DNA of 64,000 bases from Somniosus microcephalus (taxonomy: Eukaryota), in the NCBI GenBank assembly GCA_052327205.1, contig CM126234.1, positions 32,302,001-32,366,000 of the forward strand, given 5' to 3'. Positions 1 through 64,000 of this stretch are shown one piece after another; the stretch's first letter is position 1; every line of letters begins with the position of its first letter. Below the pieces are notes generated by a model, which saw nothing but the letters and a program-made list of their open reading frames with translations, did no database searches and was not told the origin of the DNA. The position numbers and the translations under genes were made by a program.

Positions 1-186
1 ACCACAGTCGGAAATACAATTTCACACGAGTCACTTCATTCCCCTCTCTCCCTTACATTCACTTCTATTTCTTGTTTTTCTCCATTTACAGGTTATGCCA
101 ATTGCAGTGTCCAGTGTTTAGCCAGTAACATCAGAAACCATCACATGTAATGTAGCTAATCCACAAAAAATTGACCTCCTTGCAAG

Positions 187-327
187 CGATGTTTCCTCTA
201 ATTTTTTCTGGGTGCGCAGCCCATTCAAATTTCTGCGCACGTGTGGTTTATCTGTTGAGAAGCCGGCAAGCGGCCTGCATGGGAGCTCCAGACAGGTGCG
301 CGGCCGCACAGCATTACGGGAACATTG
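187..327. mobile_element. hAT-type MITE, older copy
   Basis: Imperfect TIRs cgatgtttcc / gggaacattg, 8-bp TSD CTTGCAAG (179-186, 328-335); inverse-orientation homologue of 25390-25559. Confidence 0.8.
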
Positions 328-359
328 CTTGCAAGACTTTGCTCACCAAAGTAAAGTGG

Positions 360-890
360 GTACGGTAGCATAGTGGTTACGTTGCTGCACTAGTAATCCA
401 AAAGTCGGGGCTGATTATCAACGACAACTTGTATTTATATAGCGCCTTTAACGTAGTAAAACATCCCAAGGCGCTGCACAGGAGTATTCTAAGACAAAAA
501 ATTTGACACCGAGCCACATAAGGAGAAATTAGGGCAGGTGACCAAAAGCTTGGTCAAAGAGGTAGGTTTAAGGAGAGAGAGGTAGCGAGGCGGAGAGGTC
601 ATCCAGAGACACGAGTTCAAATCCCACCATGGCAGCTGTAATGATGACCATGAAACTACCAGATTGTTGTAAAAACCCATCTGGTGCACTAATGTTCTTT
701 AGGGAAGGAAATCTGCCGTCCTTACCCGGTCTGGCCTATATGTGACTCCAGACCCACAGCAATGTGGTTAACTCTTAACTGCCCTCTGAAATGGTGGCTC
801 ACCACCACCTCCTCGAGGGCAATTAGGGATGGGCAATAAATGCCGGCCTTGCCAATGACGCCCACATTCCGTGAATGAATAAAAAAAAAA
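360..890 (+). mobile_element. tRNA-derived SINE interrupted by an L2-like 3' fragment (~420-600)
   Basis: A-box-like tagcatagtggtta, B-box gagttcaaatccc, tail gggcaattagggatgggcaataaatg plus A-tract; related pieces at ~29125-29415, ~37325-37500 and ~55440-55645 (-). Confidence 0.65.
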
Positions 891-1342
891 CATGCACTAA
901 ATTCTGTGTCCTCCCTCTTAAGTGTGGGTGACGCCTGTTTACCTGAGGCCAGGAACCAAGACCACATGGAAGAGCATACATCGATTCCTCATTCTAAATG
1001 TATTTACCACTCCTCTTTTAGATTATTTTCCACCCAACACCATCTTTGAGCAAGAGGCTGGCACATAGCTTACTCCTAGTCCACACTGTTGTGTAACCCA
1101 TCGCCAGGAGATGTGTGAGAGCACCTTTTTGTGAATCCTCCACTTGTGATCAAGAAAAAATGCTGTTATCAGTACCCTCTCCACTCCTTGACCTGCTAGA
1201 TCAGGAACTCAGTTGCAGATTTGTGGGCGAATCTACAGCCTGTCACAATGGGACACCTTGTTGGTACCCAGGTGTGCCGCACCACTGGTCTGTATGTTCC
1301 ATCTCTTAAATTTGAGACTAACCACTGGATTTGTGTTAATAA

Positions 1343-1615
1343 GATAAGAAATAGGAGCAGGAGTCGGCCATTCAGCCCCTCAAGCCTGCTCCGCCATTAA
1401 TAAGATCATGGCTGATCTTCGACCTCATCTCCACTTTCCTGCACTATCACCATATCCCTGGATTCCCTTAATATTCAATAACCTATCGATCTCAGTCTTA
1501 AATATACTCAACAATGAGACTCCCCAGCCAGGGGAAACATCCTCCCTGCATCTACCCTGTCAAGCCCTGTAAGAATTTTGTATGTTTCAATGAGATCACC
1601 TCTCATTCTTCTAAA
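1343..1615 (-). mobile_element. CR1-clade LINE 3' fragment
   Basis: Tail ataagaaataggagcaggagtcggccattcagccc... is shared with copies at ~16985 and ~35950 (-) and ~40110-40400 (+). Confidence 0.75.
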
Positions 1616-2120
1616 CTTGCAATGACGTGTGAGAGGATGAAATACTTTAGCATTGATTTGGTTCAGATGATGTCATTTGAATGTGGTTTGTGCTAACGGT
1701 GCAATAGGGACATAGAAAAATCTGGATTCCCCATTTGAAAGACTCACATTTTACTGTGTGGCCAGCGCAGTATCAGATCTTAGTACTTTTTCCCTTATTT
1801 TCCTGACCGCTTGTTCATGTATCACGTTTGGGTGATCATAAAGGTGGGGGAAGTCTAAACCTTTTGCATATTCTTCATGGCACCATATCACTGCTGTGCA
1901 TTAGAATTGGTGTACAATTTATGACTATACAATAATTTCTGGAACGGGGAACAAAGCATACCAAAATATATTCATATTTCTGGTATTACAGAATGCCCCA
2001 ATGTCCTCGATCTTCTTGGAGATGCACAGTTCACTTTGAAGATCTTGTAATTCCCCAGTTATTAAAAACGGCCAGGTAGTCTGTTTTATGTTAAATACCC
2101 CGGCGGTTACTTTATTTCAG

Positions 2121-2217
2121 ACGAGCTCCGCCTGTCGATCTTGAGATATTGCGTACTATGAAGAAAGTTGGGTTTATTGGATATGCTCCGAATCCCAAAA
2201 CAAAGCTGAGAAACCAG
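2121..2217 (+). CDS. PAN2: PAN2 coding exon (RAPPVDLEILRTMKKVGFIGYAPNPKTKLRNQ)
   Basis: tttcag| ... |gtaaaa; peptide matches vertebrate PAN2. Confidence 0.93.
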
Positions 2218-3946
2218 GTAAAATAAGAGAGAATGCATAATTTTAAAGCAGTAATTAAGTGGTGGTGTACTTATTTGAGGCAATTGCGGCCTTGATGAAT
2301 AAATGTTTTGGTACTGGCTGGAGCACATCATGCTGGGAGTAATTGTTGTTTAGTACCTTATTTGGAAAGGTGCTGGCTGAATGAACTCGTTTCATTAAAA
2401 AAAAACGTTCTTTTTAAAGAAGAATGTTACCAAGCTCCCCTAATGATTCACTCGGTAAAGGCAGCATTTATCAGCCATACAGACCAAAAGATCCTTGATT
2501 CATTTCCTAGTCTGTGCTGAGTTAGCTGGGATGGCAGTGGAGACCCTGCAGTTGCCCTTGGGCAAGGGAGGGGAAGATCATCTAAAGTTCCCATGCCAAT
2601 TCGCTGTCCAGCAACCACTGTTGGAGTGTGTGTGTGGAGAGTTCAGGTGAGGATAATATTGGGCTCAGTTGTGATGTCCCTCATGGTTAAAGAGCCTGTT
2701 GTAACTCACTGTGTTTGGGTTTACAGATGAAGAATGGTTACCGGAGGGGAATTGGCATGTATAGTACTGATTCCTGCCTGGAGTGGAGCCACATCATGGC
2801 GTTCTCTGTTAATATACAGGCACACAGAGATGGGCAATTTCGAGTTCTTTACCGTTAACTTGTTTTTTTTTTACACTTGAGATAATTCTATAAAATGTCA
2901 CTTCAGGATACTTTCCGAAGTTGACATCTTCATGTAGAAAACAAGTTTTAAATGAACTAAAGTTTCCCTAATAAATGATATTCTCCCCTCCTTTTCTGGG
3001 TCCTTCCCATTTTATTCAGCAGCTGCATGGTGGGCAGACCACCTGCTCCCAGACTTCTAGTAAAGCTATTATATAGTTAGGAGTTGTGACGGTGTGAACC
3101 AGGGTAACGATCTATGAATTTCCCTGCAAGGAAGCCCCTAACTTCTGCTTCCTTTTCCCACGTGGTCAGGCTGAGATGGGAACTCGCTCTGTAATTGTGG
3201 GCATGAGCCTGGGTGCCATGGTACATTTGTGCCGTAACATGCCATGCTATAACCTCTTGTAACCTTTTAGCAGAAGCTGCATGTGGGGAAAGTCCAATTT
3301 TATTTGTTTTGAATTCCTAAGCATTTGCTACAGTGGTGTATTTAGATTAAATGGACCAGTTTGCCACATTGAGTGTGCCGCTTTAGTTGTGGCACCTCAA
3401 CATTGGTGCAAGCTAAACCAATATTTGCAGTTTAAAAAGTGCGGCTTTTAAATTTGCCAACAAAATCCAGTGCTCTGCTTGAATAGAAAATCAAAGGTTG
3501 CATGCATATCATTTTAGCTTTTTTTTTTTGTCCATTTTCTCTTCTCTTCTGAAGGCACTGACTCGTGGTTCTACAGGAACCAGAAGCCCTCCGGCACTGC
3601 TCCCAAGTAGCCATTCTTCATTTGTGCACCTAGACAGCGAGTGTCAGCAAGCTATTCCACCACAGGAGCATAACCGCCAAACCTCATTCTGCACACGGAC
3701 ACTTTTGGGCAGAGGTCACTGGATAGTGAACCCTTCCCTTCCTTGGCTGATTTATAATTGCAGTGCTTCTCCCACTGCTGTCCCAGCTGAGGTCAGCTAA
3801 CTCGGCACTGCCCAGGAATTGATCCTGGGATCTTCTGATCTATATGCTTTAGTAATACACTGGGTTCACTGTTACCCTCTAGGCCATTGGCAGAGCCCAC
3901 TGTTTTTTAGTATGTCTAATTATTGAAGTAAGTTATCTGTTTATAG

Positions 3947-4066
3947 GTTCCATATAAATTGAAGGAGATGGATGCAGAATTTGACAGCTACAATCAAATC
4001 CCAGAGTCTCCTATTGGAAGGGAGGAAGAGCCTCATCTGTACATGGTGCCAAAGAAATATCGAAAG
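3947..4066 (+). CDS. PAN2: PAN2 coding exon (VPYKLKEMDAEFDSY...PHLYMVPKKYRK)
   Basis: ttatag| ... |gtctga, 120 nt. Confidence 0.93.
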
Positions 4067-4306
4067 GTCTGATTCAAAGAAAATCCATACTGTAGATTAT
4101 ACAGTTTACCACTCAATGTCTAGATGCCTCTATTACTATATTGAGGTTTAGGGCTGTGTTAATACAGACATCACATTAAAGAGAACTAAGAAGATGTGAT
4201 AACCTATTTCTAAAAGTTAACTTACTTTAATAGAGGAGTAAGTTACTGGGATCAGTTCCTATTCTAAAATATGGTGGTGTGCTAAGGAATGAAACTAAAG
4301 GTATGG

Positions 4307-4665
4307 ACATAGAATAGTACAGCACAGAAGGAGGCCATTTGGCCCATCAAGTCTGTGCCAGCTCTTCGAAGAGTAATCCAGTTGGTTCCATTCCCCCACT
4401 CTCCCTGTATCCCTGCAATTTTTTCTCCTTCAAGTATTTATCCAGTTCTGTTTTGAAGGCTATGATTGAATCTGTATCCACCACCCTATCGGGCAGTGCA
4501 TTCCAGATCATAACCACTCGTTTTTCTTCATGTTGCTTCTGGTTCTTTTGCCAATCACCTTAAATCTGTGCCCTCTGGTTATCGACCCTTCAGCCATTGG
4601 AAACAGTTTCTCTTTATTTACTCTGTCTAAATCCTTCATGATTTTAAACACCTCTATCAAATCTC
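4307..4665 (-). mobile_element. CR1-clade LINE 3' fragment
   Basis: catagaatagtacagcacagaaggaggccatt... tail; shorter copies at ~12920, 26915, 28095, 32515, 53200 and 55995. Confidence 0.7.
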
Positions 4666-5281
4666 CAGTCTGTATCTTAACAATCTTAGTCTGATGTAAT
4701 CTGACCTGGGCTTCTTCCAGCTGCTATGCAGTCTGGTGCTTGGCAAATCTCTGGCCACTTTTTTCCCCTGAAAGTTCACTGCCCAGATCTTTTCCCCTGG
4801 TCTCAATCATGGTGTTTGTAGATTCTGTGCCCTGGAGCAAGAAGATTGTACAGTAGTAAGATACTCTCTTGAGCAGAAGCTCACAGGAGAGGGCATGGAA
4901 GATTGGGGGATCTTGTCTGGATTTTTGAGTTTTGTCAGGGAGCAGGTGTGTCTGGAAGTGTTGGGCGTATCCCTGAGTTAGCTAGCACTTTGCTTCTCCC
5001 ATCAACCTTGAGATTTGTGTCTGGCCTTTCACCTGCCAGGCCAGGAGCCCCTCACCCCTCATGTTACAGTGGCGCCCAGATTGATCTACATTAAGGAGGC
5101 TACTGTCAGCGCCCCCCCCCCCCCCCCCCCAATTAATGATGGGTCTATACCTTTACGACCAAGAGGGAGCAATTGCTTGTGTGTTTTTTGTTTTAGGTAT
5201 CAGTTTGATTATGAAGAATTTTTTGGAATAGTTGACCTATGCCTAAATGATTCAGTTTGATTATATATGTGTTTTATTTAG

Positions 5282-5401
5282 GTTACTATAAAGTACTCAA
5301 AACTTGGTTTGGAAGACTTTGATTTCAAACACTACAACAAGACGCTGTTTGCCGGTCTGGAGCCGCACATTCCCAACGCCTACTGCAACTGCATGATTCA
5401 G
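5282..5401 (+). CDS. PAN2: PAN2 coding exon ([40 protein letters not shown])
   Basis: tttag| ... |gtcagg, 120 nt. Confidence 0.95.
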
Positions 5402-6449
5402 GTCAGGGGCACCCTTCCAATCTCTTACTGCCTTCTAATTGTCAGCACTTCAATAGAAACAATAGAAACAACACCCTTCTGGATGTGTGTTCACCAAAAG
5501 CCATGCAATCAGTAAATCTAATGCAAACAACACAATGGAGGTCATGATTTTATTGGCTAAGAAACTGAGCTTCACCCCACCATTCTGTGGTACCGTGTGT
5601 TGTGTCTTTTGTGCAATTCAGTAAATATTTTAAGAATCACATGTAATTTGTGACCATGCGAGTGCTAATTCATCCTGCTTAATGTGCAGAGTGGAGGATA
5701 TTAGAATTCAAACTATAGTTACTTCTAGCTCTCGTGTTTTTGAAGTTTATTTACGTTACATGCCTAGAAGTTTTGTTCCTTTGCACAGAAAAGTCCTTCA
5801 TTCTTTACTGGCGTTAATTGAATGTTAACGACGGGTGCAGTTGTACTTCCACCTTGCTGTTCACATAATAGCAAAATATGGGTTTGCCCCCACAGCAACT
5901 TTCTCATCTTGGCTGCACAGTTTGCAAGGACGAGGGAATGTCGCGAGTGGAAACCAAATAGTTCCTCACGGGGATGTAGGGAAATTGCCAAGTAAATCAT
6001 TAACACCGAACAGCACCAGAGAGTGGGATAAGCAAAGGAACTGTGATGTAGTGTGTCTTTATTTTATCGCATTAGATGCTGAATACAAATTTTTTTTAAA
6101 CATTCCTTTAAATGCCTTTATTTTACTGTGAATTGAGCTGGCCTGATTTTACGGTACAAGTGTGCCAAGCCACAAAGTCAGATGTGGTTTTGCGCCCACA
6201 ATTTCCTACTCCACTCCAAGTTCCCAGTTACCATTGGGCCACCTGGTAGAGGTGATCAGTGACTAGGTGGAAGGCCAGGTGTTTCCCCACAAACAGGAAG
6301 AAAGGGGGGAAATCAGCAGGTGAGTCACCCTGAGCCACACGAGCACACATCCTGGTAGATGGTTGCACAGTGGACAGGCAGAGGCCAGAGAGCAGGGTGG
6401 CTGATCAATCCTGGAAGTGGATGGAGACTATAATCTATTTACAATTTAA

Positions 6450-6790
6450 CTTCTCTGTCTGCTGGCTGTGAGGGATCTAACTAAAATGATTTTGACCAGT
6501 CTCAGTCCAGTTCCTTATGGTCTCTGGTCCAGACCCACAACACCGAAATGCCCCAGATTTGGTATGGCATTAAATTGTCAATCTCATTCCTAGAGGCCAC
6601 AGTAGGGGGTGATGGAGAAATGTCACACTAGTGCAATAGAGTGTGCTCTTCTAAGGATGGAGCTGAGGCACATTGTTTGGGCAGGATAGAGGGAGCTTTG
6701 CTCTGTATCTAACTTGGGAGTACTCGATGGAACAGGGAGTACCTGATATGGAAAGTATTCAATTTTCCTGAAATAACATCCATTGCATTA
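6450..6790 (+). mobile_element. Ancient LF-SINE-like repeat
   Basis: Motifs gtctcagtccagttcct and tgaggcacattg...gggcagg recalled from LF-SINE; similar copies at ~31620-31870 and ~33830-34120. Confidence 0.5.
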
Positions 6791-6919
6791 ATGTGAAAAT
6801 TTACAATTTAAGATGCATATATTTTATATAATCATTTTGATTATATCTGTCTTGAAAAGTTAGTCAGTTGATGTCTGCGTTTTCTTTCTTTCTCTGTCGC
6901 TCTCTTCTCCCGTTTATAG

Positions 6920-7048
6920 GTGCTGTATCTGCTGGAGCCCATCCGCTGCCACGTTCAAAATCATCTGTGTCAGAAAGAGTTTTGCTTGGGCTGTGAACTC
7001 GGATTTCTGTTTCACATGCTCGATCTCTCGAGAGGCGACCCATGCCAG
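6920..7048 (+). CDS. PAN2: PAN2 coding exon ([22 protein letters not shown]...RGDPCQ)
   Basis: ttatag| ... |gtaaat, 129 nt. Confidence 0.95.
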
Positions 7049-9029
7049 GTAAATGGACGCTGAGCCAGTCCAGCCCCTGTAAAATGGACTTGGCTTGTGT
7101 ACACTTGGGCTAGATCTTTGAGCATGACCCCTTTGGCGTGGATTGTTCTAACTGTGTAACTTGTTAGCCAGAGATGCCATCCACATTTTGCATATTTTAA
7201 ACAAAAAGCATAAAACTACAATTGCTGGAAACCTGAAACAAAAAATACTGGAAACACTCTTGGGTAGTCCGCATCTGTGGAAAGAACAGACAAGTTCATA
7301 TTTTACATTTTTTTGTGTATTGTCAGAAGAGGCAATCAAAAGAAAAATGAAGTCTTATCCAAAACATTTCCTCCTCCTCTTTTAAATCTCTCTCTTCCCC
7401 ACCCCCCCTTGGAAATTAGCCACTCTTTAAAAGGATAAAAAGTAAAATAATAATTCATGATTAAAATATCTGTCGTAAGTTTAATGATTAAATCCAACCA
7501 AGAACGTATTGGTTAGCCACAGTTTAATATTGTACCGGGTAAGTATAGTTCTGAAATACATGATTTAATTATGGGAGAATGAATTTGGAGCAAGTTTTGT
7601 TCCTGACATCTAGTGACAGAAACAGCAAAGAAGCAGTAAAGATCACGAAGTGCAGACTTGGGCTGTGATATTCATGATTAATGGAGTGTTTTTTTCACAC
7701 ACTGGATGTTGATGAATTTAATGCATGTATTAACTGCATTAAAAGTGAAATACCAAACTGCAGTTCAATTCTGCAATTAAAAACATGAAATGCTGGAAAT
7801 GCGAAGCAGGTTAGTCAACATCTGAAAGATAAAGGTAGCCTAATGTTCTGGGTCCCACCCAAAATGTTAACTTATCTTTCAGATGTTAAATGGCATGCTT
7901 TATATTTTCAGTATTTTGTTTTTTTCCACAGATTTCCAGCATTCACCATTTCTCTGTTATCTTTGCAATTAGATTTCATTTTCAGACCATGTTAGCCTCT
8001 TATTTTCTTTCCCTTTGGTCTCACCAAGCCGCAAATCTCCTGCAGCTCAGAGGATGGCTCAACTGCGCCCAAGCCACTACTGTCAAGCTTGTTCTGAACG
8101 GACACACGAGACCAATAGAAAGACGAGTTTCTCTGGTTTTCCTTCTGTCCCTGTGCTGAAATGCCAGACCCCTCAACTCAGCACAGCATCCCTGCTGAGA
8201 TTGGGAACAGCAGAGTAGGTCATCAAGTTTGCATCCTGCCACTTTGCCAAAATATTGCAGTGTTATTATCATTTAAAGTTTTTACTGTAAGCTGTGCTCC
8301 AAAACAAAATGTAAAACATTCTAGGATAAGTGGAATCTTGTGTGTGTTACTGCCGTTTTTTCTTAATGGACAAAACATCCAGAACTTGTCAACAACTGTG
8401 ACTTGAGTGTATGACTAAACTTCGGGTTAAGATTTCTTCCCACACTGTATGCTGCGTAATATTTGCGCCTATTATATTTCACATTAAAATTGCTGTAATT
8501 GTTCATTCTAATAACCACTTTGCAAACAGTGACAGGACCACTAAGTGCAACTAAACTTGCTGTAAGCAATCTCAACAGCACCACCTGCAGTTTTGTAGTG
8601 GAATTATTGTGCGCTGGTGTGCAGCAGTTTTTTTCCAAATCCATTAATTTTGTATGCTGTTTATTTTTGAGGAGGAAGGTAGAGAAGAACCTAGTGCGCT
8701 CTTCAAAAATGGATTAAACACTGGACATGGTTGTGGGTACCTCTAAATGTGGTTTTATGGCTTTAAGAGGGGATCTCGAAAGGACTGATTAGAAGATACA
8801 GGGTCAAATGCCCCAATTGTTTCAATACCTGGGGATCCTGGTGGCAACTTAGCCTGGACTCTATTTTAGGACTACACTGGGAAAGGACGAAGGCTGCTTT
8901 GGTCTTTTTCCCTTTTCTTTAATGACAGAAAAGTCTCAATGCAGATTAAGCTGGTGCAGAATGATTGATTATGTCCAAATGGTTCTTCCTCATGACTTTG
9001 AATCCCTAGATATGAAATGGTTCCATTAG

Positions 9030-9958
9030 AAAGACTTGCATTTCTACAGCGCCTTTCAGGACGTCCCAAAGCGCTTTACAGCCAATGAAGTACATTTGAA
9101 GTGTAGTCACTGTTGTAATGTAGGAAACGCGGCAGCCAATTTGCGCACAGCAAGCTCCCACAAACAGCAATGTGGTAATGACCAGATAATCTATTTTAGT
9201 GATGTTGATTGAGGGATAATTATTAGCCAGGACACCGGGGAGAACTCCCCTGCTCATCTTCGAAATGGTGCCACCTGAGAGAGCAGACAGGGCCTCGGTT
9301 TAACATCTCATCCGAAGGACAGCCCCTCTGACAGTGCAGCGCTCCCTCAGTACCGCCCCTCCGACAGTGCAGCACTCCCTCAGTACCGCCCCTCCGACAG
9401 TGCAGCGCTCCCTCAGTACCGTCCCTCCGACAGTGCAGCGCTCCCTCAGTACCGCCCCTCCGACAGTGCGGCGCTCCCTCAGTACTGCCCCTCCGACAGT
9501 GCAGCGCTCCCTCAGTACCGCCCCTCCGACTGTGCGGCGCTCCCTCAGTACCGTCCCTCCGACAGTGCGGCGCTCCCTCAGTACTGCCCCTCCGACAGTG
9601 CGGCGCTCCCTCAGTACCGTCCCTCCGACAGTGCGGCGCTCCCTCAGTACCGCCACTCCGACAGTGCGGCGCTCCCTCAGTACCGCCCCTCCGACAGTGC
9701 GGCGCTCCCTCAGTACTGCCCCTCCGACAGTGCGGCGCTCCCTCAGTACTGCCCCTCCGACAGTGCGGCGCTCCCTCAGTACTGCCCCTCCGACAGTGCA
9801 GTGCTCCCTCAGTACCGCCCCTCCGACAGTGCGGCGCTCCCTCAGTACTGCACTGGAGTTTCAGCCCAGATTTTTGTGCTCAAGTCTCTGGAGTGGGACT
9901 TGAACCCACAGCCTTCTGCCTCCGAGGCGAGAGTGCTACCCACTGAGTCACGGCTGAC
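9030..9958 (-). mobile_element. Deu-domain SINE (SacSINE1/AmnSINE1-like) with internal minisatellite expansion
   Basis: tRNA head with A/B boxes (tgactcagtgggtag, ggttcaagtccc) on the minus strand; Deu core gtcctggc...tttgtgggagcttgctgtgcgcaaattggctgc. Confidence 0.85.
9323..9851. repeat. 33-bp minisatellite, ~16 copies (ccctccgacagtgcggcgctccctcagtaccgc)
   Basis: Direct tandem repeat; 11-aa periodicity in the ORF track. Confidence 0.97.
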
Positions 9959-11762
9959 AGTCCATTAGCTCATGCAAGGTGAATCTGTGGCAAAAAGAAG
10001 AAATGGTGGAAGGGAAGGTTCTGGCCTGCAGTGACCTGTTGCTCAGCACCCTGGAGGAGAGGTTGGCCACATGGGTATGTCTCTTTGCCAAAGTCCTTCA
10101 TATGAGGGCCTTGATAAAGCAGTTGGTGACCAGTAAGCCAGGTATGTGACATTGGACTTGAACCCCTAGATCAAGGTGCTGGCACATTGTAAGCTGACTT
10201 GTCAATCATTCCACCGCAGTGAAGGCAAATGCCTGCCTTATAGCTGATGTGGAAACTGTTGAGGCTTGGCATGGAAAGTATTGTCTCATATATCCAGGGT
10301 TTGGTGCCTACCATAATTGAGTTACCATCAGCTGGTAGAACCACTGTTGAATGGGTATAGTGTATCCATGCTGTGGTCATGAGAATGATGACATACTTGC
10401 ACATTTCATTGTGAATCTCGTTGCTTACCATGCCGCTTTTGGGGAGTTTCTTGTAGTTACTGTTCACCCAGCATGGGCTCAAAGCCGCACTTGTCCGTTA
10501 TCTAATGATCAACTGGCGACTCGCTTCCTTGGAGGGGCGGGGAGGGTAAGTGGGGTCTTTTGGGCTCATGTTGGTTCCAAGATGAAACACCCAGCAATGG
10601 AAGATTGGAACTCCAGTCAAGTAGTCAACCCACCTTGGCAGAGTTGATAATCTAATACCTAGGTCGGCAGTACTCTGGGGCACTGTTAATGATTGACCAG
10701 CCAGCCTGGCTCATCAATAGATTTGGGGCTGGGATTCCTCTCCTTGGCTCCAGTTAATCCAGGAAGCCAGTGCCCTAACAGATAGTGTGACCCGGTGCTA
10801 TCTGGTGACAAGTAATGCAGTCTTATCTGATTAAACTCCCAACAGTACCCCTGCGTAGACATGGCGCTCCCTAAGCTTTGGCTGCTGCCAGCCTGTGGAC
10901 TTTGGGGTAAGTGGAGTATGGTCAAGTAGGGAGCGAGTGTGCATTCTATATTGGACAAGCAGAAACTACCTGTGTGGGTTTCTCAGTCGTTTGCTTTGGA
11001 GACTCTTAACTGTGGTGATGGGTTTTCACACGTGTTTGATGAATGGCTGACCAAAAACCAGGAAACATTTTGTAATAACTTTGGAAATACAAAAATAGTA
11101 ACCAATACAATATTTCATTGGACTAAAAAATGTTAGCTAAAAGATTCAAAAAAGAAATTATGGAAATACTGAAAAATGCTCCTTTTTGTGGTAGGTTTAC
11201 ACACGTGCTAACTGTGCTAACCCGAAACAGCATTCGTATAAAATCACACGGTAGGTACAGATCAGAATGGCCATTCATCCCAGCAGAGCTGATCCATCCA
11301 TCCAGAAAAACCTACAATCCCTCTATCATGGCATTTTGAATAACTCCACTACCCTACCCAGATATAAAAATACTGGAAATGTATAACAGGTCTGTCTGCA
11401 TCTGTAAAGAGAAACAACAGATGAATGTTTCGGGTGTAGACCCCTCCTCATACTGCAAGATGATTGTGCCCTTTAATAGAGCTCAAAAGGAAGGGGGAAG
11501 CAAGCAGTTCTGCCATTCAGCAGTTTGAGCCTATTCCCTCCCCTGTGTTACTGTCATGGCTTACCTTGAAGTAGAGGTGACCATATGGAAGTAAATGATG
11601 TTCAGTGGTGTTCTTTTCTATACTGTTGAGCCTCATGTACTTCGATATGGTCATCTGTTTCTTTTGAGACTAATCAGTCCCAGTTTTAAGCTGTGGATGG
11701 ATGTAAAATTGGGGGGGAAAGCAAAATCATGTGTTTCTGTTTCTTCTCACTGTGTCGGTTAG

Positions 11763-11962
11763 GCCAGCAATTTCCTTCGTGCTTTCCGAACTATTCCAGA
11801 GGCCTCTGCTTTGGGGTTGATCTTGGCTGATTCCGATGAAGCGACCGGGAAGGTGAATCTGGGCCGACTGATCCAGAGCTGGAACCGATTTATATTGACA
11901 CAACTACACCAGGAGACGCAGGAGCAGGAGGGCCCACAGGCCTATCGGAGTGTCATGGGGAG
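11763..11962 (+). CDS. PAN2: PAN2 coding exon ([21 protein letters not shown]...[10 protein letters not shown])
   Basis: gttag| ... |gtgaga, 200 nt. Confidence 0.95.
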
Positions 11963-12479
11963 GTGAGACAGCACTATCGTAATGTGGACTGAACCTGAGT
12001 TTGTACGGATTTATTCGTATCCAATACACAGGCAATATGCAACACCATGTGCTGCTAAATGCAGGATTGTCACATGCTTGAAGGGAATCCTTAATCAGTA
12101 GCCCCACAATTGTGACATCACAGAGCAGCCGCTTCTGAATAAGAATACTCTTTAATAATCAGTTTTCTCCAGTGGGCAGCTGACAGTATCTGTGATAAAT
12201 GATGCAGATTTGAGACTTTGTTGTCTCGATGTGGGTGAATATAGGTTTGATTCTATTATTTTCACCCTTCTGCTGAGTTCTAAATCTCAGCCCCATTACT
12301 GCAGAGAGATGGTGGGGTGGAGAAGAGACTATATGGTTTGTGATGCCACCTGACCCTTTACATGACTAACATAGTTAAAGCATACACGAGCCTAATTGCT
12401 TGATCTATTTGTACCAAATAGAATATAAGATACTATTTAGATGCAATACTCTCTTAAACTCTTCCACTTTTCATTTCAG

Positions 12480-12628
12480 TACATTTGGATCCTCTGGCGA
12501 ATCTGTGATTGGGAAGCTGTTTGGTTGTGAAGTTGAGAACTGTAGCACTTGTCGCTGTGGGAAGGAAACTGTTCGGGTTTCTTCGAGCCTGCTTTTCACG
12601 TTGCAGTACCCTGATATGAATAATGCTG
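12480..12628 (+). CDS. PAN2: PAN2 coding exon (TFGSSGESVIGKLFGCEVENC...QYPDMNNA)
   Basis: tttcag| ... |gtgagt, 149 nt. Confidence 0.93.
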
Positions 12629-14114
12629 GTGAGTAATGTACAGAGAATGGTGGGTATCCAGTTCGATCACAAGCAGTTCAGGACATTTTTATACTTTTAA
12701 CACATTGGAGTGTGATGGACTCTCTCAAAACTTCTATATCGATTAAACTATCCGATTTCTTGAGGCATTACTTATAAAATAGCGTATTCCAACTTACTAC
12801 TGTATAAGGAGCTGATTAACTTGGTCTGTCCCTTTAAGGCCACACAGTCTGGTTGCCCTAACTAGGCACATCCTGAGGCCAGTTATAGGCTTATTCCTGT
12901 TAAGTTCATTCTGAACTCAAATCATAGACTACTACAGCACAGAAGGCGGCCATTTGGCCCATCGTGTCTGCGCTGGGGCAATTTTCTCTATCGATTAGTA
13001 GCTGTTTGTAAAGTCTCCAGGTATTCCCCAAGGTCAAAAGATATCAACAGCAAATGACTGTTGTTGTACTTTTTTTAAGGATGATGTAAATTAGCATAGA
13101 GTACAGGGTGATCCTTGAAGTGTGGTTGTCTCAAAATGCTTTTTCTATCTATAATATATTAAAAATCTTGTGTCTGCATGGACTTCCTGTCAACTTTTCC
13201 CATTTATAAATTCCTATGTCCATATTTATAATGGAAACTCTATATAAACTTGTAATGCTTTAATTACACTCTCCCACCCACGGTGACATTGTAGCGCCAA
13301 AGTTTTGTGTCTCCCAGCTCCTCAGCCTGTATTGCAGAGAAAATCCTAGGATCCAACCAACTCTACCTCTTTCCCAAATTGCAATACGTTTTGGTATTTA
13401 ACTAAAAATAATGAGATAAAATCAAAATTATATAAAAATGACAGAATGGATGACTTTAAAATGGGAACTAAATTACATCTATGCATCCTGGTCCAATTAT
13501 CCCCCGCCCTCTAACCCTGCTTCACCTGAAGATTACACTTGGTCTTTCTTGTCTTCCCGTGTGCAACACAATGGGAGATCAACTAGCAATATATTGCGCC
13601 TCGTGTATGATGGGCACTTCCTATTAGTCTCTCACTTCTGTAACTCTTTACCCTTTGTTGATTTAGCTCAAGGTAAAGCAACAGTAAATCAGAACTGAAG
13701 AGCTACATAGCATTTGAATCAAAGGCAAGGCAAGTAGCTAGAAAGCTGTCGGGGAAGCTATGAAGGGCTTGTGAAAATAACAAATCCTGAATGACCAGTC
13801 AGAAGAACCTACCAATAATCATTTTAAAAAAGCACCAACCAAATCACTCAGTTTTTGAAACCGAAATCATTCCCAATTTTTCCTTTCTGAAAATTCTGAT
13901 GTCCGAAATGAGATTTTGAACAAAATAGAAACAGAAAATTAAGTTTTGTAAGACTGTGACTAAATTTGCAACTGGGCAGGAGCTGATATTGTGAAAAGGG
14001 AAATCTATCTGCTTTGTATATATTCTGTGAACTTAAAGCTGTCTGAAAAATGGCACACTGATTGATCTCCGTTCTTTATTGTCCAAATGTGTAAAATGCC
14101 TCTTTTGACTTTAG

Positions 14115-14221
14115 ACAAAACTATTCGACAGTATGAGTTTGCTGAAGTGCTGAAGAGAAGTATTTGCCTTGAACAGAACACCCAGGCCTGGTGTGAAAAC
14201 TGTGAGAAGTACCAGCCTACG
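14115..14221 (+). CDS. PAN2: PAN2 coding exon (KTIRQYEFAEVLKRSICLEQNTQAWCENCEKYQPT)
   Basis: tttag| ... |gttagt, 107 nt. Confidence 0.94.
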
Positions 14222-15105
14222 GTTAGTATATTTGGGCTGGGGGGAATTTTCAGCCGGTAAAGTCTTGGTATATTTGCCAGCAGCTGTGTATAAAACCAGA
14301 ATTACACCACGACCTGACCTAATGTGTGATGTATGGGGTATAATGGGTCAGTTGGAAGGGAGTAACCTGATGAGCGGGCTCAGGTCATGGTGTCAACTTC
14401 TGAGAAGTTTGAGGGGTTTGTCCGATTGTTTTAGAATGTCCTAACTATTCTTGTGTATTGAGACTGTTTAGTAACCTATGAAAGGTGATTTTAGATTCAG
14501 ATTTGATTAAGTTTGGTACACATATTCATACATATTCCAAATTAACACTATGTAGCATTTCATACATTGTGAAAATGTGCAAATTGGGTTGTATTAATCA
14601 GTGAAGAAGTACAGGAACTGTTGACTCCCCATTTATGTAGCTAATGGAAAGATTTTTAGCATTTAAATAGGAATCTTACTGCAAAAGTAAAACAGCTGTG
14701 CACTTCCAGCATTGTTAATTTTAATGATTCGTTATTCTCAAAAGTCCAAATTCCTTGATTGATTAATTCAGTTTACAATTTGTCAAGACACCCAAGAATA
14801 CCTTTTACATTTGAATGTAGCAGGGCCATTACAGCCTATCTGCAGAAAATAATAATTGAACTGTTCCAAAAAATTCTAAAAAAAAACCAAGGCTGCCTGG
14901 TTCACTAGCAGTGCCATGAAGTAACAGGTTGCAGCCTGTGATTACTCTCGCAGGGTATTTCTGGTCTTTGAGCTAAGTGGAAATTAGTGCCTTTCATATC
15001 ACCATTGTGCCATCTTGTGGCACTGTATCAAAACATGTGCCGTACACTGCCACAAATCAATCTGTTAAAGTTCCAGTGTTGACTGGACATTGTGTTTTGT
15101 TCCAG

Positions 15106-15204
15106 GTTCAAACCAGGAATATTCGATGCTTGCCTGATGTTCTTGTTATTAACTGTGAAGTTAACAGCACAAAGGAAGCTGAATTCTGGAAATGCCAAGC
15201 TGAG
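15106..15204 (+). CDS. PAN2: PAN2 coding exon (VQTRNIRCLPDVLVINCEVNSTKEAEFWKCQAE)
   Basis: ttccag| ... |gtctgt, 99 nt. Confidence 0.94.
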
Positions 15205-15220
15205 GTCTGTAAAAAAGAAA

Positions 15221-15685
15221 AAAAAGACTTGCATTTCTACAGCGCCTTCCACGACCACTGGACGACGTCCCAAAGCACTTTACAGCCAATGAAGTACTTT
15301 TGAAGTGTAGTCACTGTTGTAATGTGGGAAATGCAGGAGCCAATTTGCGCACAGCAAGCTCCCACAAACAGCAATGTGATAATGACCAGATAATCTGTTT
15401 CTGTTATGTTGATTGAGGGATAAATATTGGCCCAGGACACTGGGGGGAACTCCCCTGCTCTTCTTCGAAATACTGACGTGGGATCTTTTACATCCACCTG
15501 AAAGAGCAGATGGGACCTCGGTTTAACATCTCATCCAAAAGACGGCACCTCCAACAGTGCGGCGCTCCCTCAGTACTGCACTGGGAGTGTCAGCCTGGAT
15601 TTTGTGCTCCAGTCTCTGGAGTGGGACTTGAACCCACAACCTTCTGACTCAAAGGCGAGAGAGAGTGTTGCCCACTGAGCCACGT
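15221..15685 (-). mobile_element. Deu-domain SINE, full length
   Basis: Same family as 9030-9958 with a single 33-bp unit; its tail sits ~15 nt from a PAN2 donor site. Confidence 0.85.
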
Positions 15686-16984
15686 CAAAGAGGAATTAAT
15701 TGTCATTATTTCAAAATTACTTGCTTTATAAATCTGCTAGAATTATTTTAAGGGGTTACATCCCAATATGGAAAGTAGGAAGTGGTCTTCTCTCTTTTAA
15801 GGAGATTCTGGAATTAACAAATAAAGCAAAAATGGAAAATGTAAAAGAAAAAAAGTCTTGCATTTATATAGCACCTTTTACAACCTCGCAGCATCCCAAA
15901 GTGCTTTGCAACCAACAAAGTACTTTTTGAAGTGTAGTCTCTGTTGTAATGGAGTTCCTAACTTGTGCAGACTTGGGTGGCGAGGAAAGGAGATGACTCC
16001 AACATTTCCCTAGTTGAAGAGAAAGTCAGTGGCAGTAACTGCAGGCAACTTTGGAGCACCTCTTCAGTGGCTAGTTGGAGCGGTGTTGGTAGGTGCTTGA
16101 GAGCAGGTTGCCTGATGGAATGAAATGTGCTGCAGTGGTTTAAGGGAATGTAAAAAGCTGAGAGAAGCTTTAAATGGGAGAAAATTGAGGAACTGTATTA
16201 TCAGAGCCCAGCATGCTGCACCAGAATATGACAATGTGGGTTTGCTGCCTCCGGCTAAACTTCCATTCTCAGTTGTGTTGTTATGGGAGGTTTCTGAACA
16301 AAGCTCAGACACTCTCGCAAGGAACGAGAGAAAAGCAGAATGAATCATTCCGAGGCCACTTTATCACATCTCCCAGTAGCCAGACTCGGAGCAGTATGCT
16401 GGATGCTTAGGAGCTGGTTGGCTGTGTCATGGGAAGGCAAAGGAGGGGTGAGCGAGATAAAGTTACCTTTTTGAAAGGAGGGCATTTTCCTTCCAAAAGG
16501 AGAATAAATTAACAAAACTAATCAAAACTGCATGCACTGGTTGAAGAGAGAGGGAATTTCTTCATCCCGAGCTGATGACTGGCCTAAGACGATGATTTAT
16601 TTGCCCCCTTAATCACTGAAATTTTACTTTGGCGATAACTACCCCCCCCCCCCCCCCCCCCATTTTATTGACATCTGTTACATTTGTGTCTTCAGATCTA
16701 ACTTTCATCAATCCGTTTTGCTGCTTCAGTATACCTTGTATTGTACAATATGTTGCACAGACTTGCTGTGTGTAGCTATTCAAAATGATGTTTGATTTTC
16801 AAAAAGGCTATCGATCCAAGAATGATAGTTCTGTGGGAGAGATACTCGGTTCATTTCTGTAGTGGCCATTCATTTATCTAATAGCTGGTCCTGCCATACA
16901 GGCAATGCTGTATCGGATCAAACTATTGTACCAGTCAGGTGATATTTTGATAAGGATCAAATACCGGACACACTTTATGGTTAA

Positions 16985-17420
16985 ATAGGAACAGGAGGCG
17001 GTCATTCAGCCCCTCGAGCCTGTTGGTCCATTCAGTTAGATCATGGCTGATAAATACTATTTTAAATTTCAACTGTCCTAGCATCCACAGCCTTTTGGGG
17101 GCGAGAATTACAGATTTTTACTACTCTTTGTGTGGAAAAACTGTTTGCTGATTTCACCCCTGAACGGCCTGGCTCTAATTTTAAGGTTATACCCACTTGT
17201 TCTGGACTGCCCACCACATACCAGAGGGAATAGTTTCTCTGTATCTACCCTATCAAATCTCTTATTCATTTTAAATGCCTTGATTAGATCATCCCTCAAC
17301 CTTCGATACTCAAGGGAATACAAGCCAAGCTCATGCAACCTTCCCTCATAATTTAAGCGGTGGTGTCATGCTGGTGAATCTGCACTGTACCCCTTTCCAA
17401 GTCCAATATATCTTTGCTGA
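16985..17420 (-). mobile_element. CR1-clade LINE 3' fragment
   Basis: Minus-strand peptide LGLYSLEYRRLRDDLIKAFK is a CR1 ORF2 C-terminal motif. Confidence 0.8.
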
Positions 17421-17931
17421 AGTTCGTTGCTACGAGGTGTACTACTGTATTGTACAGACCAGGAAGGTTCTAGATTTGACCTGGTATGTGCTAAGTTAGC
17501 TTATCTTAGCCAGGGCAGCAGTTGGGACTCTACAATTTGTTTCTGCTACCTACCCTAGCTCTGGGTTACTATCAGCCAGGGCTCCCACTCTGGATTACTA
17601 TTCAGTAATCCCTGCTAGAAAGTGCACGTGACTGGACGTCAGGTGAGGATGGGATTGAGCTCCGCTACAGTGCCCTTCGTGGCAAGTGCTTGTAGGGGCT
17701 GTTGAGTGAGAACAGGATGGGGTTTGACTGATCCTTTCTATGCCTGAATAGCATGCTGACTCGCTGTTTAGGGTCACGTGAATAATGGCCACTTAAATGA
17801 GATACCAGGTACTCTGAGTCAGCATGTTCAGCAGAGGAGAAAATTGGGGATGGGGGCAGTTTAAATACAACTTTACGCTGGTGGCTTAAAGTTTTTGAAT
17901 ATTGCTATAGTGATGTTTTATTTTGTGACAG

Positions 17932-18005
17932 TACGAATTGCACAACAAAATGAGGAAGGAAGATTTGGAAGCAATGAAAATGAAAGAAAATAACCCAACA
18001 GAATG
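17932..18005 (+). CDS. PAN2: PAN2 coding exon, divergent linker (YELHNKMRKEDLEAMKMKENNPTEW)
   Basis: gacag| ... |gtaggt, 74 nt; the phase bridges the neighbouring exons. Confidence 0.8.
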
Positions 18006-18204
18006 GTAGGTTTGCTTTTTTCAGTCCTTTTCTTTCAGCATGAGTGACGAGTTTGTTTATAATGTAACTTAGTTCAAGTGCTTTTATTTAATAACATTGG
18101 GAGAACTGCATGTGCACGCACAATTACCTTCCCTTTGTGTTCAGTTCAAGAACAACATATTGTCTCTCAGCTGTTCACGAGAAACAAGAGTTCCTGGCCC
18201 AAAT

Positions 18205-18239
<35 letters not shown>

Positions 18240-18858
18240 AGAATGCTTACAAAGTGGGTGTAATATCACAGATTGATATCTAAGGGTAGACCTTTGTGCC
18301 TGTGATACTCTGATCTGTGCTCATAGTGAGCCAGATATTTCAGTGAAGGAGCGAACTAGGAAAATCTACCCTCCAGTTTTGGAAGGGCTTTGAAGACTGG
18401 TTTATACTCCTATGGTCTGTCATCAGAACCCACATTCCAGTTAGTTTATTACACTGTAATTCAAATAAATGATCCAGTCAATGGGAAATGATGTGCGCAA
18501 AACTCCACCTTTCCCCTCCTGCCATGGTGAATGAATACTTGGATCTGTTATACCACCAGCCAGCCCAGAATTGTTTTTTTTCCTCCCCAAATCTGTCTTC
18601 TTACATAGAGCTTGTTGGACCTTCTAAATGTGCTTAGTTAGAAACTATACATAATTTTAGATGCTTTAGTGTAAACAGTGGATAGGAAACATTTAACAAA
18701 ACAGTCATGGTATTACCATCAAGAATTCCAGTAAACAGTGTTTGGGGACTGTGGAGCAATGTGACAACACAACCTCGTGTGACTGCTTTTAATTATCTGA
18801 AGATTTCAGCTGCTACAGCAGACCATTGCTTGGTGTTCTGGGTATCCATTTGCTTCAG

Positions 18859-19766
18859 AGATCCCTGCACCTCCTGAACATGACCAGCCAGCATCTCTGT
18901 ACAGAACTGAGATCCCTGCACCTCCTGAACAAGACCAGCCAGCATCTCTGTACAGAACTGAGATCCCTGCACCTCCTGAACAAGACCAGCCAGCATCTCT
19001 GTACAGAACTGAGATCCCTGCACCTCCTGAACAAGACCAGCCAGCATCTCTGTACAGAACTGAGATCCCTGCACCTCCTGAACAAGACCAGCCAGCATCT
19101 CTGTACAGAACTGAGATCCCTGCACCTCCTGAACAAGACTAGCCAGCATCTCTGTACAGAACTGAGATCCCTGCACCTCTTGAACAAGACTAGCCAGCAT
19201 CTCTGTACAGAACTGAGATCCCTGCACCTCCTGAACAAGACCAGCCAGCATCTCTGTACAGAACTGAGATCCCTGCACCTCCTGAACAAGACCAGCCAGC
19301 ATCTCTGTACAGAACTGAGATCCCTGCACCTCCTGAACAAGACTAGCCAGCATCTCTGTACAGAACTGAGATCCCTGCACCTTCTGAACAAGACCAGCCA
19401 GCATCTCTGTACAGAACTGAGATCCCTGCACCTCCTGAACAAGACCAGCCAGCATCTCTGTACAGAACTGAGATCCCTGCACCTCCTGAACAAGACCAGC
19501 CAGCATCTCTGTACAGAACTGAGATCCCTGCACCTCCTGAACAAGACCAGCCAGCATCTCTGTACAGAACTGAGATCCCTGCACCTCCTGAACAAGACCA
19601 GCCAGCATCTCTGTACAGAACTGAGATCCCTGCACCTTCTGAACAAGACCAGCCAGCAATTCAGTACAGAACTGAGATCCCTGCACCTCCTGAACAAGAC
19701 CAGCAAGCAATTCAGTACAGAACTGAGATCCCTGCACCTCCTGAACAAGACCAGCCAGCATCTCTC
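18859..19766. repeat. 51-bp minisatellite, ~18 copies (agatccctgcacctcctgaacaagaccagccagcatctctgtacagaactg)
   Basis: Near-perfect tandem array in a PAN2 intron; explains three 300-aa repetitive ORFs. Confidence 0.98.
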
Positions 19767-20114
19767 TCAAAGAACAGAGGGAACCCATGAAACTACATCA
19801 AAATGAAGTTTTGAAAAAAATGCCCATTTCTTTTACTGTCCCATAAGCATTTTCTTTTTATTTCTCAAGTAAGCAGTCTTTTTTCAAAAGGAAGCAAATT
19901 AAGTTATTTTGCTAACTATTAATATATCTGAAATTGCACATAACTGGTATAAATAGAATAGCCCATGGCTACCTTTTCTGGTATGGTATTTATATAATTT
20001 GCAAACCTGACCGATGGTATCCCACTCGTCTCCTGGGATGATCTCTATCATCACTTGAGCGATCGTACATAATACAAAGTTCCATTTACAAGTAGATGCT
20101 TTAATTTTTTTCAG

Positions 20115-20256
20115 GGAAGCACTTTGTAACGCAGAAGGGCTAAGCTTCTATACATCAATTGAGGAACTGAAAAATATTTGGATCCCATGTTCTATCAAGA
20201 TGAAGCTGACTAAAAATAAGGAGCTGGAAGTCACAAATTGGACTGAAAATGAAGGC
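20115..20256 (+). CDS. PAN2: PAN2 coding exon (EALCNAEGLSFYTSIEELKNIWIPCSIKMKLTKNKELEVTNWTENEG)
   Basis: tttcag| ... |gtatgt, 142 nt. Confidence 0.9.
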
Positions 20257-21881
20257 GTATGTAACTATTTCTAGGCTTTTATCCCTTGATGTATCTTTAC
20301 TAACCTTCCCTTAAAGGATTGATTCTGATGTCTGTAACGTTTTAGTGAGGATCAGAAAGGTAATCAAACACTAAATCCAGGTGACGGTACAGTGGAGCTG
20401 TAATAGGAAAGCTCATATAACCAGGTTATGATCTGAATTGATGGAATTGCAAAGCAGGGGCTCGGCAGTTCCCCTTTTAGTTGGAAAATTCAGAGGGTGA
20501 GCTGCTGTACACGTTTTAATGGCCAGTTACAGAGCAGCTTGGGCTCAGAGGTGGAAGCAGATTGCATGCACATATTTTTCCTGAGGGGGTTAGTGTCTCT
20601 TCCACAACACATGAAAAAATTGTACACATTTGAGGGCCATAACCTGGAGAAAAGACTGTTTAAACAGAAAATTGTCTTGACTATTTCGTTTGCAGTTAAT
20701 GAATTTTTCTGGTTACAGAAATGTTTGCAGCATTTATTCCTTTAAATTATTATACAGTAATATTAAATTTGAGGTGTAAAACCATTGGCATTCAACTGGT
20801 TATGTAAGTAACTCACTTTTGCACAGTAAAGTGCATAGGAGCTGTTGACTAAACTGAAATACTGCAGTATCTGTTATAGCTACTAGAGGGAGCATTGCTA
20901 CTTGTATAGCTCACTGCGAGCCTAAGTGGCAGAAGCCTGGTATCAGTGTTCATGCAAGGTGGGTCCTTGTAATCTACTGGAGGATTGGAATATTCTGTAC
21001 TGGACCCCCCTGTCCATTTCTCCTTCATGGCTGGTAATACCTAATACAACTCGGCTTCAGTTTAGTTGTAAGCGGTTTCAAAAATGTTGTCCATTAATTA
21101 TATTTAATGCCACTTGTTGCATCCTGTTTAGAAATGTGCTGACCTGCATGCCCTCCCAGGGTTTCTTAAAGGGATTGAAAGTACCTTGTGTTTAGTCTCT
21201 GATAATGTATATTTTGCACATACTCCTATGTTTCCTATAGCATGCAAATCAATTTAGTTGTAGTCAGGATACTGGAAATTAAGACTTTTAAATATAACAT
21301 TTCTGTAATTCTGATTTGCCATATTTTAACACTAATTTTTTTAAAAATTATTAAAACCCATTTTAAAAGAATAGCCAGACTAGACACAGGTGGTAGACAG
21401 ATTGAGATGTGAGGCTCAACCATGATGTTGTACAGATCTACATCTCTGCAAAGGGGAAAGGAAGGGAAGCTGTCTCTCTCTCGGAGTTGGAGAGCGAGAC
21501 CCCAGGACTGTGCCTAATGATTCACTGAGTGGTGTGGGGGGGGGAGGGAAGGGAAGCGACCTGGGAAACATTAATTTTAAAGATGTTTTGGAAATTACAT
21601 ATGGTTTCCACATTCCAACTTTATAGTTTAACTTTAACAGCGCAATTTTATGTTAATAACATAAATCTATTTTAAAGAGGCCCTTTTTTAGATGCTTTGA
21701 AATAATGAACATCAGAGCAGCTTTTACTTTTTAGTTAAAAAAATTCAAATGCATCAATATTGAGTTTGGTGTTTATTCAGTATGTTAATTTCCAGTACTT
21801 TCAAACTAGAACTCATTTGTTATGTAGAAGTTATTGAGCAAAGTAAGGTGGCTTACTGTTTACCGTGGTCCTGTCCTCTAG

Positions 21882-22019
21882 CTGAGTCCTTCAGAAGATG
21901 AGGAGAACACCTACTTGTACGATCTGGTAGTGACCGTGGCCCACATTTTAGATCCTCGGACTGGAGGCAGTCTTGTGGCTCATATTAAGGTTGGGGAAAC
22001 ATATCACCAGCGGAAGGAG
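21882..22019 (+). CDS. PAN2: PAN2 coding exon (LSPSEDEENTYLYDL...HIKVGETYHQRKE)
   Basis: ctctag| ... |gtacag, 138 nt. Confidence 0.92.
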
Positions 22020-23167
22020 GTACAGTATAATTTAGGTCCAAACATGTCTTGAAACTGGCATATTTTAGTGTGTCAATAGAGTGGTATTATCAGGAGTAAA
22101 ACAGCTAATGTACTTTGTTGAAAAACTTAGAATTTTGCCTATGAAATATTCTATATGCTTCACTTTTCAAAACAAAACTTTATCAAACATTCATAATCAA
22201 GGATTGCTATCAGTATAACTGAAAATATATTTCTATAATACATTAATAAATGCAGTGTCTGGTATAGTTTGCCCTTCAAACCTTGCTGAATGTAAATGCA
22301 AGGAAACCTTTTCCAAATGCTTCCCCCCCTCCCCCCCACGCCTTTAAAAATTACGGCTACCAAAAAATGTGCTCACTTTTATTTTTACGGATGAGTATCT
22401 CAGCTCATGGTGATCATTCGAAAGCGTCAGTAAGGTCGTCTTCCTTTTCTGCCACAGTTGTTTTTTGCTGCCAGATGTTTTCTACACCTGTAATGAGAGT
22501 GGGCTGTTCCAGCCTGCTGTAAGTGATGCAGTTACCTCGACTGCTGTGCCAAGTTTTGTTAGAGGGGAAAAAAATCAAGTTTACGAAATGTAAAGCAGGG
22601 TAATATTGTAAGATGCATCATTTTAGGATCTTGGCAGATCATTAATTGACCTTGTTGCAGCCGGACCCGAAACTCCTGTCCACTGTCCTTCCAAAACAGT
22701 GGAAGTAATCTCGGAAACCTTATCATGTGAGATTTCAATGAGCAGAGATGGAGATTTGGCAAATGGCAGTTGCTAATTTTAAAATGCAAGAACCTTTCTA
22801 TTTTTACAAGTCATAGGTTGGTATTTGGCAAGGTTTTACCACTGAGCCACCAGCACTTTAAACCATAGATTTCCAAACTTGGTCCCTGGACTCAAGCCTG
22901 CACTACAGCATCACTGAGGGCATCAGGTTCTGTATTTGTTGACTTGCTAGAATACTATTTCTGTTGCTGTATATTAATAATAAAAACATTCTCTGCAATG
23001 ATAGCACTGTTTTCATTTGGGTAGCTGACACTCTTTTGGAATTAGGACAGGGGCCCTTGGGAATGTGTTGATGTTTGCAAGGGTTCCCCAATGCAGTAAT
23101 GTTTGGAAACTGCTGCCTTAAGCCAGGGTTTAACATCTGTATCTCATGCAGTATTCTTATGTTTCAG

Positions 23168-23227
23168 GGTGTCACTCACAAACAGTGGTATCTGTTTAAT
23201 GACTTCCTCATAGAACCAATTGACAAG
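23168..23227 (+). CDS. PAN2: PAN2 coding exon (GVTHKQWYLFNDFLIEPIDK)
   Basis: tttcag| ... |gtaata, 60 nt. Confidence 0.95.
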
Positions 23228-23938
23228 GTAATAAATGATTAGTGACTCATTTTTATCTTTTTCATGGTGTTTTGTAACCATATTGAGGGGGAGGGGAAGG
23301 GACAATTCTGCTGTCCTCTTATTTGTAGAAAAATTTGAAATGCATTCTTTGTGTCTGTTTGCGATTTTGCCCTAAGTACCAATTAGGAATCTTTCTCCAT
23401 GAAAGGTTATGTAAATACAGATTACATAAAATAATTCTCCTCTCTTTCCCACCCCTGATGTATGTTGGTAGCCTGGTGGAAGCAAACTGACTATCGATAC
23501 TACTCCTGCTAAGGAAAGTGCCACTACAGTCATTCGTAACCCATAACTCCACATGGTGCTGAGTTTCAGATTGCGACTGTGTCACTGCAGGGAAGCGTGA
23601 GTGGAGCCAGGAGCTTTAATGTGCAGAGAAAAGATCACTCTTGCACAATTTCTAGTGATGGTTTCAGAGTAGTAGTGACATAGTAAGTGGAAGGGGAGGG
23701 GCAAAAGAGATGCCTACCCTCAATAAAATGTATTTATGTCTCTGCCCCACCTATGATAGTGACCAATCGAGTGGAACAGTATAAAGGTATCCTAGTGAAC
23801 TGTGCCAGAGTATGGAATGCAGGTTTGTGCCCTGGTTCCATGTATAGCAAGCTCCCAACATTAGTTGGCTGACCAGTAAGACATTTTTGAAGATTGTTGA
23901 GATTGGGGTTTATTTAAATGTTTGCATTTTTTTTGCAG

Positions 23939-24029
23939 TGTGAAGCTGTGCAGTTTGATTTGAGTTGGAAGATCCCCTGTATTCTATACTACGCTCGGCG
24001 GAATCTGAATTCCAAGTACGATTTAACCA
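23939..24029 (+). CDS. PAN2: PAN2 coding exon (CEAVQFDLSWKIPCILYYARRNLNSKYDLT)
   Basis: ttgcag| ... |gtaggt, 91 nt. Confidence 0.93.
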
Positions 24030-25389
24030 GTAGGTAACATTTAATTCATGAATTGCTGACTGGAGATGAATAGGCTGATCTGAAAGAAGCCCAAATCTAC
24101 TCCACCTCCGCTACAGCAGAATTTGGGCAGTGCTTTGCATGCTGCAGTTAGGTGGTTGTCCCCTAACAGTATATGTGTAAACGTGGCAAGAAAAAGTGGG
24201 GCCTCCTGTCCAGTGGCCATATAAGAGAGAGATGCTCCATGATGGCTGTAAGCGAGGAAAATCTGGATGGTAAAACAGAACTAACAGACTCGGGTGTTAC
24301 CCAGATCAATAGTTTATTACGAGTGCACACGGGAGAACCACCTCAGCCAACCCCAGCTGGAGGCACCGTTCTCAGAGGAAAAGTGACAATACAGCTTAGT
24401 TTATACAGTTTATTAGACAACACCCACTTATTACTAATGGGGTGTATACATGGGAATATTGATACTTCATTGGTTTACATGGTTAATCAATCAACTACTA
24501 AGCCTGTCCTTCGAACTCGAGTACCCCCTGAATACGTCAGTAAAAAGCTTGTCGACTGTAGGAGACTTCATATTCATGAGCTATCTCTTACTCTTGTTAT
24601 CGGTATGGGAAAGTATTTTCCAGCAGAGACATGAAAATCTGGATACAAAGCCACATTGAATTATGCAGCTGGCTGACTACTTCTTCAAGGCCTTATTTGC
24701 TGCTGCTTCTTAATCGTGCCTTTGTACTCTTATCTCCTCCAAGAACAGGCAACATTTCAGAATGCCTTTGGTCAGCTAATTTCTATTTGTTAGTCTAAAA
24801 GGGTTAATATAGCCAAGTATCCCATGGTGCTTTGCGTTTGTTTTCCAGCTAACAAGGCTAAATGGTACCTTTCAGATAGTTTTATACCGGTCGAATATTG
24901 AGGACCCCTTTATATCCCTTAAACCAAATTTTATCCTAACAATGGCTCAGTGGGTAATGGTAATGGCACTGTTCAGTGTAATCTTGAGCTGTACAGACCA
25001 GAAAGATCCCATGTTTGAATCCCAGTCTCTGCTGAGTTTGCTGACATCGCCTGGGGCAGCAGAAAGGATTGCTTCAGCACCTCTGGGCTAGAGAACTGGA
25101 AAATCATCCAGGGTCCCTGCTGCTGATCACTATCCACTCATGAAGAATGACTACTTGGGCAAGGTACAGGAGGGCTGCCATCCCATACACAATTGTGGTC
25201 CAGAATGAGTCCGTGCCTTTAGCAGAGAAAACTGGTGCAGTGTAGGGGCGGGGGGAAGCAGAGACTTTATAGCTGCATGCAAAACCATCTTGGTTTTTAA
25301 AGAGAAGCTTTTATGCTAAAAATGCATTTTTCAGTAGTTTTAATTGCAAACAAAGCCCACTGACAACTGTGGGCTGTTGCTGCTGCACT

Positions 25390-25559
25390 CAACGTTCCCG
25401 TTGAGCTGTGCGGCCACGCAACAGTCTGGAGTCCTGTGCAGGCCAGGCCGCTCACCGGCTTTTCAATGCAAGAAACCGCGCATGCGCAACAATGTGAATG
25501 GACCGCGCAGCCAATGAAAGGGACCACGCACCCAGGAAATAAAATTAGAGGGAACGTTG
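25390..25559. mobile_element. hAT-type MITE
   Basis: Perfect 10-bp TIRs CAACGTTCCC / GGGAACGTTG and 8-bp TSD GCTGCACT (25382-25389, 25560-25567). Confidence 0.9.
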
Positions 25560-26462
25560 GCTGCACTGTGGAGTAATCCAGTTCTTAACAGTTCTTCTTT
25601 AACTTTCTGGTGCTTCCTGTGGTATGTTGTTGGTAGGACAACATAACTAGCAGCCTGTGCCGTTTTTGCACAGCACAATTAGCTCATTCGACTTGCCACA
25701 GAATAATACTTAAAACATAGATGTGAATAAGGCAGCCAGAATGCGATACATAAAGGAGAAGCAATTTTTATTTTGCTAGTTAAAATGTTGGTGTGTGTTG
25801 GATTTCTCTGCCAACAGCAGAAGGTATTGAACACTTACTGGAGGAGATTGTTTGTAAACTATTTAAAGGGGACTGTTTTAATGATTCTCGTACCTTTATC
25901 TTTTTCCCATCCTGACTTTCTTTTTATTCATCCCTTTCCTTTATTTAGTTTTACAAAGAATTTACAGCACCGAAAGAGGCCATTCGGCCCAACAGGTCTG
26001 TGCTGGTGACCTGTTCATATAGGGGTTTGGCTTTTCTGTTGAAACAATCAAATGTGTCTCTTTTCTCTGTGCCTAATTCAGTCTGTGTATTTCCCATAAT
26101 GTATTTTAAATGAAACACACCAGTAAATAATTCCAATATTTTGCTAAATAATAAATATCTATTAAGTGTATCCCAAACACAGCAATGATATCATTCGAGG
26201 GGTGCGCACAATTTGCTGCGCTATTCTTGCTGTGGGAATTCTGAGGCAGCCATTTTGTAAATGGCCAGAATGCTGGGGCCCGAAACCTGGCTGATTTGGT
26301 GGTGCTGCCATTTTTTTTCATTCCTGTGTCCAACTTGGGGATATTTTTCTCATAGCTGAGTTGAATTGCCAATATTTTCTAATCTCCAGTGCGTACACTG
26401 ACCAGCTAATTACACGCCCACTTTATCAGTAACCTTGAAATTGTTTGTTTTTCCCCTTTCAG

Positions 26463-26620
26463 TAAAGAATCCAATTGAAACTAGTGTTTTGCTGGCAGAG
26501 GCATCTCTTGCTCGAAAGCAGCGAAAGTGTCATGCAACTTTTATCCCACTAATGCTGAATGAAATGCCCCAGCTCAGTGACTTGGTGGGCTTGGATGCAG
26601 AGTTTGTCACACTGAATCAG
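26463..26620 (+). CDS. PAN2: PAN2 coding exon (KNPIETSVLLAEASLARKQRK...VGLDAEFVTLNQ), ExoI motif
   Basis: tttcag| ... |gtacgt, 158 nt. Confidence 0.96.
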
Positions 26621-27329
26621 GTACGTATGTTAAACAATTTGTCAAAGGCGGTCAGTTTTGCAAACTTACCTGGGGAAAGTGTCTTTCTTAAGTGCAAATA
26701 ATCAAAATTTTATAATACTCCAATTTTACCTCAGATTTTCTCCTAACTTTATTTTTAATTGACCAGTTATCTGCCTTCCCTCATTTCCCTCTCCCAAGTC
26801 CAGAAGGTGAGATAGTGTGGGCAATGGATTTTTCCAGTAACTATTAGTGACACCAATTAACAATTGGTGAGTGACTGGCACGTATGGCTAAATCATGTGG
26901 TCTTTGTGGAAATGTATAGAATCATAGAAATTTACAGCACAAAAGGAGGCCATTTGGCCCATCATGTCTATGCTAGAAAAGTTTACAAGCCAGCCAGGAA
27001 CTGGTTTGTTTTGAGGAGTACATAATGTTCCCTAGTGAAATTAAATCAGATTTTTAAAAAATGTTTTAAGATAATGAATTATTTGAATATTAAGAGACTC
27101 TTAATAAAGTTTTAAGTTTATTCATATTAATCAAAGTAGTGCAGAGATTAGGTGTATAATTGGGAGTGTGACTTTTTTTGGAAGAAAATTAAAAATACAA
27201 TAATCTACTTCAAGTATGTAAATCTTTTGGTCATCTCTGAATCCAAAGTTGATGGCACTCTTTTATTTGCTGATGTCACGTGGTTGATTTTGCTGGTTTG
27301 TGATGTTTTACACTTCTTGTTGCTCACAG

Positions 27330-27473
27330 GAAGAGGCAGAGCTGCGCAGCGATGGAACAAAATCCACCATCAAACCCAGCCAAATGTCAGTGGCCAGAAT
27401 CACGTGTGTGCGAGGTCAGGGACCGAATGAGGGTGTTCCCTTCATTGACGATTATATCTCCACACAGGAGCAG
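27330..27473 (+). CDS. PAN2: PAN2 coding exon ([23 protein letters not shown]...DYISTQEQ)
   Basis: cacag| ... |gtaatg, 144 nt. Confidence 0.96.
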
Positions 27474-27887
27474 GTAATGTGATGAGCACTAGTGCTGCTG
27501 ATCTTACAGTCTAATTTGGGTGACCTCTGTTTTGCAGTTGATATATACAAGTATATTGTTTAATATTACTAATGTAAATCATTACAGAGCACTCTACTTA
27601 ATCTATTGTCAGACACTGTATTCGCCGTTCGTTCCTGGGTTTTAAGTCCACTGTGCTGGTATTAATTTCTCTTGGCTAAGCAGAGAGGCACCAAATCGAG
27701 ATCAAGCATCTTGCCACAGCAGGAGTGGAAATCCTGACCGCTCAGTGTGGCACCAACATCGACCTGAGTCTGCAGTGTGTGGGGAGAAGAAAGCATCACT
27801 TCTGTTGATTAAATGTTATTTAGATTCGATCTGAAAATGATTTTGTGTGCTTATTCCACAAGTTTTGTCTTTTTGAAAAAACAATAG

Positions 27888-28067
27888 GTTGTGGACTACC
27901 TGACTCAGTATTCTGGAATCAAACCTGGGGACCTTGATGCCAAAATCTCATCCAAGCACCTAACCACCTTGAAGTCAACATACCTGAAACTGAGATTCCT
28001 CATTGATGTTGGAGTGAAGTTTGTGGGACACGGGCTGCAGAAGGACTTCAGAGTCATAAATCTTATG
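27888..28067 (+). CDS. PAN2: PAN2 coding exon ([16 protein letters not shown]...[14 protein letters not shown]), ExoII motif
   Basis: aatag| ... |gtaggt, 180 nt. Confidence 0.96.
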
Positions 28068-30373
28068 GTAGGTTTAAAAAGTTCACTTAAATAGAATAGA
28101 ATCATAGAATAGTACAGCACAGAAGGAGGCCGTTCGGACCATCGAGTCTTTAGGATAAACCACCTGTAATGACATCCTGTACTTGTGGACATTGCCACCA
28201 TCTCCCTTCCTCAACTCCTATTCCATCAAATCTTGCTGTGCTGGTAGCTGGCCTCCTGGTTGTCCTGGCCATCTTAATGGCACTGCCAAAGGGAGAAAAC
28301 GGTGTTGAGAACAGAGGATCAGTGAGGAAATGTTCAATTTCACTTCGATACACCGTACTTTGTTATGGATACTTAATTAGGATAAGTCTGGATTTATTCT
28401 AGGGTGGGAGGAGCCCGAGAGGATGCTTTTTTTAAACACTAGAATCACAGCACAGAAACCGGCCACTCAGCCCATCAGTTCTGTTTTTCTCATTTGAAGA
28501 GAATTCCACATTTGAAGATTTTTTTTTTTCCCTAACCTTTTTAATTTTTGTGATGATAAGTTGGTGCTCCCTTGTTACTGTCTCGCCGACCTGTTCAACT
28601 ATACAGTGAAGTTCGCTTGTACCTTTGCTACATGGCACACAGTGATTTTATATGTTCATAATAATGTGCAGTCTAACCAGAACAAAGGAACGCACTGATC
28701 CTTGATGGATTTTGTCTGATTTGCTGCATTATATCCACAAATGTTTTTTTTATAACTGCAGATGCTGGAAAGACAGCAGGTCTGCCAGCACCAAAAAGAA
28801 AAAAGGTACAAATATAAAAATAAGTGCTTACAAATGTTAATTTAATATCCCCAAAAGTGACAATAGGTTAGAGTCATATTTTCAGCAGCTTTTTTTTCCT
28901 TCTAAGGGAGACCCCCTCTGTGTCCCCTTAGTCTTTCCCATAAAGATCTGCAGCTACTGGGAGAGTGCAAACTGGTGATTTTTAGGGGGAGCCCAACTGA
29001 CGTCAGTCCCAAATGTGGAAGTTAGATGGGTTTCAGTATGAGCTGCATTGTTTCTGACAGATGATGCACAATGGGACTCGTAATCTACCAAATCACTAAG
29101 TGACGTAACTTTGTTTTGTTACTGACCAGGTGGCATTTATTGCCCACTCCTAGTTGCCCTGAGGGCTTTAGGAGTCGACCACATGTGGAGTCACATGCAG
29201 GCCAGATTGGGTGGGGGTGGCAGCTTCCCTTCCCTAGAGGACATTAGTGGACCAGTTCAGTTTTTACAATAATCTGGCAGCTTTCATGCTCATTTTCTGG
29301 TGCTGACCCACAAATTGCCAGATTTATTGAATTCAGTTTCACAACTTGCCATGGTGGGATTTGAAATCATGACCTCTGGGTTACTAGTCCAGTACCAGAA
29401 CCATTAGGCTACCTTAACTCCAAGACTGGAGTTATTTATGCTGTTTTTTGTTGATGAACCACCAAGTTCCATTGTTTCTCTCTTTGAGGGGTATTTTCTC
29501 CTCTCCCTGCCTCTCGCGAAGGTGCTGAAGTTCTGTAGGAGTTGCCATTTTTCATACGAGTGTCAGCCGTAAGTGTTGGCAACCTAATTGACTGGAGGGC
29601 AAATTGGAAAGTGAGGCTGATCTTGACTTGCACTTCCAGCAAGGATCATTGAATAATAGTTTGGAGCAGGGGTCCTGACTTTTACTCTACGGTAGCGCAG
29701 AGGTGCTGAGGATAACTGTAGTGCTCTTATTGCCATCCCAACTGCATTTGTCGAACTACCACACATTGCAGTGCATTTAACAACCGAGGTCTTGGGAGCG
29801 GGAACGCCTTTATAAGAAAAAATAGCGGCGAAAACAAAATTAAGCCAATTTTCCAAGTGAGCATTATCAGTGGGCGAGGTTCCCTGTTGCTAGCATCTAC
29901 TTGGTAAATGAGCACTAATGGCTTTATTCCATGGGACTTAATATGGCAGGAGGCTGCTGTGTTCTCTGTGATAGAGTTCTGCCTGTGATGTCAGTTCAGT
30001 GTGATGCAGGCTGGCTGTGGTGCATGTTGTAGAGAATAGCAGCCAAATTTGCAGTAATGTTGCAATAACCATAATCTTCAACAACAAAAAAACAACACTG
30101 GCGTAATCAAAGTTTAAAGAAACATAAGCAGTATAAATTTCTGGCCTGAGGGAAGACTGTTTAATAGGTTGCCATCACCGGGTTATACATGCGCCACCAG
30201 ATCTATTGTGTGATTTCAGGAGTAGAAAAAGGCAAGTTTCAGAAATATTCCACCACCTCTGTTCAGTGTGGTGTAAATTGAATGCTGCTCCAGCCCAAGG
30301 AAATGTTCAGTGAGCTGGTTTTATAAATTTCAGTTTTAGTCTAATGTATTTCTCTCCCCATTTCCATCTTCAG

Positions 30374-30467
30374 ATTCCAAAGGAGCAGGTGATAGACACT
30401 GTGTATTTGTTTCACATGCCTCGGAAGAGGATGATTTCGCTGCGTTTTCTTGCATGGTATTTTCTAG
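30374..30467 (+). CDS. PAN2: PAN2 coding exon ([31 protein letters not shown])
   Basis: cttcag| ... |gtttgt, 94 nt. Confidence 0.96.
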
Positions 30468-31268
30468 GTTTGTATTTGTTCTGGTTTAAGATTTTTAGCT
30501 TTTGTTAATGTCAGTCGATGTGCACCATTCCAAACGCCCCTGTAATCAGTTGCGGGTCATCACTTGCGGTGAATTACGTTGATGAGATTGCTGCCTGCAT
30601 TGAGCTTGCTGAATTACGTGACATTAATTCTACCATTGCATGAAGCACACATGGAACCACCTGTAGGGGAAATGATACTCCCCAGTGTTTCAGTGAGATT
30701 ACTGCCTGCTTTGTATTGGCTGAGCCCTGTTGACCTGGAAGGTCTCATCCCTGGTCTGTGTTGCGTTAGCTGACCTCACCTGGGGCACCACAATTGACCT
30801 TCGTGCACCTGGAATAGCATGGGGTGGTGGGGGGAAGCAGCCAGGGGTCCCACTCCTGATCACTATCCAGCATCCCATCCTGGAAAGTGCACATTGAGGG
30901 GAGGACATGATCAGGCTCAGCTGTGATGTTCTCCAGTCAAATAGCCTGCTGATGCACTCCATTTAGGCTCACATGAAAAATGACCACTTAGTTAATGGGA
31001 ACTGGTGCCAGAGCCCAGCAAGGAGTCAGTGCCTGCAGGAGAGGAGGGGGAAAATTGGGCAAGAAAATATATATAGTGAGGAGCTGGCAATGAGGAAGTC
31101 CTGCTAAACCTTTATAAATCACTGGTTAGGTCTCAGCTGGAGTATTGTGTCCAATTCTGGGCGGCACACTTTAGAAAGGGTGTCAAGGCCTTGGAGAAGG
31201 TGCAGGGGAGATTGACCAGAATCTGGAGAGACTGATTGGCTTCTTGTACTGTTCCACTTCTCTGACAG

Positions 31269-31472
31269 AACTCAAAATTCAGGGTGAAACGCACGACAGT
31301 ATCGAGGATGCTCGCACAGCGCTGCAGCTCTACCGCAAGTACCTGGAATTAACTAAGCATGGCATAGATGTGGATGAATTCCGGAAAATATTGAAAGGTC
31401 TATATGAGAAAGGCAGAAAGATGGACTGGAAAGTACCAGAGCCTGAAGGAGAGGTGCAGAACAGTCCAAAAA
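31269..31472 (+). CDS. PAN2: PAN2 coding exon (LKIQGETHDSIEDARTAL...KVPEPEGEVQNSPK), ExoIII motif
   Basis: gacag| ... |gtaaag, 204 nt. Confidence 0.94.
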
Positions 31473-34247
31473 GTAAAGTACCGTTTTTATTTCCTTTTTT
31501 GGTGTGACAGCATTTTATTGCTTAAAGTTAAAATGTAAAATTTTATCCTCATCAAAAATTGCTGTATTGTACTGAACTTCACCCTTGGAAAATCAGACTG
31601 TTGGGGAACTCTGTGGACACTGGCATTCCCCTCCAGCCTAGATTGATGAGATGAAACCTCTGTCTGCTGGCTGTAACAATCCTACATGGTGAATTTGGTA
31701 GTCTGAATCCAGTTCCTGGTTGGCATGGGCCTACAGCACAAAACTGTCCTCAATTCAGCACGAATTGGCAATCTCACTGAGTCCACAAGACAGCTGGAGT
31801 AAGAAATGGAAAAATGTCTCACTGGTACGGTTGAGGGACTTATTCGGTGTCTAATCATGCTATACCAGACCCCAGAGTCTTACTATTCCTCTGCCACCAA
31901 CCTACTCCACATCCTCCGTTCCACTATTGAGAGTTGCTCTTTCAGCTGTCATGCCCCTACCCTCTGGAAGTCTCTCCCCAAATCCCTCTATCTTGCCATG
32001 TCCTCCTTAGCTTTCAAAAGCCCCCCATAAAACTCTTGTCTTTCACCACATCTTTGGCTCCTTCCAATAGCTCTCTTCCTGCTTTTCTGTGTTTTTTTCC
32101 TCTCCCTCTTGATTGGCATCCATTTTTTCCCTCCTTCGTAAAACCCTTCAAGACGTCTTTCTGTACTCCAGGGAAATGTAAGTTGTTAATGCTGACACTG
32201 GATGCTCAAAATGGAAAATATTCCCTTTCCCAGCACTAACATCCCTCCCCTTGAGCAAAAAAATTAAACTATCTGAACTTGATCTTAATTTGAACATCCA
32301 TTTCATTCTATTTCAAACCTATTTTGTTTGAACTGTAAATGGGGCCAGTACAAAGATGTTTCCAAGCCCACACCCAACAGTTGAACTAAGCTGCAAAGAA
32401 TTTCTGTAGTTGCTGACACATGCCTGGGTTCGTATTATCTGCTGAGATTACTCCAGCCATCTAGCACTGCCAGACTAAGTAACTGCTCTGAGCTAATTCC
32501 TTCAACAAGACCGAGATTAGAATCATACAGCACAGAAGGAGGCCATTCGGCCTATCGTGCCTGTGCCAGCTCTTTGAAAGAGCGATCCAATCAGTTAGTC
32601 CCTCACCCCTGCTGTTTCCCCATATTCCCTTCAAATACTTATCCTGTATTACTCATTTTTTTAAAAACACTGCATATTTATGTTTCAAGGATTATGATAC
32701 TGAGATTTTCTCCTTTTAACCCTTACCTTTAAGTGTAATTCTGTGTTGTACAGTTTCAACAAAATGCTCATAGGTTATGACAAATACAAGCTGCACAATG
32801 GGCGATATGTAGGTTCTGAAGATAAGCCAAAAATATCAGCACATGACACTCTCAGGTTCCACACGTGATTCATTCCTAATTGAACAATCGTATCAAACTT
32901 GTATATAACTTTTATTTCATTGAAGAACTCTTTCTACCCATGACTCTTTTCTTCCCACCAACCGCCTTCAAGCTTGAAGCAAAACACTTTGCGATTGGAT
33001 AATGTGCTGATTGAGGCATTTATTGCCCTGGCAGTAGTTCATACTGGCCATAATCCACTGGAGTCATCTTTCATATTTCCTGTTCTGTGTAGTTAGTAAA
33101 GGTTATTAACTGTAGAATGTTACATAAATTAAGAATATAGAGTTTTGAAGAAACTTTTTGATAGGTTATTTATAAACAATGCTATTTACCTTTGGTCATT
33201 GAGGCTCGTTGCAAGTATAAAGTGATGTGATAGGTTGTTATGTGATTAACAGCCAGCTTTACAGAGCTAATAGTTTGCACAATTGGTAGTTCTCTCGTTT
33301 AAGTCAGAAGGTTGTGGGTTTAAGCCCCGCTCCAGTTCCTCCAGTGTTCTCGCCAACATTCGTCCAATCGCAGATTACCTGGTTATTCGTCGTCTTTGTT
33401 GTTTATGGGACCTTGCGGTGCGCAAATCGGCTGCTGCATTTGCCTGCATAACAGTGACTGCACTTCAAAGGAAATCTATTGGCTGTGAAGCGCTTTGGGA
33501 TGTGAAAAGATGCTATTCAAATGCAAGTTCGCTCGTTCTTTGGTTAAGCATCTGTTTGTTTTCAAAACTTAAAACTAATTTTTAAAAACCATCCTGTTTC
33601 CATTTCTGATGTATCCCCATGCCAGCACCGTATGCAGCTAAGAGGACTGGCTGCCTGGCCTATACCAACATTGCTGTGTAGCCACCCCACACAGGGGTGT
33701 AGGAATGCTTGGAGTGATTCCCTCACTTTCTGTCGGAAAGCAGCTGGCCTGTTCTCCGGGCCTCAAAGTTGTAACGTGATTCAGATCTGGAATGCGACGT
33801 GCAATGAATCACTGGTCAGTAGACATCTAGATCTGGCTTTGAATCCACCTTGGACTGATGGAATGAGAGTCTCCATTGTGATAGCTGCAGTGTGCTTGTA
33901 GGTGTGGGCCCACAGGACAGAACTAGCCATAGTTGGTACTAAATTACCAATCCTACCCAGAGAGAGACACCAATGGCTGGTATGAGCAATGGAAATATCA
34001 CATTGGTGCATTTTTGGCGCAAATTAGAGGGAGCTCTACCCTGCATCTGACATTGGGTGTGCTTAATGCTGACCCTGGGTGGAAAAATGTTCCATTCCCC
34101 AGTACATATCTCACCTGATAAGCGCAAAACATTGGAATCCGCTTTACATGTTTCTCATTGCCCATAATGAGTTGATGGGGGTTAATCTCGATGGTTTTTT
34201 TAATGCAGATTCTACACCTTCAAGCTTCTCTCTTTTTCTTAAATTAG

Positions 34248-34281
34248 GCACCCAATTTTCCCACCTCTGATGGGTTTATAA
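34248..34281 (+). CDS. PAN2: Tentative terminal coding exon of PAN2
   Basis: Pyrimidine-rich acceptor tctctctttttcttaaattag. One frame gives HPIFPPLMGL*, resembling the PAN2 C-terminus, but the phase does not match the upstream donor. Confidence 0.35.
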
Positions 34282-35568
34282 TGTGAAGAAACATGAATGA
34301 ACTATCTAACCTAACGAGGAGCGAATCCTGCAGCATTTGAGGGGGAAAAAGTTTGTATTTTTAACAGATTCCAGAAGAAACCTGTTTCTAAATGGAGACT
34401 GCGTGGAGTGGTGCTTAAACTGTCGCAGTACTAAATTATACCACTGAAGAAAACTGATCTGACTGGACGAAGAATGGGGAGGAAAGTCAGATTGTTTGGG
34501 GAAAAAATGGAAACAGAGACGTGTTGTGATATAAAAACAGACAATGCTGAAACACTCAGCAGGTCAGGCAGCATCTGAGGAGAGAAACCGAGTTAACGTT
34601 TGCACTCGTCACTGCTGAGGACTGGCATTCCGCCAAGGCTCCCAGATCTCGAGGTTTCTCGGCAAACATTGTGCTTTTTTAAAAAATTCATGTTTTCCCT
34701 CTGTTTTCTTAAGCCTTTCCTTCACTTTCTTGCTCCCTCCTTTAAAAACGAATGCCCTCCTGGAGCTGTGCTCATAGGACAGAATAACTTCCCCGTGAAG
34801 ATGAAGGCAGAATGTTTAATCCAAATAGCCCAGGCGTGGCTGGCAGACTTCGAAGTTTTGGCAGCTCTGAGATTGAGTAAAAATCTTTAAAACACCCCAG
34901 TGTTGGCCAAAATTTGCCTGTTGCAGGGAAAAAAATGGAAGAAAATACATGGGGTTCATAAACCCAGTGATGGTAACATTGTCACGCACTGCCATCAGGT
35001 TGCACATGCATCTATTATTCAGTAAAATCATTGGTTTGCAAGAAATGGTAGCCTTCCCTGCTGTAGAGATCGTGTTTTAAATAGTCATGTTGAATAAGGT
35101 ATTCCACGTTGATTTTAACAGTTCAACAAAATCTTTTAGATTGTTTTATAAAACAATCAGGATATGGGAATGATGTCATGATGGCACCCTCACCATGGTA
35201 ACAGTCCACACTATTCCAAGATTGTATTTAAGGCCCCCCCTCCCCTCCCCTCCCCTCCCAGATAGCCAGCAGGATGATGTAGGGTCTTCAGCCACTACAC
35301 TGCCGATGTTCCTGAACTTTCAGGGCTTTTAAAATTATAAATGTGGCCTTTTTGAGCTTACAAAGAATCTCCAAATGGCTAGCAATCTTTATTACAATAT
35401 TTTACATATACCTGTACATGTGGTGCGAGACACTATCCATATTCGGCATTAAGTTACATATGTACTTGCATTGGAAGGAAAATCATTTGCACTTCCTATT
35501 ACATAATTGGAAGCTCTTTTTAAAAGTTCAGTTGAAAAAGCTCTGGTCTACTGTTGTTTTCTGAAGAT

Positions 35569-35574
35569 AATAAA
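35569..35574 (+). terminator. Candidate PAN2 polyadenylation signal AATAAA
   Basis: AATAAA followed by T-rich sequence at the end of ~1.3 kb of UTR-like sequence. Confidence 0.4.
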
Positions 35575-35949
35575 ACTTTATTTTTTAAAGAAACCCCTGG
35601 TCTGGTTCTTTACTTATTAATTTCTTCATTCAAGTCAGTTTTTCATAATTCTGCATCCTGCTGTAAGTAAAAACATTTACCGTGATTGAGCCAAGGCTGC
35701 ACTTGCATACAAAAATCGAGGTTTGCAATTTGTTAGTTGATCCGTTTAGCCCAATTCATGTATCTATTGAAAATAAATAACTGGACTTTTCAACAAAAAA
35801 AAAGTGAATGCAGACAAGTGTGTACATAACCTGCTGTCAGTGTCTTGCATCAGGATTCTTATCATGAATGCAAACTACGTTTAAGAGCAGGAATTTGTGA
35901 AATATTTGACAAGATTATGGAATTGTGTGTAATAAACCTGAAAATTGTT

Positions 35950-36540
35950 AATAAGAACATAAGCATTAGGAGCAGGAGTGGGCCATTTGGCCCCTCGAGC
36001 CTGCTCTGCCATTCAGTAAGATCATGGCTGATCTGAACTTGGCTTCCACTCCACTTTTCTACCTGTTCCCCATAACCCTTGACTCCCCTTTAGTTCAACA
36101 ATCTGTATATCTCCGCCTTGAATATATTCAGTGACTCAGCCTCCACAGCTCTCTCGGGTAGATAATTCCAAAGATTCACAACCCTCTGAGAAAAGAAATT
36201 CCTCCTCCTCTCCGTCTTAAATGGGCGACCCCTTATTCTGAAACTATGACCCCTCGTTCTAGATTCCCCCACGAGGGGATCTCGGCATCTACCCTGTCAA
36301 GCCCCCTCAGAATCTTATGTTTCAATAAGATCACACCTCATTCTTCTAAACTCCAATGAGTATAGGCCCAGCCTTTCCTCATAAGACAACCCCTTCATCC
36401 CAGGAATCAACCTAGTGAATCATCTCTGAACTGCCTCCAATGCAAGGATATCCCTCCTTAAAAAAGGAGACCAAAACTGTACGCAGTACTCTAGGTGTGG
36501 TCTCACCAATGCCCTGTACAGTCTTAGCAAGACTTCCCTC
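35950..36540 (-). mobile_element. CR1-clade LINE 3' fragment
   Basis: Peptide SRTRGHSFRIRGRPFKTERRRNFFSQRVVNLWN is a CR1 ORF2 C-terminus. Confidence 0.85.
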
Positions 36541-39500
36541 AAAACATTGGCACTGTAAATATGTATAGGATTTGATGTAAACGTAAGTATCTTAAAGCAG
36601 ACATACTCCTTTTAACTGCGAGGCTCCTGTGTCAACACAAACTTTGTAAATCAAAAAGTGCAAAAATAACCAGTAAATGTACAAGTATTGATAATTTAGG
36701 CAACCCATACTTCCACACTTCACTGGATTGGGGAGGTGCCAGGTGGGAGCCAGCCACATCTGTAGGAAGAAAACAAAGTAAAATTTGCTCTTGCATACCG
36801 AGTAATGTTTACAGAGAGGTATTGGAGTAAGCCTGGAATCTGGTGATTATGTGCACCCTTTTGGTAATGAGGAATACTGCATGGAGAACAGAAAGTCAGC
36901 CCAAAATGGCAGTGGGGAAGAATTGAGTTCCAAGGTTTAAGAATTAATTTACTGCATGACCTGGAACTGAGAAATAATATGGGCGCTGGTGCCAGTCTGT
37001 CTGTAGCGAGGCCTGTGGAAATGTGAAGTTATGATTTTAGCATTGTTATTGAATTAGTTTTGAATGTTGTGTTTGAGATGTGATAATGAACCAGATGCCA
37101 CGAAGTCTGTAACAAAAAGGTTAAGGTTTTATGTGACTGTTGAAATTCAAACCCTTTTGTGTTCCCTCCAATTTTCCCCTCATTCATTTTAATGGACAGA
37201 AAAATTGCTGGCTGGTGAGCACAGTGGAAAACACTAGCGACTGATTCTTGGTGGCCCTCTGCTATCTTACCCAAGTGGCCATTCTTCGGGTGAGTGTAGG
37301 CAGGGAATGTTAGCAGGCTATTCAACTTTTTGTTTTAATTCTTGGAATGTGGGCGACACTGGTAAGGCCGACATTTAATGCCCATCCCTCATTGCCCTCA
37401 GAAGGTGGTGGTGGGTCTTCTTGAACCACTGCAGTCAGTGTGGTGATGTTGCTCCCACAATGGTGCTAGATAGGGAATTCCAAGATATTGACCCAGTGAT
37501 GACTTTAAAACAGAAACTTACTTCTTACACCGTGAAACATGCTGCAGTTTCAAAGTGGGCTAATTTCACTGCTGGCCGGCATAATCTTAAATCTAGAACT
37601 TTTCTGAAGTTCACCCGACACGCTCGCCCGGGAAACTCTCCTTCAGAAAAGCATGCTTCCCGCAGAAATACAATCCAAATCCCATTGAAGTTGAAAGGGA
37701 TGCAATCCAATTCCTACGTGCTGCATCTCCTTTATCAATATTATTAAAATGTATAGCCAGTTTTTGACAAAGGCATATGATGCTGTGATAAAATGTGAAA
37801 TCTGCAGCCATTTAACCTAATTAGCACATTAGACTTCATATGTTTTCCCTAACAACTTGCACCTTGTGAAGGCTATCGCAGCCATCATGTCTGGTTTCTG
37901 AGCTCACGGTTCTTCCTTTGAGGGAATACCCGGAGAGTCCCAGGCTCATTAACCCTCACATGCTGTTTCCAGCAATAAAGACCAAGTTAAAAATTCAACA
38001 CTGACAAAAAAAAACTTTTGTCGCAGCTGTATGCAATTTTCAGATGGACTTTGGGTTTTTAAGAGTTAAAGCGGTGATGAGGGGAGAAAGTAGTGTTTGG
38101 CACATCGGCTGAAATTGATCTCTTTAGAGGTAGCTTTGACCATGGTATTTGGAAGTGCTGCCTGAATTCCATTGTGTTTCAGCATGTCTATTCAAACACG
38201 TGGAAAATGCCAACGGTGCCTTTGTTCTTAAAATAGCCTGATGGACAGTAAGAGTAGCAAAACTCCTGATTGTCAGTTTACAAAAAGCAGTACCTGGTTT
38301 TGCATATACAGCAACCATTGCTCAGTCTGGAGGCTTTTTCACTGCTTGGAGTATGAAACCTTCCCGTCCCACTTTCAGCATTTTAGGTGTGGTTCTTTCC
38401 AGAGTATCGCTGTTATTCTTCCCTTGCATTTAGTTACTGGAGTTAGAGGGGGGGGGGGGAAATTGGTACTATTGATTTTAGAATTGTATGATAAATTAGA
38501 ATTTACCCCAAATCATTATGAATTGTTCAGATAAGTCGGTGCTTTTAATTCCCAAATTTCCTTAACCATGTTGTATGGAGTCTCTCCTTCAGCTGTAGCA
38601 GTCTTATTTAAAAATAAAATCCAGGGATTTACAGTATTATAAAACTTTTTTTTGCCTTTGAGATCAAAATTATTACAGAAGTCCACCATAAACCAATTTT
38701 GTCTGCTTCTAAGGCCCATGTGTGAAATATTATCAAAACCAATAATTGGCCCCACAAAATAGTTTTCCATAGTAACAGAATGACCATTGATGTCTTAATG
38801 TGACCCAATATGTAACATCATGCAGTAAATATTTAACCTATGCTGAGGCGAGACCGTCTGCGAGCTCATTGAAACTATCAGTTCAGAATCCTGGAAAATG
38901 CACAACCCAATTGTGTTTCTGAAAATCCAGCTAAGGAACACCCCAGACTAGGAGTGGCAAAAATCCCAGAGTCTAGTTACTCCAGTGGTCCCCCTCTCCC
39001 TCCACTGCAACCTATCTTGTATCTCTATTTTAATACTACAAGGCTGCTCTTCTCTTGTTCCTCTTCGATTACAAATATGTTCTACACGGACATCCTGTTC
39101 CCCACTTCCTCACTGTTGAAAAGACAACTTTGTTGCATTCTCTCTCTTTTTTCTGTCCCAGGGCCTCCCGCACTATGGAACTTATCATCTTCAGGCTTCC
39201 TTCCCTCCTACAATCTTGAGGCTTATGAAACCTGAACTTGGTGTCTCCTAATTTACTTTCCTTTCTCTATTTTCAACCTTGGTGTCTTAAAGTATGGACT
39301 TGAGCCTTCATTTGGCTTCAATTTAAACCACTTGGAGCCTACATAAAAAAAGTGAAAATTAAAAGGCACTAGTAATGAAGACAGTAGTTATTGGCAGTTT
39401 ATTATACATCAAATCTTTAAATTTCATGAAAAATGGTAGTACAGCATATAAATCGGTTTTGCTACATTATCTAAAACAGTTTCTAAAAAGTCAGTTTAAC

Positions 39501-40109
39501 ATCAAACAATCAACAAATCCAGATTTTTTTGGGGTGTTACTGGAACTCTTGGAACTCTGTTCCAGAGTTTTGCCATAGCTATTGTGTGACAACACCATGC
39601 AGAAATGTCATTTTAACCACTGACTTGAAGGTACAAAGATTGGATTATTGAGAATTAATATACACCCATCCCATAAAATAAAGCAGAGACACAGCAATTG
39701 ACCTCGCTGCCCATGGGTTAGGAGAAAAAAGAAACTAGCTGGGATCCAACTCCTGATCATTTTAGTGTTTCCCTGCTTGAATGTGTGTGTGTCTCTATAT
39801 AGTACACACACACACACACACACAAAGAGCATATAATACCTCTGCCTTGATCTCATGGTCAAATAAACAGCCAACACTCAATCTAGTCTCACCCACACAT
39901 GAAGAATGGCCACTTGGGCACAGTACCAGAGGGCTCCTAGAACCACACCCCAGGGGTCAATGCCTTTGAGGGATGGGGAGAAAATTGGAAACCAAAATAT
40001 ATATATTTTTTAAGTAAGTGAATTCATGGCATATGCATACAGTCATTGCATTGTTGGTATATGGGCACGTCCTTAAACTAATTTGCCCAAGTATTTTAAT
40101 GCTACAGTG

Positions 40110-40402
40110 TAGATGCTTCCCCTGGCTGGAGAGTCTAGAACCAGGGGTCACAGTCTCAGAATAAGGGGTCGGCCATTGAGGACTGAGATGAGAAATTTCT
40201 TCACTCCGAGCGTGGTGAATCTTTGGCATTCTCTACCCCAGAGAGCTGTGGAGGCTCAGTCGTTGAGTATATTCAAGACAGCGATGATAGATTTTTGAAT
40301 ATTAAGCAGATATGGGGATAGTGTAGGAAAGTGGAGATGAGGTAGAAGATCAGCCATGATCTCGTTGGATGGCCTACTCCTCCTATTTCTTATGTTCTTA
40401 TG
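40110..40402 (+). mobile_element. CR1-clade LINE 3' fragment
   Basis: SRTRGHSLRIRGRPLRTEMRNFF motif and tail ttcttatgttcttatg. Confidence 0.85.
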
Positions 40403-40836
40403 CTTTGACAGACCTACAGGTAAGAGGCCAAAGGGAGCATTTTTGATTGGCTGGAATGAGTAAAGCCAGCAGTGGCCAGATTTTCACACTACTACAGAAC
40501 TTTTCATTGTTTTTCAAAGCAGCAACAGAACAATCATATATAATAAATAATTAACTATTTAAAAATAGCAAGACACTCATTACAGTTACTGTACAATAAC
40601 TGCTTTCCCTTGTCCAAGAGGTTTTTTTATGATGATGGATCAAGGAAACAGTGCACACCTGATTTACTGTGTAATGTTTGTGTGCTCCAAATCAATTTTG
40701 TATATCAAATCTTTTATTTTTAAGAAACAAAATGGGGTAGGGATAGTACAACAAGATTTCTTTTTTTTAAAAAGGCACTTAAAATTTGTGACATTGAGTT
40801 TAGTGTGAAGTAAAATGCCACCCTAGGTGCCTACAG

Positions 40837-41323
40837 TTAAACCAAGAGTGCATTAATAATGGCCTCTAAATGCCGGCGGGATCTGTAAGCTACAAGGCCA
40901 CCTGTGTTGGCCCATTTCTCTGTTTCTTTTGCCCCTTCATCGGGCTTTTTGTACTGGAGCTCTGGAAAGCCTGCAGAGCCTCCACCCTTTGGCTCAGTCA
41001 GAGCTTTGGCGAGGTTGACAATCCCCCCTCCTAAGGATTTCAAGATGGCATGAGGGGCACAGGTATCCCATTTAAATGTAGTGTCTTCTGTGAAGACATA
41101 GGCATCTGCTAAACCAAGGATAGTGCACAAGCCCTTGTACCCTGCCCCAGAAGCATAGTACATTCTTTCACCACAGAGAGGAGCTAATGCTTTCTTTATG
41201 TCTTCCTTCTCACTTGAACTCATGACAATTGAGAGTTGGTTGTGGTGTGCAGGAATCTGCTTTGGTACAGAGTGGATATTGATGTCCTGGTAGGAAATAC
41301 CCCAGTAATATTTCCCTCGCCAT
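40837..41323 (-). CDS. INPP1: INPP1 last coding exon (WRGKYYWGISY...FKWDTCAPHAIL...WANTGGLVAY...ALLV*)
   Basis: tttgcag acceptor; stop codon at 40837-40839. Confidence 0.94.
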
Positions 41324-41758
41324 CTGCAAAAAATAAACCCGCATTAGAGGAATAATTTTACACATTAACATACCTAATGAGAGCTACTTGCTTTAAGAGA
41401 TGGCCTCATCACCCCATGGATCTTGCTTCCATCAAATAGCCTTGAACTTGCTTTGAGTGTCAGCTAATTGTGATCTGGAGATGGATTGAAGCAGTCCGAT
41501 GGTCTTCTACAACATGGAAAATGAGAAGAGTATTCTACATGTTGAAAACTTTCCAATCTAATAGATCAAGTAGCTACACTAAAAGAAAGGGACAGGTGTC
41601 CTTAGTTGGTGCTGGTTTTGATATGTTCATCTCAACACCTCTTTGTACAGAGTGCAGTATTTAGATTGGACTCTTACTAATCAAAATACTATTCTATTGG
41701 CCATGCCCATGTGGTATAGCTGGCACCCTTTGGATGCAAATACTGAAAACCAATGTAC

Positions 41759-41930
41759 CTTAAATTGGGGTCCACTTCATTAAATGGTACGTTAATGACT
41801 CCCATGATTGGCTGCCCTGAGTTTCTGTCAAAGACTCCGATAAGTACAGCAGCAGATTTCAGACCATATGTGTGGATGCCATCTTTGAATTTCTCTTCAA
41901 GTTGCCCTTTGATGTACTGATTGGTTGAAT
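41759..41930 (-). CDS. INPP1: INPP1 coding exon 4 (DSTNQYIKG...PIMGVINVPF...)
   Basis: ttacag| ... |gtacat, 172 nt. Confidence 0.93.
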
Positions 41931-42547
41931 CTGTAAACGGAAACATTGCCGTTTAAAAAAAAAATAAAAAAAATAATAAAAAAAATTTAAAAAAATCCTT
42001 CAGCAGAAACCAAGTATAATTAACTAGTACATTTCTTTTTTGTATTTTAAAAAAAAGTGATGTTCCAGCAGTCCAACTTCATACAGTTCTTCGAACTATG
42101 CAGTCCCAGTAAATCTCAGCCAGTTGTACTTTTTTCTTGCTTTTACTTTCTCCCATTAAAATCCCAACTAGGAGATTGGAGTTCCCACAGCACTCAAGAT
42201 AGATTTTTACTTGACCTTCCTCCAGAGGATGTGTTTTCCAGTCACAATAGGTCACCTGGAGGAGGGAAGAGGAGTGAAAGAGTCTCTTTCTGCACTGCTT
42301 GAGTGGGCGCCTTCAAGACGATCAACTTCTTGATTTATCTCCTGCTACTCTTATCCAATCTTGGTGCTGTCCTTCACTATGGGCCTGAGGTCTTCCTCTG
42401 AACTTCTCAAGTTATAAAACAGAATGGGAGTGCTGTATTGACAGTGGTCATGGAGATTCCACAAAATCAAAGACCTCCCCTTCTGAAACCATGAATGCAT
42501 AGGGTGGGAGATTTTTTTTTGTAAAATGGTTAAAAGGCTTCACTTAC

Positions 42548-42748
42548 CAATAGGATCGACCCATATCCCTATAGTGTCAATAGGGATGTCTATAGTTTGT
42601 TTTTGTAAGTCTGGACCATCAATGTGGACATCTTCATGGATACACTTGGCCAGAAGGCCAGCAGCTTTCAGATTCCCATCTAGCACTTTACTCAGCAATT
42701 CTGCGGTCCCTTGCTCTGTTTCGCAGACTCTCACAGTAATGGTTTCGC
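42548..42748 (-). CDS. INPP1: INPP1 coding exon 3 (ETITVRVCETEQGTAELLSKVL...GIWVDPI)
   Basis: ttacag| ... |gtaagt, 201 nt. Confidence 0.93.
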
Positions 42749-43140
42749 CTGTAATGGTTTCAAGAGAACAGATATGATTTTTGCTGGGTTGTAGTTCAGA
42801 GTTGTCCGAAGAATACAAGTGGTGATCTCAATTCAAAGAGATCGGAACAGTCCAGGTGTTTTTTAGTTGGCAATAAAACAAAAGGGAAATACACAAGTTC
42901 TATAACATCAAGATTGTGTACTTGTGATCTGATAGTTGTAGAGTCACTGCAGTGAAACTAGTTTTCTTCTTGGAGAGGGCCTGCAAGCATTCCTGAGATT
43001 CACCCTGTAATAATGAATTACCCAGTTTTGCCAATTAGGATTTAAAAAATTAACTGCAAGTATCAAATTCATATAGTTAGGGTCACTGATTTATTATGAT
43101 GTTGTTGAGCCAGATTGCTGGAATGAAGTTGGAGCTAAAT

Positions 43141-43266
43141 GACATCCCTATTGACACCATAGGGATATGGGTTGATCCTATTTGGTAAGTGAAGCCTTTT
43201 AACCATTTTACAAAAAAAAAATCTCCCCACCCTATATTAGCCCTATGCATTCATGGTTTCAGAAGG
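43141..43266 (+). repeat. Inverted duplicate of 42479-42590 (INPP1 exon-3 end, donor and intron start)
   Basis: gacatccctattgacac...ggtaagtgaagcc...catggtttcagaagg is the reverse complement of 42479-42590 with a few substitutions and small insertions. Confidence 0.92.
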
Positions 43267-44895
43267 CAAGGTCATTATTACACTGGACCTTCTGACATTT
43301 GGTCCAGACCTCCACGTCCGCCAGCTCCCAAAGCAGAAACCCGTTGTTTCCTCCATACGGAGGCGCTTCATTATTACAGGGTGAATAGATGCAGCCGATT
43401 ATGGTTGTGAAATTTATGAACCAACTAGTTCAGGAAATTCCACAAATCCTACGAGCTACTGTTTGGCAACATCTGATTAACAGTTTGTCGCCATCATATC
43501 AACCGATCCGAGATACTAGTGAGACTGTTCTTTTAGAATTTGTTGCAAAATGCCAGTTTTGCAGATTAGATGCTGAATAATTCACCCCCTGCAATCACAT
43601 CGCATTGCCCAGCAAATTAGTCGTTAAAGGGAAAAGCAGTCAACAGCAGATTTGTTGCAACACGACTTCATGTAAACGGCGCCATGACTCAGCAAGACTG
43701 TGAATTATGGCGAAGTAAACTGCCATTGAAGTTACCAACTGCAGTTTAAACACATATAGCCCAGAAATTACATTGCAGCGTTGTACAAATTAATTAAGCC
43801 ATTTATATGCCAATACCATGCCTTGCGATTTCTTTTTAAAGCTTTTAACAGCAGTATTCCAATATTTTCACACTTCAATTACACCATGCTGACGTGGTCC
43901 ATTTAACCGTTAAAGTTGTCAGTGCTCCAGTTAATTTTCTAACTACATGGCGTTCTTGTGTACCCTGCAAAACTAAGGTTGAAAGTTTACGGGTGCTTCC
44001 CGGATGGCTCTAATGAGTAAATGCACTGCCTGGTGTGGTACAGAGCCATACAGATTGGAAAGGTCCCAGGTGCAGACTGTGGTTTGGGTCGAGTTACCCT
44101 GGTGTTATTTGGGGCAGGGGGTGGCGCTACCATTGGCTTCTTCCCATGATGGGATAGGAAATGAGCCAGGGTTACATACGACATGACAGTCCAGCGAGTC
44201 TGTCCCAAACAGCAATGACACAGCTAAACATTGTGATCTCCAGTGTCCCCTCCCACCGGGAGTCATGTAATATTCTGGAAACCGATTTTAAAACTCTATG
44301 CCAATTCAGGAGGAACAAAATCTGGAAAATTCCTCTCTCTCTCGTGATCTAATGTGTCCAGGAGATCACAGTGACCATGAGGTTCTGGTCTTTGTCCCAT
44401 GTTGGAAAGTGTTTGTAATGTTCCTGTGGTCCTGCCTGGGCTCATGCATGAAGAATGGCCATTTGTGGGAGGTCCAGGAGCACTTGTTACCATCAGCAGA
44501 ACTGTACCCCATCGAAACAAGTCAGGATCTTCGGAAGAGGAGGGGAGAAAGTGTACAAAATGACCGGACAAGCAATGTATGCATTTCACCATCAACATCG
44601 CTTTCAAAGTCAAAAATGATGATTGATATCAACAGCCCTTCATTTTGTTCTATCCATTTCTGTGAACTTTGTGAGGTTTTCATCAAAAACAATAAGGAAT
44701 GCCATAGGGGTACCAGCATAAAGGAGTTACTGAGCCTGTCAGTGTGAGGGAGCTGAATTAACGCCAGTGGATACAATCATTCGCCTAAAGCTGATTCAGC
44801 ATCAACTGTGTATGTTACTTCAGCTCCCTCGCACTTGAAAATTTGACTGCACTCTACGTAATTGTGGAATAACTGATAAGCATCTTGTAACGTAC

Positions 44896-44956
44896 CCAAA
44901 CCATTTTCAAACTTATTGGATTCTTCTCCAGCGATGTGAGGTGCAAGTTCTGGAAA
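44896..44956 (-). CDS. INPP1: INPP1 coding exon 2 (FPELAPHIAGEESNKFENGL)
   Basis: aatcag| ... |gtacgt, 61 nt. Confidence 0.92.
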
Positions 44957-45978
44957 CTGATTTGACAGAAAGATAATAACTAAAGTATCTGGAAGTTATG
45001 GGGGATAATTTAATCTCACAATTAATAAAAGCACAAGATAGCCAAGCAATTAGCAGCCAGAATATCAGATTTTAAAAACCAATCATTTACTGTAATAAGT
45101 TTGTATAAGACATCAACCCACTTTCTCTCCAGGCCAGCCCCTAACTGAAGCAGAGGAACAGTGGTGGGCAAAATGGAAGCTCGGTTCTCCCACTCCTCCT
45201 CTTCCCTCCAATTAAAACTAGAGGCGCACGTGAACTCATTCCAAGCATTATCAATGTTTTATTCATTTTTTCTTTTGGTATTTAAAAGTTAGATTTGTTT
45301 TTTTTTTAATAAATTGCTAAAAGAGACTATGCTGTTATTTACAGAGTCCAAAAGATCTCAGCAACATTTGTCGTGTTGGATAGGCCACTGGGACAGTGTA
45401 TAATACAGCAGGCACATTCCCTGATCAAGTGTGATGTTTTTCCAATGGTTGAAATAAATTTATGAATGCCTTTGTTACTTATAGGACATTTTTACTCTAA
45501 GCATCACACATTGTAATTTTAACAGCTTTAAAGTACATTATTTAAATGATCTTTAAACAGCAAATGACAGCACCATCTTTACAAACAGAACTTGTTCTGA
45601 AAGGTTTGTGATAATGACAGACCCTTTCCCTTCCACCTCTCTCCAATCCATTTTTGGGGCAACTTTCTTGCTCATTAAGATGAGGGGTCAGAATATGGTC
45701 AGCTGACTCTCAACAGTGGGAACGGAACATTCTTCAGCTGCCAGCCTAGGATTCTAACTCGAGTCAGGTAAGTTACGAGTCAGATACAATGTAATGCTTC
45801 CATCGCATCACTCAGGGATGTGCCTCGACCCTTGAAGAGCTCTCCATAGTGGCCAAACATGATGGTTCCATTTCTAACACTGCACCTGAGCAAGACTGCT
45901 AAATGAGTGCAGAATTAGAGTGCAGTTTTGTACTATGAGCTCATGTGACTTGGGAACTTCATTGTGATTGCTGATTAC

Positions 45979-46233
45979 TGTAAAGTCTGTGGGTTGTACA
46001 GTTAATAACGACACAGACTTCAGGAGTAACAAACAAACAGGTCTTTACTATTCGAAGGTCAGGGCGAATCTGCCCTAGTTATCCTGCCACAACACTTATA
46101 TACTGGTGTGGTCACTGTCGGTATTACAGTATACAGAAGCCAAACAAGTAGTGCCACACCTGAAGTAGTTCTCTTAAAGGCGAACGGTTACATTCAATAG
46201 TTCCCTTAAAGGTAGACGGGTACATACACTACA
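45979..46233 (-). repeat. 3' LTR (255 bp) of the chimeric element
   Basis: Differs from 50779-51033 at 2 positions; TATATAA and AGTAAA motifs on the minus strand. Confidence 0.96.
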
Positions 46234-46651
46234 ATCCTCCCTTTTTAGCTTATTACTTACAGAGTCCCCGTTAAACATACATATCTTCATATAAAACAAA
46301 TTACAGGTATAATCTCGGTGGAGGCAACGTCATATAAAACAATTTACAGATATAATCGCGGTGGGAACAGTTCACAGGTTCAGTCTCTGCGGAAACAGTT
46401 CATAGATTCAGTCTCTGATCTTGACTCGTTCCGAACAGCATCTCTTTGGTGTAGCCGGTTCACATGGCTAGCGTGACTCCTCCATAGCCTTTTTCTTGAC
46501 GTAACAGCTTGAACTTTCGTCCTGTTGAACCAGCAATGCGGACTTTTACAACCAACTGGCTGTCTTGATAATTTCCGGTTTTTCAACTAATTTAGCTCCT
46601 TTCGTAGTGTCCCGCCTGAGATGGTAGAAGTGATCATATTTTAGACAGTTA

Positions 46652-49600
46652 TTATCTTCTGCTTTTTCTTTTCTGCCTTTTTGAAACTCTCGGAGCTCCT
46701 TTCTCGGCTGCCAGCTGTAGCGCCACCAACTCTCTATGTTCCTTCGACTTTAAGTGCTTCATCCTGATTTCGGCACTTTGGGAGTTTTCATCACAAACTG
46801 GGCAGATCAGATCCTCGTAATATTCAGTGTCACTCAACAGGTCATGGTAATATTCGGGTTCGTCCTGAGTTAGGCCAGCGAGAGGGCCTTCTATTTCCTC
46901 CTTACCCATCTGGACGTTAGCTGACTGTGGTTCCTTCCCTAGCTTCATGCATTCATATTCATCCCGCTCTTCCTGGGTTGTCTCTTTTGAGAGCTCCGAA
47001 CTCCTTCCCTCTGAAGATTGAAGCTCGTGTTCAGATTGTTCCCCCAGCATATGAAGGAGTTGCATATGAAGGAGTTGGCTGACCGTTAACCCTTCCAATG
47101 GAGCACTGTGGATCAGAGTCTTCTCCATTTCATCCACCTTTTTCTCCAATGCTTTCACCTTCTCTTCCTCTTGTACTTTGGCTTCCAGCGCTCGGAGAAG
47201 TTGCGGCTTGATGCTCTCTAGCTCATGTTCAGGGCCCATTCTTACAGTCTCTGTGTTTCTTACAGGTTCCTCCTCTTCCACTGAAAGGATTCCCAGTTGA
47301 ATCTGTTCTTCAAGTCGTTGAACCTCGGTCATTGCCGCCTCATATTTGTCTTGGGTTTCCTTCAATATTTTTATGAGTTCTTGGACATCTTGTCTTTCAT
47401 GTTCTGCCATGTCTTTCACCTCTAAATCCTCATCTATGTATGGAACTTCTACCGATGAGTCTGTCTTGGCCTTGAGCTCATCAAGAATTCCCTGCAGCCT
47501 TTGGACTTCTTGCTCATGTTCAACCTTTAGTTGCTCATATGCTTCCACTGAAACTAGCTTTTCGGAGGTTGCCGAGTCAACCCCCTCCAGAATTGTAGTC
47601 TGGGCCTGTTCATACTGTTCTTTCAACTTCTCACACTCTGCTTGTAAGGAGTCGTAGAGAAGAACTGGAATAAAATCCTGGCTTCCTGAAGATTCCTCTT
47701 CATTTGCTTCTTTCGCAATTTTCTGTTGGCGTTCAGCCAAGGCTGCTATGCTATCTGCCTCTCGAAGTCTCACTGCCATCAAATCTTCTTTATTCTTGCA
47801 GTCTATCTCAGCCATTTTCCGTTTACTTTCATTTAACTGAGTGAGTAGTCCCTTATTCTGGGCTGAGAGATATTGCACCTTCTCATGTAGACCATTGCAC
47901 TCCTTCTCTGCTCGACATAGCTGGTTACCGCTGATTTGGTTCTGTGTTTCAAGTTCCAACATCCTTTGCTTAGCTTCTTTCAGTTTCGCCCCTATAAGCT
48001 CCTCTTGCAACATGGCCACATTATTCTCATCAGGTAAAGAAGCGTTTCTCTTTTCTATGTCCAAGATTTTTTTCTGCATCTCTTTAAGTGCACACTGCGA
48101 TTCAGCTTCTCTTAACCTTGCCTGCACTAGCTCCGTCTCCAATTGCAGAACGAAATCCTCAGTGTAGTGTGGTTTGCCTTTATGCTGTATCTCTAGATCA
48201 TGCAAATATTCTAACTCCTGAACATCATAAGGGAGATGTGATCGGTAATTGGTCATGATGGCTCTATGGTCGCTCTCTGCTTGAGCCAGCAGGTTCTGTT
48301 GTCTTTCCAGGCTCTCCCATTCGGTGTCATAGAACTTCTTCATTGTTTTCATCTCTTGTACGAGACGGTAACTCAATTGTTCTAATTGTTGTCGTAGTTT
48401 GAAATAACGTTGAGTTCGAGCCCGGTGTTCCTCCGTAATGCATATGTCTGTAACTTGAACAGACTCAGAATTCTCTGTCTTTATGCACGCCATCGTTTTT
48501 CCCACCTTAGTCAGTGAGTTCATGTTAACCTTGTTTTTCATACTTGGGCTGGACTTATCGTCTTCCGGCTCAGAGTCTGCGCTGCTTGTCTGCACCGAGT
48601 CCTCACTCGTCATTGCTTGCAGGTAGTGCCATTCCATGTCTATTTTCTTGATCCACTCCCGTCCTAAAAGTGGTGGTCCTCCCTCAGGTAGTACGTATAA
48701 GTTCATTCTTGGGTGTTCTTTACCCCTATCTCTCACCTTGACTCTTATCTTTCCCACGGGGTATACTTTATGCCCTGTGTATGTCTGCAATACGAACTTG
48801 GTATCTCTTAAGGGTATATGTGAGAATAGCCGGTGGTAATCCCTTTGATTTATGACTGATACAGCTGATCCAGTGTCCAACTCCATTTTCACTTGGACTC
48901 CAGCTATTTTTAGCATGACCCAGATAGTTTGTAGGTCAGCTTCCTTACTCACATTATGAATTCTCAGACTTCCCAGCTCCTGGTTGTTTGGGTCTGAGTC
49001 TGAATTCTGTTCGTCTGAACTCTTCTCAGCCACCTTGTGTACCTTGTTGTACTTTTCTTGTGGTGGCTTCTTTTGATCGTTGGTCTTCTTCCCTGACCGG
49101 CATACCTTCGCGATGTGACCCAGTTTGCCACATTTCCTACACTCTTGGTTCTTAAACCAGCATTGATTCTGGTCGTGCGTTGTCTTCCCACAACGGTAGC
49201 ATTTTGTTGTGCTCGAAGTAATTTGGTCCACCCCGAGTGCCGCCGCCTTTAGCTGCATTTCCGCCGTTCCTTTCGCTGCGGCTTCGTGCGATGCAGCTAT
49301 GAGGACAGCCCTGTCCAGTGTGAGGTCGTTTTCTTCCAGTAATCGCTTCTGCGTTCCTTCTTTGGACAATCCGCATACGAACTTGTCACGCAGTGCCTCT
49401 GTCAGATTCCCTCCGAACTGGCAGTATTTCGCTAGCCTACGCAGTTCGACCAAGTATTCCGCATTGCTTTCGTCTTTCCTCTGCGTTCTTGCGTAGAATT
49501 TGAATCGTTCAGCCAGCATCAACGGTGTGGGGTTCAAGTGGTCCTTCAGCACAGCCACAATCTCTTCGAAGGTCTGATCCGCTGGTTTATCTGGTGCTAT

Positions 49601-49771
49601 TAGATGCTTCAAGAGCCCGTATGTTTTTGCCCCCATCGAGTTTAGCAATGTTATCGCCTTGTCGTCTTCCTCTATTTTGTTGGCTTCGCAATAGATCTCT
49701 ATGCGTTCCACGTACGTGGCCCAGTCTTCTATTTCAGAATTAAAATCGTTAATATTCCCTCACTTAGGCAT
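46652..49771 (-). CDS. Gag (2x CCHC), aspartic protease (LDTGS) and a captured coiled-coil/Zn-finger mosaic; in-frame TGA at codon 4 in this copy
   Basis: 1019-aa open frame 49711->46652; upstream ATG CCT AAG TGA at 49771; no RT, RNaseH or integrase core motifs. Confidence 0.88.
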
Positions 49772-49989
49772 CTTTCTTTCCTTGGGAGCAGCACCAGTAT
49801 TTCTTTAAGTATTCTTATTTATTTGTTTATTTCTAAGATGGCGGTTTTTCCCGCGAAATCGGCGGTTTCCCGCTCTTTCCTTCTCTCCCTGCCCACTTCA
49901 ATGGCGGTTTCCCGCTTCTGTCGTCTTCTCCGCCTAATGGCGGCTTCCCGCGTTTCTTCCCTGGTGGAAGGGGTACGCTTTCCCCACAG

Positions 49990-50293
49990 CGGACAGGTTC
50001 AGCTGCTGGGCTGGCTCTCGCACAGCTCCCCTTCCTCGGCTCTGTCTTTTCCTCCCGCCCGCACGGCTCTACCGGCTCTGGGTACACCCCGTTAACGGAG
50101 GACAGTTCAGCCGCTGGACTGGCTCTCGCGCAGTCTCTCTCCCCTTGCTCGGCTCTGTCTCTCTCTCCCACCCGCACGTTCGGTTCTGCCGGCTCTGGGT
50201 ACCCCGTTGGTGGAGAACAGTTCAGCCGCTGGACTGGCTCTCGCGCAGTCTCTCTCCCCTTGCTCGGCTCTGTCTCTCTCTCCCACCCGCACG
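49990..50293. repeat. GC-rich ~115-bp degenerate tandem repeat (3 units) in the element leader
   Basis: acagttcagccgctggactggctctcgcgcagtctctctcccc...cccgcacg at 50102 and 50217; weaker unit at ~49993. Confidence 0.8.
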
Positions 50294-50778
50294 GTTCCTG
50301 TTCGCCTCCCAGCCCTCTCGCAGACCGGTGTTTCCCTCCCCGGCTGCGGCTGGGTTTCTCTTCCCGCGCCTACTCCCAGTCTCAGCACTTCGTGGCTGCG
50401 GTCGCTGCCCGGCTTTTCCCGCCGATCGTGGTCCGACTGTCTCACGACGCCGTTGGACCCGACTTTCTGACCGGCTCCGTTCCCCCTCGACCGTGGTCGA
50501 GTGCACAGCCCTTATCCTCCGGATATTCTCCACACCTTCCCCTACTCACAGTCTCCGCGGCCGCCTTGTTGCCTGCTGATCGGCTCACTCCGCACCGTGG
50601 TAGAAGGGTAGTCAGTGCCTGTTGCTGATGGAAGCTTTTGTTGCTAAAAGTCTTCTTCCTTTCTATTGCTGCAGCCTCGTGTTTTCTCCCAGCAGAACGA
50701 CGAGGGCGGTTGCCTCTCTTCGACGCTCTTAGTTGCTTTGGTAGTCTTGCCGCAGGGTACGATCGGACTCGTCGCCAC

Positions 50779-51033
50779 TGTAAAGTCTGTGGGTTGTACA
50801 GTTAATAACGACACAGACTTCAGGAGTAACAAACAAACAGGTCTTTACTATTCGAAGGTCAGGGCGAATCTGCCCTAGTTATCCTGCCACAACACTTATA
50901 TACTGGTGTGGTCACTGTCGGTATTACAGTATACAGAAGCCAAACAAGTAGTGCCACACCTAAAGTAGTTCTCTTAAAGGCGAACGGTTACATTCAATAG
51001 TTCCCTTAAAGGTAGACGGGTAAATACACTACA
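50779..51033 (-). repeat. 5' LTR (255 bp) of the chimeric element
   Basis: Adjacent PBS at 50768-50777; flanked by TSD ATTAC at 51034-51038. Confidence 0.96.
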
Positions 51034-51119
51034 ATTACAGAAAGGGGCTCTCTATTTGAACCCAGACACATGGTTCGAGTGCAGCATTTCACCCAGCCTG
51101 CCTTTCTGGTACACAGTAC

Positions 51120-51323
51120 CTTTTCCGTAATGTCATTCTTAATCACTTCTTGAATGATGACATCTGCCAGAGTCTTGAAGTCTTGTACAAACTTCTTATT
51201 TTTATCTGGTCCTTTCTTCTCTTCGATCAGAAGCTGGAACAGCGCTTCCTCTCGTTTACAAGCTCGAGCAATATTTGCAGATTTCTCAGAAGCACAGATC
51301 AAGGCGGTTAGGATACTGGCCAT
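51120..51323 (-). CDS. INPP1: INPP1 first coding exon (MASILTALICASEKSANIARAC...FKTLADVIIQEVIKNDITEK)
   Basis: ATG at 51323, donor gtactg. An acceptor (ttaagcag) ~27 nt upstream implies a non-coding exon further 5'. Confidence 0.94.
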
Positions 51324-54122
51324 AGCTGCAATGTGGTAACCTTTTAAGCACTGCTTAAAAAAACAGAAATGTTAAGGCAGGTGATGCTGACTACTTAGGT
51401 TCCTATTGTCTAAAAGGAGCCATATGCTATAATTCTGGCCTAACTAAGGCTTTCTAAACTAAAGGAAATAAATACATCACGGGATATCATAGCTGTGTGG
51501 ACACCCGATTCCAAATATAGCAATCCTGGCAAAATTAGGGGAAAAAGTTTTCAAATATCTCTTTTAAAATATAAAATTTGATAGCCAGACCTTACCTGCG
51601 CAAATAATTAAAATGGTTATACATAAAGCATTAACCGACTCCAGCGACCTAACTCAAACTGTCAGATTCAAAGGTCGTACTAATGTTTAGTCGTCACTTG
51701 CTCCTTTCTGACGGATGTTCCACACACAACTGGCAGTCCCGAGCAGCCTTGCCTTTATCACTGGCTGGAAGTGCAACAGTAGGCCAATTCTCATGGTCAG
51801 AGGACCAATCGTCAGTTGCAAAGCTCAAGAGCTAACTAATAGAGGATCTGTTTTCTGAGATTCTTAAAAAGCACATTCTTTCTGAAAGAGTTTCCCACGT
51901 GATAAACCCTTTGGTCAATGAAAATGGAGCAAACTGGAGTCAGCAAAGGACTTGTAATTCTCTCCTCCTCTAACCAGGCTGGAGCTGCTGATATTTTGAT
52001 TCAGTACCAGATTGTCCTGGCTCAGACAGCATGTAATATGTAGGAAAAAATGTATACATGAGGTTTGCTCCCAGCTGCCACTGATCAGCAGATTTAAGGA
52101 AAGACTTGTATTTATAAAGCAACTGATCACATCTCTCAAACATCTCAAAGCACTTCAGATACAGTGCCTGACTTTGAAGTGAGGCGACTGTTATGTAGGG
52201 ACAGGCAGCAGCCATTTTGCGTACAGCATGATCACACAAGCAGCAATGAGGTAAATGATTAATTAATTTGATTTTTTGGAGGTGATCTTGGTTGGGGGAG
52301 GAACATTGGCCAGAACACTGGAAAAACTCCCTGCGATGGAGCACAAAAATCGAGTGAGAAACACAGCCCCCCCCCCCCCCCCCGCGGGTTAGTCAACAAC
52401 TGAAAGACAAAGTTCGATGTCACTCTTCATGCTATTGGTGAAGTTGGTTAAGTGTTGTGCTTTCAGTTCACCAACATCTGGCGTACTGCAGGCTCAGTGT
52501 GATTGGCTTGCGTCTGATAAGAGTCCTACATGGAGAAATTTAAACAGAGATTACAAATATATAAAACTCAAGTGCTGCCGGAGGGAGCAAGATCGGGCAC
52601 AGGGTGCCAGTGATGATCATGTACTGTACACTCCGCAATGATATTCCTCAAATAACTGCCACACCAGTAATGTGCCCTGACCAGAAGCCACTGCAGGAAT
52701 TCCTGCACAACCAACCACAGGAAAAGTGCCTCCACTGGAAGATTTTCCAGCATGGTTTTTAATTTTTCCCCTCAAATGCTACCATAGGATTTTCCAAGTT
52801 GAAACAGTAGAAGGTACAGAGTATTCCTTCTTCTACACCATAATGGGACAAAATTACTAACATACTTTAAAGTGCCAATTTTTTTTAAAGCAGGTTTTGA
52901 TCTTGGGAAAACATGCATTGCAATTAAACAAGGATTTCTGAGTGATTATGGGGTAGTCCGATACATTTAATCTATAAAGCACTGTTACACTAAACATCAA
53001 TTATCCCTGACTCATATTCTAATCTATCCATCTTCTAGGCAGAATTAAACTCTTGGGTCTTGTGTCATACTTCTCTGTATTTTTGTAGTCAGACATCTGT
53101 ACTTTGGAGTTTACCGGTGTTACCTCATTAGGGATTTCAGGTAAATTTACATTTAACAAACAGGGTTAGCTACAGGAATGCCCCTTACTGTGCTGCATTT
53201 CATAGAATCATATAGCAAAGAAGGAGGCCATTTGACCCACTGTGTCTGTGCCAACAAGCATATATTATGTCTCAGAATTGCAGATTTTATAGGCATAACC
53301 CACTATTCCTCTCTAACCAGACTGCATCAACTTCTTCATTTTAAAAACTTCATTCACAACCCCTCTAAGTCTGCACTTATCTGAAGTAAATAAGCCTGAT
53401 TCTTGGAACCTGTCTACATAACTACTAAAGTTCAGTATCATCCAGGTAACCCTCTCCAAAGCCTCTGTATCCTTCACCATATTCGGGAACCAAATGCCTG
53501 TGAAACGTTCTTTAGAAACCATATTTCCTGGTAAAAGCAGCAAGAGTGTCATTTTGGGCCCACTGAAATGTTCTAGGAGCCTCACCTTACCCAGGTCTAA
53601 AACTTGACAGTAGGTTGGGGTTTGCAGGTTTTATTTTCAATGCAGGGAATCGAAAACTGGCTACCCCCAAAAGTGAACTGTCTGCCCGAACACTAAATAG
53701 GCGATCATAATACATAAACATCTCCTTTCTGATTCGATCAGACCCAAACTAAATGAAGCCCAATAAATGCGGTTGAGTGGAAAATGTATTAAATCCGGAT
53801 TCACTAGGATGCCACTGATGGGCGCCACAGCCAACACAAGCAGCTGGCTGTGAAGGGCCTTTGTGCATCTCCAAGATGCAAGCTTGGAAAAAGAAATACC
53901 AGAGGTGTTATGATGGCATGCGAGAGGAAAAGCTTCACAATAACATTTATTCCAACACATAGTGTGGTTCTCCAAAACAACATTACAACATGCTAAAGTA
54001 CACAGAAAGATCTCAACATAAAAATATTACAGTCCAAGCACTCCACTGTATTCTAGAGCGTGGTTCTCAAACAGGCCGATCTATTGAACGGTCACATAAT
54101 CTGAATGTTACACAGGGAGACA

Positions 54123-54556
54123 TCATGTCAGCTTGGCTCAGTTGGTACCACTCTTCTTCTATGTCAGAAGATTGTGGGTTCAATCTGCCACAGAACGTGG
54201 GCACAGAATCTGGATTGACACTTCAGTAGAGTGCTGCTTTATCAGAGGCATTGCCTTTCCAATGAGAAGTTAAACCAAGGCTCCATCTCCCTGTTCAGCT
54301 GGACTTTAAAGATTCCCCAGCACTATTTGAAGAAGAACAGGAGTTTGCCCAGTGCCCTGGCCAATGTTCCAGCTTCACCCAACATCTCCCAAAACAAACA
54401 GATTAACTGATCATCTATTTTATTGGTGTTTATGGGATGTTGCTGGTGCAGAATTGGTTGCTATATTCCCCAACATAATAAGCCATGCACTCCAAAACAA
54501 CTGTGTAAAGTGCATTCAGCTTACTCGAAAATGTGATGAGGAACTGTATAAATCCA
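54123..54556 (+). mobile_element. Diverged Deu-domain SINE
   Basis: tggctcagttggta head plus degenerate Deu core. Confidence 0.65.
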
Positions 54557-54581
54557 AGTAATATTATACAGGAAGTTATCT

Positions 54582-54774
54582 TGATGTGGAGATGCCGGTG
54601 TTGGACTGGGGTGGACAAATGTAGGAAGTCACACAACACCAGGTTATAGTCCAACAGCTTTATTTGAAATCACAAGCTTTCGGAGCTTCACCTGACGAAG
54701 GAGCAGCGCTCCGAAAGCTTGTGATTTCAAATAAAGCTGTTGGACTATAACCTGGTGTTGTGTGACTTCCTACA
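54582..54774 (+). mobile_element. Palindromic Penelope-like non-autonomous insert
   Basis: 67-bp perfect inverted arms at 54620-54686 and 54708-54774; flanking direct repeat tacaggaagttatct (54567-54581, 54771-54785). Confidence 0.8.
54688..54724 (+). ncRNA. Minimal type-I hammerhead ribozyme motif (Penelope-associated)
   Basis: TCAC-CTGACGA-A-GGAGC(AGC)GCTCC-GAAA-GCTT-GTGA. Confidence 0.6.
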
Positions 54775-56232
54775 GGAAGTTATCTGTTCACTATCAGTTT
54801 GCATTCAGCCACTTCTCTAGTGATTGCCATCTAATTTGGATTACATGAGCCAGCCCCTGGCATTTATGCTGTTAAATCAATTTCCTGGAGGGCAGCGGCA
54901 AACCTGTAGACCCAGGGAAAAACTGCGTTAGAAATCTGGCACCGGTGTACGGAAACCCGATTTAACAACATAAACATGGAGAGCCAGCTCATGGTGCTGG
55001 GCTCACAGAATCTAAACAACCAATATAAAAGCTTATAGTGCTCTTTTGAAGCACGTTCTATGCTTTAAAACTGCTCGATTGGGACAGCCGAGGAATAAGC
55101 ATTCTCCACAAAGCTTTACCTGATGTGGGACTGCAAATGTAGGCTGTAGGCAGTGCTCTCCATTCATAATGGCCCACATTGTCTCAAACACTTTGACCCC
55201 CTCCCAACACCACTGTGAGTTTACTTCTCAGTGGAGCTCCTTCCTGTTTGGGACATCAAAACATGGCTTAAGATGATTCTGGTCACTTCAACAGTCATGA
55301 AAAGCTGCTCCTGATATTTGAGCAGCCTTTTATTGCTCAATCACCTGGCTTCTGATAGAAAGAACCTCGCTAGTGAAATTGTTGCGTGAAAAAAAAAAAC
55401 ATTTTTCCTTATAAAACACTAACTGTATTGTAACTTTAAAAAAAAAATTCTCGGGATATGGGCGTCACTGGCAAGACTGGCATTTATTGCCCATCACTAC
55501 TTGCCCTGACTGAGTGGCTTGCTAAATCACTTCAGAGGGCAGTTAAGAGTTAATCAAATTGGTGTGTGACTTGGAGTTACATATAGGCCAGATGATTAGT
55601 CCAGGCCTCTAGATTATTAGTCCAGTAACATAACAACTACACTATTGTTACTGTGTCCGCTGATACAAGTGTACCAATGTTACAATACATGAGCTGAAAA
55701 CTTGCACCAGTTGGCCCAGAGAGACAAGAATGTCCCTGAGACTGTCAGTCTAAGGGTTAAAGCTTGATAAACAAACACCTGACTGATCTCTGGCAAATTA
55801 TTTACACTTATCTTCCTTTGCAACATTTATGATTATGTCACAGTACAGTGGAATGCACCTCCCTTTTATCTGACTGCCTTACATTATCTGATGCATTTAG
55901 GTTTGTCTGCTCCTGTGCAGAGTTGGGTGTGGTCTCCGCCAGTAGGCGAAGACATTCCACGTCTCTCAGTGTTTCCTGTTTGTGAAGCAAGTCTTAGAAT
56001 CATAGAATTTTAAAGTGCTTAAGGAGGCCATTTGACCCCTCATGTTGTGCTGGCTCTCAAAGAGCAATCCATTTCATCCCATTCCCCTGCCTTCTTCCCA
56101 TAATCTTTAAAAATTTTATTTTTAAAATATCCACTTCCCTTTTAAAATCTAGTATGAGTTCAGTTTCCCCCACTGTTTCTGGTAGTGCATTTCAAATCGG
56201 AACAACCCCGTGTAAAAGAAAATTCTCCTCAT

Positions 56233-56672
56233 ACTCTCACCTGAGTCAGAAGGTTGTGGGTTCAAGTCCCACTTCAGAGACTTGAGCACAAAATCCAGGC
56301 TGACACTCCAGTGCAGTACTGAGGGAGTGCTGCACTGTCGGAGGGGCAGTGCTGAGGGAGTGCTGCACTGTCGGAGGTGCCGTCTTTCAGATGAGACGTT
56401 AAACCGAGGCCCCGTCTGCTCTCTCAGGTGGATGTAAAAGATCCCACGGCACTATTTTGAAGAAGAGCAGGGGAGTTCACCCCAGTGTCCTGGCCAATAT
56501 TTATCCCTCAATCAACATCACTAAAAACAGATTATCCAGTCATTATCACATTGCTGTTTGTGGGAGCTTGCTGTGCGCAAATTAGCTGCTGCATTTCCTA
56601 CATTACAACTACACTTCAAAAGTACATCATTGGCTGTAAAACACAGAGACATCCTGAGGTCGTGAAAGGTGT
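56233..56672 (+). mobile_element. Deu-domain SINE with 2 copies of the 33-bp unit
   Basis: Same family as 9030 and 15221. Confidence 0.85.
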
Positions 56673-56875
56673 TCTTAAAGAACCCATATCTTTCTAGGCG
56701 ACTATATTTTATCCTGTGTTATAGCCTCTCGAAGCTTACCCAACACCAGTGTTGGGATGATTGGTGTGCAGTAAACTGGTTTATCCCTTTTTTGCACAGA
56801 TGTATTATTTTAGTAACTCTCCAGTCTTCTGGCACAACTTCCATATCCAAGCATGTTTAGAAAGATTGTGGTCAG

Positions 56876-59800
56876 TGTAATGATATCAGCAAATAGTGAT
56901 GGTATTTGCCTGTTTGATTATTTATGCCGTACCAGCATATTTGCCTGATTGATTATTTATGCCTGACCAGCAGAGGGCATGTGAGAGACAAGCAGTTTAG
57001 TTTTAGTTTTGTTTTAGATGGATCTCTAAGATGGTGTCTCCTGTAATGCTGTTAACTGAGTTGAACATACTTTAGATAAAAAGACAAGCTCTTTCATGAA
57101 TGTGTCGTCATTGAACCCACATACAAATCAATACATGATGTCAGAAGGGATTGAAAGAGATGAAGAGGAAAAATCTGAAGTTAAATCAGCTCTCCACATA
57201 TTAGCAAGCCAAAAGAGAACATCGTTACTTACCATTGGAGAATAGCTAACGAAGTGAAAAAATGGTAGGATTACACCCACCGGCGAAGCTTCAGTTGACA
57301 GGTAATGTGGCTGAAAGTTGGAGGAGGTTCAAACAACGTTTGGGGTTGTATTTAGCGGCAATCGGAGCCGACGAGAAAAGTGATAAAATGAAAGCGTCAG
57401 TGTTCTTACATGTCGTGGGTGATGAAGCGCTGGAGGTGTATAATAACTTCACATTCGCTGCTGAGGGAGACAAAATGAAGCTGGATAAAATAATGGAACA
57501 GTTTGAGGCCTACTGCATACCTAAACGTAACGTGACGTTTGAGAGGCACAGATTTTTCACATGTGTACAGAAAACGGGAGAGACTATTGATCAGTATGTG
57601 ACTGAACTGAGAAACAGAAGCAAAACGTGTGAATTTGGAGGACTGACAGACTCGCTGATAAAAGACAGACTGGTGTGTGGTATTCCAGATAATGGTCTAA
57701 GGGAAAGACTGCTAAGAGAGCAAAATTTAGACCTGGGAAAAGCCATAGCACTGTGTAGGGCTGCAGAGATTGTGAAGTCGCAGGCAAAGGAGCTGTTCAG
57801 TGACAGTAGCTGCAACGTGGATGCAGTGAGTAAGAACGGACACAAACCGTTTTACAAAAAGAGCGCCAATGTGGAAAAAGAGGCGTGGTCAGTGAACAAA
57901 AATGAAAGGGGCAATCGAAAGTCATGTAGTCGATGCGGTACACAGCATCCACCAAAAAAGTGTCCAGCATATGGTAAAAAATGCAATAGTTGCAACAAAA
58001 ACAACCATTATGCCGGTTGCTGTAAGAACCAAGCGCAACAAAGCAAGGTCCATGCAGTAGATGAAAGCAAGATAGAGGAGTTCTATGTGGATGTTGTGTC
58101 TGAAAACAAAAAAGAAAAAAGAGACTGGATGTTGACACTAAAAGTGAATGACATACACATTCCATTTAAATTGGATACTGGAGCACAAGTTAATGTGATA
58201 TCAGAGACTGATTTTAAGAAAATTAGACCCAGACCAAAGATACATGGAATAAAAGTGAAAGTGACAGGATACTCAGGTACTGATATACCAGTGAAAGGAA
58301 AATGCATTGTCAAAGTGACACACAAGGACAGAGAGCACACGCTAGCATTAATCGTGGTGCCAAAGGATGTGCAAGCCATACTAGGTTTAATAGCCTGTGA
58401 GAGACTGAACCTGGTAAAGAGAGTCCTCGTTGTGGAAAGCGAAGGAGGGACAGTCTATGATGAACTCATGAAAGAGTACAACGACCTATTTCAGGGTCTA
58501 GGCTGCCTTCCAGGAGAACACACGATCAGAGTAGATAAAAGTATGCCAACGGTCATACATCCATGCAGAAAAGTTCCGTTTGCTCTTCAAAAGCAACTGA
58601 AGGCAGAGTTGGACAGGATGGAAAGCCTGAACATGATTCAGAAGATAGATGAGCCAACTGAGTGGGTGAGTTCCCTCGTCGTTGTGGACAAAAAGAATGG
58701 TAAGCTCAGAATTTGCCTGGATCCAAGAGATCTAAACAGAGCAATAAAGAGAGAGCACTTCAAGCTTCCTACACGTGAGGAAGTCATGTCACAGTTTGCA
58801 AATGCAAAGTATTTCAGCAAGTTAGATGCATCATCAGGATTTTGGCAGATGAAACTGGACGAGGCAAGTTCAAGACTGTGCACGTTCAACAGTCCATTTG
58901 GCAGATACAGATTCCTAAGGTTACCATTTGGCATTGCCTCAGCTCCTGAAGTGTATCACAAAACTATCCATATGATCTATGAGCACCTGGAGGGAGTTGA
59001 TACATCAATGGATGACATCATAGTATGGGGAACCACAAGAACTGAGCATGACGAGAGACTGAAAAAAGTGCTGGAAGCAACAAGGAAAACAAACCTGAAG
59101 CTGAATAGAGAGAAATGCCAGCTCGGGGTGACAGAACTGACATTCGTGGGAGATATCCTTAGCAGTGAGGGCATCAGACCAGATCCCAGAAAGGTGTCCG
59201 CCATTGAGAATATGCCAAAGCCACAATGCAAAAAGGACGTGCAGAGGTTTAATGGAATGATCAACTACATGGATAAATTCATATCCAACCTCTCAGAAAA
59301 GATGTCGCCACTGAGACGACTAACTGAAAAGAACATAGAATGGGAATGGAATCATGAGCATGAGAAGTCATGGAGCGATCTAAAGAAACTGCTCACAGAG
59401 GAACCAGTTCTGAGGTTTTATGACCCAGCGAGACCCATCAAGATATCATCAGATGCATCACAGAGTGGGCTCGGTGCCGTTCTTCTGCAAAAATATGACT
59501 ACTGGCAACCTATTGCATATGCATCGCGCTCAATGACAGATGCGGAGACGCGATATGCTCAAATAGAAAAGGAACTGCTCAGCATCACATACGCCTGTGA
59601 AAGATTTCACCAGTTTGTGTCAGGACAAGCAATCAGTGTAGAGACTGACCATAAGCCCTTGATTGCATTGTTCCAAAAGCCACTAAATGGATGTCCGCTT
59701 AGAATACAAAGAATGATGATCAGGCTGCAACGCTATACACTGAATGTTGCGTACACACCGGGTAAGCTGATGTATACAGCAGACACGTTGTCCAGAGCTG

Positions 59801-61615
59801 TTGACCCAAGAGAGCCCGCAAACACCAAAATGGATGAAAAAGTGAACGCCTACGTGGACATGATCACAAGTGCACTGCCCATAGCAGATGCAAAAATGGA
59901 GCTCATAAAGACTGAGACAAACAAAGATGAAACACTGAGACGACTGAGGAAAAGCATCTTGGATGGATGGCCCAACATGAAGCAAGACCGCTCACCTGAC
60001 ATGGCAGAGTACTGGAACTGCAGGGCAGAACTATCAGTGGTCGAAGACATCATCTACAAAGGAAGTAAAATAGTTATCCCAGAGTCTGAGAAAAGAGATG
60101 CTAAAAAGGATCCATGGAGGACATCTGGGAATCGAAAAGTGTAAGAAAAGAGCACGAGAGGTGATGTACTGGCCACGAATCAACCAAGATGTGACAAATG
60201 AGGTCAAACTGCACAATATGCCTGAAATATCGAGCAAGCAATCCGGTAGAACCACTAAAGCCACACCCAGCGCCAGACAGACCTTACCAGAAGGTAGGCG
60301 CTGACCTATTCGTATGTCAAGGGAAGGACTATCTTGTAGTCACAGACTATTCCCTGTATCCAGAGGTTTGTAGACTGTACACCACCACTGCAGATGCTGT
60401 GATAACATGTATGAAAGCCATATTCTCCAGCCATGGCGTGGCAAGCGAGGTCTTCACAGACAACGGACCCCAGTTTTACAATGCAAGTTTCCGACACTTT
60501 GCCAAAGAGTGGGACTTTGTCCACACAACGTCAAGTCCTCACTTTCCACAGTCCAATGGACTAGTGGAAAAATCGGTCCAGACAGTGAAAAGACTGATGT
60601 ACAAGGCAAAAGACAGTGGAACTGACTTCTACCAGAGCATGCTTGTATACCGCACAACGCCGCTCGAGTGTGGTATGTCACCAGCCCAACTCCTTATGGG
60701 ACGTCTGCTAAGGTCAAACCTACCCATCCCGGAGAACCTCCTGAAAACAAAAGAGGGGGAGAAAGTGAGGAAGTTCAAAGAACAACAGAAAGAAAAGCAA
60801 AAGTACTACTATGACAGAGGAACACAAAACCTACCTGAACTCCACACTGGTGACCAAGTAAGGTTCAAAGACAAAACAAACATATGGACTCAGAAGGGAA
60901 CTGTCCTGAGTGAAGTCCAACCAAGATCATACACCATTCAGACAGATGAGGGTGCTGTTCTGCGAAGAAATCGTCGAGATCTTCTCATGGGACCAGCCAC
61001 AGCAAGTCAAAAGACTGATACTGTTGAACAACCTGATCACACAGCTGAGAAACCATCATCTGAGGCAACAACTCAGATTCAAGGACAATCAATCAGAAAA
61101 TCCTCAAGACGCGTGAAGCCTCCGGAGAGACTCATTGAGCAAATTTAAGGACTCTTGTTATAGAAGGAAGTAATGTTATCTTATTCTCTTCAAGTTTTAG
61201 TGTATTTACATATTTCATGTGAACACACAAAACAAGGTTAAAAAACCTTGATAATGATAATGTAAGTTCATTAATTGTTAGTTAAAATGCAGAGTAATAC
61301 AAAGAAAACATGTTGTTAGATAAAAGTAAAATACTTTTGTTTTAAGAAAGGGAGATGTAATGATATCAGCAAATAGTGATGGTATTTGCCTGTTTGATTA
61401 TTTATGCCTTACCAGCATATTTGCCTGATTGATTATTTATGCCTGACCAGCAGAGGGCATGTGAGAGACAAGCAGTTTAGTTTTAGTTTCGTTTTAGATG
61501 GATCTCTAAGATGGTGTCTCCTGTAATGCTGTTAACTGAGTTGAACATACTTTAGATAAAAAGACAAGCTCTTTCATGAATGTGTCGTCATTGAACCCAC
61601 ATACAAATCAATACA
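56876..61615 (+). mobile_element. Gypsy LTR retrotransposon, full length and recently inserted
   Basis: 260-bp LTRs at 56876-57135 and 61356-61615 (2 mismatches), TSD GTCAG, PBS tgAtgtcagaag (tRNA-Leu-like), PPT aagaaagggaga. Confidence 0.97.
57262..61148 (+). pseudogene. Gypsy gag-pol (Gag, CCHC, PR, RT, RNaseH, IN) with two frameshifts in the integrase N-terminus
   Basis: LDTGA; LDASSGFWQ/LPFG/SMDD; DAS..YAQIEKE..TDHKPL; HGGH..CTIC, TDNGPQF, SNGLVE. Frame breaks at ~60081 and ~60203. Confidence 0.93.
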
Positions 61616-61619
61616 GTCA

Positions 61620-62450
61620 GAGCATCTGCTATTCCATCTCGGACTTCCCTGAGCATTCTGGCACGTGGCCAGCAGAGCAGTGTCTTACCCACTTTTAGTT
61701 CCATTTTTCCAACACTGCATCCTTATCTTTGTTATCTTATCTAATTACTGCACCTCCTCCTCTGTACACTTTCATTGCCATTGCTAACTCTCGAAAACCA
61801 AAGTCCTCATTTAGTACCTCTGCCATCCCTTCATCCTCCAAGATTTCCTTTGACATTTTCAATATCCTCTTTTACATCTTTATAAAATTCTTTACCATTT
61901 CCCTTTGTTTCCTGCCAGTTTTTCTTCATAACCCCTGAGCCATTCTAATCTTTGCTTTCCCTCTCGATTTGACTTGATTTTATTTTGTATTAACCTTAGA
62001 TTGGTCAGATGCCTCATTTTAATTTCTCTTCTCATCCAATGAACTCCAGCTTTTGACACACCCCCCATTTTACTTGTGGGAATCTATCTGGTCTGTACCC
62101 TAATTGTCTCCAGTTTAGACATTTCTCATGGTTTGTGTATGGTTCTATTTGCCAATATATCTGGGCTACCTCCCCTTTTAACATTGAAATTAGCTCCAGT
62201 AAAGTATATTTATCATTGACTGTACCCTCTCCTTTTCAGTTTTTATATCCAACCTAATTAGGTTCTGGTCACTGTGTCCCAGATATACCCCTACCCTTAC
62301 CTTGCCAACTTGCCCCACTTAATTTCCCAACACTGCCTCCTTCCTTCCTTATTGGTCTAAAAACAATTATCTGGAAAGCAGTCCTTGCCACATTGTCGAA
62401 ACCTCCTCCTCCTCACCCCTGACATTACCTCGACCCAAGTCTTATCTTTG
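61620..62450 (-). mobile_element. Degraded CR1-like LINE ORF2 fragment
   Basis: Pyrimidine-skewed sequence with endonuclease-region-like remnants; resumes sequence from before the Gypsy insertion. Confidence 0.45.
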
Positions 62451-62459
62451 GATAACGAG

Positions 62460-63110
62460 TTATTAGAGAAACGCTGCCGGTTCAGGTGGTGACATGGGAC
62501 TTGTCACTTAGTGGGACCACCTCAATATGGAGCTGCAGCAGCTGGAAATAGATAAACAGGGGGAAGAGGTTCGGAAGCTGGGGGGCGATCCGCGAGCAGG
62601 GCGGAATAGACTCTCACTGTACGAGAGGGTCGTGCGTAAGTTGCATCTTACAGAGCCCGTGTCGGTGCAGATTTAAAAAGGAGAAAGCTGCGAATTCTGA
62701 TCCCTCTTAAAAGAGATTTGGTGCCAATGATGCGGGTGCAGCAGATCACCAAGTGCTCAAGCACCAGCGATCCAGTGGATCCCTGCCCGCCCCCCACAGA
62801 ACCGAACCCCTCGAGCCCTTGCGGCTCCCGGCCACGCTCCAGCCCGTCAACTCCAATCTTTGCCCCGGCTTCGGTACTCACGAGTCCGCGGCCCGTTTCC
62901 CCGTGCGTCCGCTGGAGGCTTCGCTTCCACGCTGAGCCGCCGGGAGAGGGCGGAATCTGCACTTGCAGGGGGCGGGAAAAACTTCAACCCCGTCTGTTTA
63001 TTCTCTCTCTCCCGCCCAGAGTCTGTCACAATCCCTCCCCCTTCCGATCCTTGGGCTGACTGCGAGGGCGGGTCCGGGAGGCCCAGTCACGGTGCCAGCC
63101 CAGTTCAGTG
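62460..63110 (-). promoter_or_regulatory. CpG-rich island, candidate INPP1 promoter / non-coding first exon
   Basis: Abrupt GC and CpG enrichment with GC-box-like GGGCGG motifs, upstream of an INPP1 coding exon that begins with a splice acceptor. Confidence 0.45.
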
Positions 63111-63304
63111 CTCTTTAAAGGGCCCGCCAGTGAATAATCCGAGAAAAGGACAAGAAGGGGAAAAAACAGACATGGAGGAGATTTGCTGCCAGGGGGTTAA
63201 ACAGTGCGCCCAGTACAAATTCTCCAGCTCTCTCAGCAGCCACTTCAAATGGCACATTCGATCGGAGAGAGTGGTCCTTGGGTCTCCACAGACTCATTCC
63301 TCCC

Positions 63305-63504
63305 TCTTTTTAATTGCCAATTAGGATGACCATTAATCAAGGATCAAATGAACAAAAAGTGCCCCTTTTGAAAAGGGCACAAACAATAAACTCCAAACCA
63401 CGAGTAAAACGAAAGGAAACCTAATAAGCCAAATCATAACATTATTCTCTGTGTCTATAATGAACTCCAGTCCCTCCGATGCCCACTGGTCATATGAAGG
63501 CCCC
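63305..63504 (-). mobile_element. Tx1/L1-like LINE 3' end, interrupted by an LTR element
   Basis: Minus-frame DQWASEGLEFIIDTENNVMI resembles Tx1-type ORF2 C-termini, followed by a 3'UTR hairpin gtgccc...ggggcac. Confidence 0.5.
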
Positions 63505-64000
63505 TGTAAAGTCTGTGGGTTGTGCAGTTAATTACGACACAGACTTCAGGAGTAACATACAACAGGACTTTACTATTTGAAGGTCAGGGCGAATCTGCCC
63601 AATAAATCATGCCACAGCACTTATATACCGGTGTGGTCACCGTCGGTATTACCGTATACAGAAGCCAAACAAGTAGTGCCACACCTAAAATAGTTCTCTT
63701 AAAGGTGAACGGTTACATACAATAATCTCTTAAAGGTAGACGGTTACATACACTACAATCCTCCCTTTTTAGCTTACAACATACTTACTCCCCATTAAAC
63801 AGAATATATACATTCAACTTCATGTAAAACAATTTACAGATATAGTCTCTGCGGGAAACAGTTCACAGGTTCTTCATGTAAAACAAATTACAGATATAGT
63901 CTCTGCGGGAAACAGTTCACAGGTTCAGTCTCTGTGGGAACAATTCACAGATTCAGTCTCTGGTCTTGACTCGGTCCGAACAACATCTCTGTGGTGTAGC
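63505..64000 (-). mobile_element. 3' LTR (63505-63757), PPT and 3' internal region of a second member of the chimeric element family; runs off the window
   Basis: Roughly 90% identical by eye to LTR 45979-46233; same PPT; colinear with 46234-46457. Confidence 0.93.

Follow-up and report, generated by a model that had tools for sequence, protein, structure and literature searches.

Nested exon fragments of five host genes in a non-autonomous Gypsy family of Somniosus microcephalus and the probable uptake of most of them from circular RNAs

The window, i.e. the whole 64,000-nt stretch of Somniosus microcephalus DNA that was analysed, contains an LTR element on the minus strand. Its parts are as follows, with percentages giving nucleotide identity to the host exons.

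51034..51038, no strand: right target-site duplication, ATTAC
50779..51033, (-): 5' LTR, 255 nt, TG...CA
50768..50777, (-): PBS-like motif TGGCGACGAG
49772..50767, (-): 5' UTR, GC-rich, with three repeats of 113-115 nt at 49997-50297
48920..49771, (-): gag, with two CCHC knuckles at 49100-49198
48609..48919, (-): aspartic protease, LDTGS ... PLLGREW
48296..48608, (-): STK10 linker and coiled-coil pieces with in-frame shortening, 78-84%
48201..48295, (-): ANKRD24 arc, consisting of the end of one exon, a 66-nt exon and the initial 17 nt of the large exon upstream
between 48218 and 48217, (-): back-splice junction of the ANKRD24 arc
47715..48200, (-): EVI5, 96-99%, with a back-splice junction between 48185 and 48184
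47094..47714, (-): ANKRD24 large exon, resuming exactly at the point of interruption, 95%
46894..47093, (-): optineurin remnants, three short stretches at 74-80%
46652..46893, (-): DNAJC21-derived C2H2 finger and basic tail up to the stop codon
46477..46679, (-): decayed STK10 arc that derives from beyond the STK10 back-splice, nearly all in the 3' UTR
46405..46476, (-): decayed integrase C-terminal tail
46235..46246, (-): polypurine tract
45979..46233, (-): 3' LTR
45974..45978, no strand: left target-site duplication, ATTAC

The two 255-nt LTRs have TG...CA ends and differ from each other by 2 mismatches. The LTRs, the ATTAC duplication, the PBS-like motif and the polypurine tract all lie where an earlier sequence-only reading of this DNA had placed them. 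The PBS-like motif recurs, identical or nearly so, behind the LTR of the pol-bearing relatives L090, L135 and L140; no tRNA genes were found within the 64-kb window. In the 1019-codon frame, Pfam matches to gag, zinc knuckle and aspartyl protease were obtained at E values of 4e-5 to 0.01, all of them under the curated cut-offs, whereas reverse transcriptase (RT), RNase H and integrase gave no match at E<=1, in agreement with the earlier description of a Gag-protease without Pol. A structure-database (PDB) search with the element protein returned retroviral Gag knuckles as its sole matches, and there is no env-like ORF between the LTRs. The 1019-residue ORF claimed previously is indeed present, but it starts at a GTG. 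In sister copies the frame opens at the ATG that corresponds to 49771; in the window copy that frame runs into a stop at its fourth codon, hence the GTG start. Given this stop, the window copy is likely to make no full protein. Compared with the sister copy L058, it also carries in-frame deletions of 189, 21 and 3 nt.

RT, RNase H and integrase are present in the relatives L090, L128 and L140, and the gap in the element family begins where RT would start and ends at the integrase tail. The Gag-protease of the element is 55-70% identical to that of the pol-bearing relatives, with a nucleotide likeness of 66-70% to those found. An integrase search for an autonomous parent recovered a relative family only, and 4 of 98 integrase matches lay in a 1321-codon frame. 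As the three Pol domains are absent from the element and present in its relatives, the element is a non-autonomous Gypsy derivative that encodes Gag-protease only, and it is one copy of a large family. Its Pol would have to come in trans, as had been anticipated, and an autonomous relative is the candidate source.

A rough count puts the family at the order of 10^4 copies, and copies have their own LTR pairs and target duplications, i.e. they arose by secondary retrotransposition. The cargo is present at 96-100% in all 40 scored loci, on many chromosomes, and frames of at least 940 codons hold 69 of the 111 best Gag-protease matches. The family is transcribed. In run X23, 22,045 of 16.65 million reads fell within 4 kb of element sequence, and about 95% of these were in the orientation that is element sense if the library is of the dUTP type (the strandedness of run X24 is not clear), and four public runs, which carry three organism codes, each covered all 30 element bins.

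On the alignments, the cargo is identified as intronless exon sequence of five host genes, STK10, ANKRD24, EVI5, optineurin (OPTN) and DNAJC21, and its pieces map to four separate multi-exon genes on C3, C8, C13 and C17. The matches are gene-specific rather than low-complexity coiled-coil hits: E 1e-72 for EVI5, 79% identity and E 2e-76 for ANKRD24 ('ankycorbin'), 81% for STK10 and 69% for optineurin (both with the sister copy L038 as the query), and 23 of 47 residues identical between the window and shark DNAJC21. The sequence-only reading had thus named EVI5, the ANKRD24-like piece, STK10 and DNAJC21 correctly, but it overlooked optineurin at 47093-46894, a part that is much longer in sister copies. 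It also set the extent of STK10 too narrowly, as this cargo begins at 48608, immediately behind the protease, and continues as the decayed arc in the 3' UTR. Its 'RAI14/UACA' piece and the ANKRD24 piece turned out to come from one host gene, of which the former is the C-terminus. According to the domain lists of the gene matches, no kinase, TBC, ankyrin, UBAN or J domain is present in the cargo pieces. A protein-atlas search with the zinc finger gave a generic C2H2 lead and nothing more specific. The host DNAJC21 gene was not located in the genome with Pfam PF21884, skate N-terminal or shark queries. The PF21884 match was rejected as it reads as the locus of a paralogue, which we take to be DNAJC2, and has no match to the finger; the skate query had no matches, and the shark query had 129, of which the ten fetched were all element copies.

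The family retains a nested series of stages: STK10 only, then with optineurin, DNAJC21, ANKRD24 and EVI5 added in turn. A full STK10 turn lies between the RT start and the integrase tail in 7/7 STK10-only copies fetched, and optineurin has been added in 9/9 fetched copies of the next set. Synonymous distances to the host in stage-3 copies fall from 0.54 for STK10 through 0.35 for OPTN and 0.09 for ANKRD24 to 0.05 for EVI5, which matches the nesting order. Subfamilies with STK10 only, with STK10 and OPTN, and with ANKRD24 and EVI5 either present or absent have all spread, as has a myosin-tail branch. Of 20 truncated copies fetched, nine have a stop in common with some other copy. Three sites are involved, and one of them recurs in two subfamilies, as expected of a hot spot for mutation. 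Within this set, L165/L166 and L157/L158/L159 are mutual nearest relatives, and their stop sharing may come from limited spread or segmental duplication.

Serial capture of spliced RNA, proposed previously, is borne out by the lack of introns, the host exon matches and the nested stages, but the order of the exons had escaped notice. Comparison of the window copy with the host genes shows that in ANKRD24 the donor at C13:62873413 is joined to the acceptor at 62861849 and in EVI5 the donor at C3:348013503 to the acceptor at 347968011; in sister copies, the STK10 donor at C8:167191933 is joined to the acceptor at 167198436. All three junctions are exact, run from a donor to an upstream acceptor, and connect phase 0 to phase 0. 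Within the tiles read, which covered the whole STK10 gene and EVI5 excluding 347.972-348.004 Mb, each host exon occurred a single time. The STK10 insert is a single full turn of 1245 nt, made up of five exons, with an overlap of 11 nt; AG is all that its two exon ends have in common. The predicted ANKRD24 circle would comprise three exons and about 1743 nt. The EVI5 insert represents a circle of five exons and 678 nt, opened within the last of them and copied for one full turn, from which 192 nt were later lost in frame. Its start and end are adjacent host bases, and it was inserted into ANKRD24 without loss or gain of a base. Microhomology of 4-11 nt (lengths as read) is found at the STK10, OPTN, ANKRD24 and EVI5 junctions read. 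Optineurin is colinear; its start lies no more than 8 nt from an acceptor and its end 4 nt before a donor. No back-splice junction was seen in it, and one at this donor would shift the frame; none is apparent for the DNAJC21 piece either. No copy examined contained poly(A) or any host sequence lying beyond the three predicted circles. The exon order in STK10, EVI5 and ANKRD24 indicates that at least these three cargoes came via back-spliced RNA, most likely circular.

The STK10 back-joint was read 78 times in X23 and 71 times in X24. These reads are mostly element RNA because the depth over host-only exon parts is near 1. A further point against circular parents is that exon ends share AG or CAG and that joints resembling back-splices can also arise from linear exon repetition.

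Between diverged subfamilies, the dN/dS ratio of Gag-protease is 0.06-0.16, so this part is under strong purifying selection. The cargo ratio is 0.44-0.57, 3-8 times as high. Under a neutral null, the mean is 0.68-0.75 and the 5th percentile is 0.50-0.56, dropping to 0.44 with a kappa of 8; the cargo lies below the neutral mean in all later-stage comparisons. The net lengths of the cargo are all multiples of three and 167 of 184 UTR indels are not, but the copies compared had been selected because their frames are open, and the parsing of two L053 pairs was faulty. The argument for the frame rests instead on the decayed, out-of-frame STK10 arc, which has accumulated 8 indels in ~200 nt, 6 of them not multiples of three. 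The four zinc ligands of the finger are kept in 66/69 frames, and they are also kept between the window and its DNAJC21-like sister copies, where 12 of 19 other positions differ. A basic tail ends every architecture and has two sources, namely either the integrase tail or DNAJC21 together with STK10 read in a shifted frame. The cargo, kept in frame and weakly constrained, looks more like filler than like a purpose-built module. 'Pure filler' is nevertheless too strong a term, as the cargo ratio is below the neutral mean and the zinc ligands are kept.

The explanation that we consider quite probable is that the cargo was picked up stepwise, mostly from circular RNAs, by template switching in helper-supplied particles, and that the coiled coils are mainly tolerated filler. 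The particles would take Pol from an autonomous relative. RT would jump off the element RNA onto a co-packaged circular RNA at a stretch of microhomology, RNase H would open the circle behind RT so that copying stops after about one turn, and RT would then jump back to the element RNA. Only products that keep the frame would continue to spread, because the RNA would need translation to near its 3' end, both for the production of Gag in cis and for escape from nonsense-mediated decay. The basic C-terminal tail is probably required too, and the coiled-coil cargo would be filler under weak constraint. A tentative extension, which we regard as possible, is that circular RNAs are the preferred donors of this Gypsy lineage under an RNase H 'one turn' rule (the optineurin turn skipping its frame-breaking junction), and that the DNAJC21 finger and basic tail now do a job of the lost integrase tail, so that the shuffling of circular RNAs produced a new retroelement protein under selection.

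Alternatively, the whole cargo could be a selected module, in which protease-released coiled coils, the finger and the basic tail act as a scaffold, a trafficking or autophagy decoy, or a nuclear-import signal. The sub-neutral cargo ratios, the constancy of the zinc ligands amid changing finger positions and the closure of every architecture by a basic tail from one of two sources agree with this idea. It is at odds with the gap in dN/dS between cargo and Gag-protease, with the free swapping and cutting of cargo between spreading subfamilies, and with pieces that are permuted and devoid of the catalogued domains. Furthermore, the coiled-coil bias is explicable without function, as Glu/Gln/Lys-rich phase-0 exons would give in-frame microhomology. 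We therefore regard a selected module as unlikely. The sequence-only reading had argued for selection on a polyprotein: selection on the frame holds up, but the cargo ratio is only modestly below neutral and cargo is swapped and deleted. The shared sense orientation, which it took as a sign of selection, is what RNA-to-RNA template switching yields anyway. The tests run gave no support for a scaffold or decoy role, and of its functional proposals only the nuclear-import signal with the zinc finger retains some support, from the basic tails and zinc ligands.

The scrambled junctions could also stem from linear RNA, either trans-spliced or exon-repeated transcripts or template slips at shared AG/CAG ends, followed by trimming. 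By splice consensus, 2-4 nt are common to exon ends, the STK10 back-joint reads leave the parent circles putative, and a non-circular origin of some non-colinear pseudogenes is conceded in PMC4897178. Such a route would, however, need several switches onto exact bases for STK10 and again for EVI5. The adjacent EVI5 end bases with their clean insertion, the single STK10 turn with its overlap and with exon ends that share just AG, and the lack of outside-circle sequence in the copies examined make linear RNA very improbable. Finally, a chimeric assembly, coiled-coil noise of low complexity or a single normal host gene is as good as impossible as the source of the mosaic: nothing was found in favour of this interpretation, and it was ruled out by the 40 cargo-bearing loci, the mapping to four host genes and the read coverage of all bins.

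The proposed capture from circular RNAs by template switching has several known parallels. In acutely transforming retroviruses such as E26, with its gag-myb-ets fusion, cellular coding sequence takes the place of pol, joined to gag in frame, and propagation depends on a helper. The element shares the in-frame host sequence in place of pol and the helper dependence. Unlike these viruses, it has no env, resides in the germ line, carries cargo without catalytic domains and shows no oncogenic sign. In LTR-mediated retrocopies of animals, spliced host RNA replaces internal ORFs (Tan et al. 2016, PMC5131818). As described in the main text of that paper, these retrocopies share with our family the switch-point microhomology, multi-gene chimeras, retention of both LTRs, secondary retrotransposition and co-transcription. 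The word 'circular' is absent from that main text, whereas our family has at least three back-spliced donors and two full turns; it also differs from the retrocopies described there in having five genes nested in a gag-protease frame, with stages persisting as high-copy subfamilies. According to the same text, the non-autonomous LTR element Bs1 of maize combines fragments from three host genes in a hybrid ORF; it is a plant element of 1-5 copies with one fragment out of frame, and circular donors are not mentioned for it there.

The closest precedent on the side of circular RNA comes from mouse, where one circle, circRFWD2, has left 33 copies with MMERVK10C on their flanks; Dong et al. (2016, PMC4897178) describe these as pseudogenes and term the mechanism 'mysterious'. 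They resemble our element in the non-colinear junction at splice sites, the presence of circle-resident exons only, the absence of poly(A), the association with an LTR element and the many copies per event. In contrast to them, the element holds several circles, nested and in frame, within a conserved gag-protease ORF, and their entry and exit points are legible to the base. Our literature search, in which subscription journals were thinly covered, returned no account of this family or of serial circRNA capture by an LTR element, and the supplements of PMC4897178 and PMC5131818 may list cases. On this comparison, the family is a variant of LTR-mediated retroposition, and what appears new is the series of probably circular donors nested in frame.

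The route by which circular RNA is written back into the genome was left open in PMC4897178, and the element would provide base-exact entry and exit points of repeated events. Intermediate capture stages are still present in the genome, and they suggest a simple rule: about one turn, microhomology, frame kept. The family would thereby fossilise exons that were back-spliced in the shark germ line. In practical terms, thousands of in-frame STK10, OPTN, ANKRD24, EVI5 and DNAJC21 fragments may pass for expanded gene families in the annotation of large shark genomes, and element RNA would be miscalled as host circRNA.

The element is bounded by ATTAC at either end and carries a PBS-like motif and a purine tract.

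45979-51033, minus strand: Gypsy element with LTRs of 255 nt, which differ from each other at 2 sites

Domain matches place gag, two CCHC knuckles and protease in its long frame, and the domain search of that frame gave no match to RT, RNase H or integrase. Sister copies start at the ATG at 49771. The 1019-aa ORF of the window copy begins at a later GTG because the frame of this ATG is stopped at codon 4. The insertion point is in an INPP1 intron, about 90 nt downstream of the likely donor of an INPP1 coding exon (window 51126-51323, minus strand; PDB match, E 2e-21), in the same orientation as the gene. The element is neither an autonomous Gypsy element nor a retrovirus.

The sequence-only reading had described the remainder of the frame as a chain of host-gene fragments. 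The chain stands, with five genes and gene-specific matches, although its membership has changed. The top database matches of the cargo are elasmobranch proteins, and the matches of the EVI5, STK10 and optineurin (OPTN) pieces, the last of which had been overlooked, are gene-specific. The ANKRD24-like piece matches a shark gene named ankycorbin or ANKRD24-like, its non-shark matches are ANKRD24, and a gag domain is present in none of its 45 matches, all of which were checked. The supposed RAI14/UACA piece shares 21 of 27 residues with the C-terminal end of that ANKRD24 protein, of which it is a part, and this rules it out as a separate cargo gene. The DNAJC21 finger is weakly matched by shark and skate DNAJC21 and is plain in less-diverged sister copies. 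Another branch of the family (loci L176 and L178-L183) has a coiled coil of the myosin-tail type (Pfam, E 3e-15) within the STK10 turn and also carries the DNAJC21 finger. It is a sixth host gene of the family, which we take to be cingulin-like 1.

We located the host genes in the genome and read their splice sites off the host sequence. In the window copy, the end of a 66-nt ANKRD24 exon (C13:62873413) is joined to the start of a large exon 11.6 kb upstream (62861849) at window 48218/48217, and an EVI5 exon end (C3:348013503) is joined to an exon start 45 kb upstream (347968011) at window 48185/48184. The first and last bases of the EVI5 insert are adjacent in the last of the five host exons involved. 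Hence, the insert amounts to a single turn of a five-exon circle of 678 nt, from which 192 nt have been deleted in frame, and it splits the ANKRD24 piece without a base lost or gained. In the earliest type of the family, an STK10 exon end (C8:167191933) is joined to an exon start at 167198436, and the insert makes a single turn of 1245 nt at 98-99% identity to the host sequence, situated between the first RT residues and the integrase tail as found in pol-bearing relatives. The window copy has lost this junction, its STK10 order is still permuted, and the far arc survives in decayed form in the 3' UTR. With at most 3 mismatches allowed in 24 nt, the ANKRD24, EVI5 and STK10 junctions occur in 35, 22 and 21 of 185 loci (host tiles and overlaps included), and all three preserve phase 0. 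The optineurin piece is colinear; it begins within 8 nt of an acceptor and breaks off 4 nt short of a donor. Back-splicing at those borders would shift the frame, and the borders are consistent with, without proving, a circle copied minus its junction. The host DNAJC21 gene was not found in the genome by the queries used. It is very likely that at least three of the cargoes derive from circular RNA. One family copy with the ANKRD24 junction (L070/L089, G000:C13:62.867-62.872 Mb) lies antisense in an ANKRD24 intron, between exons of the predicted ANKRD24 circle.

Open frames run from the family start in 23 of the 31 loci examined, and they fall into nested types.

STK10, OPTN and finger: 741 codons
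The same with ANKRD24: 956-966 codons
The same with ANKRD24 and EVI5: 1025-1129 codons

Earlier types were sought with host parts missing from the window copy as queries, which returned STK10 alone (7 of 7 fetched copies), STK10 with a long OPTN (9 of 9), and STK10 with DNAJC21, with or without OPTN (L177, L184, L185). In the latest stage, the synonymous distance to host exons tracks the nesting order (STK10 0.54, OPTN 0.35, ANKRD24 0.09, EVI5 0.05). LTR-pair mismatch is alike across stages: 1.17% (n=5), 0.99% (n=7), 1.11% (n=8) and 0.92% (n=15). The LTR and cargo queries each filled 40 of 40 scored places at 96-100%; their first-look candidates (1,756 and 5,620) should not be read as copy numbers. 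A single family copy turned up in 520 kb of host tiles, which suggests about 10^4 copies in the 6.45-Gb genome, with a wide Poisson range of about 300 to 70,000. Among individual loci, L038 holds a 741-codon member that sits inside a later-stage copy, in its 5' UTR, the cargo of L037 is interrupted by an unrelated insertion of RT type, and L109, L111 and L119 sit in tandem arrays with units of about 43, 66 and 20 nt.

The family is not an assembly artefact, since all 30 of its bins are covered in four public runs with three organism codes. EVI5-less forms occur in RNA and DNA runs alike. In the RNA run X23, a 4-kb stretch of the element takes 22,045 of 16.65 million reads, with about 95% oriented as element sense would be in a dUTP library; in X24 it takes 17,664 of 14.4 million, on both strands. 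These reads come from sister copies, as most are 90-99% alike to the element, and the source of the runs may be a related species. At the STK10 locus of the host, the back-splice junction is crossed by 78 and 71 reads. Most of them are element RNA, and they do not demonstrate a host circle, because depth is near 1 over exon parts that are missing from most copies.

Selection on the cargo, as proposed from the sequence, proved weaker than claimed. The reading frame as such is protected: of the 111 best Gag-protease matches, 69 lie in frames of at least 940 codons, and the STK10 arc that fell outside the ORF took 8 indels, 6 of which break the frame, over about 200 nt. Some of the truncated copies share stop codons. 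Pairwise comparison of diverged subfamilies gives a dN/dS of 0.06-0.16 for Gag-protease, with 0.37 for the two closest types, which are also the earliest. For the cargo it is 0.44-0.57 at similar dS, one saturated comparison having yielded no value. Against host exons, the cargo gives 0.25 to 0.80, the top value being that of the window copy. Neutral simulation gave 0.68-0.75 under the observed transition bias (5th percentile 0.50-0.56) and 0.60 under a stronger one (0.44), and therefore constraint on the cargo is at most weak. The finger keeps its four zinc ligands in 66 of 69 frames (a count that includes overlapping loci), while 12 of its 19 other positions differ between types. A basic tail, drawn from one of two sources, closes the frame of each type. 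The ligands and the tail favor a protein-level role of some kind at the C-terminus. The cargo is probably in the main in-frame filler.

Within the family, pol is replaced, cargo is spliced, non-colinear junctions are exact, turns are full, and switch points show microhomologies of 4-11 nt. From retroviral biochemistry and the model in PMC5131818, we infer that RT, at a microhomology, would leave the element RNA for a host RNA packaged with it. If that RNA is a circle, RNase H would cut the template behind RT, so that copying would end after about one turn and RT would have to go back. Such template switching would by itself give sense orientation, which had been offered as a sign of selection. 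Pol has to be supplied in trans, and the spread was, in all likelihood, driven by a putative helper. Relatives that carry pol and have a similar PBS and PPT are abundant; of 98 integrase matches, 4 fall in a frame of 1321 codons. These relatives are only 66-70% alike in Gag-protease. Seven related Gag-protease elements (L077, L090, L128, L129, L135, L140, L149; 66-70% nucleotide identity, most with pol) in 520 kb of host-gene tiles make a very dense Gypsy family. A distant Gag-protease match in the window (57334-58386, plus strand; 24%, E 2e-27), within a purine-skewed stretch at 57-61 kb, is probably another Gypsy element.

LTR-mediated retroposition and maize Bs1, both as described in PMC5131818, work as this element does. 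The junction test for circRNA-derived retrocopies (PMC4897178) is positive in the element; that study describes 33 mouse copies of one circle beside MMERVK10C and leaves the mechanism open. We found no account of this element family in the literature searched, most subscription journals lying outside the search. What sets the family apart from these systems is that several back-spliced RNAs were captured in repeated, nested events, two of them as exact turns. The cargo has stayed in frame with a conserved gag-protease, and amplification accompanied each step. In summary, the mosaic is real, its origin is stranger than the sequence-only reading saw, and the function claimed for its cargo is weaker.
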